From contig OZ287078.1 in the NCBI GenBank assembly GCA_965645245.1, forward strand, positions 1,178,001 through 1,242,000: DNA of 64,000 bases, read 5' to 3'. Each line of letters starts with the position of its first letter. Positions within the stretch are counted from its first letter, which is position 1. Source of the DNA: Massalongia carnosa (Eukaryota). Positions 1 to 64,000 of this stretch are shown here, piece after piece. The position numbers were made by a program, and so were the translations under genes. Under the pieces are notes generated by a model, which saw only the letters and a program-made list of their open reading frames with translations, was not told the DNA's origin and did no database searches.

Positions 1-1824
1 GAAAGGCTTTGAACCCTACGGCAACTGGCCCTCCTTTTTCGGATATCTTTTTATCAATTGGAAAAAAGACAATCCTTGACGAAGCGGAAGCCGCCGCGGA
101 ACATCCGTTTCAATTTCTGGAGCTACGGATCGATGAAGAGCTTGCTGACCGAGGGCAGACACTCTACGAAGCTATCGATGACCATTTATGGGCTGGTCAG
201 ACCGAGAGCAGCGAGGAGCACGTATACCTTGAGAAAGTTGCAGATGTGCTTGTTATCGAGGCTAAACGGGTGAAAGAATCTGACTCAGGACTTGGCATAA
301 GGATTCCAGCTGTGTGGTACTCTGATCGCTACTTGCAGTCATCGATGAAGGAAGCAAAGGAGATGCTCGTGGGAAAAGCTACTGTTCAGAAAGAAATTGA
401 GTGCATTGAAGAAGCAAAGTCCAAGGTAGCAAAAATTCGAACTTCAACTACTGAACCACCGATAGCAGATGGCACCCAGTTGGTGAAATCGGTGACTGCC
501 TATTTCCAAAGGTTGGCATCAAGCAAATATGCCAACGATGAGTTACAGGAAACACCAGGGATCAGCGCTATTTCCCAGCAACACAGTAGATACAGCATTA
601 TTGCTAACGAACTCAAGGCCCTAACGGAAAGGATTGCGCAGAAGCTTAAAGGTGGGGTTCATTCGTTCTAGTGTGTTGAGCTCCGCTGATCAACGACAGA
701 ATTCGATGAATCCAAGGAACTAGCCCGTGAAAAGCTGGAAAAACTCTCAAAACTTTATTCCAAGCCATCAGATGACGTAGATGCGCCCCCCCATCACAAG
801 TACACCCTTCGAGGAGTATGCAGCCTCTCGCATACCATGTATGTGCTGGAAAGGACCAAACCCGATGTTGACAACGATAGCCTTAGCTCCGAAGCGAAGG
901 ACTGGCAATGGTGGAAAATCAGCTACCAAGGCACGGATTCAAAACCTGTTTCGCGCTCTGTGAGTCTGCTACTTCTTGCTTATATTTCTAGTTTCCTTTA
1001 CGCATGCAATATTCAAGGATTGGTTTCCATGGCTGTGGTATCAACGTCATTGCTGATACCAAAATGTAGAAAGTCCGTGAGATCGAGGTCTTGAAAGCCG
1101 CGAAAGATGAATCCAAGACGGCGTTGTTCGTCTACGCAAGCGAGCTTGCAGTCTCGTACGCTGTCGAAGATATGCCAACGCCGCTGCGAGTATGCTGCTA
1201 GCATATTATACATCAGGCCTGTAGAAATCGCTGACCCAACCGTAGAACTTTGTCGGAGCGGATAACTTAAGCTTTGCCGCCGAGCTGGAGAGATCCATGG
1301 AGCCCAAACCTCTTACGCCCACGAAACGCAAGGCCGATGACATCGACAGCGACGACCTGAGTTCGAAGTTCTATAGATCTTCCCCACAACGGAAGGAAAG
1401 CGGGATGCAGCAGCAATCCAGTCGGCCCCAGGACCCCACTTTGCCGGCCTACATCCCTTGGGAATCCGGGCCCTTTGTCCCCTTCTCGCCAACCCGAAGT
1501 CCCACTCACGATATTGATAAAAACCTAGGTGGCAGCTACGATAATGTGATCCCCATCAGCCTTCGGACTCCCAGCCCCGCTCAAGATGCATTCTCCACCA
1601 ACATGCTCGATTCTGACGATAGAAACCCGAGTGGACAACAAGAAATGATGGATCGAGGTGGCCGCATCGCGCTCCCAACGGGAGTGGGAATTGGAATGGC
1701 AATGGCCAACAAAGGTTATTCCTTGGGCAGCTACGTACCTGAGCTCACGATGGATGACCGAGACGATGACGAGGAAATGGAGGACAGCAAGCATGTGGAA
1801 TTTGCGGATGAGGGCCCGAGATGA
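1..1824 (+). CDS. 3' part of a Rup1-like / ubiquitin-interaction-motif protein with a degenerate USP-like C-terminal region (5' truncated by the window)
   Basis: ORFs 9-671, 837-1094 and 1297-1824 join in frame through GT-AG introns ~652-699, 960-1069 and 1190-1245. Segments HKYTLRGV, WWKISY, EVLKAAKDESKTALFVYASE and NFVGADNLSFAAEL resemble this fungal family. Family assignment is from recall. Confidence 0.55.
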
Positions 1825-2178
1825 TGATCCATGAGACAGCGGTCGAGTCCCGGGCTAGTTACAGCTACGTTTGTTCGGGGTTTTGTAACGGGCAGTTGTG
1901 GAGAATTCAATAAGTCTCACTTCTCGGCCTTTTTACTGCGAGAAGCTACTCTAGGGTTTAGGTAGGAGGGGAGTGTAGAATGGGTGTTACTCGATAAAAG
2001 AAGGTTGGAGATGCAGAAAGTGCGGATTACTAATTATCAAGGATGTCGCGAGAACACTATATGTACAACAGCCTCACAGCATGAGAGACAAAAATCACTC
2101 ATCCATCCATCCATCCATTTCCCCGGTCCATATCCAACGACTCCTTTTCCAATCATCCCTTTTTGAGCAGGCAACTAT

Positions 2179-3240
2179 TTATTTCGCTCCGGCCTTTTCA
2201 TCCTCCTTCTCTTTCTTTTTCTCTTCCTTTTCTTTCTTCTTCATCTCCTCCTTCTCCTTCTTTAACTTGGCTTTCTTTTCCTTCTTCTCCTCCTCCGCCT
2301 TTTCCCGCGCCTCTCTCTCGGCCTCGTCAGCCGCGCGCTCGGCGTCTTTCAACTCCTGCTTGCGCTGCTGCTCTTGCTCTTTCAGCGCCTGCAAGGCCTC
2401 CTTTTCCGTGTCCTTGACTTCTTTTTCTTTCTTCTCAGCTTCCGATTTCCAGTCCTCAAAATTTTGCTCCGCCTCTTGCTTGGCTTCCTTTTCCGTTTTC
2501 TTGGCATCCTTCTTGGCGGCTTCCTCGGTCTCTTTCGCCGCCTCCATCACTTTATTTTCTACCTTTTTTTCTTTCTCCTCGGCCTCATCCTTCTCTTTCT
2601 TGGCCTTGGCGGCCTTCTCTTGCTCCGCTTTCTCGGCGGCCAACTGCTGCTTCGACTTCTGCGGATGATCACGATCGTTTCCTGTCAGCTTTTCCGAGAT
2701 TTTGTCCCCAGCTAACGCGGACCCGGCGGTTACGATTCCCTGAAGCGCCCCGGCTGTCATCCTTCCTGCGGTCGAAGACTGGCGTCGCATAATCCTTGAA
2801 TGGGCGAGGTGTGATTTGTGCTTGTGGCCGACTCCGTTATGGCTGTGTTCGACATGAAGGATGGAAGGACGGACTTCGACCTCAGTTGGCTCGAGGATTT
2901 CGCTGATGGCTTTGTTTATGCCTCTAGCCTTGGCGGTGGGTTTAGAAGAGTCTTCTTGGTGAGAATGGTTGTGAGGATGTCGATGATGAGAATGGTGTTG
3001 ACCGTGGGATGTAGGTATCAAAGAAGGGCGGCCATTTGCTGGAACGGGGATATGATCAATATCGGATTGAATAGGTTGTGGAACACCGGGGATCGGTAGC
3101 AACGGGAGAGTGGTGTTGACACCAGGCAACTCCGGATGGTCCCATTCAATAAATTTCGGTGCGGCGACCGGGGAGGGTGCAGCGATAGAGACTACGATGC
3201 CGAGTATGGCGCAGAGCGCGAAGGACCGAATGAGTGCCAT
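2179..3240 (-). CDS. Orphan secreted protein, His-rich pro-region and long Lys/Glu-rich charged C-terminus
   Basis: Single 353-aa ORF. Hydrophobic N-terminus MALIRSFALCAILGIVVSIAAP, His tracts (SHGQHHSHHRHPHNHSH), dibasic RR site, ~160-aa K/E/A coiled-coil-like tail. Confidence 0.7.
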   Translation of the reverse strand: MALIRSFALCAILGIVVSIAAPSPVAAPKFIEWDHPELPGVNTTLPLLPIPGVPQPIQSDIDHIPVPANGRPSLIPTSHGQHHSHHRHPHNHSHQEDSSKPTAKARGINKAISEILEPTEVEVRPSILHVEHSHNGVGHKHKSHLAHSRIMRRQSSTAGRMTAGALQGIVTAGSALAGDKISEKLTGNDRDHPQKSKQQLAAEKAEQEKAAKAKKEKDEAEEKEKKVENKVMEAAKETEEAAKKDAKKTEKEAKQEAEQNFEDWKSEAEKKEKEVKDTEKEALQALKEQEQQRKQELKDAERAADEAEREAREKAEEEKKEKKAKLKKEKEEMKKKEKEEKKKEKEDEKAGAK

Positions 3241-4432
3241 GCTGATTCAGGAAAACCTATGATGTCTGCTGAGCTGCTCATAGAAATGTTCAGTATGATT
3301 GATGGAGATGGAGATGAAGAGAGACGGTACGCAGAGGAGTGAATTATTCCACCCAGGTTTATAGCTAAATGATGGTTCAGATTATGTAGTTGGGCGCATT
3401 TAGGTTCTAAAAACAGAAATCCGGAGAGTATCCTCGAGCGAAGAGAGAAAGCGGTGCAGCAAACGATTATTGTATCTTATCGATTTTTCACATGTCAGGT
3501 CTATTAAATTAGCTTCTCAATGAAATTTCTCCGGGCCTATGACCCTCTTCCATATCAACATCATTTTTACCAAGCATGTGCCTATGGGGCGAGAGTTCAA
3601 AAATCCAAGAACTCGATCCTAGCCTGAAGATGACAATAAGGTCATTTGAGCGCAAGCTCAATTGGTCGGGATCTGTGCCGAACAAGGCTTGATCACGAAC
3701 TGCTTCGTGGTTGGAGCCAGAGACTGGTCGATTTCGGAAAGCATACCTCTCAAACGAGAACTGGAGTAGATAGCATGGGCTAGAGCCTTGGGTTTCTGGA
3801 AAATCCAGAAAAAATTTTGCATGTGCGAGATCCAGGGGAGGGAAGGGTTTTTTCTTGTAGGCTCTCTCCATGGGAAGATTTCCCAGTGGTCTACTCGCTT
3901 GGAATTGGTTGAAATTTTGCCATTCATATCCCCGTCGGCTGTTGGGGGCTCAACCCTGTGCTCTACATCTTGAGGCTACTGGAGTTTTGGGGGTAACGGC
4001 AATGGATACTAAGGTGAAGGGTTTTTTAGGGGGAAAGGGGCGCTAGTTAGGAAAGATTGCCTTGGATTGTCATCTAATGGTACTCTTTGCCCTCTCTACT
4101 ATGGTATCCAGCGATTTTGTTGTTAATAAGGTATGCAATGGTTTATTACCTACCCTCTCACACCATAGCGGTTTGTCCAGTCATAAGAATTCTTCTAAGC
4201 ATCTTAGCCACAGATCTTTTAACAAATATTCTGTAAAAGCAAGTGAAAACTAGGGTTGCCTATTCGGGTAAATGATTCGCCGTCTTGCCTTAGCACGCGG
4301 GTGAAAAAAAAAGGGCAAGGTGAGCCGAAATTCCACCAAAACTTACCCTTTTCTTCCCTTTTTTCTTCCCCATCTTCTTCCCCATTCAACATTTCAATTC
4401 GTATGACCATTAAAATTCTACATACATTCTAT

Positions 4433-5527
4433 TCAATAGCCAGTCATCGCCCCCTCAGCCCTAATTACCTCTTCCAATCGTTTGGGCATTGATCGAACTC
4501 TTTCATTGATGAATTCCTGCGTCACCCGTTCCCATCCATCCCTAATCAGCTGCTTCAAGCTGACATCGTCCCAATGAGGATACTTTCGAACATGCTGCTT
4601 CGCTGGCTGCTAGCAATTTTCTATAGGGGACAAATCAGGTGATGAGGCACAATTGAAATAATGCTCTAAATGAAGATCTTCCTTCCATTTCTTGACGGCA
4701 TTTCTTGTCTTGCCCGTGCCATGACCAGAGTCTCCATCTTCTTCAAGTACGAAGTCATCCCCACGCTCCAGCCAGGGCTTGACGACGGGGTCAAGAACGG
4801 ATTCAATATACACCTGATGAGTCATTTTACCATTGCTGTTGCCCGGCACGTCATAAAAGATAATATCCGACTTGAAATTGTAGCCAATTGCAGCCCAGCA
4901 ATGTTTTCGTTTTCGATCTTTCTCAGGAGGCGGGTCACGATGCTGTATGCAATCCCAACGATATCGTGTTCCGGGCTGACGAATGATTCATAACTGTCCT
5001 TCCGGCCCATATCCAAAATGAATCTCATCACTAAATCGTACGCGATCCCATTGCTCCGGTTTGGGATATCTGGTCAGCATCATGTGAGCAAATTCGACCC
5101 GTCTTTCCATAGGTGGGTCGGCCAGCCATCCCTTGACGCAGGCCAGACATTTCTCATAGTTTAGAGCAGCCGACATAACATTGTGCATTGTACGACCGAC
5201 AACGTCGGCCCCAATCTCCATAGCCAATTGTTCCCATGTGTATCGTTTTCCTTCCAACTGTAGCCCCTCATCTTGTAGAATGTGATCTGCCTCCTGTATT
5301 TGTGCTTCCGTGACTTTTGATTTGCGACCGCGTGTCTCAACGAGCGTTGAATGATGTCTTCCTCTAGAAGATGCTCCGTTTCGAATGATCTTATAGCCCT
5401 GTCTCTCGCTTCGAATGCCAAAATGCTGAAAAATCTCTCGAGGATCGATGGAAATGCCTTTTACAAGAAAAAATTCATAAGCTCCCTACACCTTGGCCTT
5501 TTGAGGTGTATCGTAGTGGGATGGCAT
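4433..5527 (-). pseudogene. Tc1-like DDE transposase pseudogene
   Basis: Reconstructed MPSHYDTPQKAKV*... to ...EGAMTGY* with FSDEIHF, LEEDGDSGHG and SSPDLSPIENC motifs. In-frame stops at 5486-5488, 4988-4990 and 4610-4612, and a frameshift near 5470. Confidence 0.9.
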
Positions 5528-5649
5528 TTGAAATGTTGAATGAGGAAGAAGATGGGGAAGAAAAAGGGGAAGAAAAAGGGGAAGAAAAAGGGGAAGAAAA
5601 GGGGTAAGTTTTGGTAGGGGAGTTTCGGCTCACCTTGCCCTTTTTTTTT

Positions 5650-8251
5650 GGGTACTGATATATGCCCATCCGCTACCTAGACACACCCTCTCCGGCTACA
5701 CCCCTTCCGGCTATAAAAAATTCTAGGGGTAGGGCTGGACCCCTCCCTAAACCTCATTAGGAAGCCATCTTCCTCGATCAGAATAAGTGACGTAAATTCT
5801 TCATTTTCTCATCTCAATTTTCAGTTTCCTGATCCTACATTCTGGATCAATCATGCCTCTATTACCTCCCGCCGACGGGCAGTCTTTCGAAACTCTAGAA
5901 GACTGTCTATTCTGGATACGCCGTTGTCCTACATCGTACCAAGAAATCAAAGCTGGGAATTCGTCGAAAAGCGTGGATCATCTGCGATCGAGGTCGCAAG
6001 GCCAGACCGCAAGGCGAAGAACGACGTCACAGTAGCAGTAGACGAATTGAGTGTCCCTTTTCCTGCATCGCTACCTTCGTGAACGACGTCGCCTGGCATT
6101 TGGAAGTAGTCAAACCGGAACATAATCATGAAGCTAGCTTGAGTGGAGTACATCCCGCGCATCGAAGAATCGCCTTGATCGAGCATAAGGAGGAGATTTC
6201 TCGTCAATTGACTATACAAACCAAACCGGCCAACGTGCTGTTGAGTCTTCGTATTGGAGCTCCGACTCCGAATTCGGTCAGATGGGATGAGAATGGCAAT
6301 CCTGAAGTCGTCAATCCGATGTTTATCAGTCGAGACATCTACAACTTTCGGGCTCAATTGCGACGAAATGCTTTGTGCTCATTGACTCCGATACAGAGTC
6401 TGATCCAGGAGTTTGACAAGGGCGACTGGGTATACGAGTTGCAGACAAATGATGAGAATCAGGTGAGTTTGACAAGGACAGGACAACTGAAGTTGCAGAC
6501 TAATGATGAGAACCAATCAGATCGGCAAACTTTTTTTCAGTAAATGCAGTACTCAGACTCTTTTGAAGGCAAATCCGGAAGTTTTAGTGATGGATTGCAC
6601 CTACAAAACCAACAGATTCAAAATGCCTTTGTTGATCATCGGCGGACAGACCGCATTGCATACTACGTTTTATGTCGCCTTCTGCTTCATGCATGAGGAG
6701 ACAAATGAGTCTTACATCTGGGCCATGACTCGTTTGAAAGTCTTGTACTCGCAGCTAGAACTTCCTTCTCCAACGACGACAGTCACCGACATGGATAGAG
6801 GTTTGATGTCGGCAATTGAGCTGATTTTTCCATCTACCAGTCATTTATTGTGTATCTGGCACATCAATAAGAATGTCCTAGCTCATTGCAAGAAATCATT
6901 CAGTACTGAGGCATGGGAAGTCTTTTACGGACGATGGAAATCACTTATTAAGGCTGATTCCGAGCCGAATTTTGAAGAGATGTGGGGACAGTTTCGAATC
7001 ACATACAATCGTACACATGCTGATTTGGTGAAGTTTCTTAATGCCACCTACATTTATTTTCGTCAGAGATTTGTAAAGTGCTGGACTGACCGAGTGAGGC
7101 ATTTCGAGACAACAACTACTTCGCGAGGTGAGGGCGGACATGCTGTATTGAAAAGGCAGCTGGGAACCTCCAATGGTGACTTAAAAGCAGTCGTAGATGG
7201 CGTCGCCTTGCTACTAACCAATGAGCTTCATAATCACCTCATCGCCATCAATTTGGCTAAGGATCGCTATCCTACCGACTTACGCAAACCGATTTTCCAA
7301 CGTTTGGCGAGTCGGGTCACCCCGTTTGCACTTCGAAAAATTCTTGGTCAGTACAATTTGTTGGTTGATCAACCAACGGCGATCAGGGCCTGCACCGAGG
7401 TCTTTACTACTGTCACCGGCCTGCCCTGTAGTCACAGAATTCAGAAACGACTGTACGATGACGGTGTTTTGTTGTTGGAGGATGTCCATCCTCATTGGAG
7501 GTTGGTTTTGATCAAACATTGTTGAATTCAACTAATACTAAATCTAGATTTGAAAGAGACCTTCCAGCTGATGATAATGATCCCTTGCTGGCGGTGCAGG
7601 ATCCCGCTGTCGTGCGACCTCGCGGACGCCCTCGAGGTTCCGAAAACAGAAGACAACAAGTCTTTGAAGCTTCCACCCTGCGAGAACCTTCCTTATTCGA
7701 ACGGATTGAGGCGGAAATAGCTGATCTACAAGGCGGGGAGGTGGCTCCGGACGTGGAAGCTGTCGTACATCGAGCTGATCCAGCTCCAGGGCGGGGAAGA
7801 GGGCGGAAACGCGGGCGAGGACGCGGGCGGGGGGTACGAGCACGAGGACAGGGACAGGGACAGCGACAGGAATTAGGACAGGGACAGGAACAGGGACGGG
7901 GAAGAGGGCGGAGACGAGGTAGGGCATCTCGGGCAAGGGGCGCTGCTACAAATCAAGAAGGGGCGATACCGAATGAGGTTTGGTGGCATGAAATCAGAGT
8001 CTGATTCATGAAGATGATGCCAATCGACTCCATTTCATCAAGGCAATTGCTGTCCATGAGAGATGTGCACATACTTTTCATTTCAAATTTTGAACGTGGG
8101 CGAAAATTTTCAGTCGCTGAGGTTTAGGGAGGGGTCCAGCCCTACCCTAGAATTTTTTGTGTGGGGTGTCTAGATAGCCGGAAGGGGTGTGTCTAGGTAG
8201 CCGGAGAGGGTGTGTCTAGGTAGCGGATGGGGTGTCCATATATCAGTACCC
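5650..8251 (+). mobile_element. Mutator-like (MULE) DNA transposon, 2602 bp, 9-bp TSD TTTTTTTTT
   Basis: Ends GGGTACTGATATATG (5650) and CATATATCAGTACCC (8251). Imperfect TIRs of ~105-135 bp with internal CCGGCTACCTAGACACACCC-type subrepeats. T9 on both sides (5641-5649, 8252-8260). Confidence 0.93.
5853..8004 (+). pseudogene. MULE transposase (FAR1-like DNA-binding region, DDE domain, C-terminal AT-hook/RG tail), frameshifted near its N-terminus
   Basis: Motifs CDRG...CPF...HNH, VMDCTYKTNRFKMPL, VTDMDRGL, HLLCIWHINKNV, TTSRGEGGHAVLK, GLPCSH and RPRGRPRG. Introns 6463-6520 and 7501-7547 restore frame. There is a frameshift or small deletion near 5912. Confidence 0.88.
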
Positions 8252-8680
8252 TTTTTTTTTCACCCGCGTGCTTAGCGGCCGTTGAGGTGGTATCGCTTCA
8301 TAGAGCTAGTCAAGAAGGTTAACGTAAAGAATACAAGGATCTATGGAGTTCTTAGTGGCAACTCCACAGTAAAATCAATATCCGTGTTACCAATGAGACA
8401 ACTTAAATCGTACAATAAGGTTCATAAAACCAGGTGTTTTGAAAAAGCTTGAGTCTTGGCCTATTCCCTTAACAGTCAAGCTTATCTACCAAGTAAATTA
8501 CTGGACGGTATTCCTAAAATCCTGGCCTCTGACTCAAATGTACTGATAGTTTTCCTCCGCCCATGATTTCGTTTCATTGATCTATTGGAAAAATCCGCAT
8601 AATGTATCAATATTTCGTGTGTAAGTTCTATTAGGAGCAGCCACTTTTAGCTTATCATTACTCTGTACAGGCAATTGAGC

Positions 8681-11600
8681 ATGCTATACGAAGCTAATTC
8701 GCAGTGGTCCCTTCTTCCCGAGAACAGCCGGTCTTCACTTCTTGGGCCAGACTATCTGCAAGCAGCAGTTAAGGGTGAGAAAACCCAGCCACTATGCGGT
8801 AATCATGAGGGATGGGGCCCGATGAGCCCGTACAGATATGACTTCACACCTTGCTTCCTTGACGTGTGGATTACGGTGGTGGCAGTGTTTGGGATCGTGT
8901 TGGGTGCTGGGGCAATATGGTACTTGATCAAAAAGAGAACACCCTCTCCGGTCAGTAAGAACTGGCACTTTTACACGAAGCTAGTCATCATCGTGGCCTT
9001 GATCGGGGCTACGGCACTTCAAGCTTGTCTGCAAATCGCGGCGCTGCCTGGCATTTGGTATGGGGATTTCCGGTTCTGGACGTCCATCGTTGCGCTGTGC
9101 TCGCTTGGTGTCATTGGCACCGTTCAGTACATCGAGCATTGGCGAAGCCGTCAACCCAACGGTGTCGTCCTATTCTACTGGTTGTTTCTTCTGATCGCCT
9201 TTGGCGTGAAGCTGAGATCCCTCATCGCTCAACGGGCCTATCAGCCTCGACCGTCATACTTCATTACGTTCTGTGTGAGCTTTGGCCTTGCTACTTTTGA
9301 GTTTGCGCTAGAATATCTGGTTCCCAAGAAGCAGTCGGCTTATGACGCCCTTGGGGACGAAGATGAATGTCCCATGGAGTACGCAGATGTCTTCAGCATC
9401 CTCACGTTCAGCTGGATGACTCCGATGATGAAGTATGGATACAAGGAATATTTGACGCAAGATGATTTATGGAATCTTAGGAAAAGGGATACTACCAAAA
9501 CTACCGGTAGCGTCTTGGAGGACGCTTGGGCGGTGGAACTGGAAAAGAAGCACCCATCGCTCTGGATGGCTATGTTTCGAGCCTTTCCAGGACCGTATCT
9601 TCGAGGTTCGGTGATCAAGACCATTAGCGACGCCTTGGCATTCCTACAGCCGCAGTTGCTTCGGCTGTTGATTTCGTTTATCGGCTCGTACCGTGGAGAT
9701 AATTCAAGGCCTCAGCCTGTCATCAGAGGTGCAGCAATAGCCCTGGCCATGTTTGCCGTGTCAGTCTCACAGACCGTTTGTCTACATCAATATTTCCAGC
9801 GAGCCTTTGAAACTGGAATGCGAATCAAATCCGCCCTGACCGCCATGATCTATGCCAAATCTATGAAACTGTCAAACGAAGGTCGAGCTTCGAAGTCAAC
9901 AGGGGATATAGTCAACTATATGGCTGTGGACACGCAACGATTGCAAGATCTGACTCAATTTGCGCAAATGCTTTGGTCTGCCCCGTTCCAGATACTTTTA
10001 TGTATGGTTTCATTGTACCAGCTGGTTGGCTGGAGCATGTTGGCTGGTGTTGGAGCGATGATTCTTATGATACCTATCAATGGTATCATCGCGAGGATTA
10101 TGAAATCGCTACAGAAGACCCAAATGAAGAACAAGGACACGAGAACACGGCTCATGACCGAGATTCTTAACAACATGAAAAGCATTAAATTGTTCGCTTG
10201 GTCACAAGCATTCATGAACAAGCTTAACTATGTACGCAATGATCAGGAACTCAAGACTCTTCGCAAGATTGGGGCTGCACAAGCTCTAGCAAACTTTACA
10301 TGGTCAACAACACCATTCCTAGTTTCGTGCGCTACCTTTGCCGTTTTTGTTTTTACTACAGATAGGCCTTTGTCTACAGAAATTGTGTTTCCTGCGCTGA
10401 CTCTTTTCAATATGTTGACATTCCCATTGGCTGTCCTTCCCATGGTCATCACATCGATCATCGAGGCATCAGTTGCTGTTGGACGTCTTACGAGCTTCTT
10501 CACCGCTGAGGAGCTCCAAGCTGATGCGATAATTATCGAAGATCCTGTGAAACAGAACGGAGATATTGCATTACGAGTTCGTGATGCTACGTTCACCTGG
10601 GACCGCAAGGAGAGTCGTAAATGCTTGGAGAATATCAACTTCGAAGCCCGCAAGGGAGAGCTTAGCTGCGTGGTTGGACGGGTTGGATCTGGCAAATCGT
10701 CTCTATTACAAGCAATCCTAGGGGATGTCTGGAAGATCAATGGCGAAGTCGTGGTACATGGAAAGACTGCGTACGTTGCGCAACAATCATGGATCATGAA
10801 TGCCAGTGTCAAAGAGAACATTGTGTTTGGACATCGCTGGGATCCTCACTTTTACGAGCGTACCGTAAATGCCTGTGCTCTTGCAGAGGATTTCAAGACG
10901 CTCCCTGATGGTGATCAGACAGAAGTCGGAGAACGTGGAATCTCCTTGTCAGGAGGACAAAAGGCACGTTTGACTTTAGCAAGAGCTGTCTACGCTCGAG
11001 CTGATGTCTACATACTGGACGATTGTCTCTCTGCTGTGGATCAGCACGTCGGTAGGCACTTGATTGACAATGTGTTCGGTCGGCATGGACTGTTAGCTGG
11101 GAAAGCAAGGATTTTAGCAACAAATTCGATACCAGTCCTGGTGGAAGCCGAATTCGTTACTCTGCTTCGTGATGGGAAAGTGGTCGAGAAAGGCACTTAC
11201 GAGCAGCTGATGGCAATGAAAGGCGAGATCGCCACCTTAATTCGAACCGCCAACAATGAAGAAGAAGAGTCACCGTCGTCAAGTGGAGGGGAAAGTAAGG
11301 AGACGAGTAGCTCTGCGAGCGACGAATCATCGACAATTATTGGCCCTGATGATGACATACAGGAAGGAATTGGCCAATTCTCCCCAATTCAACCCAGAAA
11401 GATTACCAATGCACGTAAGGCAAGTGAGGTGACATTGCGGCGTGCAAGCACGGCATCGTTTAAAGAACCTCGCGGTAAGGGAACAGATGAGGAAGGAGAG
11501 GGTGGAAAATCAAAACAAAGCAAGGAGTTCTCTGAGCAGGGCAGGGTGAAGTGGGATGTGTACGGAGAATATGCCAAGACAAGTAACCTAGTTGCGGTGG

Positions 11601-13789
11601 GCATATACCTTGTCACCCTGTTGAGCGCACAGACCGCTCAAATAGGGGGGAGCCTTTGGTTGAAAAGGTGGTCGGAGACCAACCAAGAATATGGGGGCAA
11701 CCCCGAGGTCGGTAAGTACCTTGGGGTGTATTTTGCCATTGGTATTGGATCGGCAGCGTTGGTTGTGGTGCAGACCCTCATCCTTTGGATATTCTGTTCA
11801 ATCGAAGCCTCACGGAAATTGCACGAGAGAATGGCCTTTGCAATATTTAGGGCTCCCATGAGTTTCTTCGAGACTACGCCGGCTGGGCGTATCCTCAATC
11901 GCTTCTCTAGGTATGTTTTCCCCTCTTGGTCGATGGTGGCGGTGGGATTCCCTCGTCTCGATTTCCGCGGCAGTTGAGCTTCAGAGGCGAAGATGTTTAC
12001 GAAGGCCTACCAGGCAAAGTTTTTAACTTCCTGCTCTTGCCCCGATTGATTATCTAGCATTAGCTTTCTCGCTGTGCGGTTGCATGATATCGGTCTCAAC
12101 ACCTGCAGGTAAAAGGTTCTGGCTGATTTAGGCTTAGTGACATTTATCGTATTGATGAAGTTTTAGCGAGGACTTTCAATATGGTTAGCACATTCCCTTA
12201 AACGGTATATTATGACACGCACAGCTAACGTTTCGGGATCCAGCTTTTTGTAAATACTGCGCGAGCTCTGTATACACTGATTCTCATTAGCGCCTCGACA
12301 CCAGCGTTTATCGTGCTGATTATACCCTTGGGAGCGGTCTACATTTACATTCAACGATATTACTTGCGTACTTCTAGGGAACTGAAACGCCTTGACAGCA
12401 TAAGCAGAAGTCCTATATACGCCCATTTTCAAGAATCCCTTGGTGGAATAACTACCATTCGCGCGTATCGCCAACAACCAAGGTTTTCTTTGGAGAATGA
12501 ATGGCGTGTGGACGCCAATCTCCGGGCATATTTCCCTTCAATCAATGCAAACAGATGGCTAGCGGTTCGTCTGGAGTTTATCGGCTCCTTCATCATTCTC
12601 GCTGCCGCATCGTTCGCTATTGTTTCTGTGGCAATGGGAAGTAGCTTATCAGCAGGAATGGTGGGTCTAGCCATGTCCTATGCCTTGCAAATCACTCAAA
12701 GTCTGAACTGGGTCGTTCGTCAAACCGTAGAGGTTGAGACAAATATCGTCTCGGTGGAGCGTGTTTTGGAGTATTCCAGGTTGCCGAGTGAGGCACCCGA
12801 AGTTGTTTCAAAGAACAGACCCAAAATCAGCTGGCCAGCGCAAGGGGCTGTCGAGTTCACCAATTATTCCACCAGATATCGACCTGGATTGGATTTGGTG
12901 TTGAAGAATATCAACATCAGCATCAAAGCCCATGAAAAGGTCGGTGTAGTGGGCAGAACTGGAGCTGGTAAATCTTCTTTGACTTTGGCTCTCTTCAGAA
13001 TCATCGAACCCGTCACGGGAAACATCTCAATTGACGACCTCAACACATCTACCGTGGGATTACTTGATGTGCGGCGGAGGCTTGCCATCATACCTCAAGA
13101 TGCAGCCCTGTTTGAGGGGACCATACGAGACAATCTTGACCCTGGGCATGTCCATGATGAGACAGAGCTGTGGGCAGTTTTAGGTAAACCCTCCGGTGCT
13201 GATTTAACCGCACTTGTAAAATCGCTGCTAACACCAGAGTGCAATAGATCATGCAAGGCTGAAGGAGCATGTGTCAAGCATGCCCGGCCACCTTGATGCT
13301 CAGGTGTACGAAGGAGGTACGTAATTTTGATTTTATTAGTCGTCATTGGTTGATTTCATTGTACATGACCTGACCCACTCGATCATCAGGCTCCAACCTT
13401 TCTCAAGGCCAGAGGCAGCTTGTCTCGCTAGCTCGGGCGCTTTTAACGCCAACCAACATACTAGTTCTGGACGAAGCAACGGTATTGACTCCCCTGTTAC
13501 ATCGCACAGTTATGGGTTATTAACAGTTTTGATCTTCCAGGCAGCTGTGGATATCGAGACAGATGCGCTGCTGCAAACCACCCTGCGTAGCAGTATGTTT
13601 AAAGATCGTACCATTATTACGATTGCTCATCGGATCAACACCATCCTAGATTCCGATCGCGTTATCGTGCTAGATCATGGCTCGGTGGCAGAATTCGATA
13701 CACCGTCAGAACTTGTCCGTCAAAAGGGGCTTTTCTACGAACTTGTGAAAGAAGCTGGCTTGCTTGATAACATCGAGAGGCGAGGATAG
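8681..13789 (+). CDS. YCF1: Vacuolar ABCC/MRP glutathione-conjugate (metal resistance) transporter
   Basis: TMD0-TMD1-NBD1 (GRVGSGKSS, LSGGQKARL)-R domain (TLRRASTASF)-TMD2-NBD2 (GRTGAGKSS). Introns ~11911-12137, 12184-12243, 13184-13247, 13317-13389 and 13482-13540. Confidence 0.95.
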
Positions 13790-15250
13790 TACGCTGGACA
13801 GTAGGTACATCTGAAGTCATTGTAGCGATTCGACCACCGTATTTGCTTAGTTTTGCCAAAGTTCTTCTACTGCATTTACATCCCCGGTGTGCGCTTTCTT
13901 GTGGTGAAGTTGAATCGCTTTGGACTCTTTTACCGACCATTGGACAACCTGGCCCATGCGTTGCGAAAGCACTGGCTGCCGTTAGCTAACCAGGTTTTCT
14001 TCGAAGAGAGCATGAGGACCAAGGGACTTTGTATGCAAGGGTAAATAGGTAGCTTGGCACGGTGTGAGTTACAGAGTCCTCTGAAGCCTTGAAGTCTGTA
14101 CTCTGCATCCTGCCCGAAGATACCACCACATTCGAAACGTCGCTCCGGGGTACTCTGTATAAGGCGAGTCATACATCCAGATCTGCGTGCAGGAAATAAT
14201 TTGCCCCGGAAGGTAAGCCGGTCTTTCCCCGTGCCTCATGGGTCCCGTCATGCACCTAAGAAGCCGTGCGACCTTCCACCTCGACTGTGCATCTGAGAGA
14301 TCAGAAGTCGTTAAAGTAAGCGTTTCCTTGCCGATCTAAGAAACTCTCGTGGATCACCTGAATGGTGCGGAGAATATTAGGTCATACGATGCATTCCTGA
14401 TTCGGGGTGCTGTGCTTTGTTTCTCGGTGACACCGCATGGGTGCTAATGTGGAACTACATGAGGGTATTCAGCATGGACTTGAGGAGTTACATTCTCATA
14501 TGACGCTAGTTGCCACACAGGCAATGGAACCCTAGTTGTTTTATTTGGTTTCCACCACATTTCCATTTGTGGGGAATGATTGGCCCTTCTGCCCCAACCC
14601 CCGTTTTTCTCGAGCTCGTACGACGTACAAGACTATTCGTGATGTCAACTGGCTGCTCCCTGAGAAAATGCGGGTAGCGCACTATAGCACGGGGCCAAGA
14701 CCGCCTCGGATCTTGCGTCTCGCCGCACACCTCGCATATAATAGACGCGATCCGCAACGGTCATCAGGTACTGCTTTCGTCCAACAACATCGTTGTGCTA
14801 CGCAACCCTATCTCTCAACTCTCCACTATCGCTGGCTCATCTGAAACCTAGCCTTCTCGACTTGGTCAGTCATGCTTTTTGTGCCTGGACAGTCTTTCAT
14901 AGATTCCCATCAAGCGAGGAGGTATTCGCAAGATCAATGAAACCGCATTCGAACCGTGTTTCCTTGTCATTTTTAGCAATGGATGTTCTTCTCATGCACC
15001 CACTTTACCACCTCTCATGTTCTCTTTTTCTCATTTCCATCCGCATGGGATAGGCTTTCTTCCCCAAGATATATCAAGCTTCGTTGTTCGGTGTCAGTCA
15101 CCTACTGACATTTGCTTTGCGCCAGCCAGGGTAGCGTATATTTTAACCTAGGCTTTGAAAAAAATCATCTGAGACTCATTCCCTTCAACCTTCAGAGCTT
15201 CCTACCACCATTTTATCTGCTACTACATTTCAATCCATCTTTGGTTCGGC

Positions 15251-17012
15251 ATGGGGCAACTTCCGCGATTGTACAAAAGGGCACCCAAATATTTACCTCA
15301 GCAGGAAGCGTCTTCGGACAAGCAGTCAGCATGCTCCGGAGTTTTCGACCAACCGAGAACAGGCCCTGGAAATCATGACATACATGGGTGTCCCGGTGAG
15401 AAGTTATATTTTTCATGGGTGGTTTGCTCTTGAGAAATATACACTCGCTGATTACTAGCTCAGGGGTTTTCACAACCATGGGCTACCATCCAGAGTTCAC
15501 CCAAACAAGCATTCTATCGAGCCCGTGTAACTTTGCTAGTGGCAGAAGGCAGCGTCCTTCCTATACCCCGTTAAATCCCTTGGAGTTTGAGAGTGCGGAT
15601 GAACAGGATTGGGATGATTTGAAGAGCGTCCAGAGTCTTCAAATAACGATTGCCACCGAAAGCTTCTATACAACAATAGCCGTCAGCGACCGAGACAAGC
15701 TCATGGAGTTTTATAAAAGCCGACTAAATCTCATACAGGAAGTATGCATGAGAAACGTCTTGAAAGCATGGATAAAAGAAATCGTTCCTAAGAAACAAAA
15801 ACATCATCCTTACAATGGTGGGAAGAAGAAAGAGGAGGGCAAGAGGGAATATGGTGAAAAGAACCCGGGTGGTGTAACAAGGCCAGATTGGTGGCCTGAG
15901 GATATAAGACACCATGGGCCGGACCATTTACATAAACCTGGTCTGTTTCGTCAGTGTTTCGTTATTATATTATTGACTTTTCATTAGAGCGGTTTATCCT
16001 TGCAATGCACATTTTAAGTTTGTTTGATTTCAGTACTGAACGCTTGAGACAAAGCACAATGAACATTGCCTTGTCACTCGACGAACGGTTTCGGGTCAAA
16101 GTACCCGCTATACTCAATGAGATTTACGATGCCCGAAGAAGAGAGGAAAGTTTTGTTAATGGGGAGGGGGATGGTATGTGCGGCATCGAAAACCAAAAAT
16201 TGTGGATACTGCTGACGTACAGAGTACTAGGTGGTGATACGGAAGTTCATGTTAGGGTGCTTGGGCCTGACGATCGAAGAAGCGATAAAGGCAATGCGAA
16301 ATTAAAGAAGCCCAAGACGAACCGTGAATCGCCTCAGAACCAACAGGCTGTAAAGAAAAAAAGGAAAAGATCACCAAATAGGATTCTTACAACCCAAGCT
16401 CAATCAACAGCTTGCTCCTTTTCGAGCTTTCACTATTGTTCAAAGCCCAATGAACTTACTGCGGCACTAATGAACCGAAGTAATGCTCTGCCTCCAAACT
16501 ATGGCCATATAACACCAAATGACTTAGCAAACGAGGCATTCTTTCCACAGGTCCATAATCGTTCAACCGCTCCGCAGGGCAGGTCTTTGGAGCAGGAGAT
16601 TGAAAAATCCGATACTTTCCTGTTTTCATACCCGCAGAACCAGTTTCTGCCTAGGCCGTTGAATACTCCTGTTTCATCAACCTTTTCGGCCTACCCCTTA
16701 CATCATTCACATATTCCTGCTACAGCAGAAGTGAAGCGTGAATCTGGAATATTTGAAAACCCCTCCAAATCGTTCTGGTATGATAATGACGCTTCCGCGC
16801 GGCCTGAGATGGCTGGCTCCTACCTCCCAACACTTGTTCCACCAGATGATTCGTGGTGGACAATGGCCAGCCTATCGCATCAACAAATGCCGCCGCAAAG
16901 CAGTAGCACTATTTGTACGGGCGTGCTGGACGCCGAGGCTGCTCTTTTCAATGAGCTCTCATATCCTCGAAAGCGAGAATGTCGTTATGGACCTGAAAAT
17001 CGGCATATATAA
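15251..17012 (+). CDS. DUF2841 / YDR124W-like protein
   Basis: Characteristic QEVCMRNVLKAWIKEIVPKKQKHHPYNGG...PDWWPEDIRHHGPDHLHKP. Introns ~15396-15463, 15941-15987 and 16174-16230 give one frame. Start codon uncertain. Confidence 0.75.
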
Positions 17013-19500
17013 ATCGTCTATCTGCTACGTGTGCCAGCTACAACTTCTGTCTCACATTTTCATATCTTGCTGAATTATACCCTTCCTACATCTACAATTG
17101 GTCTCCTAAAAGTTCTTTAATACGGTTTAGCGCGTGCTCGTTTAGCTTAATTTCCTCTTCATAGCGATTTCTTATCTCGAGCGGATATCTTGGCTTTCAA
17201 TTGGTCTTGGAATCGGAACATTTTATACTTGGTAGCCTCGAATCAAAAGAAACGGCCTTTGGGTTATCGTCCCTCCCAAGCGAACATATGTACTTTCAAG
17301 GCGAATTTTCCTTTCCGCGCGGTAATCTACGATAGGATCTTCTCCGATTATAACGGCCTTTGCATAAGTACTCTTTGTGGCACCATCTGGTGATGGCGGG
17401 CTTTCTTCTTTGAGCGGCTCTTTTCTCATGCGCTGTACTTTCTTCTTTCATTCCCCTCTTAGCACCCTAAATTTTTTGTAGATTTTCAACAAACTCTGGC
17501 GTTTTTCTTTTGAAGGGAAAAGCTCGGATTTTTTAGATTTGGTGGGGTGGAGCCGATTTGCCTTGTTCTCTGTCTTTCTCTCTCTTACGCTTACTGTGGT
17601 TGTTATAGTTCACATTATATATATAGCTAGGTAGCCCCCTTTCTGACGAATCTTATAATAATCGCATGCATACTTTGGTATCCGTGGGGGGGTTTTTTTA
17701 TTGCTGTTTAGTTTAGGGAGAGGGGTCTTCATGATGCGGTGACACTCACTCTATCCCGCCCTTACGCCCATTCCTTTCTCTCCTTTTCCTACCAGCCCCT
17801 TTGTCCACACCTCCCCAACCAATCAATAACCCAACTGCTCCTTCCCTCTCTCTCTCTCTCCCTATCTTTCTCTATCATCTCCTCTGTTTCTCCCTCCGCT
17901 GCCACCCCCTAACCTCGTCTACCTGCATTTCCTCTTGGCTGCAATGATTTGTAAGCATAAGTGGTGAGGGAGAGGGAAAGGGGGAAAGGGTGGGGAGGGT
18001 CGTAGGCGGTGAATCTGAGGGAGGGAGGGAATTAGGGAGGGGACTGGGGGAAGGAGGATGAAATAGGAGACGCTGACTTAAGTTTTTTAGGGGGTTAAGG
18101 GGCGAGGGAAAGGGGCAACAATAATCCGGCATGGTTTAGGTAAGAGAAACAACGTCATGGCTGGAATGGATGGATAGCGAGTGTTTAGTTACCTGACTGA
18201 TTTTTCCGAAAGGGGAATTGGGACGTGGTAGCATTTGCCTAAGCGTTTTGCCATGCGAAGCAGATAATTCATCCCTCTTACTTGGAACGAACAGTACCAA
18301 AAGTGAAGGGAAGGTCCGGTCTGCACGGGGAAGATGGAAACAGATGGAGGCAGGGAGGTCGAGATTGTAATATCCGGGTTTCTTTTCTTTCTCTTTTTGA
18401 TAGGGAGGAGATATCGTACGGGGTGTTTACTTTTGAGGGGTTTGTATCGAATATACATAAGGTATGGGTTGATTAGTATCAGTGTCTATGATTTGGTAAA
18501 GATGGCCCAGACGAACACAACGCTGATCTGGGCAATTTTTTTTTTTTCACGCATTAAAAAAATGCTTTGATATGAGATGCGAATAAACCAGTGTTTGGGG
18601 GTGGGCTGATATCTGTTATACAGAAGAATCATGGTGGAATCATGAAAAGGCTGCTGTCTTGTAGCTCCAGAGTTACAGACGTAAGCGTTCCGTAATTTGG
18701 TATGAAGTGTTTGTCGCAACCCTCCATCAAGCATCAAACGAATCTTGCCTGTCTTTCAGTTCTGGAACATCAGGTAGGAATACGCTAGTAGCTTTGGGGA
18801 TACTCTTCGAAGCAGAGAAGCTCCACAGGATGGCAGGCCACCAACGTGCGAGGAATGAAATGGATTCCAACGCATGGTAACAATGACGCCAATAGAGAAG
18901 AGGCTAGATTTCAGAGATCTGGAAATAGAGTGTTGAGGTCTCGAAGCATTGAGGACTTGGAAAATAGAAGGAAAAATAAGGCATGCGGCGGGTAGTATAT
19001 AGCCAGATCAATCTCTTATCCACATCCTTGCTGCAAAGCTGTGAAGTATGTATTCATGTACTTCTGGAATACGCAAATGCATGCTAAACCAAAATCACAT
19101 CGTAACACTGCCCTCACCCAATGATTGTGTCAACTCTATTTCTGTTGCTGCCTACTGCCAGAATCCGTTAACTTGCAGCGTGCGGAACTCTGCAGAGCAT
19201 TGTTGGGATTAGTAGGATCTTTGTGCATCTGGCAATAAAGCGATTTAAAGACGCAAGAACGGTGCAAGTGTTGTCCTCGAGCGTAGAAGAAAGATTTAGG
19301 GGGGTTGACCTTTCCGGCTAAAATCCCAGCCACCATCGTCCGCGTCTAGTGTGGCTCAATTGTCTCTCGACTCATCTCCAGCGAAACATTCCAACCGCAT
19401 AGCTCGCTCATAATCGCAATTGGCTGGACCTTACGTAATTACCATCCTTGATGTTCCTACAACCGCAGCGAAACCAGTCCCTCGAGGGACCTCCGGCAAG

Positions 19501-22500
19501 ATGTCGACACCTCAAGGCTCTCGCGAAGTGAGAAACAGCCGTGGTCGAGGTCGTGGTAGGGGAGGTACGAGACCGAGGGAACGGGGCAATGATCTGAGAG
19601 ATGGCCGACGGGCTTCAAAACCCAGTACAGCCACCGATGGACCTCCGACGCAGCGCAGAGACCCCACTAACCAGAATGACATTCGTAACAAAGCATGGAG
19701 GGAGGAAGGAGGATCCGCTTCGCCACTACAAAACGGCAATGGGAGCAATGTCTCGAACAAGTCTATGGAGTCGCCAGCGAAACCACGCAAGGAGGACTGG
19801 CGCAATGCCGTCCTGGAGCCGTACAGTACCTATCAGAAGAACATGAGTGACCTATATCAAACGGTACGTCCATCAACTTCCTAATTACTAACTGGAGAGT
19901 ATTCATAGTGACTTCTGTGTTTCTTCGCTCCCAACAGCTTAAAAAGAACCGCGAGAAAGAGAGGAGAGATGCCATCAAGAATGGCTTTCTGGCCGACCCG
20001 GACAGACCCACATCGCTAGCCAATGCCATAACACCGGTGGGAACGTGTCAGGATATGTGTCCAGAGTTTGAACGAGTAGAAAGAATCGTGCAGCTGATGG
20101 TCGATGGATCCGAAAAAGTGAGGAAATTTACAATCTACGCCTAGTGGGCGAGGGCATATCTGATCGCTGCGCTAGGTCTTGTCTACATCGGGTACCAAAG
20201 TACCGTGGGAGGCGGGTATGGTGAAGAGGTTTCGAAGGTCTGCAGCCGGCTACGATGAGCAGCTCCCCTCGGATATCCGCCCCCCCCGAGTCCTTGAATC
20301 AACATTGAAATATCTGTTTGAGGAAGTTATTGGGGGGCCCCAACCACTGGCCCAGGTGCATAAGTTCGTATGGGATCGAACACGAGGGATTCGAAACGAT
20401 TTTTCCATACAGCAGGTGACCAAATTAGATGATCTGAAGGTTGCGATAGATTGCTTTGAGCGCATCGCGCGATTCCATATCCTCTCGTTGCATCAACTCT
20501 CTCAACCGGGTGAAGATAGTGGAGAATTTGATCACCACCAAGAGCGCGAACAACTTAACAATACCTTACTTTCACTCATATATTACTATGACGACAGCCG
20601 GTCCAAACTCACCTCACCGAATGAAGCCGAATTCCGGGCATACTGTATCCTATTCGAAATTCAAGACCAGCGACCAGACTTGGAAGACCGCGCCCAGAGC
20701 TGGCCTAGATCGCTCTTAGTGGACCCGCGAGTACAAATTGCACTAAAGTTGTACGCTGCAGCTGGGAATGTTGCAGATGACCAAGGACCTCTTCGGCCAC
20801 GTACTCCGTTTTCGATTGCCCAAGGAAACCCGGGACGCTTTTGGGCCTTGATACAATCTAACGCTGTACCATATCTCATGGCGTGTGTTGCAGAAATTTA
20901 CTTCAACTATGTTCGATCGACAGCATTAGAGACCATATGGAAAGCATACAAGGGTAGACGAGGTGGACCACAGAAAATGGAGGATTGGATATTAGCTGAT
21001 CTCACCCCTGCGCTTGGGTTCGATGACCAAGAACAGACCCAAGCTTATTGTGAAGATCATGGCTTTGTGATCGCTGAGAAAGAAAGCGGCGAAGCGTACG
21101 TGGATCTGGGGTCAGTGGTGGGCAAATACCTCTCAGGTTAGTCTCACAAGCTTAAAGAAATCCCCGGATACTGATTACCCAGACTCGAATCCTCGTCGCA
21201 AACAGATCTTCTCGAAGTCTTTGGTGGAGCCTAAAAGGCTAGGTCGGACCTTGCCCGCCGTTATTAATGGTTTAAGTGCATCTGAAGCACAAGCTCAGGG
21301 CTTGGTCGAGGGTGCCTCGCTTTCTGCGGCTTCATCTGAATCGAGTCCTGAGAATTTGTTTATTACCGGTGATTCTGATGGCGAACCGGAAAAAGCAGCC
21401 CCGGGACCAGACATCTCAACTTCAGAACACAATTCTATGAACAACGCCGTGAAGCTCAACTCAAGCCCCAACCCCTTCACACCTTCCTCTGTCATCTTTG
21501 GAGCTCCAACCGCTCGTGCTGACCCGTTCGCGTCCGCCAATACATTCGGAAAGCCAAATCCCCTTGGCTTGCCAGTGTTACAGCTCAGTAACCAATCGGT
21601 GGTGACGGATCCAGGCAGCTCCAATCCCTTCGGTCAAGGGCCTGCCAAATTTGATTTTCACAACGCAAAACCACTCGCAGCCACTACAAGCCATAGCGCA
21701 ATACCTTCGCCAATCCCGGCTCCAAATAAAGCAAATTTTAGTTTCTCTTCACCTTTGAATTTCACAGCAAACTCATCAAGCCCTGTGTTTAAATTCCCGT
21801 CGGTCTCGCACCCGCCAAAAGACGAATCTATCAATGGCGTCCAGAATGCCAGCAAGGCACTAGCGGAGACTTCAAAGCCATCGCCATCACCATTCTCTTT
21901 TCCGAAAAAGGCAGACTCCTCGTCTCACCTCGTCCCTCCAACGACGACCACCACACAACCTCCGACTTTACTTACATCGCCTTTCAATCCTTCAATCCCA
22001 CCCAAAGTAGCATCAACATCGAAAGCGTCATTACTTGCGTCATCCTTTACGTTCTCAAACTCTTCCACGCCTCCAACATTAACAGCACCGTTACTTGCAT
22101 CGTCTTTTACACTTTTGAACCCACTCACGCCTCCACCACTACCACCACCAGCAAACATAACTCCAACTCAGCCTCAGAACGTGTTGTCGAAACCAAACGT
22201 ACCTCCTGCGACAGAACAATCAGAAATACCGTCTGGTAGTTTCACTGCCAACAAAGCCAGCTTCATAGCCAGTGCCTCAACATCATCGAGCGCCTCAGAC
22301 CAAATTTCATTCTCCCGTGTTCCACCTATAGTTAATATTACTACAGCTAGGAAACCAGAGACGCAAAAGCTTCAAGCCGGGGCAAAGCCACTTTCACCAT
22401 CTTTATCAAGGCCCGCAGAGTCCTCCTTTGCTCCTTTGGTACATCCACCACACCAAATAAAGGCAACCCTTTCCCGACCAGATCCACGGCCAGCAGTTCT

Positions 22501-24064
22501 TGACGCGATAACGAATTCTCTAATGTTGGATAGTGGAGGACTGCTAAACCAATTCGTAGAATACACACTCTCGAACATAATTACCGATACGTTCCGTCAA
22601 TTGGAGGATGAGCGGTCCTGGGAAAAGGCTGGTTAGTGGTACCAAGAGGATGACTGAAACTTACTAAAGCTAACTCTCCTAGGTGAAATGCGTGTGGTTA
22701 TACTGTCGAATAAATACTTCAAAAAGTGGAAGAAAACTGCTTGGAAGCTGGGCCTTTTACGGAAAGGAAAAGAGCGAAGGAAGATTTTTGCAAATTCGGT
22801 CCGAGAATTATCCAAAAGCACTCGCAAGCAAAAGCTGTTTACCAGCACAACCAATACTTCGAGCATTGATGGTCGAGACAGCCGGCCAGGAAGTGGCAAC
22901 TCTGCCAATACTAACATGCTACCACCTCCGGTGCCAAAGAGTAAGCGCAACAGCCTTCCTACCAACCTGAAATACCCGCTGCCGAGTTTGGGGACAGCAT
23001 CATCGAGCAAACGAAAACGAGAGGGAGATTTAACAGATGCGCAATTCCGTGCCTCGCAACGCATTGAACATCATCACAAGCGTTCAAAGACTCTTAGCAA
23101 CCCCATTTCATCATCCACTGCACGATCCGGGGTATTCTCACCACATTCATCCCGTCTGGACTTCTCCCATCTCGGAGATGGCTCCATCCAAAGCCATATT
23201 ATGCTCCAAAAAGTCCGCCAGTTAGCCCCCAGCGTCAAAACCGACACCACCCGCACCGACTATTTCGAGCTTAAATCCCGGGGCATCGATCCCGATACTC
23301 CAGTTATACCTCGAACGAGCCGGAAACGCCACAGCGAAGATCCACAGCCAAACGGTATTAAAACCCGACAATCTTTGCCTTCAGACACCGGCACCGCAAG
23401 CACCTCAAAAATCCCACCCTTGAAACACAATCCAACGTCATCCCCGCCAATCTCAGCTTCCGCTCCTGAATCCAATGACTCCGACGAAGCCCTCTTCGCG
23501 CAAATTCGTGCAGTCCGTAAAGCCATGGCTGAAAACATAACCTGGATGCGCGCCGAGCGTGAGAAAGACGAACGGCGGGTTTCTGCCGCCAGGAGCAGCG
23601 TTCAGCAGCGCAGTCCGCCTTGCAACGAAACGGCCAAGGAGAAGCGGCTCCGGGAGTTTAAGACCACGCCATCGCGCACAGAGCAAAGGCTTCGGACTAC
23701 CAAGGCTAATGGATTGTTGCCGCCGGATTGGGACGGGTTTGCTTCTTTTAAAAGAGGGCCTAGGAATGCAGAGGGGAAAGGGGAGACCAAATTACGAAAG
23801 GTTGTTGGATGGGATCACCAGACTCAAAAGCCGGTGGCTGAGTTTGAGGATTGGGAGAATGGAGTTAATGATGATGATTATGACGATGATGAAGAGGAGG
23901 ACGAGGAGAATGAGGAGGATGAGCAAATCGACGAGTACAACGAGGATGAAAAAGACGAATATGAAGAAGAGTACCATGAACAACAATACTCCAACCGCAC
24001 CTTACCCTCTACTTCCCACCCCGGCCCCCAAGGTACCAGCATTGAAGACGCCATTGAGCTTTGA
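19501..24064 (+). CDS. SAC3: SAC3/GANP-family mRNA export factor (TREX-2 scaffold)
   Basis: GTCQDMCPEFER, VKRFRRSAAG...PSDIRPP, FVWDRTRGIRNDF, ERIARFHI and EAEFRAY motifs. Exons ~19501-19863, 19938-20117, 20176-21136, 21183-22631 and 22683-24064. Confidence 0.92.
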
Positions 24065-24800
24065 CCATTTCGCTCGCTTGCCATCTATCCATATTTCCCT
24101 CCTTCTCTGTATCTATCCCTCCTTGGCCCCGGAACTGACGCTTCAAACGCCCGCGGCTGGTTCCGACGGCCGAGTTCGCGCAGATGCATGCATACATACA
24201 TATCTGCGCAGGCGTGGCTTTGGGTAGCAGCAGCGCAGGCAGGAGCGGAATCGGTTAGGGAAGGCCGGGGGGGGGGCTCACTCATTTGTTTGTTTTGTTT
24301 ATCTTGCACAGCGTGGTGTTTTGATTGTTCGTTTGATTGGTTTTGTAGTTTTTTTTTTCCCTCTCGTCTTTCTTCTCGGAACCTGAGAAGAAGAGATAAG
24401 GGAAGGGTTGGGGAGGGGGGTATGCATGGTAGGGTAGAACATGACATGACATAGTATAGAAATCCGATGTGGGAAAGAGGGGGGGGGCGGGGATCCTATA
24501 GAAAACCCCTTTCTTCCGCTTCCCTATCTACCTAATCAACTTGTTCGGTGGAGAAGTCTTACTGGGCAGGGATGTGATGTAGTTGACTGACTGATTGAAC
24601 TAATTGGCTAATTTAAACCAAGGAAAGAAACGGACCGAATTGAGATAATACCACACATACTTTGCATCCAGCATCCAGCATGTATATATATTTTTTATTA
24701 TGTTAAAGAGCTCTCTCTCTCATCACTCCGATTATCTACTTACCGAGTAAGTATTTCCCATCTCTCCCCGCTCGCGTGTATGTATATATATATATATTTT

Positions 24801-25000
24801 NNNNNNNNNNNNNNNNNNNNNNNNNNNNNNNNNNNNNNNNNNNNNNNNNNNNNNNNNNNNNNNNNNNNNNNNNNNNNNNNNNNNNNNNNNNNNNNNNNNN
24901 NNNNNNNNNNNNNNNNNNNNNNNNNNNNNNNNNNNNNNNNNNNNNNNNNNNNNNNNNNNNNNNNNNNNNNNNNNNNNNNNNNNNNNNNNNNNNNNNNNNN
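24801..25000. other. Assembly gap (200 N)
   Basis: Run of N, next to an (AT)n microsatellite at ~24785-24797. Confidence 1.
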
Positions 25001-26018
25001 CCGTCATCGGCAACTCGAGTTTCGGCTCCGTCGCCGTATCCACAACCAGCACCCTCTCCTCGGCCCGGCCCAGGATCCCCCACAGCCGTACCAGCCCCCC
25101 GCCCAGCTCCCCGATCCAGCTCGTGCCTGCGTACCGCGCCTCGCCCGGTTCCATGCCCGTGCGGTTCGCCACTACTGCGATTGTTGTTTTTGCTGCGGCT
25201 CCTTTTTCGCTGTTGTCGTCTGCGTGGTGGGGAGCGTCGACGAGCGGCCGCAGCCTCTCGCACCAATACTCGAACGTGTCCGGGTCCGGTTCCGTTGCGG
25301 CTGTGAGCTCGGTGGCCTGGAGCTGCGTGAGCCAGGCCATGCTTAGGGTCAGGAGGCGGGATCTCGTGCGGAGGGCGTGACTGGCTAGTTCGTAGCTGTC
25401 CCATGGGGCGATGAAGCGGTGAGGGTTGATGTCCATGCAGATCCCGAAGCTGGTGATTGTGTTCTTGTTTTTGTTGTTGTCGTCATCATCATCGCCAAGC
25501 GGGAGAGGCACGGTAAGCCAGCCCGACGGCGATTCCTGCGCCCACGTCTCGTCCGTATAGTACAGATGTGTTTTCCGACAATGGGCCAGCGCGCAACCGG
25601 TCGGGGAGAAGGTAACCGTAGAGTTATAGCAGAGCGCCGACGCCGCGGCGGGGACAGCCAGTTCGGGGTATCCCACCGTCACGATGCACCGCAGGCGGAT
25701 GGCTGTTTCGCGCGCCCATTGCGACGACGGGCCCGCAGCCGTGGGCTCCAGGAAAGGGGTTATGGCTGCTAGGGACGGGTGGTTGTAACCTGTTTTTTGG
25801 GGGGAGAGGGGGGGGTTGCGTGTGATTATTAGGAAATGGAAAGAGGGGAAGATAGGTATCTCTATCTAGATGGAACACGAACCCGTAAACGCCATCTCCG
25901 GCAAAACGAGCAGGTCAAAATCGCCGGCGGAGAAGGGCTTCAGGAGCGTGTTCGCGCGCGCGATGTTGGCGGCGAGGGCGCCGAGCTGGGGCGAGAATTG
26001 TAGAGTTGCGAGGAGCAT
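25001..26018 (-). CDS. NTA1: Protein N-terminal Asn/Gln amidase (carbon-nitrogen hydrolase family), 3' end lost in the gap
   Basis: MLLATLQFSP...LLVLPEMAFTGYN (intron ~25790-25882), VGYPE, RKTHLYYTDETWA, GICMDINP, LSMAWLT and ANRTGME...YAGTS. Confidence 0.88.
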
Positions 26019-26836
26019 TTTTGGGGGGTTGGGGGGGGGGGTGGGGAGGAAAGGAAAAGAAAAGAAAAGAAAAGGCCGGCTGGCGGGGGGGGGGGGGTTT
26101 CTTTGGTTTAATTTTTACGGATTTTACACCAATGGGGAGTTTTGTTAAGGAGAGTGGAATTCTTCAAGGAATGTGTAAATGTGGAATGGTCGTTGAGGCG
26201 AAGGATCATCATCCCGTTCGCCGCAGCTTTCGGTTCCTGGGTTAGGTACAGAGAACAGCAACAACAACAACAACAATAAAACTAAGATAAATCCAAAATA
26301 GCTACTGTATATGTATACAGAGTATGCACACCATGTAAACATAACATGTATCTAAAAACACAAGTCCTCAGTCCAAGAACGTTATCGAGAATGTAATCGA
26401 GGAACTAGGTAGGTAGGTGAGTCGCCAAACCGTACACAGGAGTACTTGCCTAACCATGGAAAAAATTTAATCCTCCCCTAGACTATGTGTGTGTGTGCGC
26501 CCCGGTAGTTAAAGGGGGGGGATCATCACCGGAAAGCTATATATAGATAGATGGAGAAGAAGACGCAGACGAAGAAAGAAAAAGCGTTGGTGGGAAATTT
26601 ACGCGCGCGCTGGTTTGGACCCCCGTGAATTGGCTGTGGCGGAAATGTAAACGGTGGTTGTATAATTGTAAGATTTTCCATTGCTCGAGCTTCGTCGGGG
26701 GAACGGAGCCCGAAAAGTGGAAATCGGGAACTGGAATACACCCCACCCCCATCTTCGGACACTGGAATCGTACAGGCACCATCACAACACTCGTTAGCCA
26801 ACCCTTCCCCCCTTTTTCATACCATCCCACAGCAAA

Positions 26837-28515
26837 CTACCCGCACTGCTTCTCGTGCCGACGGCTCGTCACCGGATTCGGGATAATCCCCCTCTCGATG
26901 CCCTCCCTGAACCCCCACGGGCCGGGCCCGCCCCAGCTCCAAAAGAAATAGCCGCTGGAGTTCTCCTCAAACGTGTCCAGCTGGGCCTCGACGTAGCGGC
27001 CCACCTGCGCCACCAAGGCCTCGTTCCAACCGGCGATCGGATCGGCCTCGCACTGGCAGCCGGCGACGCTGCAGCTCGCGCCGGCCGTGGTGCTGCCGTC
27101 CGGGTTCACGCAAATGACGGTGGCGCCGCTCCACTCGCCGACAAAGGTCGGCGCGACGGCGTTGGCGCGCGCAAGGTCGGCGGCCTTGGAGCAGACGCGG
27201 GCGATGTGCTCGGGCTGGGTGAGGGCAATTTCGGCGTCGGAGAAGACCTGGTAGAGATGCGTGTCGATTCCGAAGGAGCCGGAGGGGCCCAGCGAGCGGG
27301 CGGTGTCGGTCCAAGAGTTGGGGCCTTGGAATGCGTCGTGCATGACGATCATCAGGTTGGGGTTCGTCGCGGCGTCTCGGACGGCCTTGTAGGCGTCGCG
27401 CACGAACTGGACCGTGGTGTCGAACTGGTTGCCACCTTGCATCAGGGGTTCGTTGACGAGCTCAAGCCCGACGACAGTGTCGGCGTACTGGGTGGAGCCA
27501 TATTTCTTGGCCATGGTGGTGAGGACGGCAATGGACTTTTCCAGATTGTCCCCCTGCTGCCAGAGAATATTACCTGCGTGGCCGGAATTATCAAATCCGT
27601 TTTGGGAGCCAGGCTGTCCGTGACAGTCCACCCACACCTTCATGCCAGCTGCTCGCGCCCATCCAATGGCCTTGTCCAGGTAAGCGTCGGCGCCTTGGAG
27701 ATATGGAGTGCCAGAGTTATCGTACGACCAGAAGCCGATAGGAATCCGAAGTCTAGAGTTTGTTAAGCATACGGCCTGGGTGGGAATGGGATTGCTGAGA
27801 CGTACGCATTGAGACCATATGACTTTAGCCTTTGGACGTCTGCTTCGGTAAACCATGTCGACCAGTGCTTCTCAAGAGCTTCGGCGGCGCCGTTTGTGGA
27901 ATCAAAGGCGTACTGATCGGCAGCTTCAGCACCGGCTCCCGTGAAAACATCGCCGTTCATCCACTTTTCCAATACTAGCCAACCTCCAATGTTGACACCG
28001 CGCAGGAACTCGTTATTTGGTGACGTGATTGGAGCGATACCAGAAGGGGATGAGCCGGCGGGAAGGGTCGACGTAATGGATAGAGGGAGGAGAACTGAAG
28101 AATTGCCGGTTGATGGGAAAAGACTTGGTGCTGGTGATTCAATCAGCTAAACAGGCTCTAACGCAGGTAACGACGGAACAGGTGGTCTACCAGGAGCGTT
28201 TGGCTGAGCGGAGCTTGGACTAGAAGCTGTCTTGGACGTAATATACTCTCGTTGGGGGTTGATACCGGAATATGGTTGGTATCCTGATGGTCTCGGGACC
28301 TTGATGGGAGAATAACCAGTAGACGCGGCGGAAACGCTGAGGCTAGACCTATCACCGCTGGAATAATTGGGTATATTCGGGTATTGGCGACCACGTACTC
28401 TGGCCAGTAGGATCTCACGATCCTGTGGAGGGTCGAAGGCTTGAGGTAAACCCCATGATGGCAGGGCTAGGGAGAGTAAAGACAGGAACTGGAATATGTT
28501 TGTGGTTGGAATCAT
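26837..28515 (-). CDS. Secreted GH5 glucan 1,3-beta-glucosidase (exo-1,3-beta-glucanase) with Ser/Pro-rich N-terminal linker
   Basis: Signal peptide, LRGVNIGGWLVLEKWM, LRIPIGFW, PGSQNGFDNSG, catalytic ELVNEP and FVGEWS. Introns 28131-28190 and 27753-27805. Confidence 0.9.
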
Positions 28516-31500
28516 TCTTGAGAGCGCTGGCAAATAAATTTTCCTTCGCATGAGGTAAGAAAGAAAGCTATAAATGCACAGACACACGACACTCAAAACA
28601 AGACCTCCGTCGATAATAGAGACAGAACGTAATGAGAGTTGGGAGGGAATGACCTGGAGTGTAGGATGAGACCCGAATCGCTCAACTTTAATCAACGATC
28701 GTTATGCGCTCACCGACAGAGCTTGCTAATTGGTATAGACTTGGAAAGAATGCTGAAATGTTCAAACCACGAATAATGGATTGAATGAAGGTGCGCAATG
28801 GAAGCGGAATGAAGGATGAGCAAGGAGCTTGCAAGACTGTGCGAAGACGAAAGAACACAAGTATCAAGCACCTGGAACAGGGAGCGAAAAGAAAATGCGG
28901 ATAATAACGCACAGAGCAAGAAGGAAAAAAGGCAAAATATCCAACCATGTATCTACATCAGAAGGACTATATAATGCCTTGATGCAAGCACTCCACTCCA
29001 TAGAACCCCTTTCGAGTCACGAACCCCAAATTAACCGATTGACAACTCGAAACGCCATCGCTAGGGATAGACACACACACAAGGTACTTTCGCCTCTTTT
29101 CCCAACACTGACAGGAGAGCTTCCAGGATCGGGGGTGACAAACCTTCACTCTCGAAGCCGACATCAACACCAAAATAGAGTTATCGTCGTCAGGGGCCAT
29201 ATTAATAGCGTCGATGCTTATGATAGAAGCATCTCACAGGATGTTCCAGCTGGAGTATACCGTTATGACTGTGGTCTCAATTGATGATAACTTTTCCCCT
29301 TTTCTCCTTTTCTGTTTTCGTCCTTGTTGGGCGGAAGACTTGGAGGGCCGTCCAACTGGCTTAGTCACCTCCTTCATGCTGCGGAGACACCTAGTTAACT
29401 AAAGTTAGGGTAAGTACCGTACTAATTGGCAAAGCAGACCCTAATTTTATAGGGGGGTGGTCAACACACGAGCTATTTTGAACGAGGTCTTATAAGCAGA
29501 TAGGATCTTATGTGGGGGGGTAGGGTTTAGTCAGCATCCAAAAACGCGAGAATTCTTTCACATCAAAATTCCATGTAGAAAGCATGAAAATCATGGAGAC
29601 CCATAAGACTGAACTAGAGCTAACAAGGAAAAGCTACGACTTAACGAAGTGAAACTAGAGTTAATCAGGTTAAGCGAGGAGAAAACCGCTGTTTTGTACT
29701 TCGTACCGGGTACACCAAAGTCTCGAAAATGTGATCTTATGGTGCAGGAACCCCCTATGTTCGGAAATAAGCGGTTGGAACGGGGTCTTATATTCAGGGG
29801 AGGTCTTAGTTACCCTAAAGCAGGGTCTTTGTTTGCCAGTTAATACGGTAGCCGAACGACTTGACGAGATGTCCCCCTTGAACCTATTTTTATCACTTCT
29901 CAAACTGCCCGTACTCTCGATCTGCTATGGAACCAAAATGTCATCATGCGTTCATCTTCTCAGAGTTCTCTTTGAGTCCTTTAATTTATCGTCATCAAAT
30001 TTTGGGAGATTTCCAATCTCTTGAAACGCGGCACATACGCTGACGGTCCTCGTATTTCCCTTGGGGTTGCTTCAGTTCTCTAATCATGGCCGCTTTCGGT
30101 GGGAGATCACTTGCGACCTGATTTTTTGTATGTTATTTCTGTCTCGGATCCTTCGCCTCTCTAGCTGATCGCGTTTTTAAGCTATGGTCAATCAAAAGGC
30201 TGGCTTATATATCCGTGAGCGTCCGGCTCGGTAACGGATTGCTTGCCGAGCCTCCAGTTCGAAACTTCGAAGCAGGTTAGACGTTGAAACCAGTCGCAAT
30301 TGGGATTACTGCCCGTATATGGAAGCACTCACTCACCCGGGCGGTTTAGCGTTCTTCCCATTACACCACCCCGCCGACGGAGCTTTGGTATATCTGGCGC
30401 ATTGATCATCACGCCCTTGTGGCGCTGCGATGCTGGAGGAACGGAGGTCCCGATTTGTCTCAGATCTTTCCTAGTCATATGGTGTCATGAGGTGGATGTT
30501 AGCACCGTCAATGTACAAAACTAGACTGAAAGCAATCGATGGGGGCAATGCCGGATTGAAACGCATCATCCGAGCTGAGCTGAATATCTTCGTTCTTTTC
30601 TCTCGGTGTCATAGCCTGAATCTCTTCAACGTCGACAGTTTCTATTGGTGTATCGACCGCTCGTCATATGGAGGGTAGTTGAGAGGTATCACTAGATGTC
30701 TTCCTTGCAGGCTTGAAGAAACCATACCGAGTATGACATCTTCGTTCCAACCCCACCGCGTTTGGGACGGTGCGTGTGGCGTGATAAGGGAATCTCAACG
30801 CAGGCTAAAGGATCGCATTAAACTTCCGAACGCATCCCTGTACTCTGTCTCGTTCCCCACAACACCGCGTCAGGCCTTTCATGGCCGGGGTACCACAATC
30901 GCTCCAGTTCCAGCATATTGGTCACTCACCGATGATAATGATCCACCAGTCGATTCTTTAATGCCAGTTAACTATGACCATTTTGCGCACTTTCATGGGT
31001 ATTGCACGCACTTTGACGGCCACTGGGCTGTTGCAGCGATTTCCGGTTCGATCCGCTTCCGTGAAAGGGTGTTTTCACGTGATGACTACTCCAATTAGGG
31101 CAAGTAACGCTCTACAACGTACTCAGTCCATAGTAGCTCGAATCCCCTCCGTGATTTCCACCGTCAAAACCGTTCATCAGACCTGTTCCCACAATCGGCT
31201 TCCTATGACGTTGTGCATCATCGTTGCGTCTTTGCATCCATGACTGCACGTGATGCTCATCTGACCATCATGTCACATGCCTTGCGGAGCCCTGCCACTA
31301 CTAACTCTCCGCACACATGTCTTGACTACGTTACTCGTACCTTCCATTGTCCCCCGACCGTTCTTCTTTTCCTCTTCGGGAAGGCCGAGGGCTCCTTCTC
31401 GAAGGCGGTCCAAAGGCACATGCTCCAGGCCAATCGTATACGACGCCATACGAATTGGAGGGAATTTGTTAGGTGGAAATTGACGAGGGTTGTGCAACAG

Positions 31501-31560
31501 CTTCTTCGTTAGCGTTAGGGGCTAGTCCGTAGGCGACGAAAGGGTTGGGATGTTGTGCAT

Positions 31561-31644
31561 ATGGTACGTATGGTGCGTATGGTGCGTATGGTGCGTATGG
31601 TGCGTATGGTGCGTATGGTGCGTATGGTGCGTATGGTGCGTATG
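31561..31644. repeat. 9-bp minisatellite (ATGGTGCGT) x ~9
   Basis: Tandem array seen directly. Reads as (APY)n on the minus strand. Confidence 0.95.
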
Positions 31645-32297
31645 TTTGCATGTGGTGCATGTGATTCGCATGCTTGGAGTATCAACATTTAACGGGGTTT
31701 TTCCATCTGATAGAGGATCGGTGTTCCCGCAGAAAGTTGAGGAAAGCGGGGGGGGATGACGAGTGGCTTTTTTCAGCACTTTCAGTGTGGTAGTTCTCTT
31801 TGCAGCCTAGCGGGAGCCGAGCGCGGCCATCCACCATCCACCATCCTCCATCCAACCGACACCCTCTCCCGCCGACAAACTGACAACGCGTTGATAAAGA
31901 CACCCGCCAAAGACACACCCACACCCCACCCCCCCCACACCCACACCACACCACACTCCCTAATCCCTTACTCCCTTCTCCCTACACCACTTTTCAGAGA
32001 TAGTCGATATACAAGAGTAATGTGCCCCGCAGTGAACGTCAGCCAATCAGCCAATCAGCCAGTCAGCCAATCAGCGTCAACTCGCTAAACATTGCCGATC
32101 CAACTCTTCACATGTGACCGGTTACACTTTTGTACTTGTAGTCGCACTCGGTGCACCTGATGGAATTCTGATATCTGATATTCGACCCGTTCAGATCATT
32201 CGCATCACCCCTTTTGCAAGCACCAGCACCAGCATCAGCATTAGCATCGTCGAGCACCTTCGAGACCAGGAAGGTGAAACGGAACCGACGAGATAAT

Positions 32298-32350
32298 CCA
32301 GCTCCAGCTCCAGCTCCAGCTCCAGCTCCAGCTCCAGCCACCAGCACCAG
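32298..32350. repeat. (CCAGCT)n hexamer microsatellite with CCAGCA variants
   Basis: About 6 perfect units followed by degenerate ones. Confidence 0.9.
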
Positions 32351-33554
32351 CACAACCGATCGTCAAACCGCGTCGCCTAACCACCTCACTTTACCTACTC
32401 AACCTTACTGACGAGCCTTTTGTCGGTTCGGTCGATACAGGCATCCATACAGCCCACGGCTAATTGGATCAATCACCGTCCGTCATCGAAGAACCCTGTG
32501 GCGCATCGACAATCTTTCTCTCCTTCCCTTCGCTCTTCAAATCTTCAAACATTTCTTGCTCGACGCCCACACCACGCTTAACCACCCACCCTCCCCCCGT
32601 CTCCTCCACCCATCCATCCGCCTTACCCATCCCCCCCTCGCACACACCACTCAATACACCCTCCCCCCCCCACTCCCCGAAAAAAACCCTAATCCATCTT
32701 TAGAAACACACTCTAACTGTCATCGTCCATATTCATATTCTCCATCAAACTTCAGACACACGGCGCGTGACCGTGATCACGGTGAGTCTTCTCTATTCCT
32801 CTTGTCAGTGTGGAGTGCTGCTGCATCATTTCTCTCCCATTGTACACCCTTGTACACCCTGGAGACAGTGTGCAGGGGAACGCGGTCGGGCCAGCGTGGA
32901 TCATGATTGCATGTGTTCTCATCACAGACGAATAATCCGGCATTGACGGTGTTCGATGTGCTTTGCAATGTCAATGCCCGTGGGTCGGGCAACAGTGGAC
33001 GGGTGATATGGACAAGGAAATCATGAGGGAAAGGGTGATCGCAAAGCACAACGCGCGCTTCCCTTTTGATTCGGTACCGCGTACTTGCATAACTCGTGAC
33101 TTGAATATCGCACCACGTGAGGAACAGACTGCTGACCAAACGCAATTGATAGTTCATCCTCGGAATCCATCCCATTGCCGTTCTGCGCAAACTCCTACAC
33201 GGGAGCGGTCCAAACCTCCTACCCGACGCGGTGATCGTGAATCCAGTGGGACCCAGGACGACGGTGGCCCAAGCCAGGACAACCAATTTGCGTCGTGTCG
33301 ACGGCAACGGGAACATTGAAAGCCGGCGGCCGGGATCCAACACCTGCCTGCGGTGGACGTTCGTTTGACCGAGTGTGTCGTTGGACCGATTGGGGTACAG
33401 CCAGCCGCTGCGAATCGAGCGCGCGGTGCGACAACCTTCCATCGCTAGAATCAAATAGACCGCTCTTTCTGGCCAAGTTCCCCTTCACCTGTCCCTCCAG
33501 CTTGCCGCCGTGACACCGTGGGGAACCCGACTGCTCGGGGCGCTGCTGGGTGCA

Positions 33555-34564
33555 ATGTCAGAACACATGAATTTCGAAAACGGCGGAGGACCAGCGCCGC
33601 AGGACAGCACCGCGGCCGCGGTGGATCATGCCCTGCAACAACTGAAGGCGTCGAATAAGAGGAAACGTGACTCGTCGGATCTCGGCGGCGACCCCAAACA
33701 CTTGGGCGCCAAGCGGGCCTCCTCGTCGAACGCCCTCAATGGGAACGGCCATGATGCCAACGATCTGTCACGTGTTCTCTATGCTGACGGCATGCGAGAC
33801 CCGTCGGCCTCGCAAGACTTTAACGCACTGACGCAACAGCTGGCGCGCCACGTCGCCAACGCCAACGCCAACCATGGCCTGCCGGATAATTCCAACTCGA
33901 ACTCCGCCTCTGGTCTGGGAATGATGCCCCAGTTGACGGTGCCACAGCCCACGGAGCTCTCGTTTGTCAGCACAGGCTCTGGCCCCGATGCTGATCGCCA
34001 GCTGGATGCGTCGTTTGATCTGGTCGACAACGGCCAGAACCACAATCTCCAGGGGAGTCCTTATGGCATGGGCGGATTCCAAGGGACATCGTCGCAGGTG
34101 CAAAACGCCCGCGAGTCGTCGAACGGAGGAGGAACCAAGCCGGCGGTAGGCTCGGACGAATGGCACAAGGTGCGACGAGACAACCACAAAGAAGGTGAGC
34201 AGGTCGAACGCGACCATGTCGACCATGAACTAACGCTGGAGTAGTGGAGAGGCGACGTCGCGAAACCATCAACGAAGGCATCAACGAACTCGCCAAAATC
34301 GTCCCCGGCTGCGAGAAAAACAAGGGTTCAATCTTGCAGCGCGCCGTGCAGTACATTACGCAATTACGAGAGAACGAGACCAAGAACATTGAAAAGTGGA
34401 CGCTGGAGAAGATGTTGACGGAGCAAGCCATCGCCGAGCTCAGTCATCGGATCGACGACCAGAAGATGGAGATCAAACATTTGAAGGAGCTGAACGGGTC
34501 GAGAGATTTGGACGCCAAGGGCGATGACGATGCCGGCGGGACGGATGATGAAGGCGATACGTGA
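33555..34564 (+). CDS. CBF1: bHLH-zipper transcription factor, centromere-binding factor 1 ortholog
   Basis: KPAVGSDEWHKVRRDNHKE|VERRRRETINEGINELAKIVPGCEKNKGSILQRAVQYI...NIEKWTLEK. Intron 34195-34244. Confidence 0.92.
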
Positions 34565-35514
34565 AACGGGGGAGTGTTCCTTCACGCCGAAACCAGGTCT
34601 TCACGCCTGCTCTGACTTTCTGACGAAGATGACATTTTGTCACGCCTGCCACCGTCGTAAAATTATTCGATATTCTCTCCGCCCGTTTGATGTTTATGAG
34701 GGCGCCGAGCGAGCATCGTATTTTCAGAAGCAACCCTCCACCGTATGTTGCGACCGTCCGTCGTCCATGACGGGTAATGTTGGCTGCAACGCTTTTCCAT
34801 CCGTGGTCTCATCATACCGACCACGATCCGGTTTATTATTCTCGCAGCGGCGGCGCCGGGGAAGGGCGGTTTTTTGTTTGTTTTTTTTTCCCTTCTCATT
34901 CCCCTTTTCCCCCCAACACTTTTTTCATCTTCCCCCCCCCTTTTAATATTCTCCTTTATGTTGTCTTCTTCTTTTCTTCCGTGCGGGAGGGGAGGGAGAA
35001 AGAAAGAGAGGGAGGATGTACGTAGGCATGTATGTATGTTACGAAAACAGAAACAGAAACGGAACCAGACCCGAGCTTTGAGCTTCCGCTTCACGCTTTA
35101 CGTGGCCCCGTTGTCGCGTCGTTGACGTTTGTCCTGTCGTCGTTGTTATTGTCGTGTCGATCGATCCGCGCTGATGACCAGCGCCGAGAAACCGAACCAA
35201 AACATGCCTTCGTTCATGAAACCACCCAGCTAGGTATGATGGTTACGCGTGCCTCCGTGACCGAACAAACCAGTTAAGGGAAAAGGGGATTCCCTCTTCT
35301 CGGACCCCCTTGCCACGCACCCACTCATACTTTGTTGATATCCATTCATTCGCTCCTTGAATGGAGAGAACAGGATCGTCGGGGAAGAGGAAGAAGAGGA
35401 AGAAGAATGTGGTGGTGGTTGGGTTGGCCTGGTCAGGAACAGGTAGATCGCGGGTGAAGTTGGAGGGGGGGGGGGGGTTTGGTCATGGACTCGTGAACAG
35501 AACTCGTGAATGGA

Positions 35515-35516
<2 letters not shown>

Positions 35517-35556
<40 letters not shown>

Positions 35557-36510
35557 TTGATACAAGAAGAGGAAGAAGCGCGCAAGATGGTTGGAACCGC
35601 AGAACGGGGTAAAGTAAGTAAGTAGATAGGTAGGTGGGTAGATGGATAGATGGATAGGTTGGTTATACATACAAACCTAACTTAACCTAACCTACCTACT
35701 CTCCGAACTGTCCGTTCGTTTATCCCGTCTTTGTCTTCCTGTCGTCGGCTATTCTCCCGAAGTCGGTTTACTTTCGTTTTGGCTTGAGTCTATCTATCTA
35801 TCTATCAATCGCTCAATCGCTCACTCACTCACTCACTCACTCACTCACTCATTTGTTTTATCTATCTATCTATCATCATCATCATCATCTTCATCCCCCT
35901 TTTTCCCCCCAAACTTTGTTTCTCTCATCTCATGCCCAATGCTCCATACATTTCCCAAACCCCGTCTCCTCCTATCATGCTTGCATCCTTCCCGGTTTCC
36001 CGATTCGGTTTTTTTCTCCAAAACACCATTCCTCCAGCCCCCCCCCCCCCTTTTCTTTTCTTTTCTGTTTTCTTTCGACTCTCGTTCCCCAATCCCCTTT
36101 TCGGAACATAATGGAACGGAACGAAAAACGGGCGAGGTACATTGATCAGGAATCGGGGCAATAAAGTCGGAGATCGAGAGAGGTTTTGTTTTGGTTGTTT
36201 CTTCGTCTTTTTTTAAAAAAAAAAAAAGTTTAAAAAATATATATATATATATTATATTTCTTTTCATTTTCTTTACATACTTCTCCCTGTTTCTACATCG
36301 CCTATAATTTGTATAATTTCTTGTTCTTCTTCTTTTGCTCTTTTTGTTTTGTTTGTATGCTTCTACATTTGTCGGCCTTGTTTCTATTCTATTACCCCCC
36401 TCTTTTTCTTTGTTTGTAATTTTATTTTTTCTTCTTCTTTTATTCGAAGAGGGAAATAGAGGCGGAGGAGAAGAGGAGGAAGAAGAAGAAGAAGAAGAAG
36501 AAGAAGAAAA
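35517..36510. repeat. Microsatellite-dense convergent intergenic zone: (GT)n, (TCTA)n, (TCAC)n, (CAT)n, (AT)n, (GAA)n and homopolymers
   Basis: (GT) ~35518-35550, (TCAC) ~35820-35850, (CAT) ~35873-35889, (GAA) ~36478-36507. Confidence 0.9.
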
Positions 36511-36817
36511 AAGGAGTTTCATCTATCTAGTAAGCGATGCCTACGGTACTCTCCATCTACCTTCCTGGTATACTTACCTACCGTGTGGGTGAATAAATTC
36601 TGGAAAGTGAAAAAAAGGTAAGGGGGGGCCTATACAATGTACATACAATTTGCATCTGTAACGGAGATGCATGAATAAGGATATTTGGAAGCCACTGTTT
36701 TGGGGAGGGAGATATGTATATCTTTATGTATTTGTCCGACAAGATTAAACTATGCGATATTGCAAACAAACCCTCCAGCCGCGCTCAACTAAAAATGGAT
36801 GAAAAAAATTTTGTCAA

Positions 36818-39800
36818 TCACGCGTTCCACAAAACCTCACTCAGCACCAGCGAATGCTCGCTTAATCCCCGTTTCGCCTGCACCGATACATCGCGTCGTT
36901 CGCTTTTCAAGCCTTCGGAATAACACAACTCCACCAACACCTTCATCTCCTCAAGGCTGAACCCCAACTCTCCCTTCCCTTCCCCATCCTCCGCGGCCTC
37001 CCTCGCCCGCTGTACGATCCCCTCAGGGCCCTCCATAAAGTAGTCGAAGAAGCGTGCGCTGCGGCTCAGGGCGGCGGCAGGGTCCGGATCCACAGCCTTG
37101 AGGTTCTGCTGCAGGACGAGAACGTTGAGCTGCATACGGCCGCAGCCATGACGGTTCATGGCGCCGACGCGCGCGATGTTGCGCACGAGGGCGGTGTCGA
37201 CCAAGCGGGCGAGGTGAGCGGTAATGAAGCGATGTTCGCGGGCGGGGAGGTGGGTGGTAAGGGTGTCGTCGAAGGCGAGAAGGTCGGAATTCAGAGAAAG
37301 GATGGTGGGGTCGGGATCTTGGGCTGGGTGGTGGAGGAGATAGGTGGTTGAGAGTGAGCGGGTGAGCATATGGATTATTCCGAGCCGAATATCAAGGTGG
37401 AGGGTTAGCAAGGCAGTAGTGGCGAGAGTGCGGATGGAGGTAAGTATCGTGTCAAAGGCGCTATAGAAAGGAGTTAGACGATACGGGTGAGATCGGATGA
37501 GAAAGGATTTTACCGGACGGATTCTGGGGTCATGGGCAGGTAGATGGGGGCGTTTTTGTCTTGGAGCTTGAGAGAGTCAAGGGCTGTCCATCTCATTGTT
37601 TGAGAGTGTCTAGATGAGTCTCTTTGGGATTGATTTCTCGTGACATCACGGAGCTGACTCAGGCGGGCTGCAAGCCATTGCTGTGCTTGGTCAGCACCAT
37701 TACAAATTTCACACGTGAGGGCTACGTACCATGCTGGAATACAGCAAGCAAAGCGCGGTTACAGATCGGTGGTCAGAAATGATGTCGAAGGGTTCCAGTG
37801 GTGTTTCATTGGTCTTGGAGATGAGTAGATCGATTTCCTGATGGCTGTTAGCTGGTCCAAGTAGATGGCTGAGCATCCTACCTTTTGCGGTCGCTCATCT
37901 GACCCAGAACCATCGCTCGTCCATGTTTCTTCGACCATCTCCTTGAGCTCTCCGCTTTCTGCCATCGCAGCGGCAGTCTTAAGTCGTGGCCCATCTTCAA
38001 GCGTTTTTCCTGCTCGGGTGACCAGTGCTAAAAACTTCAGGGGTGGTTCGAAGAAACAAAGAAGGAAACCCACCCTGGTACCAACCGCAACACTTGTCAT
38101 AATAAGCCACCATTTGCGATATGATCAGCTGTGTAAACGCCTGATCTTGGGGTATGGTGTCTAGCAGTTTGCAGAATGCCCTAATCAATCCCAAAAACGT
38201 AGCTGTGCCCTGGGAAATTTAGTTCATGAGCTTGGCGGATTTGCCAACATAATAATGTCTTACTCGAAATATCGGCCTCTTCGCATGCTGCGGCCAGTGT
38301 GCATCTTGCTGAAATGCGTTAACATCACCCAATGCCCGGGCGCACAACTCCCCGACGGTTTCTTCGAGTTGCGGATGAAAAACATTAACAAGAAAGTCAT
38401 CTAGGAACGAGGTTAATGTACTAGTTGCAATATCCGACTCCAAAGGTACAATGTCTTTCAAGCGTTGGAGAAATGAAAGCGAAGGTGGTAAGAGAATACT
38501 GATGTTAAAGACGTTTGGCTCAATGAGTAGCTTATGCCCGACAGCGGGACCATCGCTTGCCATGCTCGTGTCGTCATGGCGGACGCCCGAGTGTCGAACG
38601 GATTTGGAAACCAATCCGGGCACTGAGGCTTGAAGAATTTGCTCAAGCGCTTCCTGTTCGATGGCCAGGTCCGCGCTTTTCTTGTCGATTCCAGCAAATT
38701 TGAAGACCCGCTGTAATGCTTAGTAGATTCTTGGAAAGAAGCAAGGCCTAGCTACCTTGTTCTTATCTCGAGCGTTCCGTTGGAAGATGCTAACTTCTGT
38801 ATCAGGAGCGCGACCTGTTCTGTAAGAAAAGTCGACATCCGTAGCCAGATAATCATGCAGTAGTGACCGTATCTAAATCGATTAGACTTCAACGACCATG
38901 AACGCAGTTTGAAGACCGACCTCGCTTTGATAGAGTTTCCACAACTCTTTGAACCCACTCAGAAGTGAGTTAGAATCTCTCAGTCCTTCACGTTTGACTA
39001 TACCAGCCACTACATCATGCATAGCTCTATGTCCTTCCGCGATGGCTTCGAATTTGGAGTAGAGCGTCCACAAAAGGTCTTTCAACACGTAGGTTCGACC
39101 GCTATTGCTATCCAAATCAAAGTCCACCGTGCCCTTTTGGGACTTTGGTCGTTCTCGGAGGTGATTTGGATGGCGTTGGTCAATTTCCTTATTTGTCTTG
39201 TCCACGATCGAAAACAATTCTATAGGGAGCCTTTGCTCCATGCGGTCAACGGCAAGGTTCAAATGGCCTAATTTGTTCAGCGACTCGATAACCATGTATA
39301 TGTATTGGAAGCTGTCCGACTCCAGATTTCGAGACGCATCATCTTCTAACTGGTTGATCTGGGGTTAGCATTCGCTCTACGTTGGACTTAACTCCACTCA
39401 CAACACTTGAAGTATCCAAACCCTCAAGAAATTGATAAAGAGCCCTGCCCCAAGTATCGGCTATACATTAATGAGCAATGTGTTAGTGAGAGATGCAAGG
39501 GATTATACATAATGATGATCCTCCACCCCCAGGCACCGTCATTCCGGTTTTCTTCGGTGTATAGGGCTTCCAGCGGTCTTGACAGAAGGGCGACTTAAGG
39601 TAAAGGTGGTCATGGAGCTCTTCAATTAGTATGTCTGTTAAGGACTGCAGTTGAATCAGCAAGCCTCTTGATTACGATAAGCTGCTCAACGAACTGCTTC
39701 TTGATTGCTGAAATACACCCGAAGATCTGTCAACGCCCCAACATTCTCCAGCTCCGATCTGTTAATCATCCTCAAACCGTCTTGCAAAGTATCAACAGCG

Positions 39801-40855
39801 GACAGAAAATGCTTATCAGATATTTTGGCGTCCAGCTGCTCAGGCAACAACTGTAGTTTCTCGCTAGTAGGACATTGAGCTGGAGCAACACAGCAGATCG
39901 TTTAATACTTACATCCGTCCTAATATTTGTAGCATCTCTTCGTACTCTTGAGATGAGGAACCCAGCCCTTTCAGTTCTGGTCTGGAAACCATGAGATTAG
40001 ATTTCGCATTATGCATGGACTCCCTCAAGCTTCTGACACGATGCTGCGATGACTGTATGCTTGATTGGATTTTATGAAACGTTCCAATAGAACTGTTGAA
40101 GCCCTGGTGATGCTCTAATGGTGCTTAGCATCTGCGCCGCCGACCTAAACGTGGATAATATACCGTTGACTATTGCCTTTAGGGCTTTTTGAAGCTGTTT
40201 GCTTGTTTTTTGAAAGTCTTTGTAATCACCCCCGCGGCCCAGCGATGAATAATCCATAAGTTGAAGGGCGACATGAACAGGGAGACAGTCCTCTTTGGTC
40301 ATGATCTCCCAATTCTCATGGATATGCTCTAGTACACCTGCAATGGTCGACGTCAGTCGAGTGTGGATCTGGAAGCGTCTGTAGTCCCGATAGAGCATCG
40401 AAAAGCAGCGGTTGTGTAGAAATATAATTCCAAATATAAATACCATAATATTCCCAGGACATCCATTTGAAGGTAATAGTTGAAGGCTACTGACCTTCGA
40501 TTTGCCTGCTACCTTGACCGACAGGTTCTCCCCTAGATTTACTTGAGTCTGGTTTATTTCTTTCCCCACTCTTGCTACCGTTATCGACATGCAAATTTCC
40601 CCTTTCAGTCCTGGGCCGCGTATAGCTATTGTTCGTATTGAGAGCCGGTGCTCCACGTTGCGAGGAATGCTGCAGTTCATGGTCTTCAGGGCCCGACGAA
40701 TTATCATTCCCAAAGCCTCCCAAACCTCTCTCACGCCGCTCTCTACTCCCGTCTACCGCCCCCCCGTTATGACGAACGTCATCGTACTGTTTTGGTGCTT
40801 CCTGCGTGTAGTTACCATTGGTGTATCCATTGCTGCCATTGGAAGGTCCCGACAT
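36818..40855 (-). CDS. SEC8: Exocyst complex component Sec8
   Basis: Multi-exon gene with CLPVHVALQLMDYSSLGR, HHQGFNSSIGTFHKI, EQRLPIELF, GHKLLIEPNVFNI, FLVNVFHPQLEET and GCGRMQLNVLVLQQNLK. Confidence 0.92.
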
Positions 40856-43706
40856 GGTAAATCAGAATATAGGTGGCTCTTTGTCGGAATTCTTGTCATG
40901 TTTCCTGTTCTATCCAGTCTTCTCCGAGTAAAGGTTTGTTTTGAAACATTGGACATTTATTGACGCTGAATTCCACAATTTTATATTTATCTCAACGAAA
41001 GCGTGAGCAGAGCCCAAAGAGCATCCTCTCTACCATTTCTGGTTAAGCCGTAAACTTTCCCGTAATCTCAATGATCCGAAACACCGAGACGCTAGTTACT
41101 AAATCACGTGTGTCTAAAGAGCCCCAAACCAACATGGTAAAACTCAATTTTCTTAAAATAACCACTATAAGCCCAATATAACAAGATGATATATCTAGGC
41201 ACTCTGCATAAGATTTTTTTAGAGCTTAAGTCTTAATAAACTTACTCTATGTGCATACAGAACCTGGCTGAGTCTGGTGCTGAGATGGTGAGCGGCCGAA
41301 AAAAATCATCTCACTATCAAGCTCCATTATAAGCTGGAAAACCCAGTCTTGGCGAGGTTACGGCTGCAATCAAGTTTTGTTTACATCAATCAAGCCCCTG
41401 CGGCGACTTCTAGTCCCGGTTTAAATGGTCTATGGGCTTGACAAGCTGGGAAAATTTTTATGTTATTTCTTCCACGGTGTCGGTTGTTCTCAAACATGCA
41501 AGGGGCCTGAAGAGTCAGAACCAGAAAATTTCATACCTTGCTGGACTCGGTTTGCTGGTTTGGGGAGTTATGGCTGTATTTCTACCTGGCCGTTATGACT
41601 ACGTGGAGGGGGGGATGATATGGCATGCTCTGACACAAGAGATGTATGTGTCGTGCTCCAATTAAAGGAAGACGAAGAATAATCACCAACTAACTTCTAG
41701 CCTTCATTTCCTGAATGAGAGCATGTTGATTTGTACATCTTTGAAAAGCCTTATGAAAAGATAGGCATATGACCGGGTGAAACGATGACCTATGAGTCTC
41801 GCCTCTAAGCCCTGGTTTTAATATCATCACAAAATATCCTGCTAAGATTCAACCAGTCAAGGGATGATTGAAGAGGTTTGCCTTCTTCGAGACTCTATTT
41901 CGCATTTTCTAAAATCAGCACAAAAGCCAAGCCATAACACCTGAGCATGTACTGCACGGTTTTGTTCTTTTTGCTGACACTGTCAGATTCCAAAGCTATT
42001 GGTGCTAACCATTTCAACAAATGCCATAAGTCAGATGACCGCTCCAATCTCTTATATCTGTTCAGAATTGGATAGATGTTTGGAATATCAACGAAAACAC
42101 AGGAGAAGCAAAGATATGATTAAATTCCAATTCAGATGGTCGAATAAGCACAATCCGTGAGCTTGGTATCCGGTTGCTGAGACCAAGCAAACATGCTCGT
42201 GGCATTGCCATGACTGCTAGAGGTAAGAAGAAGCGCTCATCCATGGACGCTGTTGAAAAACAGGTCAAGCGAGGATACCATGGTATCAAAGAAAAAGAAG
42301 CGCCTCATTTGAAGATTTGAACAGATCCTGTTCTTCGTGAACCCTTTTCGCCCTGGTCTCCAAGTCTACCATCAGCTCTTCATCCCCTCAAACAACTTGA
42401 TGTCCCAAACCTGCCCTATGTCTCATTTCTCCTTCGCGCTTGAATGCCCATTATCCTCAAGTTGAATCTGTCTCATGCTTTTTTCATAGAAGTTTACTTT
42501 AACCTTCAGCCCTCCAGCCTACCCTCTAGGGGTTAAGAGAAAGGGAGGGTGGGAGGGTTGTAAGGCGTGCTGAGAGAGAATCTGGATGGGAAGTAGGGGC
42601 AGCAAATCGGAAGACCAGAGGAGGTGTCTTAGCTAGAAAGCGGAAGATTCATACTGCTACTAGGTGTCGTCCTTTCCAGAAGAGCAGAAAAGGACAGAGT
42701 AAACAACCAAGCATAACTCTCTGCGATAGAAAGGTTTTCCTGTGTCTCCGAACCTCTCACCTCCCCTTTCCCAATCTCCTTCTCATAAGCCACCCAGGTG
42801 TCCACACTCTACACACCCGCACCACCATAATAGATAGACCCATTCCGCCCCATATTCCACTATCCCCAAACCTCAGCCTATTCATTAATTCTCCAAGTAT
42901 AAGCGCTAAATAGTGAAAGCCGGTGCGATTGCGATTGCGAGAGGTTTGGGTTGTCTTTTTTACACACACATAGTATACAGTATAGAGTATACATACATAC
43001 GTACCAACTTAGATTATTATACTTAGAATGTATATAGTATGTGTGTATTTAGGTAGTAGATACCTTTGGGGGGGGGGGGGGGGGGGGGGTTCCTCGTTCG
43101 CAATCCTTCATCTCTGTACAGGATATAATAATAGCAATATGATCCACCGAATAAAAGAGAAGCCCTAACAAAAAAAACACCCAAACCGCCCCTACGAAAG
43201 GAAGAAAGGCAAGGAAAACACCCCTCCCACACTGAAAACATACTCCCAGACTAGACACATATTCCAACGCAAGGCAGGCAGGTAGATTTGATTCCACCCA
43301 AGTAGGTATCTACATAAGATAGGTTGAGTTCCTAAAGTATGTAAGTATCTACGTAAATGAAGGGCCTCTTTCCGCCTTGATTCAATTAATCAAGCCCTAC
43401 TGAGGAAACCCAAACAATCTAGAAACCTATAGATATACCGAATCTTCTTCTCGTTGCGTTCATGTTACACGCAAAGTGTCGAACCACAACAGGAGGAGGG
43501 GGCAGGCTATCAGGGAGGGAAAGGATGAGATTTGTGAGAGTGATAGTTATCGGAATGCCTAAGAGAAGTATTCGCTATATGTGAGAGAGAGAGAGATTCT
43601 CAAGGAGAAATTACATTGCGGAAGACCAGGCTTTTCATTTTCATTTTCGTTTTCCTTTTTTTTATTTTAGAAAAACGCTCAAAGAACGAACCGTAGAGAC
43701 CGTTAG

Positions 43707-45426
43707 TTAGCCCATCACCATGCCCTTCAACCCGGCCATGTCGCCCTCCTTGGCGGCAATCTCGAAATATCCGTAGATGATGCTGTATACGAGTTAGCAC
43801 ACTACCTTACAAAACAGCGGAGTGCCTGGGCGATATAGGAGAATACTCACGTGACAGCCAACAAAATTCCCGTTCCCGATCCCAGCGCGCCGAGAAGATC
43901 GCTCGCAACGGATAATGCGCCAATGCAAGCTCCACCAAAAGCAGCTGCGGTAGGGATAACCCGTTTCAACTCCTTATACATGCTCTGCTCCCGATGTCCC
44001 GCCATCACCAACCCTTGCTCCTTGAGCTGCTTGGCTACATCCCTAGGCGCGGAGCCGGAAACCTCGATCCACGTCTTAGAGAATACCGCGCAAGCCACCA
44101 GCATGAAGGTAATGTAGACGGCGGTGTGCACGGGATCCAGCAAAGCTTCGGTAAAGTTCAGCGGCGGGGACATGTAATATGCAATTCCTGAGGCGGCGTA
44201 CAGCTGCGAGGAGCCTTCACGGGGCTCCCAGACGCCAAGAAGCTTGACAAGGAGGTTGTCCGAGAAGCGGGAGTACATCATCTGGCTAACGAGGAAGATA
44301 TTGGATGACAGAGCGGACTGGAGCATGATGGGCATGTTGGAGGTATAGAACAAGCGCACGGGGTACGAGCCTCGCATCCCGCGTTGGCGAGATGATTTGA
44401 CCGGAATTTCGACGCGGAAGCCTTGTAGGTATATGACAGCTGCGAAGACGAGGAGCGTAGCGAGGAGATTCATGATGTTGGGCAGATTCTGTCGGTAAAA
44501 CGCTTCACGAAGAGCATGTTGCTTGTCAGGCCAGGTAAGCAGGAGATGGAAGAGTGCAATGACTGCTCCCTCAAACTCAGGACCTCTGCCAGTATTGATT
44601 GTGGTGGGCGAAAATGCCTTCCAGATGATGGATTCGCAAATGTTTGTAGCGATGAACAAGGAGATGCCACTGCCCAGGCCGTATCCCTTTTGGAGTAACT
44701 CGTCCAGTAAGATGACAATAAGTCCAGCAACAACTAACTGGACTACCAAGAGTACGCAAATGCCAGCACCAAGATCTGACGGTTGTCCGTACAGTCCGGT
44801 TAAAACATAGACGCAGGCTTGGCCGAAAGTGATGATTATGGCGAAAAGCTTCTGAGCCGTCTGATATAGCTCGCGATCGGTTTTCAAGTCCAAGTTTACA
44901 TCAATAAGATGGGTACCGGCCAGTAGCTAGACCTTATGTCAGCACATATCATCGTCTATATAAAGATACTCTGCCCACCTGAAACACCATTCCCGAAGAA
45001 ATAATCGGTGTGATACCCAGCTCCATCAGCGTTCCTCTATTACTCGCCAACATCATTCGTAGCCAGTACAGAGGGTCTGAGGAGTCCGAAGACACAATGC
45101 CGTATAAGGGCATCTGGCTCATGACCAGAAAGATCAGAAGCGTCAACTGTGGAAGCGTACTGTCAGCTCTTGGCCTTTTCATGCTTAAATATTCATCTGA
45201 GGCACGGCGCAGATCGTGGATAATTTACCCCCGTCCACATCAGCTTTTGGTTGAATGGTATTTTGGTTTCAGGGGACGCGACTTCGGGAAGAAGAGGAGT
45301 AAAGGGTTTGATGAGGTCGAGAAATCGTACTATGCAAAAGAGACCTGTTAGTTGCAGCCATTACTATATCCCACAGTATGAATCTAGACTGAGTTTAAGG
45401 GGTGTATATTACGTACGACCGCTCAT
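43707..45426 (-). CDS. SEC61: Protein translocon subunit Sec61 alpha
   Basis: [59 protein letters not shown] and [12 protein letters not shown]. Several short GT-AG introns. Confidence 0.97.
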
Positions 45427-45890
45427 GATGGTGGTGATGCCGCAGCGCGGACTTTTGCTCACTCAAAGTAGTAGAAAAGTAACAAACTGAAAGAAGTACA
45501 AAAATCAGGTTCAGCACAGAAACTCCAGTTTGGTGGCCAGAACGCAGTTGGGGACAAATATTGAAGGAGCGTCGAGGAGATTTGGTTGGTATGTATTCAG
45601 ATTGTGCGGATGTCGGTCAACTTTTCGTATTTTCTCACTTTGTTCGCGAAGAGAAAAGGAAAACGAAAGGACACATTTCGCATCACGCTAGTGCTTGAAC
45701 CTCGAAACCAGATGTATTGGATACATCCTCCTTCTTCATTCAACTTGGCCCCCAGAACCTTCTGTACTTAACCAATGTGCAATTTGTATTTACAAAACTC
45801 GTTCAGGCCATTCTTTGGGTCAACGCCTTTGTACACCTGTTCCATCTGCAGATGATGAGCACATCCATGCATGACAACAAATCCCATCCC

Positions 45891-46939
45891 CTACCACCCC
45901 CTTCCAGCCATCTTATCCCCCTCGCTCATCTTGCCCACATTTAAACCCACCATCGCCTCTCCCAAGTCCGTACTGACCTCTGCCAGAATATTTGCATCCC
46001 TAAAGTGCGTCACAGCCTGTACAATCGCCTTCGCCCTCAAAGCCGCATTCCCGCTCTTAAAGATCCCGCTTCCCACGAATACCCCGTCGCAACCGAGTTG
46101 CATCATCAACGCAGCATCAGCAGGTGTCGCGACTCCTCCCGCAGCGAAGTTGACCACGGGCAACCGACCTAGCTCCGCGGTTTCCTTGAGCAGATCAAAG
46201 GGCGCCCCGATGTCTTTCGCCATCACTCTCAATTCCATGTCGCTCATGCCTTTCGCCCGATTGATGTCCGCAGTGACCGTTCGCATGTGTCTTACAGCCT
46301 CGACCACATCCCCGGTCCCTGCCTCTCCTTTTGTACGGATCATGGCTGCGCCTTCTGAAATACGTCGCAGAGCTTCACCCAAATTTCGACAGCCGCATAC
46401 AAACGGAACATGAAAAGGGTGTTTCTCAACGTGATGGAAAGCATCGGCCGGCGTAAGGACTTCCGATTCGTCGATATAATCCACCCCCAATGCTTCGAGG
46501 ATCTAACAGAGTGGAGACTCAATCAACCACTCTCATATTACTGTGCAGCAAGGAAAGGCACACCTGGCATTCCACAAAGTGGCCTATTCTTGCCTTCGCC
46601 ATGACGGGAATAGTAACAGTATCCATAATCTCCTTGATCATCTTCGGGTCCGACATGCGGGCAACACCACCTTGTGCTCGAATATCCGCAGGCACCCGTT
46701 CGAGCGCCATCACCGCGCAAGCCCCTGCTTCCTCTGCTATTCTTGCCTTCAATTAATCAGCATCAGCTCACAGGGTTGAAACGGTTTGAGGGACTCAAGA
46801 CCTGATCGGCATTGACAACGTCCATAATGACGCCGCCCTTTAGCATTTTTGCAAGGCCAGTCTTGACAGTAAAGTTGGTGGATCCTTTCTGGCTGTCTCC
46901 CGCTGAACCATTGCCGTTAATGGAGACATCGTTGGTCAT
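45891..46939 (-). CDS. PDX1: Pyridoxal 5'-phosphate synthase subunit (PDX1/SNZ/pyroA)
   Basis: [38 protein letters not shown] and [18 protein letters not shown]. Two introns. Confidence 0.97.
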
Positions 46940-47534
46940 TGCCGCTTTAGTATTAAAGAAGGTTAATGTTCCCTTTAAGTAAGTCTGCAAGAGAAACTTC
47001 AACAGTTGTATGACTTCAGGATACGATTAACCGGCCCGCTCAAGGTGCGAACGATCCAATTCTATAATCTGCAAACTCAGATGGCAAGGTCTAAAAATAA
47101 CACCTCAAGAAGGAATAACAACAACGACCAAGATGTAGGAAGTCAAACCGTTTAGTTTAAAAAGAAGAGCTTGTAGAGAAAACCAGGAGCATAGAAAATC
47201 TTATGTAAGCGTATGTATGACTCCCCTCGGAGATGGTGACGACAAAAAATCCACCGGATTTTTTTGAGGGTTCTAAATGCGTTTATTCGTGCCGAGAGCC
47301 GATCTCGGCGAAGATTGACCATTTCTTCTGGCCTTACCGCTTATCGGCGGTCCATTCTCATCTAGCCTAGTGCATAGTTAAAGGTGACAGCATCAACAGA
47401 GCTTCTCTACTATACCTAGCTTCTTCAACTCCACCCTCCATCAACTAGGACCACCAATTCTTCACGCTCTCCCCGCCCATCCTCTCTCCCGCTAATTCAT
47501 CCCCCCCCGTAATCCTTCATAAAATTTCGGAAAA

Positions 47535-48384
47535 ATGCCCTTCCGCCCCCTAACCCTCACTCTTGGCCTTGGCCTCACCACCGCCTTCGCCGCTCACGCA
47601 ATCCATATCCGCTCCCCCCTCCGCTGCGACCCCTCCTTCTCCTCCTCCTCCAAGCTCCCCAGCGCCCTACGTACCTACTCCGATGAAGCCAAAGTCCCCG
47701 TTGTGTCGCGGAGCGGCCGGCCGAATCCAGCGGCGCTGAAGCAGGTGAGCGCGGGGAGCCTGTTGGGTAAGTTTGGCGGCATTTCTTTCTTTCTTTGAGA
47801 AAATGGCGTATTAATTTCGAAGCGGGAAGTGGGGGTAATGAGAGAAAGCACCAGGGGGGCACGGAAAGGAGGAGGATAACACTATTGGGTTATTGGAGGG
47901 AACCAGAATCTCTTGCTGATGCAAATACGACATGTTAGGGCTTCTATGTGGGGTAGCGATAAGCTCGTTTTCGAAAAAGCTTGCAATGCTGTTCGGGTTG
48001 TTGGTCTTTGGCATTCAGGTACGCCGCTTTGCCCCACCTCTACCACCCCCCCGGTTCTCTACTATGTTTCCCCTCCTCATTTCCTCATTCCCCTCTGTTA
48101 CTACACACAGCAATCAAAGCCAATTATCCGCTCTACATCTTTCTTGTTGTAGACATAATACCTGCCTGCGGCCCCAACAAGTAGCTTGCTAACCACAAGG
48201 CCCTGGAATGGAATGGAAATGTTAAATACAGTTCGCTGCGTCAAAAGGCTATAACATCCTCCCCGCAAGGCGCATTCAGCGATACGTAAAATCCATCGAC
48301 TTGCGCTCGGCGGTAGAAGACAACGTGGCATTCAAGTTTAGCTTTGGGATGACGTGTGCGTTGGCGGCGTTTCGGGGCTTTTGA
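47535..48384 (+). CDS. FUN14-family mitochondrial outer membrane protein
   Basis: Exons ~47535-47766, 47939-48018 and 48232-48384 give QVSAGSLLGLLCGVAISSFSKKLAMLFGLLVFGIQFAASKGYNILP...DNVAFKFSFG. Confidence 0.8.
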
Positions 48385-48629
48385 AACATACGGGAGGGGA
48401 GGGGAGGGTGAGGGGGCGATGCTGAGGGAAAGGTTTCGAACGGGTATTTTTGATGGGGAGAAGAGAGGAGATTGGGAGTAGGGAAATTGTACAGTTAATT
48501 GGATGATTTGGGAAAAATGTTGTTATTGCGCCTCACGCTATGCTGGTCCATCCTGCCTTGTCCCTTGGAGTACCGCCGCCTCGTATCCAGAGGTTCAATG
48601 GAATGGCAATCCAACGCCCGACCGTATCT

Positions 48630-51600
48630 TTACGAGACATACGAGAGATTGGTCCCCCGACAAGCCATCCAAAACTCCTTGACAACCTGATTGGTCCCTC
48701 TGGCGCCCCGGAGACTAAACAACGCCAGGAATTAGCCAGTGCACTGCTGCATGCCATCCTCAAGACAACCAAACTTACCTCATAACCTTCTGCAGCCAAA
48801 CCCTCTTCTCCACCGCTCCCACGTTCCGGCTAGGGAACGTATCGCTGGTCAGCGCGTCCGAGAGCCAGGATTTGGCTCTCGTTTGCGAAGAAACGAGCTT
48901 TTTCAACGGCTCCGCCAGGAAACCGAGCTCGCTGCGGGCGGCTTCCCCTCCTATGTTCATCACCAGGGCGTGGCTGAGCTGCAGCCCATATTCCTGCATA
49001 GCGCCGTCAACCATGCGCTGAACGTCATTTGCCAAGCCACGCGTCTGTACGAACGAAGTCTGATACCCCGTTAGTGAGCCATCACTGTGAAATGGAGAAG
49101 GCGACTTGGTCAATTACCCAGAACCATGCAGCCGATCGTTTCGGCATGATTTCTGGCAACGCTAGACATCGGAGAGAGAACCTGAATAGGTTGGGGATGC
49201 TCTCTTGCACTTGGATGTTGAGGAAGACGTGAAGGTAGTTTGGGATCATTTTCTCTGCTAGATCAATACAGCTTGACGCTACCTCGGGATCAACCGCGGG
49301 ATTGCCTGGGCCAACATTAATACTTGATTTGGTTATCACCTACTTCATACCTAAATTTGAAGTAGGAAGATCTACTCACCGTCCATCGAGCGGATAATTC
49401 CAAAAAGATGGACCAAAAATGTCAAGGCTGCACCTTCGACCGCCGGAGCTGGAGAGTTTGAATATCGGCTCAGCATTGCCCCAGCCGTGTCCAGTATGCA
49501 ATCTAGCCGCGCAGTACCCAGGTTGCTAGAGGTCACAAAGTTTTCGGTCACGTATGCTGGAAAAACAAAAGGTCCTGGCATATTTTCCTTAAAGCCAGTA
49601 CGGAGAACCTGACAGGCAGCTTCCATAATATCACTATCCCCCATCATAGAGCCGATTACAGCGTTTATGAGTTCAATGATTTTGGCCTGTAATAATGCTC
49701 CTCTCCCTTGCTCCCATACGGTCGAAGGTTCTGTTTCCGCATCGAGATCGATGGCAACTTCATCGGGTAACTGGAACGCTTTCCCCATATTAGCCAAGCA
49801 TCGTAGTGCACAAAGTCCATACGTTTGTGCTTGCTCGTATTGGCCGGTAGTTGTCAAATCCTTGGAAGTCTGAACATCCCTCTCAACAAAACTTAGCAGT
49901 AAGTTTGTTGGATCCACTTTGTCTTCATCCGTAGGAAGCGCCTGGATGATAGCCGCGATAGCACCCATAACCTTTCCCTTTGTGGAAGATCCAACGTTAT
50001 CCCAGCTCAGAAGCATTTCATATTGGCGCAAGAAGGTGCTAATTTCTGGGACTAACGGCTTCCGGCAGGCCCAGCACGTCGTAAAAATTGCTTTTGCTGC
50101 TACACTTGCCAAAGCATGTGATTTTAATGACTGGAACAAGAAATTTAACATTGACGGCAAGAATTCCATGTGCCGTTCAAAGAACGAGGTATAATTAGTG
50201 ATCACGTTCATAGCAGTCTGGCTTGTCTTCGGCGGTATTGAATCTGAACTCGCCAAGTCGGCGAAGAGAGAAGAGCTAAAAAGTCCAGAAAGAACGACAT
50301 CAAAAGAACCGTCGTTTGAGATGGATTCAGACAGCGCACTAAGACAGAAAAGAGTAGCTTCCAGCTGGAGCCAAGCGTGGTTCTTAAGTGATTCAAGGGC
50401 AAGGTGTGCAAATCTTACAAAGATATCGATACCTAATAATGTGTAAGAAGATTGCAGAAGGTCCTCCACATCTGAGCGGAAAGCATTGAAGGAAGCTCGG
50501 GCGTCAGAGTCCCAAGTAGCAAAAACGTCGGGTGAGGGCATCATGATCTTCATTAAGCATGCTTCAATGACTTTTGGGATGTATTGTCTTGCGTTCTCCA
50601 TCCATAAAGGGATATCTTCGCCAGCAGCGAAGAGCGAGTCAATCAAAAACTCCGTAAAAGTAGTCCAGAACTCTAAGCATTGCGAACATGCCTCATCTTC
50701 AGCTCCAGCATAGCCCTCACAGCCTAGCAGTTCGAGTAGCTGATGTATGATTCGCTTGGAATTTGGATTCTCAAAGTCCTTAGCAAGGTCTTGTACAATG
50801 GCGTCTCCGTACGCAAACAGCAATCTTGCAAAAGTCATTGGTTCTAGGCCAAAATCTCCTGCTTTCAAGTTGGCGATGAATACTTGAGCTGGTTCGCTGG
50901 ATAAGGTAACTGCTAAAGATTCGAAATCGCTATTTGTGAAAAATGCTGGAAAGTTACTCAATAAATCTGTTAGAGATTCGGCAGTAACATAGAACATTGC
51001 TGGTATGGTTAGATTGTATAAAGCAAAGGGTGTAAGTACTCGGAGTGGTCCTAGCTCCAAGGCCTTATCAATCCATGCTCGATGTGCGTATAAGACCCAT
51101 GCCTGCTCATTATAAGCATTTATTTAGAATTTCCCAGACGATGAAAAAGGGATGAACTACCTGATAGCATCTAATAGCTTCTTCGGAAACATCAATGTTT
51201 TGCGTCTCTTTGATGTTCATCGTGTGTTGCAAAAGATTTATAACGTCATCAATATCATAGACGACTTTGTCATGGTAGTGGTGCCTACGAGTCCCAATGA
51301 GCTTAAATCGTTCCATTGGCTTCGGAAGTGGGATTGGTACGTTTGTACACTTGCATTGTCTGTCTTACCCACTTCCTCGATAAGGCTGCTACAAAACCAA
51401 ACTCCGGTCAAAAGCTGGAGTCGACTAAGCTTGATGACAAGTCCAACAGTGGGCGGATATTGGGGTAAAGAATGGCGAGGCACAATAATTCCAGCGCTCA
51501 GACAGCACATGAGATGCCTAACACAATGCTCCCATGACACCGAGGGTCGAAGAAAATATGCAACAAGGGAGCTACAAAGTTTCCTAAGGACAAGAGAGCT

Positions 51601-52057
51601 TTCTTCCGCATTGACAAGTTGAACAAGCCATAGCAACAGCCTATCAAGGAGTAACGCGGCATCTTCACCGCTCAATGACTCCCTATATTAAGGTAAGCTT
51701 TGCCGTTTCACCTGTGGTAAATCACTTGCCAGTCCAGCTTGATCTTGATGGTGAACGTAAGTGCGCCGAAGAAGCGGACCTTGTCATCTCGGCTTTGAAG
51801 CAGGGCATCTGCAAACTGCCAGCCTTGAGGTGATCTTTGTATCTTTTGAAGAACATTCTCGATGAATGAAACATCTTGTGGCGAGCGTGAGAGGTATAGC
51901 TTCTGGACTAGCTTTTAGATCGGAAATCATAAGTCATCAATTCTTATATCTCCCAGAATAATTAGAATATTCATCGATTCACCTTCACCACATCCTCATA
52001 ACTGTAATTTAAACCCAAATCCTGATTAGCCCGATAGGCATTATTGTTGACAGCCAT
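48630..52057 (-). CDS. Importin-beta family karyopherin (importin-13/KAP122-like)
   Basis: N-terminal IQRSPQGWQFADALL...VRFFGALTFTIK, then LVLRKLCSSLV, LEFWTTF, FRSDVEDLL and WLQLEATLFCL in a HEAT-repeat organisation. Multi-exon, one GC-AG intron. Confidence 0.85.
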
Positions 52058-52827
52058 CAGGAAGGCAACGAGGAGACTTTGAATAGCTCAAAATTAAGAT
52101 AAAATCTTATATGATTGGGTTGGAACATTTAAGGAGGCGATAAGGGAGCGAAAATAGAATTCTCGTCTGGATACTTCTTTCTGAGTTACCAACGAATAAC
52201 CTCATATTTTCTGGTATACACAAAATTAGAGAAGATGAACACGAATAGTTATGTCAACAGGTGCGTACCTACATGGATAGTGTAGGAGTTCCCTTCCTCA
52301 GTCTCGTGATCAGTTTAGTTAGTTAGATGGACACTCCCGACGGTCCGGATTGCCGATGGCCTCATCCCTATGATGCTCCAGAACAGGCTAGGCCATGAAG
52401 TGGTAAAAATCAGTTAAAGTCAACCAATGCTTTTGGCTATAACTGACTTAGAGTAACTTATTGGTCATCTCAACTCCTTTGATCTGTACAAAATGGCGAT
52501 ACAAATACTACAGCCAGAACCTATACAGCCCGAACAATGTTTGAAGCGGCCTTCGAGATTTGTCCGCTTCATGCGCTCTGGTCCCAACTTCGATGGACCG
52601 TTTGGAGGATTATACTGGCAGGAAACGAGGCTATAGTAGTTAGACGAGTTGCTCAGCCACCTCCAAGGTTCTTAGGGGATTGCTTTGCCTCGCTCGACTC
52701 ATACTTAAGTTTGAAATGGATTGGAATATTGTCTCTATACCGCCAGTCTTGCTCATCAATTTTGTCGTACAGGGTTCACCCTCATCTAAGATTATTCTAA
52801 TGCAAAACATGAAAACTGAGCAACTAG

Positions 52828-55733
52828 ATGAATCATCTTCCATATCCAGCCAATCCGTCACTACCCCGAGTCGTCGTGCCCGACTTGTGCGGAGAGGTTG
52901 AACAATACGACAGATGTGGGTTTGCTACATACCCAATTCGCCAGGGCTGGATGGCATTTGCTCATGAAAGCCCCTGGACCGATTGTGATGCTCGTGTTGC
53001 TGCCTCTCGCGCCCAAACCTGGCTGTACTTTGGACTGTTACAGGAGTTCTTCGGTGACGAATATCATAGGCCAATGTTTGTTTGCAATGATAAAATCACT
53101 ACCGAAAACCTTTCGGATATGCTACAAAAATGGGCCACGAAGAAAACCTCCAAAAAGAAAGCGTCAAACGCAGAAACCTACGCGCTATTGCTTCTAGCTG
53201 AAAGACACAGCCAACATCTGGATGCTCTGGTTGCTTCTGCTAGAGCGATAGCATTGTCAATCAAAGTTTTGATTGATTCATTAGGCATCGCTGTTGGCAT
53301 TATCGACTCTGGAATCCGGCGCAATGAGGCTTTCAATGCGTCTCCCAGTCGATTACTTGAGGAGCGCATGGTCGATCTTAATTGGTGCCCTTACTGGGTT
53401 CAGACATATGTTGCCTCCTACTCAGTTGCAACGATTAACTATATAGCAGCTCTTACCCGCACCACCATGGTGGAAGACCATGGTGCTTGTACCACAAATC
53501 GATGTGTTGCGCACAACGTGGACATGCAGCATTACCAGACTAAGCACGTTAAGGATGGCTGCCAGTGCAGTTTTTTGGGGCCATCTATTAGCAAGATCCA
53601 GGCGTCAATCAACGAGGGCAACGTCCCACTAATTCGCTGTACCGAGGCGCCAGGAGGCCAGATTCTGGTCGATGTTATCGAAGCTGAGCCGGGAGTTGAG
53701 TATACTGCTATCTCTCACGTCTGGTCCGGAGGCCTTGGAAACCCTCATTCAAACTCTCTGCCTGAATGCCAATTGAGGCGGCTGACCCAACGCATGCAAG
53801 ATATAGCGCTTGTAGAAAGTGAATGGTTTTGGTTCCGGTTGATCGAAAGAGGATTTAAATATGTGAACATACCCTCCAAGGCTCAGATCAAATCTTCTCT
53901 GCTTTCTTGCGGCATAAAGACCACTCCTAGGAGTAAGGCAATCTTTTGGTTGGACACTCTATGTGTCCCGACTACCCTAGAACACAGTGCTCTGCGGAGA
54001 AAAGCTATCGATCAAATGGCTTTCATATATGCGGGGGCGGACCGAATTCTTGTACTTGATCCAGAGCTTCAGGACCTTGAAATGGAAAATATGTCAAATG
54101 AACAAATATGTGCGTACTTGACGTGTTGCGCTTGGAGAACCCGCTGTTGGCCTTACCAGGAGGGCCGACTCGCAAGGGACAGGATGTATCTTCTTAAATA
54201 TGGAATCTACCATCATTCAGCAAGTCTGCGCCGGATTGAAAAAGCCAATCTTGATATCAAGAGAGGCCGCCGGCTGCGAAATGATACAGATGTTTTACAT
54301 TCTGCGGTAGCTTCCTTTTGGGAAGACATGAATGACGTAAAAAATGCTTCAAAGGACCTACATGCTGGAGAATTTCTGAAGACATGGAATAGCTTGAGTC
54401 TCCGCTCAACAACTAAGTCCGAAGACCTACATGGAATTCTAGCTGTTCTTTTAGGCTTAAGTTCTAGGGAGATATTATCTCTTAGGCTTCAGGAGCGTAC
54501 CAAGGCAATCTTCCAGACGCAAGAGTCGCTTCCGCTTGCTTTGCTGTTCCTCAAAGATCCTGGACTCAGAACCCATGATATCAAAAATAAATGGATTCCC
54601 CAATATCCATCAGCCCGTCTGACATCACAATATGGTGATATGGCGCAGAGCGTCCCTCTAGGGTCTTTCACCTTTTCAGCTGCAGAAAGCCTTTCGATTG
54701 GATATCTTGTTGACGCTGCCATTCCATTCCATCAGCATTTCTGTCTTATTGATGATATGACATCTGAAAAGGTATGGATTCAGGTTACCGGTGAGTATGA
54801 TGAAGAGCTTGAAGCGCTCTATCGACACCGTCCGGTTTGCTATATTCTGTCCAATCACCTTGCAGTAACACATTCCGCTTCAAGCAGTACCCATTTTGTT
54901 GGAGCACGTTTCTACGTGTCTAAATATGACGATGATGGCACGCTTCATTTAGTCTACGATTCTGCTCTCAATTATTACTATCAGCATCCATTCAATGCAG
55001 CTGAAGATCTGCTCGAATTCTTTGACTACACTGAAGTGCAGGGTCTAAGAACTAGCCCAGAGGCACATGTCGTGCTCGACTGTGGTAATTATCCTTTCAA
55101 TTCTCGTCGCATTAGTACAGTACTAATCTCTAGCACGAAGACCTTGCTTCGTGGTATAAGCCACGTTATCGCAGGCCCAAAGTTTCTCGGTTGCAAGTTT
55201 GGCGTAATATTTATACAGCACCTGCCATTACTTTCGTCATGATCGTTTGGTGTCCTTGTATTTTGATTTGGTCACTTGGAGTTTTTGGCAAGGGGGTAGG
55301 TCTTTATTCTACGGCTGTACCTGCTCTCGTTGCTGCATTCATCAGAGCCAATGTTGGCCGATACTTCGAGCTCCCTCTACTCGTTGAGGCCTACAAACGC
55401 CTTGAGTACAAACAGTGGTCCGCCTCGCTTGATGCGCCTAGAGTCGCCGAAAACGCTCGATTATCCTATAGACCGGATAACGGACCATTATACCAATACC
55501 GACCGCAATGGATTGCGGGAGTTGTTATACTGGCCGGTTGCATACTTCTATATGCGGGATTCTCGCTGCATTTCTATAGTGCTACAATCCTTGGGGCCAT
55601 ACTGATCATCGAAACTGTCCCACGGATTACCGTCGAGATCTTGTGGCGTCGAACTCGCCTGGGGGATTTTGGTAGAAGATTCGCCCAACGGTGGCTACAT
55701 CGAGTCTACTGGGAGGCAGATAGTCATAGTTAA
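52828..55733 (+). CDS. HET-domain (heterokaryon incompatibility) protein with C-terminal hydrophobic segments
   Basis: YTAISHVWSGGLGN, FWLDTLCVP, AIDQMAFIYAGADRILVLD and WRTRCWPYQEG. Intron 55085-55140 joins ORF 55191-55733 in frame. Confidence 0.88.
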
Positions 55734-56013
55734 AAAGACTACTACTTCTTGCTAAACTATGTAAATTGCAGAATGAGCACAGCTGGTCCAATGAACATGT
55801 TCCAATATTTTCTACCATTGGGCCGTCTAGATTCCAAGAGATTGACCTTTATAAGCAGCCATTCACCTAGGACCAAGTATTTCTATGGTGTTTAAACTCC
55901 ATAGCACTGTAGGGTAAAACTATAGGCGGAATTAGCAGACTTTGTAAAAAACCCTGCCAGGTCGTCTAAAATAGAATATTAAATGTCGATCATTTCGGCA
56001 CTAAATAATTTAC

Positions 56014-58688
56014 ATGAAGCTATTCCGAAATAAGTTTTTTTGCTGCAGATTCCCAATGCAGACGCTCGTTCGAGTTTCTTATTGTCGCCCATTCCACTAT
56101 TCTCTTACCTTGTTGCCGTCTTTGTCAAATTTCGGTATCAAAAGAAGTTTCCGGACTACTGCCAAATCCCTTGCCATCAATATGGAAACTGTGAATACAA
56201 CAGGCCGCCTGAAGAAGCTCCGAGAGTTGATGAAAGAAAACAACGTCGACGTATACAGTATGGTCTCATATACATGAGTCTAGTGAGAGGTCAATCACTG
56301 ACACTATTCAAGTCGTGCCATCTGAGGATAGCCATCAATCTGAATATATTGCCCCGTGTGATGCCCGCCGAGGTCTGAGAGTATATCTATGCTATACGAT
56401 CGGAATGCAAAGCTTACTGTTTAAGAACATATTTCTGGTTTTTCTGGATCAGCAGGTACCGCTGTGGTGACACTAGAAAAAGCCGCGTTGGCAACAGACG
56501 GACGCTATTTCAATCAGGCTTCAAAACAGCTTGATGATAATTGGCAGCTCCTAAAGCAAGGATTGGAGGATGTCCCTACATGGCAGGAATGGTTACCTTC
56601 ACTGACGCCATTTAACTCTTCATTTCAGCTCTAAAACTTTACAGGACTGCGGAGCAATCCGAGGGAAATAAGACTGTTGCTGTAGATCCAACAGTGATCA
56701 CTGCTCGTAAGAACAAATAGAAGCCTACGATTTTAAAGCCCCAGAATTGATGTGCAATAGCTGATGCTCGTAAACTCTTGGAAAAAATCAAGAAGAAAGG
56801 CGGCTCCGACCTTGTTGGAGTTCCAACCAATCTCGTTGACTTGGCCTGGGGAGATGAACGGCCTCCACGACCAAATGAAATAGTCAAAACCTTGGGATTA
56901 GAGTTTGCCGGTAAGAGGTTCGAAGAGAAAATTGAAGACTTGAGGAAAGAACTAGAGAAGAAGAAGAGTGCAGGGCTGATTATCTGTATGTGCTATGTCG
57001 ATGTTGTCCATCTCGCACCAAGCGCTTAGGCTGATGTGCTCGGTCTCGAAGCTGTGTTGGATGAGATTGCTTGGTTATTCAATCTTCGAGGAAACGAGTT
57101 TGTTCATCAGGAGAGAAATATAATCTAATTCTTTTTACTAACGATGTGCATAGCATTCCCTATAATCCTGTGTTCTTTTCCTACGCCACAGTGACGCCTA
57201 CCATTGCTACTCTCTACATCGATTCCAGCAAACTGACGCCAGATATAGAATCGCACCTTGGAGAAAATATTCAAATTAAACCCTATAGTGCCATATTCGA
57301 GGAAATAACAGCTTTAAGCAAGTCATTGACATCCGAGCCCGCTGATAAGGGCAATCTTTCAAAAGCGTCGGAGAAGAAATTTATGATATCTACCAAGGCA
57401 TCATGGGCGTTAAGTCTTGCTCTGGGAGGCGAAGAAAAAGTCGACGAAGCTCGAAGTCCCATTGCCGACGCGAAAGCCATCAAAAACAGCACTGAGCTCG
57501 AAGGAATGAGAGCATGCCATATCCGTGACGGAGCTGCCCTCATCGAGTATTTCGCCTGGTTGGAAGAAGAGCTCATGGTAAAGGGCTCTAAGCTAGATGA
57601 AGTCCAAGCGGCAGACAAGCTCGAAAACATCCGATCGTGAGTTTTCTCTCTCCTGAATATTCCTCAAAACCCAATTCATCACATTTCCTAACATGCCCCC
57701 CCCAGGAAACACAAAAACTTTGTCGGCCTCTCCTTTGACACCATCTCCTCAACTGGCCCTAATGCAGCCGTCATCCACTACAAGCCGGAGCGCGGCAACT
57801 GCGCCACCATCGACCCCAACGCCATCTACCTTTGCGACTCCGGCGCGCAGTATCTAGACGGTACCACGGATACGACTCGCACGCTGCACTTCGGTACCCC
57901 CACGCCGATGGAGCGCAAAGCCTACACCCTCGTCCTCAAGGGCGTCATTGCTGTCGACAAGGCCGTTTTCCCCAAGGGAACGACTGGATTCGCGTTGGAC
58001 ACGTTAGCTCGCCAGTTTCTGTGGGAAGAGGGCTTGGATTACAGGCATGGGACTGGGCATGGTGTTGGCTCGTATCTTGTCAGACAAACAATCAATACCC
58101 CTTTTTTTCGATTTCCGGATAAACTATTCAAACTAACGCGCCACGAGACAGAATGTCCACGAAGGCCCCATCGGCATTGGTTCCCTAGTTCATTACTCGG
58201 AAGTCGCCCTTTCCCCCGGTAACGTCCTCTCCGACGGTAACCCCCCCCCCAAAACCCGGTCCCAAGTCCCAAAATGCTCAGCTCGCTAATCTCTCCTTCA
58301 CGAAACCCCAGAACCGGGCTATTACGAAGACGGCAATTTCGGCATCCGTATTGAAAGTTCGTCCCCCCCCCGGGTCCATTATCAACTTATCTAACCCTTC
58401 TCCCCCATCCCCGGGGAACAATCAAAAACAACAGACATAATACTCGCCCGTGAACACCCCACCCCCCATACCTTTGGCGGGAAACCCTACCTCGGATTCC
58501 AGCATGCAACTATGGTTCCCCTGTGCCGTAAACTGCTCGACACAGGGCTGTTGACGGGAAGGGAACACGCGTGGATCGATGCGTATCATGCGGAGGTGCG
58601 CGAGAAGACGAGAGGGTATTTTGAGGGGGACGGGGGACGGGACGAGCGGAGTTTGGCGTGGTTGGAGAGGGAGACGGAGGTGCTTTAA
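56014..58688 (+). CDS. AMPP: Xaa-Pro aminopeptidase P (M24B)
   Basis: [66 protein letters not shown] and [15 protein letters not shown] over many short exons. Start is 56014, 56056 or 56182. Confidence 0.93.
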
Positions 58689-58982
58689 TGGGGGGGGAGA
58701 AGGGGTGAAAGATGCGAGGGATGCAGAAAATTCGCGAGTTTATTGTCATATATTTAGAGCTTTTGCGTCAGGGTTCGTCGTTCCAATGTGAACACGGTGA
58801 GTATCTAACCACCCCCCCCCCCAAAAAACCCTCTATGCCACTTCCCTATCAAAACAACCTCTCCTCCGAGATCTCAAAAGCATTCCACCCTCGCCCTTCG
58901 GTCCTCAACACAAAGATCCTCATCTGCCCGTCCCAACAACAAATAAACCCAAAACAAACAACCACCTGCCCCCTAATTTTCC

Positions 58983-60785
58983 TCACCCCACTAACTCCCC
59001 CAAAATAGCCTCCATCTCCTCTCTCCGAAATGGCACCGCCAGCATCTCCGTCCCCGCCCCGTCCCGTCGCGCCACCACCATCTGATGATCGTGAAACTCC
59101 TGCAGCAGCGCCCGAAACGCCATCTCGCTCGTGCAGATGAACTCCTCCACCACCTTCTGGTATAGCACGCGGTACTCGACGCCGGGAGGTCGTTTCCGCC
59201 GGCGGCCCCTTCCATGCGCACCGCCACCGCCACCGTTGTCGTTGTCGTTGTCCCCGTTATGGTCAATATCAATGATGTCCTCATCTTCGTCGTCGTTATT
59301 GTCGCCGTTGCCAGTTTCGCCATCCATTCCAGCCAGAAGCTCCGCAATCAGCACACGGTACAGGTTCCGTGCGTTCTCGGGTAGACTTTTAAGTACGAAG
59401 CCCACGCCTTCTTTCCCCTTGATATTACGGCCGCTACGCCCCAGCAGCTCGTTCACGTCGTCAACAACGCTGCCAATCTCGACAGATGCGTAGGGCGCAA
59501 AAGTGGTGGTGTCGTGGTAGAGAAAATTGTACTGTGCGTGAAGGGGGGCGTCCCAGAGGAGGGGGAAGGTGGGCGTATCGCAGGTGGCCAGGAGGCGGAT
59601 ATGCGGGTGCGCGGCGAGCAGGGCGAGAAGCGAGGGGTTTGGCGGGCGGCGAAGGGGGAGGGCGTCAAGGGAATTTATAAAGATGTAGATTGGAGCTGTG
59701 GGTGGGGAAGCGGTGAGCTGGGTGAGGATTGAGGTGAGAACTTCGCGGGGTTGGGACCCAACTTTTGCGGAGAGGGAAGAGGAAGGGGAGTTGAATACTT
59801 GGGTGGCGATTGTGGTTAAGATCTGCCGAATAGTGAGGGTAGGGGTGTAGCCGTTTATGATTATGATGTTGGGGGGCTCGGAGGGCGGATGTAGGGAGTG
59901 AAGGTGGGTAGCAAATGAGGTGAGAAGGTGGCGTTTGGAACCGTAGCCGTAAAGGCAGATGTTGAAGGCCTGAGAGAGCTCAAAGTTCCATTGTGGGAAA
60001 GAACGGGAGTGGAGGGAGTGAAGGAAGGCAAGGGAGGAGGCGTGCGGGTCTTTGTAGGCGCTAATTTGATTGTGGTATTGCTCGTGCGTGAGGAGTGAGA
60101 GGGAGGATAATGTGTTGTTAGAAGTTTTGGCGTTCGCAGCACGATTCTGGAAGAAGTATAGTTCATGGGGGGGAATATCTTGAGGCGGAGTTGGGGTTCT
60201 TTTCCGTCGGGCTTTTAGACGTTGTTTGTGCGGGCGTTTCGAAGGAGTTAAAACTGGGTCTTCATTCCCATCGCCCTTATTATCCTCTTCCCGCTGTTCG
60301 TCACTTTCTTCTGCGTCTTCAATATCCCATATTGCTCTTGCCAAGGCGTCTCCTTCATCAAGGTCATTTTCGTCATTCGAATCGGCATTGACTGTTCTTT
60401 GAATCAACGTTCGTACACTTTTGCGGCGCGCAGATCGATCTGTATTCAGTATGACAGGAGCTATCTCGCCATGGCTTTCTTCTGTATTGCCCCTGCGGGG
60501 TTTTACTGGAGTGACGAACAAGAGCTTGCCTTTTGGGTTCGATAAAGGGGAGCTAGGATCGAGACGCTGCTCAAGTCCATTGATAGCGGCGGTTGGCTTT
60601 TGAACACTGCCGCGAGGTCGCCCACGTCGGCGCTTTGTAGGCGTCTTAACATCATCAACTGAGTCATTGATCCCGTTCTCTTGCTCCTGATCTACACCCC
60701 CATGGAGGAGCCTTTGCGCTTTGGATGTTCTTTTGTCCTGGATAGCCTCATCCTCAAATGCCTGCCGCCTTCTCTTCGCTGTCAT
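58983..60785 (-). CDS. ORC2: Origin recognition complex subunit 2
   Basis: Intronless 600-aa ORF. FPQWNFELSQAFNICLYGYGSKR, FLYHDTTTFAPY, VLKSLPENARNLYRVL and FRALLQEFHDHQMV, plus an N-terminal AT-hook (RRRGRPRG). Confidence 0.95.
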   Translation of the reverse strand: MTAKRRRQAFEDEAIQDKRTSKAQRLLHGGVDQEQENGINDSVDDVKTPTKRRRGRPRGSVQKPTAAINGLEQRLDPSSPLSNPKGKLLFVTPVKPRRGNTEESHGEIAPVILNTDRSARRKSVRTLIQRTVNADSNDENDLDEGDALARAIWDIEDAEESDEQREEDNKGDGNEDPVLTPSKRPHKQRLKARRKRTPTPPQDIPPHELYFFQNRAANAKTSNNTLSSLSLLTHEQYHNQISAYKDPHASSLAFLHSLHSRSFPQWNFELSQAFNICLYGYGSKRHLLTSFATHLHSLHPPSEPPNIIIINGYTPTLTIRQILTTIATQVFNSPSSSLSAKVGSQPREVLTSILTQLTASPPTAPIYIFINSLDALPLRRPPNPSLLALLAAHPHIRLLATCDTPTFPLLWDAPLHAQYNFLYHDTTTFAPYASVEIGSVVDDVNELLGRSGRNIKGKEGVGFVLKSLPENARNLYRVLIAELLAGMDGETGNGDNNDDEDEDIIDIDHNGDNDNDNGGGGGAHGRGRRRKRPPGVEYRVLYQKVVEEFICTSEMAFRALLQEFHDHQMVVARRDGAGTEMLAVPFRREEMEAILGELVG

Positions 60786-61330
60786 ATCATGATGTTCTCA
60801 GTAAAAAGTTTTTTCTCCTCTTCCTGCTGGGTCTTATTTACAGAAGCTTCCGCACTGGGTGGATCAACAAGAGGCTAAGCGAGATGCGTTTCAATACCAG
60901 GCTAAAGTAAGTCGTATCGGTATATAAAACATACCTATCAAGATTCTTCTTCGCGACAGCAAGTAAGATAATGAAACCCATCACGCAACAGCCCATGTCT
61001 TCTACTGAGCATAGCTACTGACTCGTAAAGACTGATATTCTCAAGCTGGTGGAGATTGAAGTCATAATTGTTTCGTGTTTGAGCCGTTCTCCAGGCTCTG
61101 CCACAACTAACTACAGGAAGCCGCTCCAATCGCTTTCCAAAGTCTTGGGATCAGACCCGAATTGTATGGAGCGCACAAAATGGAAGAAATCTAACTCAAA
61201 TCAATGCAAAAGCTTGTTTATTATGAATTGCTATGGCTATAACATGGGGGAAATTGCCAGCTTCGTAAAACATGTTGTCCTTTGCTACCATTGCCTTTGC
61301 TTTGCTTTACTTTGCTGACTCCTCTCCAAT

Positions 61331-62974
61331 ATGAGAATCTCTTTCATTCGTTGCTTCTTCAGGCTGCTGGTAGTCTCATTTTCCAGCTTGGATACTTCTT
61401 TTGCTCTTTCGATTGAATCGAAGGGTAGGCTTTGTTATTCGGCCCGCCATCAAAATACTGACCTTATCCAGTTCTATCCGAAATTCATGCTAAGCATCCT
61501 CTCTCGGTACATGGGACGGATGGCACATTGAAGCCAACCCCTTTGTCACCTTCCCGGGGCTGAGCGTATCTAGTTCAACCTTGGCGAGGCCAAGCTTCGC
61601 TGAACCCAATGCATCAGCTTTGCACAGCTTGGAGGCCAGTATAACACGCAAAAAGACGAAAAGTTCAAAACATCCGATTCCTACAAACCTAGTTTCCTCG
61701 GTGGCGAGTAAATTTCCGGTGCCTTTTAAATATCCTGACCTAGTTCCAACGAAGCCAATTGCAACGCCAACAGCAAGTTCCAGATCATTCACGAAGGTGC
61801 CTGGGCCCGGGCTCTTGCCTCCTTTGCCTCCCTTGCTCATGAGTTTGATACAGCACCTGCATGATGACTGTCAGCTCTGTCAAGATGCATATTGCCACTA
61901 ATAATCCCTTACCGAGTCTTTGTAGACCATCAACGGTCACCATCACGGTGATCGTACTGTTACGGTTCACCATCCTAATACGACCACTCAGCAGGGCTTC
62001 ATTAGGCATGTAGTCGATACCCTAAGAAATAGCAGATCATTCCTACCGACGCCTACGGAGAGCCCGATCTCCTCAAAAGCATGTACTTGGCATACATTCG
62101 CTCATAAATTCCGGCACAAAACTGGAAGTTTTAACTTTGATTCATCCAGTTCCCTTACTTCGCCGGAAGTCATACCTACAGGGGTATTGTATTGAGGCTC
62201 AGCGGTTGTTGAAGACATTGGATAGGGAGGGACATCGCTGTACGAGCCTGCACTTATATAAGCACGAAGGCTAGAAGATAGCCCTGAATCATAATAGACA
62301 AGGACGGGTTGTGTTGGACGTATGACCTGCAAAGTATAAACGATAGCATCCGCTCTGAACTCTGTTCAGCCCTCCTAATTACGGTGATTCCTGGAGTGAC
62401 GAGCCTTCCGGTCCTACCGCTACACAACCAAGTACAGCAGCAATCACGGCTGTCCTAGTCTCAGGATACAACGCCTCTAGGGCGCACCAGGAAGGTTTGA
62501 CGGCCAGCCTTCTTACTTCTCTTAGCCAGCAGCAGAGGCCGTACATCAATCTTTCAAGCCTCATCGCAATAGCCACCGTAAACCCCGGTTTCGGAACTAT
62601 CACTCTCTAACGATACGTTCCCACCCATCCAGCAGCAAATAGCAACAATCGACCATCCCGCCTGTCTTATCTTTGAAGCCTGCTCTGGATAGCATCCATT
62701 GGAGAATCCAACCCTCACCCCGACCCAACCGAAGCTTATGGTAGCGCGAATACATCAAGAAGTACTCCAAGCACGATCTGTACCGCAGTTGCAGCGTAAG
62801 GGAAGCAAATGCGCACTATTCCCATTGCTCATTCAGGCCTGCGCCACATCGCAAGTATCCAATTGTCTAGTCTTACTCCTGAGGCTACTGGGTACGCTGC
62901 TACTAACACCACGAGTCTGTCACCCTCGCCGACAGAGGAAAGCGAGGATTGTGAATGAGCTAAGCGCTAGATAA
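61331..62974 (+). pseudogene. Possible decayed secreted Ser/Thr/Pro-rich protein
   Basis: Signal-like start MRISFIRCFFRLLVVSF. A possible intron ~61425-61494 joins it to the S/T/P-rich ORF 61581-61901. Further broken S/T-rich frames and a hydrophobic tail follow near 62870. No family recognised. Confidence 0.3.
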
Positions 62975-63329
62975 ATATGCAGGTCTTGCAAAGAGATGAT
63001 TATTGCGGTGATCAGTGTATAGTTTAGGTTGATAGTGCTGTAATGGATATGTATTGTAAGGGTCCTTGTTGACTTTGTAGATTGGAGAACTCGCAATAGG
63101 AAAGGAGGATTTATTTCCTTAGGGAACTCCATGAATGAAATTCTATACTTACTTCGTACATCACCCATGCCTATATTAAGAATGTGGTGTTGCTATAACA
63201 AAAGTTCGCAGCCCTAGCCATCAAACGCATAAGTATCCACTGCCTATTTAGTCCTAGCGCCCGCCCCGCCTTCCGAACATCCACCTCTGACGCCCTGGGC
63301 CCAATCTCCTAACGTCAAAATACCTAACC

Positions 63330-63871
63330 ATGTCCACGATTCTACGGACCTTCCGTAACCTACGCAAGATAGGCATCAAGGAGTACGCGCATCAGCTGCA
63401 GAACATTGGCGACACCAAAGCTGGAACCTACATCGCCACTGACCGCTTCGGCAACAAGTACTACGAGAACCTCGAACAGGAGCTTCCTTGTCAGTTTTTT
63501 GCCCTTCCCTCCCCGTCCTGTCAGGCGTCATTTTCAGATACTACCGCTTTATACGTGCGAGCAGTTGACGTTGTTTTTGCTGACCCTCCCCTAGTACGGA
63601 CTCGATGGGTGGATTATAAAGAGCAGGAGTACAGCCCGTTCGCCTCTCCTCCTTCGACCACTAGCTTCTCAAAAAAATTAAAATGCTGACCCTACGTTCC
63701 CCTTCCTCGCAGTGACCACATCGAACCCGGTTGGCACGCTTGGATGTCCTACATGGTTGACAAGCCCCCCACCGAAGACGCGCTGCTGCGGACTGGCCAG
63801 CGCCCGTGGGAGCTTCAGGAGCATAGACCTAACCTGACGGCTACTCGGGCGGCGTATAAGACCTATTCCAC
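63330..63871 (+). CDS. NDUFA12: NADH:ubiquinone oxidoreductase subunit NDUFA12 (B17.2), last exon not identified in the window
   Basis: GDTKAGTYIATDRFGNKYYEN, LRTRWVDY and IEPGWHAWMSY. Exons 63330-63489, 63595-63637 and 63713-63871. Confidence 0.92.
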
Positions 63872-64000
63872 GTAAGTCGATTAATTGGTTCTTCGAAGGG
63901 TGTGGTTCTGTAAAGGGAGAATGTGAAAAATACATTGTAAATGGTTTGGGAGAATGTCCTCTACAGAAAGAGGAGGAACTTCCTCTTCGCCAACTCCTTT

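Follow-up and report, generated by a model that had tools for sequence, protein, structure and literature searches.

Duplication of exon sequence is a known route to new introns. A review table credits tandem duplication with 188 intron gains, many of them imprecise (PMC3443670), and the route has been shown in vivo for ATP2A (PMC3265369). Exon-like introns are reported as rare among gains, with 2 of 62 in fission yeasts (PMC3629103) and one case in Neurospora (PMC4317165); in Drosophila, a source was traced for one of 307 new introns (PMC2809761), and a mite survey describes no clear duplication signature (bioRxiv 10.1101/051292). The first-pass annotation of the present locus spoke of few clear natural examples, which holds for cases with a readable source (PMC4974935, PMC3629103, PMC4317165, PMC2809761), as against the 188 tabulated events. 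Clear phylogeny and an identified source are the two criteria that the potato RdRp study takes from Logsdon et al. (PMC4974935). Intron gain in a transposase has been discussed for CACTA elements, in a passage that gives no source (PMC4158355), and no transposase intron ascribed to duplication came up in a literature search covering mostly the main texts of non-subscription papers.

Here we describe a 58-nt insert in the transposase gene of a Mutator-like element (MULE). All positions refer to the window, the whole 64,000-nt stretch of DNA that was analysed; searches of the same genome covered the 52-Mb assembly. Our results make it probable that the insert is a young spliced U2-type intron that arose when adjacent sequence was duplicated in the master copy of the family to which the element belongs (family A).

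The element and its family

The features of the locus are as follows.

5650..8251, + strand: MULE DNA transposon, disabled family A copy (from terminal inverted repeats, TIRs, and Pfam)
5650..5756, + strand: left TIR of the MULE
8118..8251, - strand: right TIR of the MULE
5641..5649, repeated at 8252-8260, no strand: target-site duplication, a 9-nt T-run
5853..6462, + strand: exon 1, N-terminal FAR1/AFT-like domain, frameshifted here by a 26-nt deletion
6405..6408, + strand: 4-nt microhomology ahead of the duplicated unit, matching the unit end at 6459-6462
6409..6462, + strand: exon copy and source of the duplication, 54 nt or 18 codons
6463..6520, + strand: putative intron 1, a 58-nt phase-0 insert made of 2 extra nt and a diverged second copy
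6463..6468, + strand: donor GTGAGT at the duplication junction, identical in 12/12 copies
6476..6490, + strand: rearranged middle of the second copy
6500..6504, + strand: branch-site motif CTAAT with its A at 6503, in 12/12 copies
6518..6520, + strand: acceptor CAG, inherited from the unit end, in 12/12 copies
6521..7500, + strand: exon 2, catalytic MULE domain, open in the window copy
7501..7547, + strand: putative intron 2, 47 nt, unlike its flanks
7548..8004, + strand: exon 3, low-complexity C-terminus
4289..8275, - strand: Tc1/mariner-type element (inverted repeats, DDE_3 match), with the MULE inserted in its terminal repeat

The assignment to MULE DNA transposons rests on the transposase domain downstream of the insert site (Pfam MULE, E 1.2e-27, above the cut-off), the long TIRs and target-site duplications, which measure 8-9 nt in the other family A copies. 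Upstream of the insert site there is a weak match to the Pfam FAR1/AFT domain, and a search of exon 2 against solved structures gave no match. The T-run that hosts the MULE belongs to the terminal repeat of the Tc1/mariner-type element, itself frameshifted, and other family A copies also lie in A/T-rich targets. About 400 bases from these nested transposons starts a YCF1/MRP-type ABC transporter gene (8651-11977); this YCF1-like neighbour and the intron signals, which are of fungal type, indicate a fungal genome. A 355-codon frame at 2179-3246 (- strand) has a signal-peptide-like start, a His-rich middle and a Lys/Glu-rich end.

Exon 1 starts with the ATG at 5853. The first-pass annotation had fused two open reading frames across the insert, and the removal of 6463-6520 stands as the best in-frame cut; the upstream frame that it used (6079-6543), opening with GTG, does not correspond to the true exon 1, and the frameshift in exon 1 of the window copy was missed. 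Because the 26-nt deletion early in exon 1 shifts the frame, the window copy is disabled whether spliced or unspliced.

A search of the same genome with the 281-nt junction region gave at least 35 matches. Of these, 12 span the insert, and each is a family A copy with its flanks, which is different from introners and introner-like elements, where the same intron occurs at unrelated sites without flanks. An intronless or intermediate family A copy, proposed earlier as a check, was not present among the 35 matches listed. The 14-nt junction motif has one exact match among 28 hits, and this sits in unrelated sequence. All 12 copies are disabled and differ by 0.9-3.4% from their majority pattern, which is open for 675 aa with both introns removed and for 238 aa unspliced. 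The shared changes in exons 1 and 2 (18 non-synonymous, 2 stops and 6 synonymous, where each synonymous site is matched by about 2.6-3.5 non-synonymous ones) look about neutral, and within family A no signal of selection after the gain was detected.

The insert as a copy of the adjacent exon

The insert derives from the adjacent exon. When the exon copy (54 nt) is compared with the insert (58 nt), the 5' block is identical at 13/13 positions, the middle (15 versus 13 nt) is hardly alignable, and the 3' block is identical at 21/22 positions, its sole change giving CTAAT with the branch A 17 nt from the insert end. The insert ends with the same TCAG as the unit, with 4 extra nt ahead of it. Local alignment of the insert with the preceding 70 nt scores 49, a value that none of 20,000 dinucleotide shuffles reaches (mean 14.9, SD 2.6, maximum 35). 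Among 9,125 windows stepped along the 64 kb it is reached by 28, which fall into three places: the insert site, a run of Ns and a simple tandem repeat. Of the 15 intron-like GT..AG candidates in the window, the 14 apart from the insert are 45-87 nt long and score 8-16. The sequence and coordinates reported in the first-pass annotation are as written there, and the block alignment together with the shuffles confirms its description of 6463-6520 as a diverged tandem copy of 6409-6462. The D-W-x-Y motif of relatives is kept in the exon copy and lost in the second copy. An assembly artefact, previously regarded as unlikely, is ruled out by the presence of the insert in 12/12 family loci and by contigs of two public runs, from two studies, which cross it gap-free.

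Absence of the insert in relatives

A protein search of the same genome gave 125 matches. In all, 108 loci were taken; 100 of these could be anchored, and they fall into ten families. In the seven sister MULE families, 70 of 72 loci are without the insert (53-63 nt, compared with 111-113 nt in family A) and the other two lack the anchor. A tree built from exon 2 only unites family A and these seven families in one clade with support of 100/99. At least ten related MULE families coexist in the genome, eight of them in this clade of unsettled order; their TIRs are related yet differ.

Outside the genome, the nearest relative is P0059, which is known as protein only and is sister to family A with support of 100/100. 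It forms one continuous frame of 544 aa that is collinear, gap-free, with the spliced junction, and it is 73% and 70% identical to family A across the two exons. Changes of C>T/G>A alone could account for 31/57 and 52/97 of the differences. Its contig is probably genomic, since the protein ends like the unspliced intron 2 of family A, and the mutation bias points the same way. Despite this strong bias relative to family A there is no stop in 544 codons, a pattern unlike classical RIP.

From databases, 123 proteins were examined, of which 59 were measurable; 58 of these, some from the same genome, have the unexpanded spacing, and the single exception is a read-through of family A itself. Among 80 metagenome loci, 46 are continuous, 5 are too short and 29 are ambiguous, the last group showing no intron signals within 6 nt of the site. 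The best metagenome loci are 49-52% identical in the search for DNA of closest relatives, and the viral contigs that were searched contained no close-relative DNA.

Relatives with neither duplication nor intron, which the first-pass annotation had named as a possible support, were found among the sister loci and in P0059, and the case that it considered damaging, an unrelated intron at the same position in distant homologs, was not seen at the site. Taken together, the similarity of the two copies, the absence of the insert in sister families and the collinearity of P0059 with the spliced product argue that the insert was gained and that its source was the adjacent exon, P0059 being a protein-only relative and the order of the sister families not being resolved by the tree.

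Formation of the insert

The codon before the unit is Gln in the three closest relatives (P0059, P0106 and P0118), as an in-frame route requires, and the 4 nt before the unit read TCAG in 10/12 family A copies (CCAG in the window copy). The two TCAG microhomologies lie 54 nt apart, and slippage or break repair between them could have duplicated the last 18 codons of exon 1 in frame. At the junction, the gain of two bases, in the same event or afterwards, would have turned CAG|GAG into CAG|GTGAGT; the acceptor would have been supplied by the unit end, and the branch site would have needed at most one base change. A rearrangement of the middle of the second copy and the addition of 4 nt would then make a retained insert run into a stop before the catalytic domain. 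Finally, a spliced master would have given rise to the 12 extant copies, which later decayed.

The first 54 nt of the insert are 18 stop-free codons ending in the duplicated peptide; in this frame the branch-site change is synonymous and the two nucleotides added at the donor are offset by two lost in the middle, and the final 4-nt insertion alone makes retention frameshifting. The stop-free stretch hints at a translatable intermediate, with the reservation that recovery of the frame has a one-in-three chance anyway. A stepwise birth from a translatable in-frame duplication without a proto-splice site, in which retention yields a product with DNA binding only, is put forward as a tentative reading of these features. 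With a length of 58 nt, a retained insert would be exposed to nonsense-mediated decay, which agrees with the reported deficit of stop-free 3n introns; in the model of that study, however, stop-free 3n insertions are expected to need strong sites from the start (PMC2809761).

Change between the copies is concentrated in the middle relative to the flanks (Fisher p 0.014 or 0.001, depending on how events are counted), which one plain duplication followed by uniform drift does not account for, and this suggests that part of the remodelling of the middle took place in one repair event. Another possibility, also tentative, is that the 13- and 22-nt pieces were copied around a filler in one event of error-prone repair or gap filling that followed transposition, in place of a clean duplication with later divergence. 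Near-identical flanks around a scrambled middle would fit such a scar, and Daphnia neointrons with mosaic sequence have been ascribed to break repair (PMC4202315). On the other hand, the pieces are collinear with almost their original spacing, the 39 shared nucleotides far exceed the repeats of 4-12 nt described for Daphnia (PMC4202315), and a search across the element revealed no convincing template for the rearranged middle. The best other candidate, a 13/17 match in a low-complexity tract, was rejected. The outcome of such an event would still be a local duplication, and to that extent it overlaps with the preferred explanation.

A one-step birth differs from the in-frame route in the origin of the donor and can be regarded as a sub-route of local duplication, and a rather unlikely one. 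It assumes an ancestral CGT GAG, from which a 56-nt unit running from a latent GT to CAG was duplicated, so that the second copy formed an entire intron from the outset and the exon copy later lost its GT. No insertion is necessary here, family B carries a latent GTGAGT at the unit start, and Arg occupies that codon in 5/7 sister families. Against this, the three closest relatives have Gln, family B is not resolved as the sister of family A, microhomology is absent at the ends of a 56-nt unit, and two substitutions would be required in one codon, compared with one change in the 39 nt of the flanks. The 54-nt in-frame duplication with a 2-nt insertion is therefore rather clearly favoured on present comparisons over the 56-nt unit. 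The first-pass proposal of intron gain by duplication is borne out in the derivation from the exon, the absence in relatives and the performance of the cut described below; the AGGT model of Rogers in its strict form does not apply, as no AGGT exists in 6403-6462 and the only AG|GT is the junction itself.

Is the insert spliced?

U2-type introns have a GTRAGT donor, a CTRAY branch motif, a YAG acceptor and, in fungi, a short length. The insert has GTGAGT, CTAAT, CAG and a short fungal length, and the three signals that the first-pass annotation saw in the second copy are identical in 12/12 family A copies. This invariance adds little, because with 7 changes in 58 nt the chance of missing the 14 signal positions is about 0.14. 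When 31 open in-frame GT/GC..AG cuts were compared with five intronless relatives, removal of 6463-6520 was the best (313.8 versus 292.0), and it is the only one of the ten top-scoring cuts with a consensus donor. The alignable flanks allow 117 single changes, of which just 3 create CTRAY, and the observed change is one of these. This substitution separates the two copies. The first-pass annotation took the branch site as newly made, but it may be either new in the insert or lost in the exon, the closest relatives being known as protein only; an argument for its novelty from the Lys codons of distant families was dropped, because closer relatives show Thr there. Public contigs from four runs (longest records 83-120 kb, probably DNA) have no joint at either intron, which has no bearing on splicing.

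Alternatively, the insert was never spliced: a frameshifting duplication killed the master, the signals arose by chance, and the family spread with a sister transposase or by read-through after a compensating slip. We consider this improbable, for it needs three coincidences, namely a consensus donor at the junction, a CAG end and a flank change among the 3 of 117 that give the branch motif. Collinearity by itself is no proof of splicing, since any tandem duplicate returns to its ancestral state when one of the copies is taken out. The lack of an intact copy and the neutral-looking substitutions agree with a family that never spliced, but DNA transposon copies are expected to decay neutrally whether or not the master spliced. 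The TIRs of family A resemble their counterparts in families E and F (among the 20 loci compared, 5 yielded no TIR pair, including both D loci and J), and mobilisation of family A in trans by a sister transposase is possible. A compensating slip has its counterpart in L003 and L012, two of the 12 copies, which share a frame-restoring 1-nt deletion; it falls within a T-run, and each of the two copies is broken elsewhere too. With this deletion, at 6530-6531, the unspliced frame is open and the spliced one disrupted, leaving 19 extra residues in frame in the database protein P0114, and it also occurs in contigs of runs X1 and X3. The preferred reading remains a spliced intron.

Other introns of MULEs

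Duplication does not appear to be a general source of MULE introns, as 0/13 other introns resemble their flanks. Families H and I and a number of distant loci carry unrelated inserts close to the site, in each case at another position. That an old intron was kept at the site, or slid to it, and was later overwritten by exon sequence is highly improbable: more distant MULEs do have unrelated intron-like inserts about 24, 34, 54 and 58 nt upstream (offsets by eye from alignments), but none lies at 6462/6463 itself, none of the 29 ambiguous metagenome loci has signals within 6 nt, all nearer relatives are uninterrupted, and the 13 other introns score 8-18 against their flanks compared with 49 here.

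A second intron-like insert is located at the H-W-R codon (7501-7547 in the window). It is present, with unrelated sequences, in families A, B, D and E and absent in C, F, G and J (loci compared: L024, L049 and L058 versus L039, L065, L084 and L102), and the empty site in F and G reads AG|GT. Either introns were gained in parallel at a proto-splice site, or an intron was lost more than once. Four distant MULEs (L136, L137, L147 and L171) carry an unrelated phase-0 intron that matches 6408/6409, the start of the duplicated unit, which is probably a shared proto-splice site or a coincidence. At least four other intron positions lie within about 20 codons upstream in more distant MULEs (L089-L097, L105, L148, L149, L153 and L179), and intron gain seems to be frequent in this stretch. 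A MULE-like sequence from a metagenome (L174, about 460-660) has a tandem array of units of about 22 nt, with CTAAT or CTGAT and CAG, in place of the coding region upstream of the catalytic motif.

Comparison with known systems

Most new introns cannot be traced to a source. Here the source, the intronless state and all intervening changes fit into 112 bases, which makes every step accessible to a small splicing reporter. On the one hand, the insert would add a further example to a mechanism already known, and it belongs to a transposon family that has decayed. On the other hand, the absence of a proto-splice site and the wholly exonic source set it apart from the textbook form, and the duplication route would be extended to units without AG|GT. 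If the stepwise reading is true, it is a readable example of gradual intron birth inside a transposase. The case bears on the claim in PMC3265369 that introns are unlikely to arise from incremental accumulation of sub-elements.

For a functional consequence, such as the limit on transposase output that the first-pass annotation suggested, IVS3 of the P element (PMC7776569) offers an analogy only: retention in the MULE would give an N-terminal DNA-binding product without the catalytic domain. As in the Daphnia neointrons ascribed to break repair (PMC4202315), the exon-end sequence recurs at the far end of the insert and a mosaic origin is possible; the Daphnia introns, however, have a body of no known source between their short repeats, whereas the 39 nt at both ends of the MULE insert match the exon. 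The Schizosaccharomyces SPOG_01682/SOCG_00815 introns (PMC3629103) and Neurospora NCU09740 (PMC4317165) are, like the present one, fungal introns that resemble the adjacent exon. They are described in host genes rather than a transposase, the former with AGGC proto-splice sites in 24-nt arrays and the latter with an identical copy of 614 bp.

The potato RdRp intron (PMC4974935) shares with the MULE insert a non-AGGT route, a clear phylogeny and an identified source. Its duplication spanned an existing intron-exon boundary and inherited the branch site and acceptor from the old intron, and it is supported by 106 junction reads, whereas the MULE intron is deduced from sequence alone and its source is entirely exonic. 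With the AGGT model of Rogers and vertebrate ATP2A1 (PMC3265369) there are three points of agreement: an exon segment is repeated head-to-tail, its removal leaves the protein unchanged, and paralogues lack the intron. The splicing of ATP2A1 has been demonstrated, while that of the MULE is read from the DNA, where the source can still be recognised. In ATP2A1, the AG|GT inside the unit gives both donor and acceptor; in the MULE, the junction is the only place with a donor, and the putative intron takes in the second copy in full.
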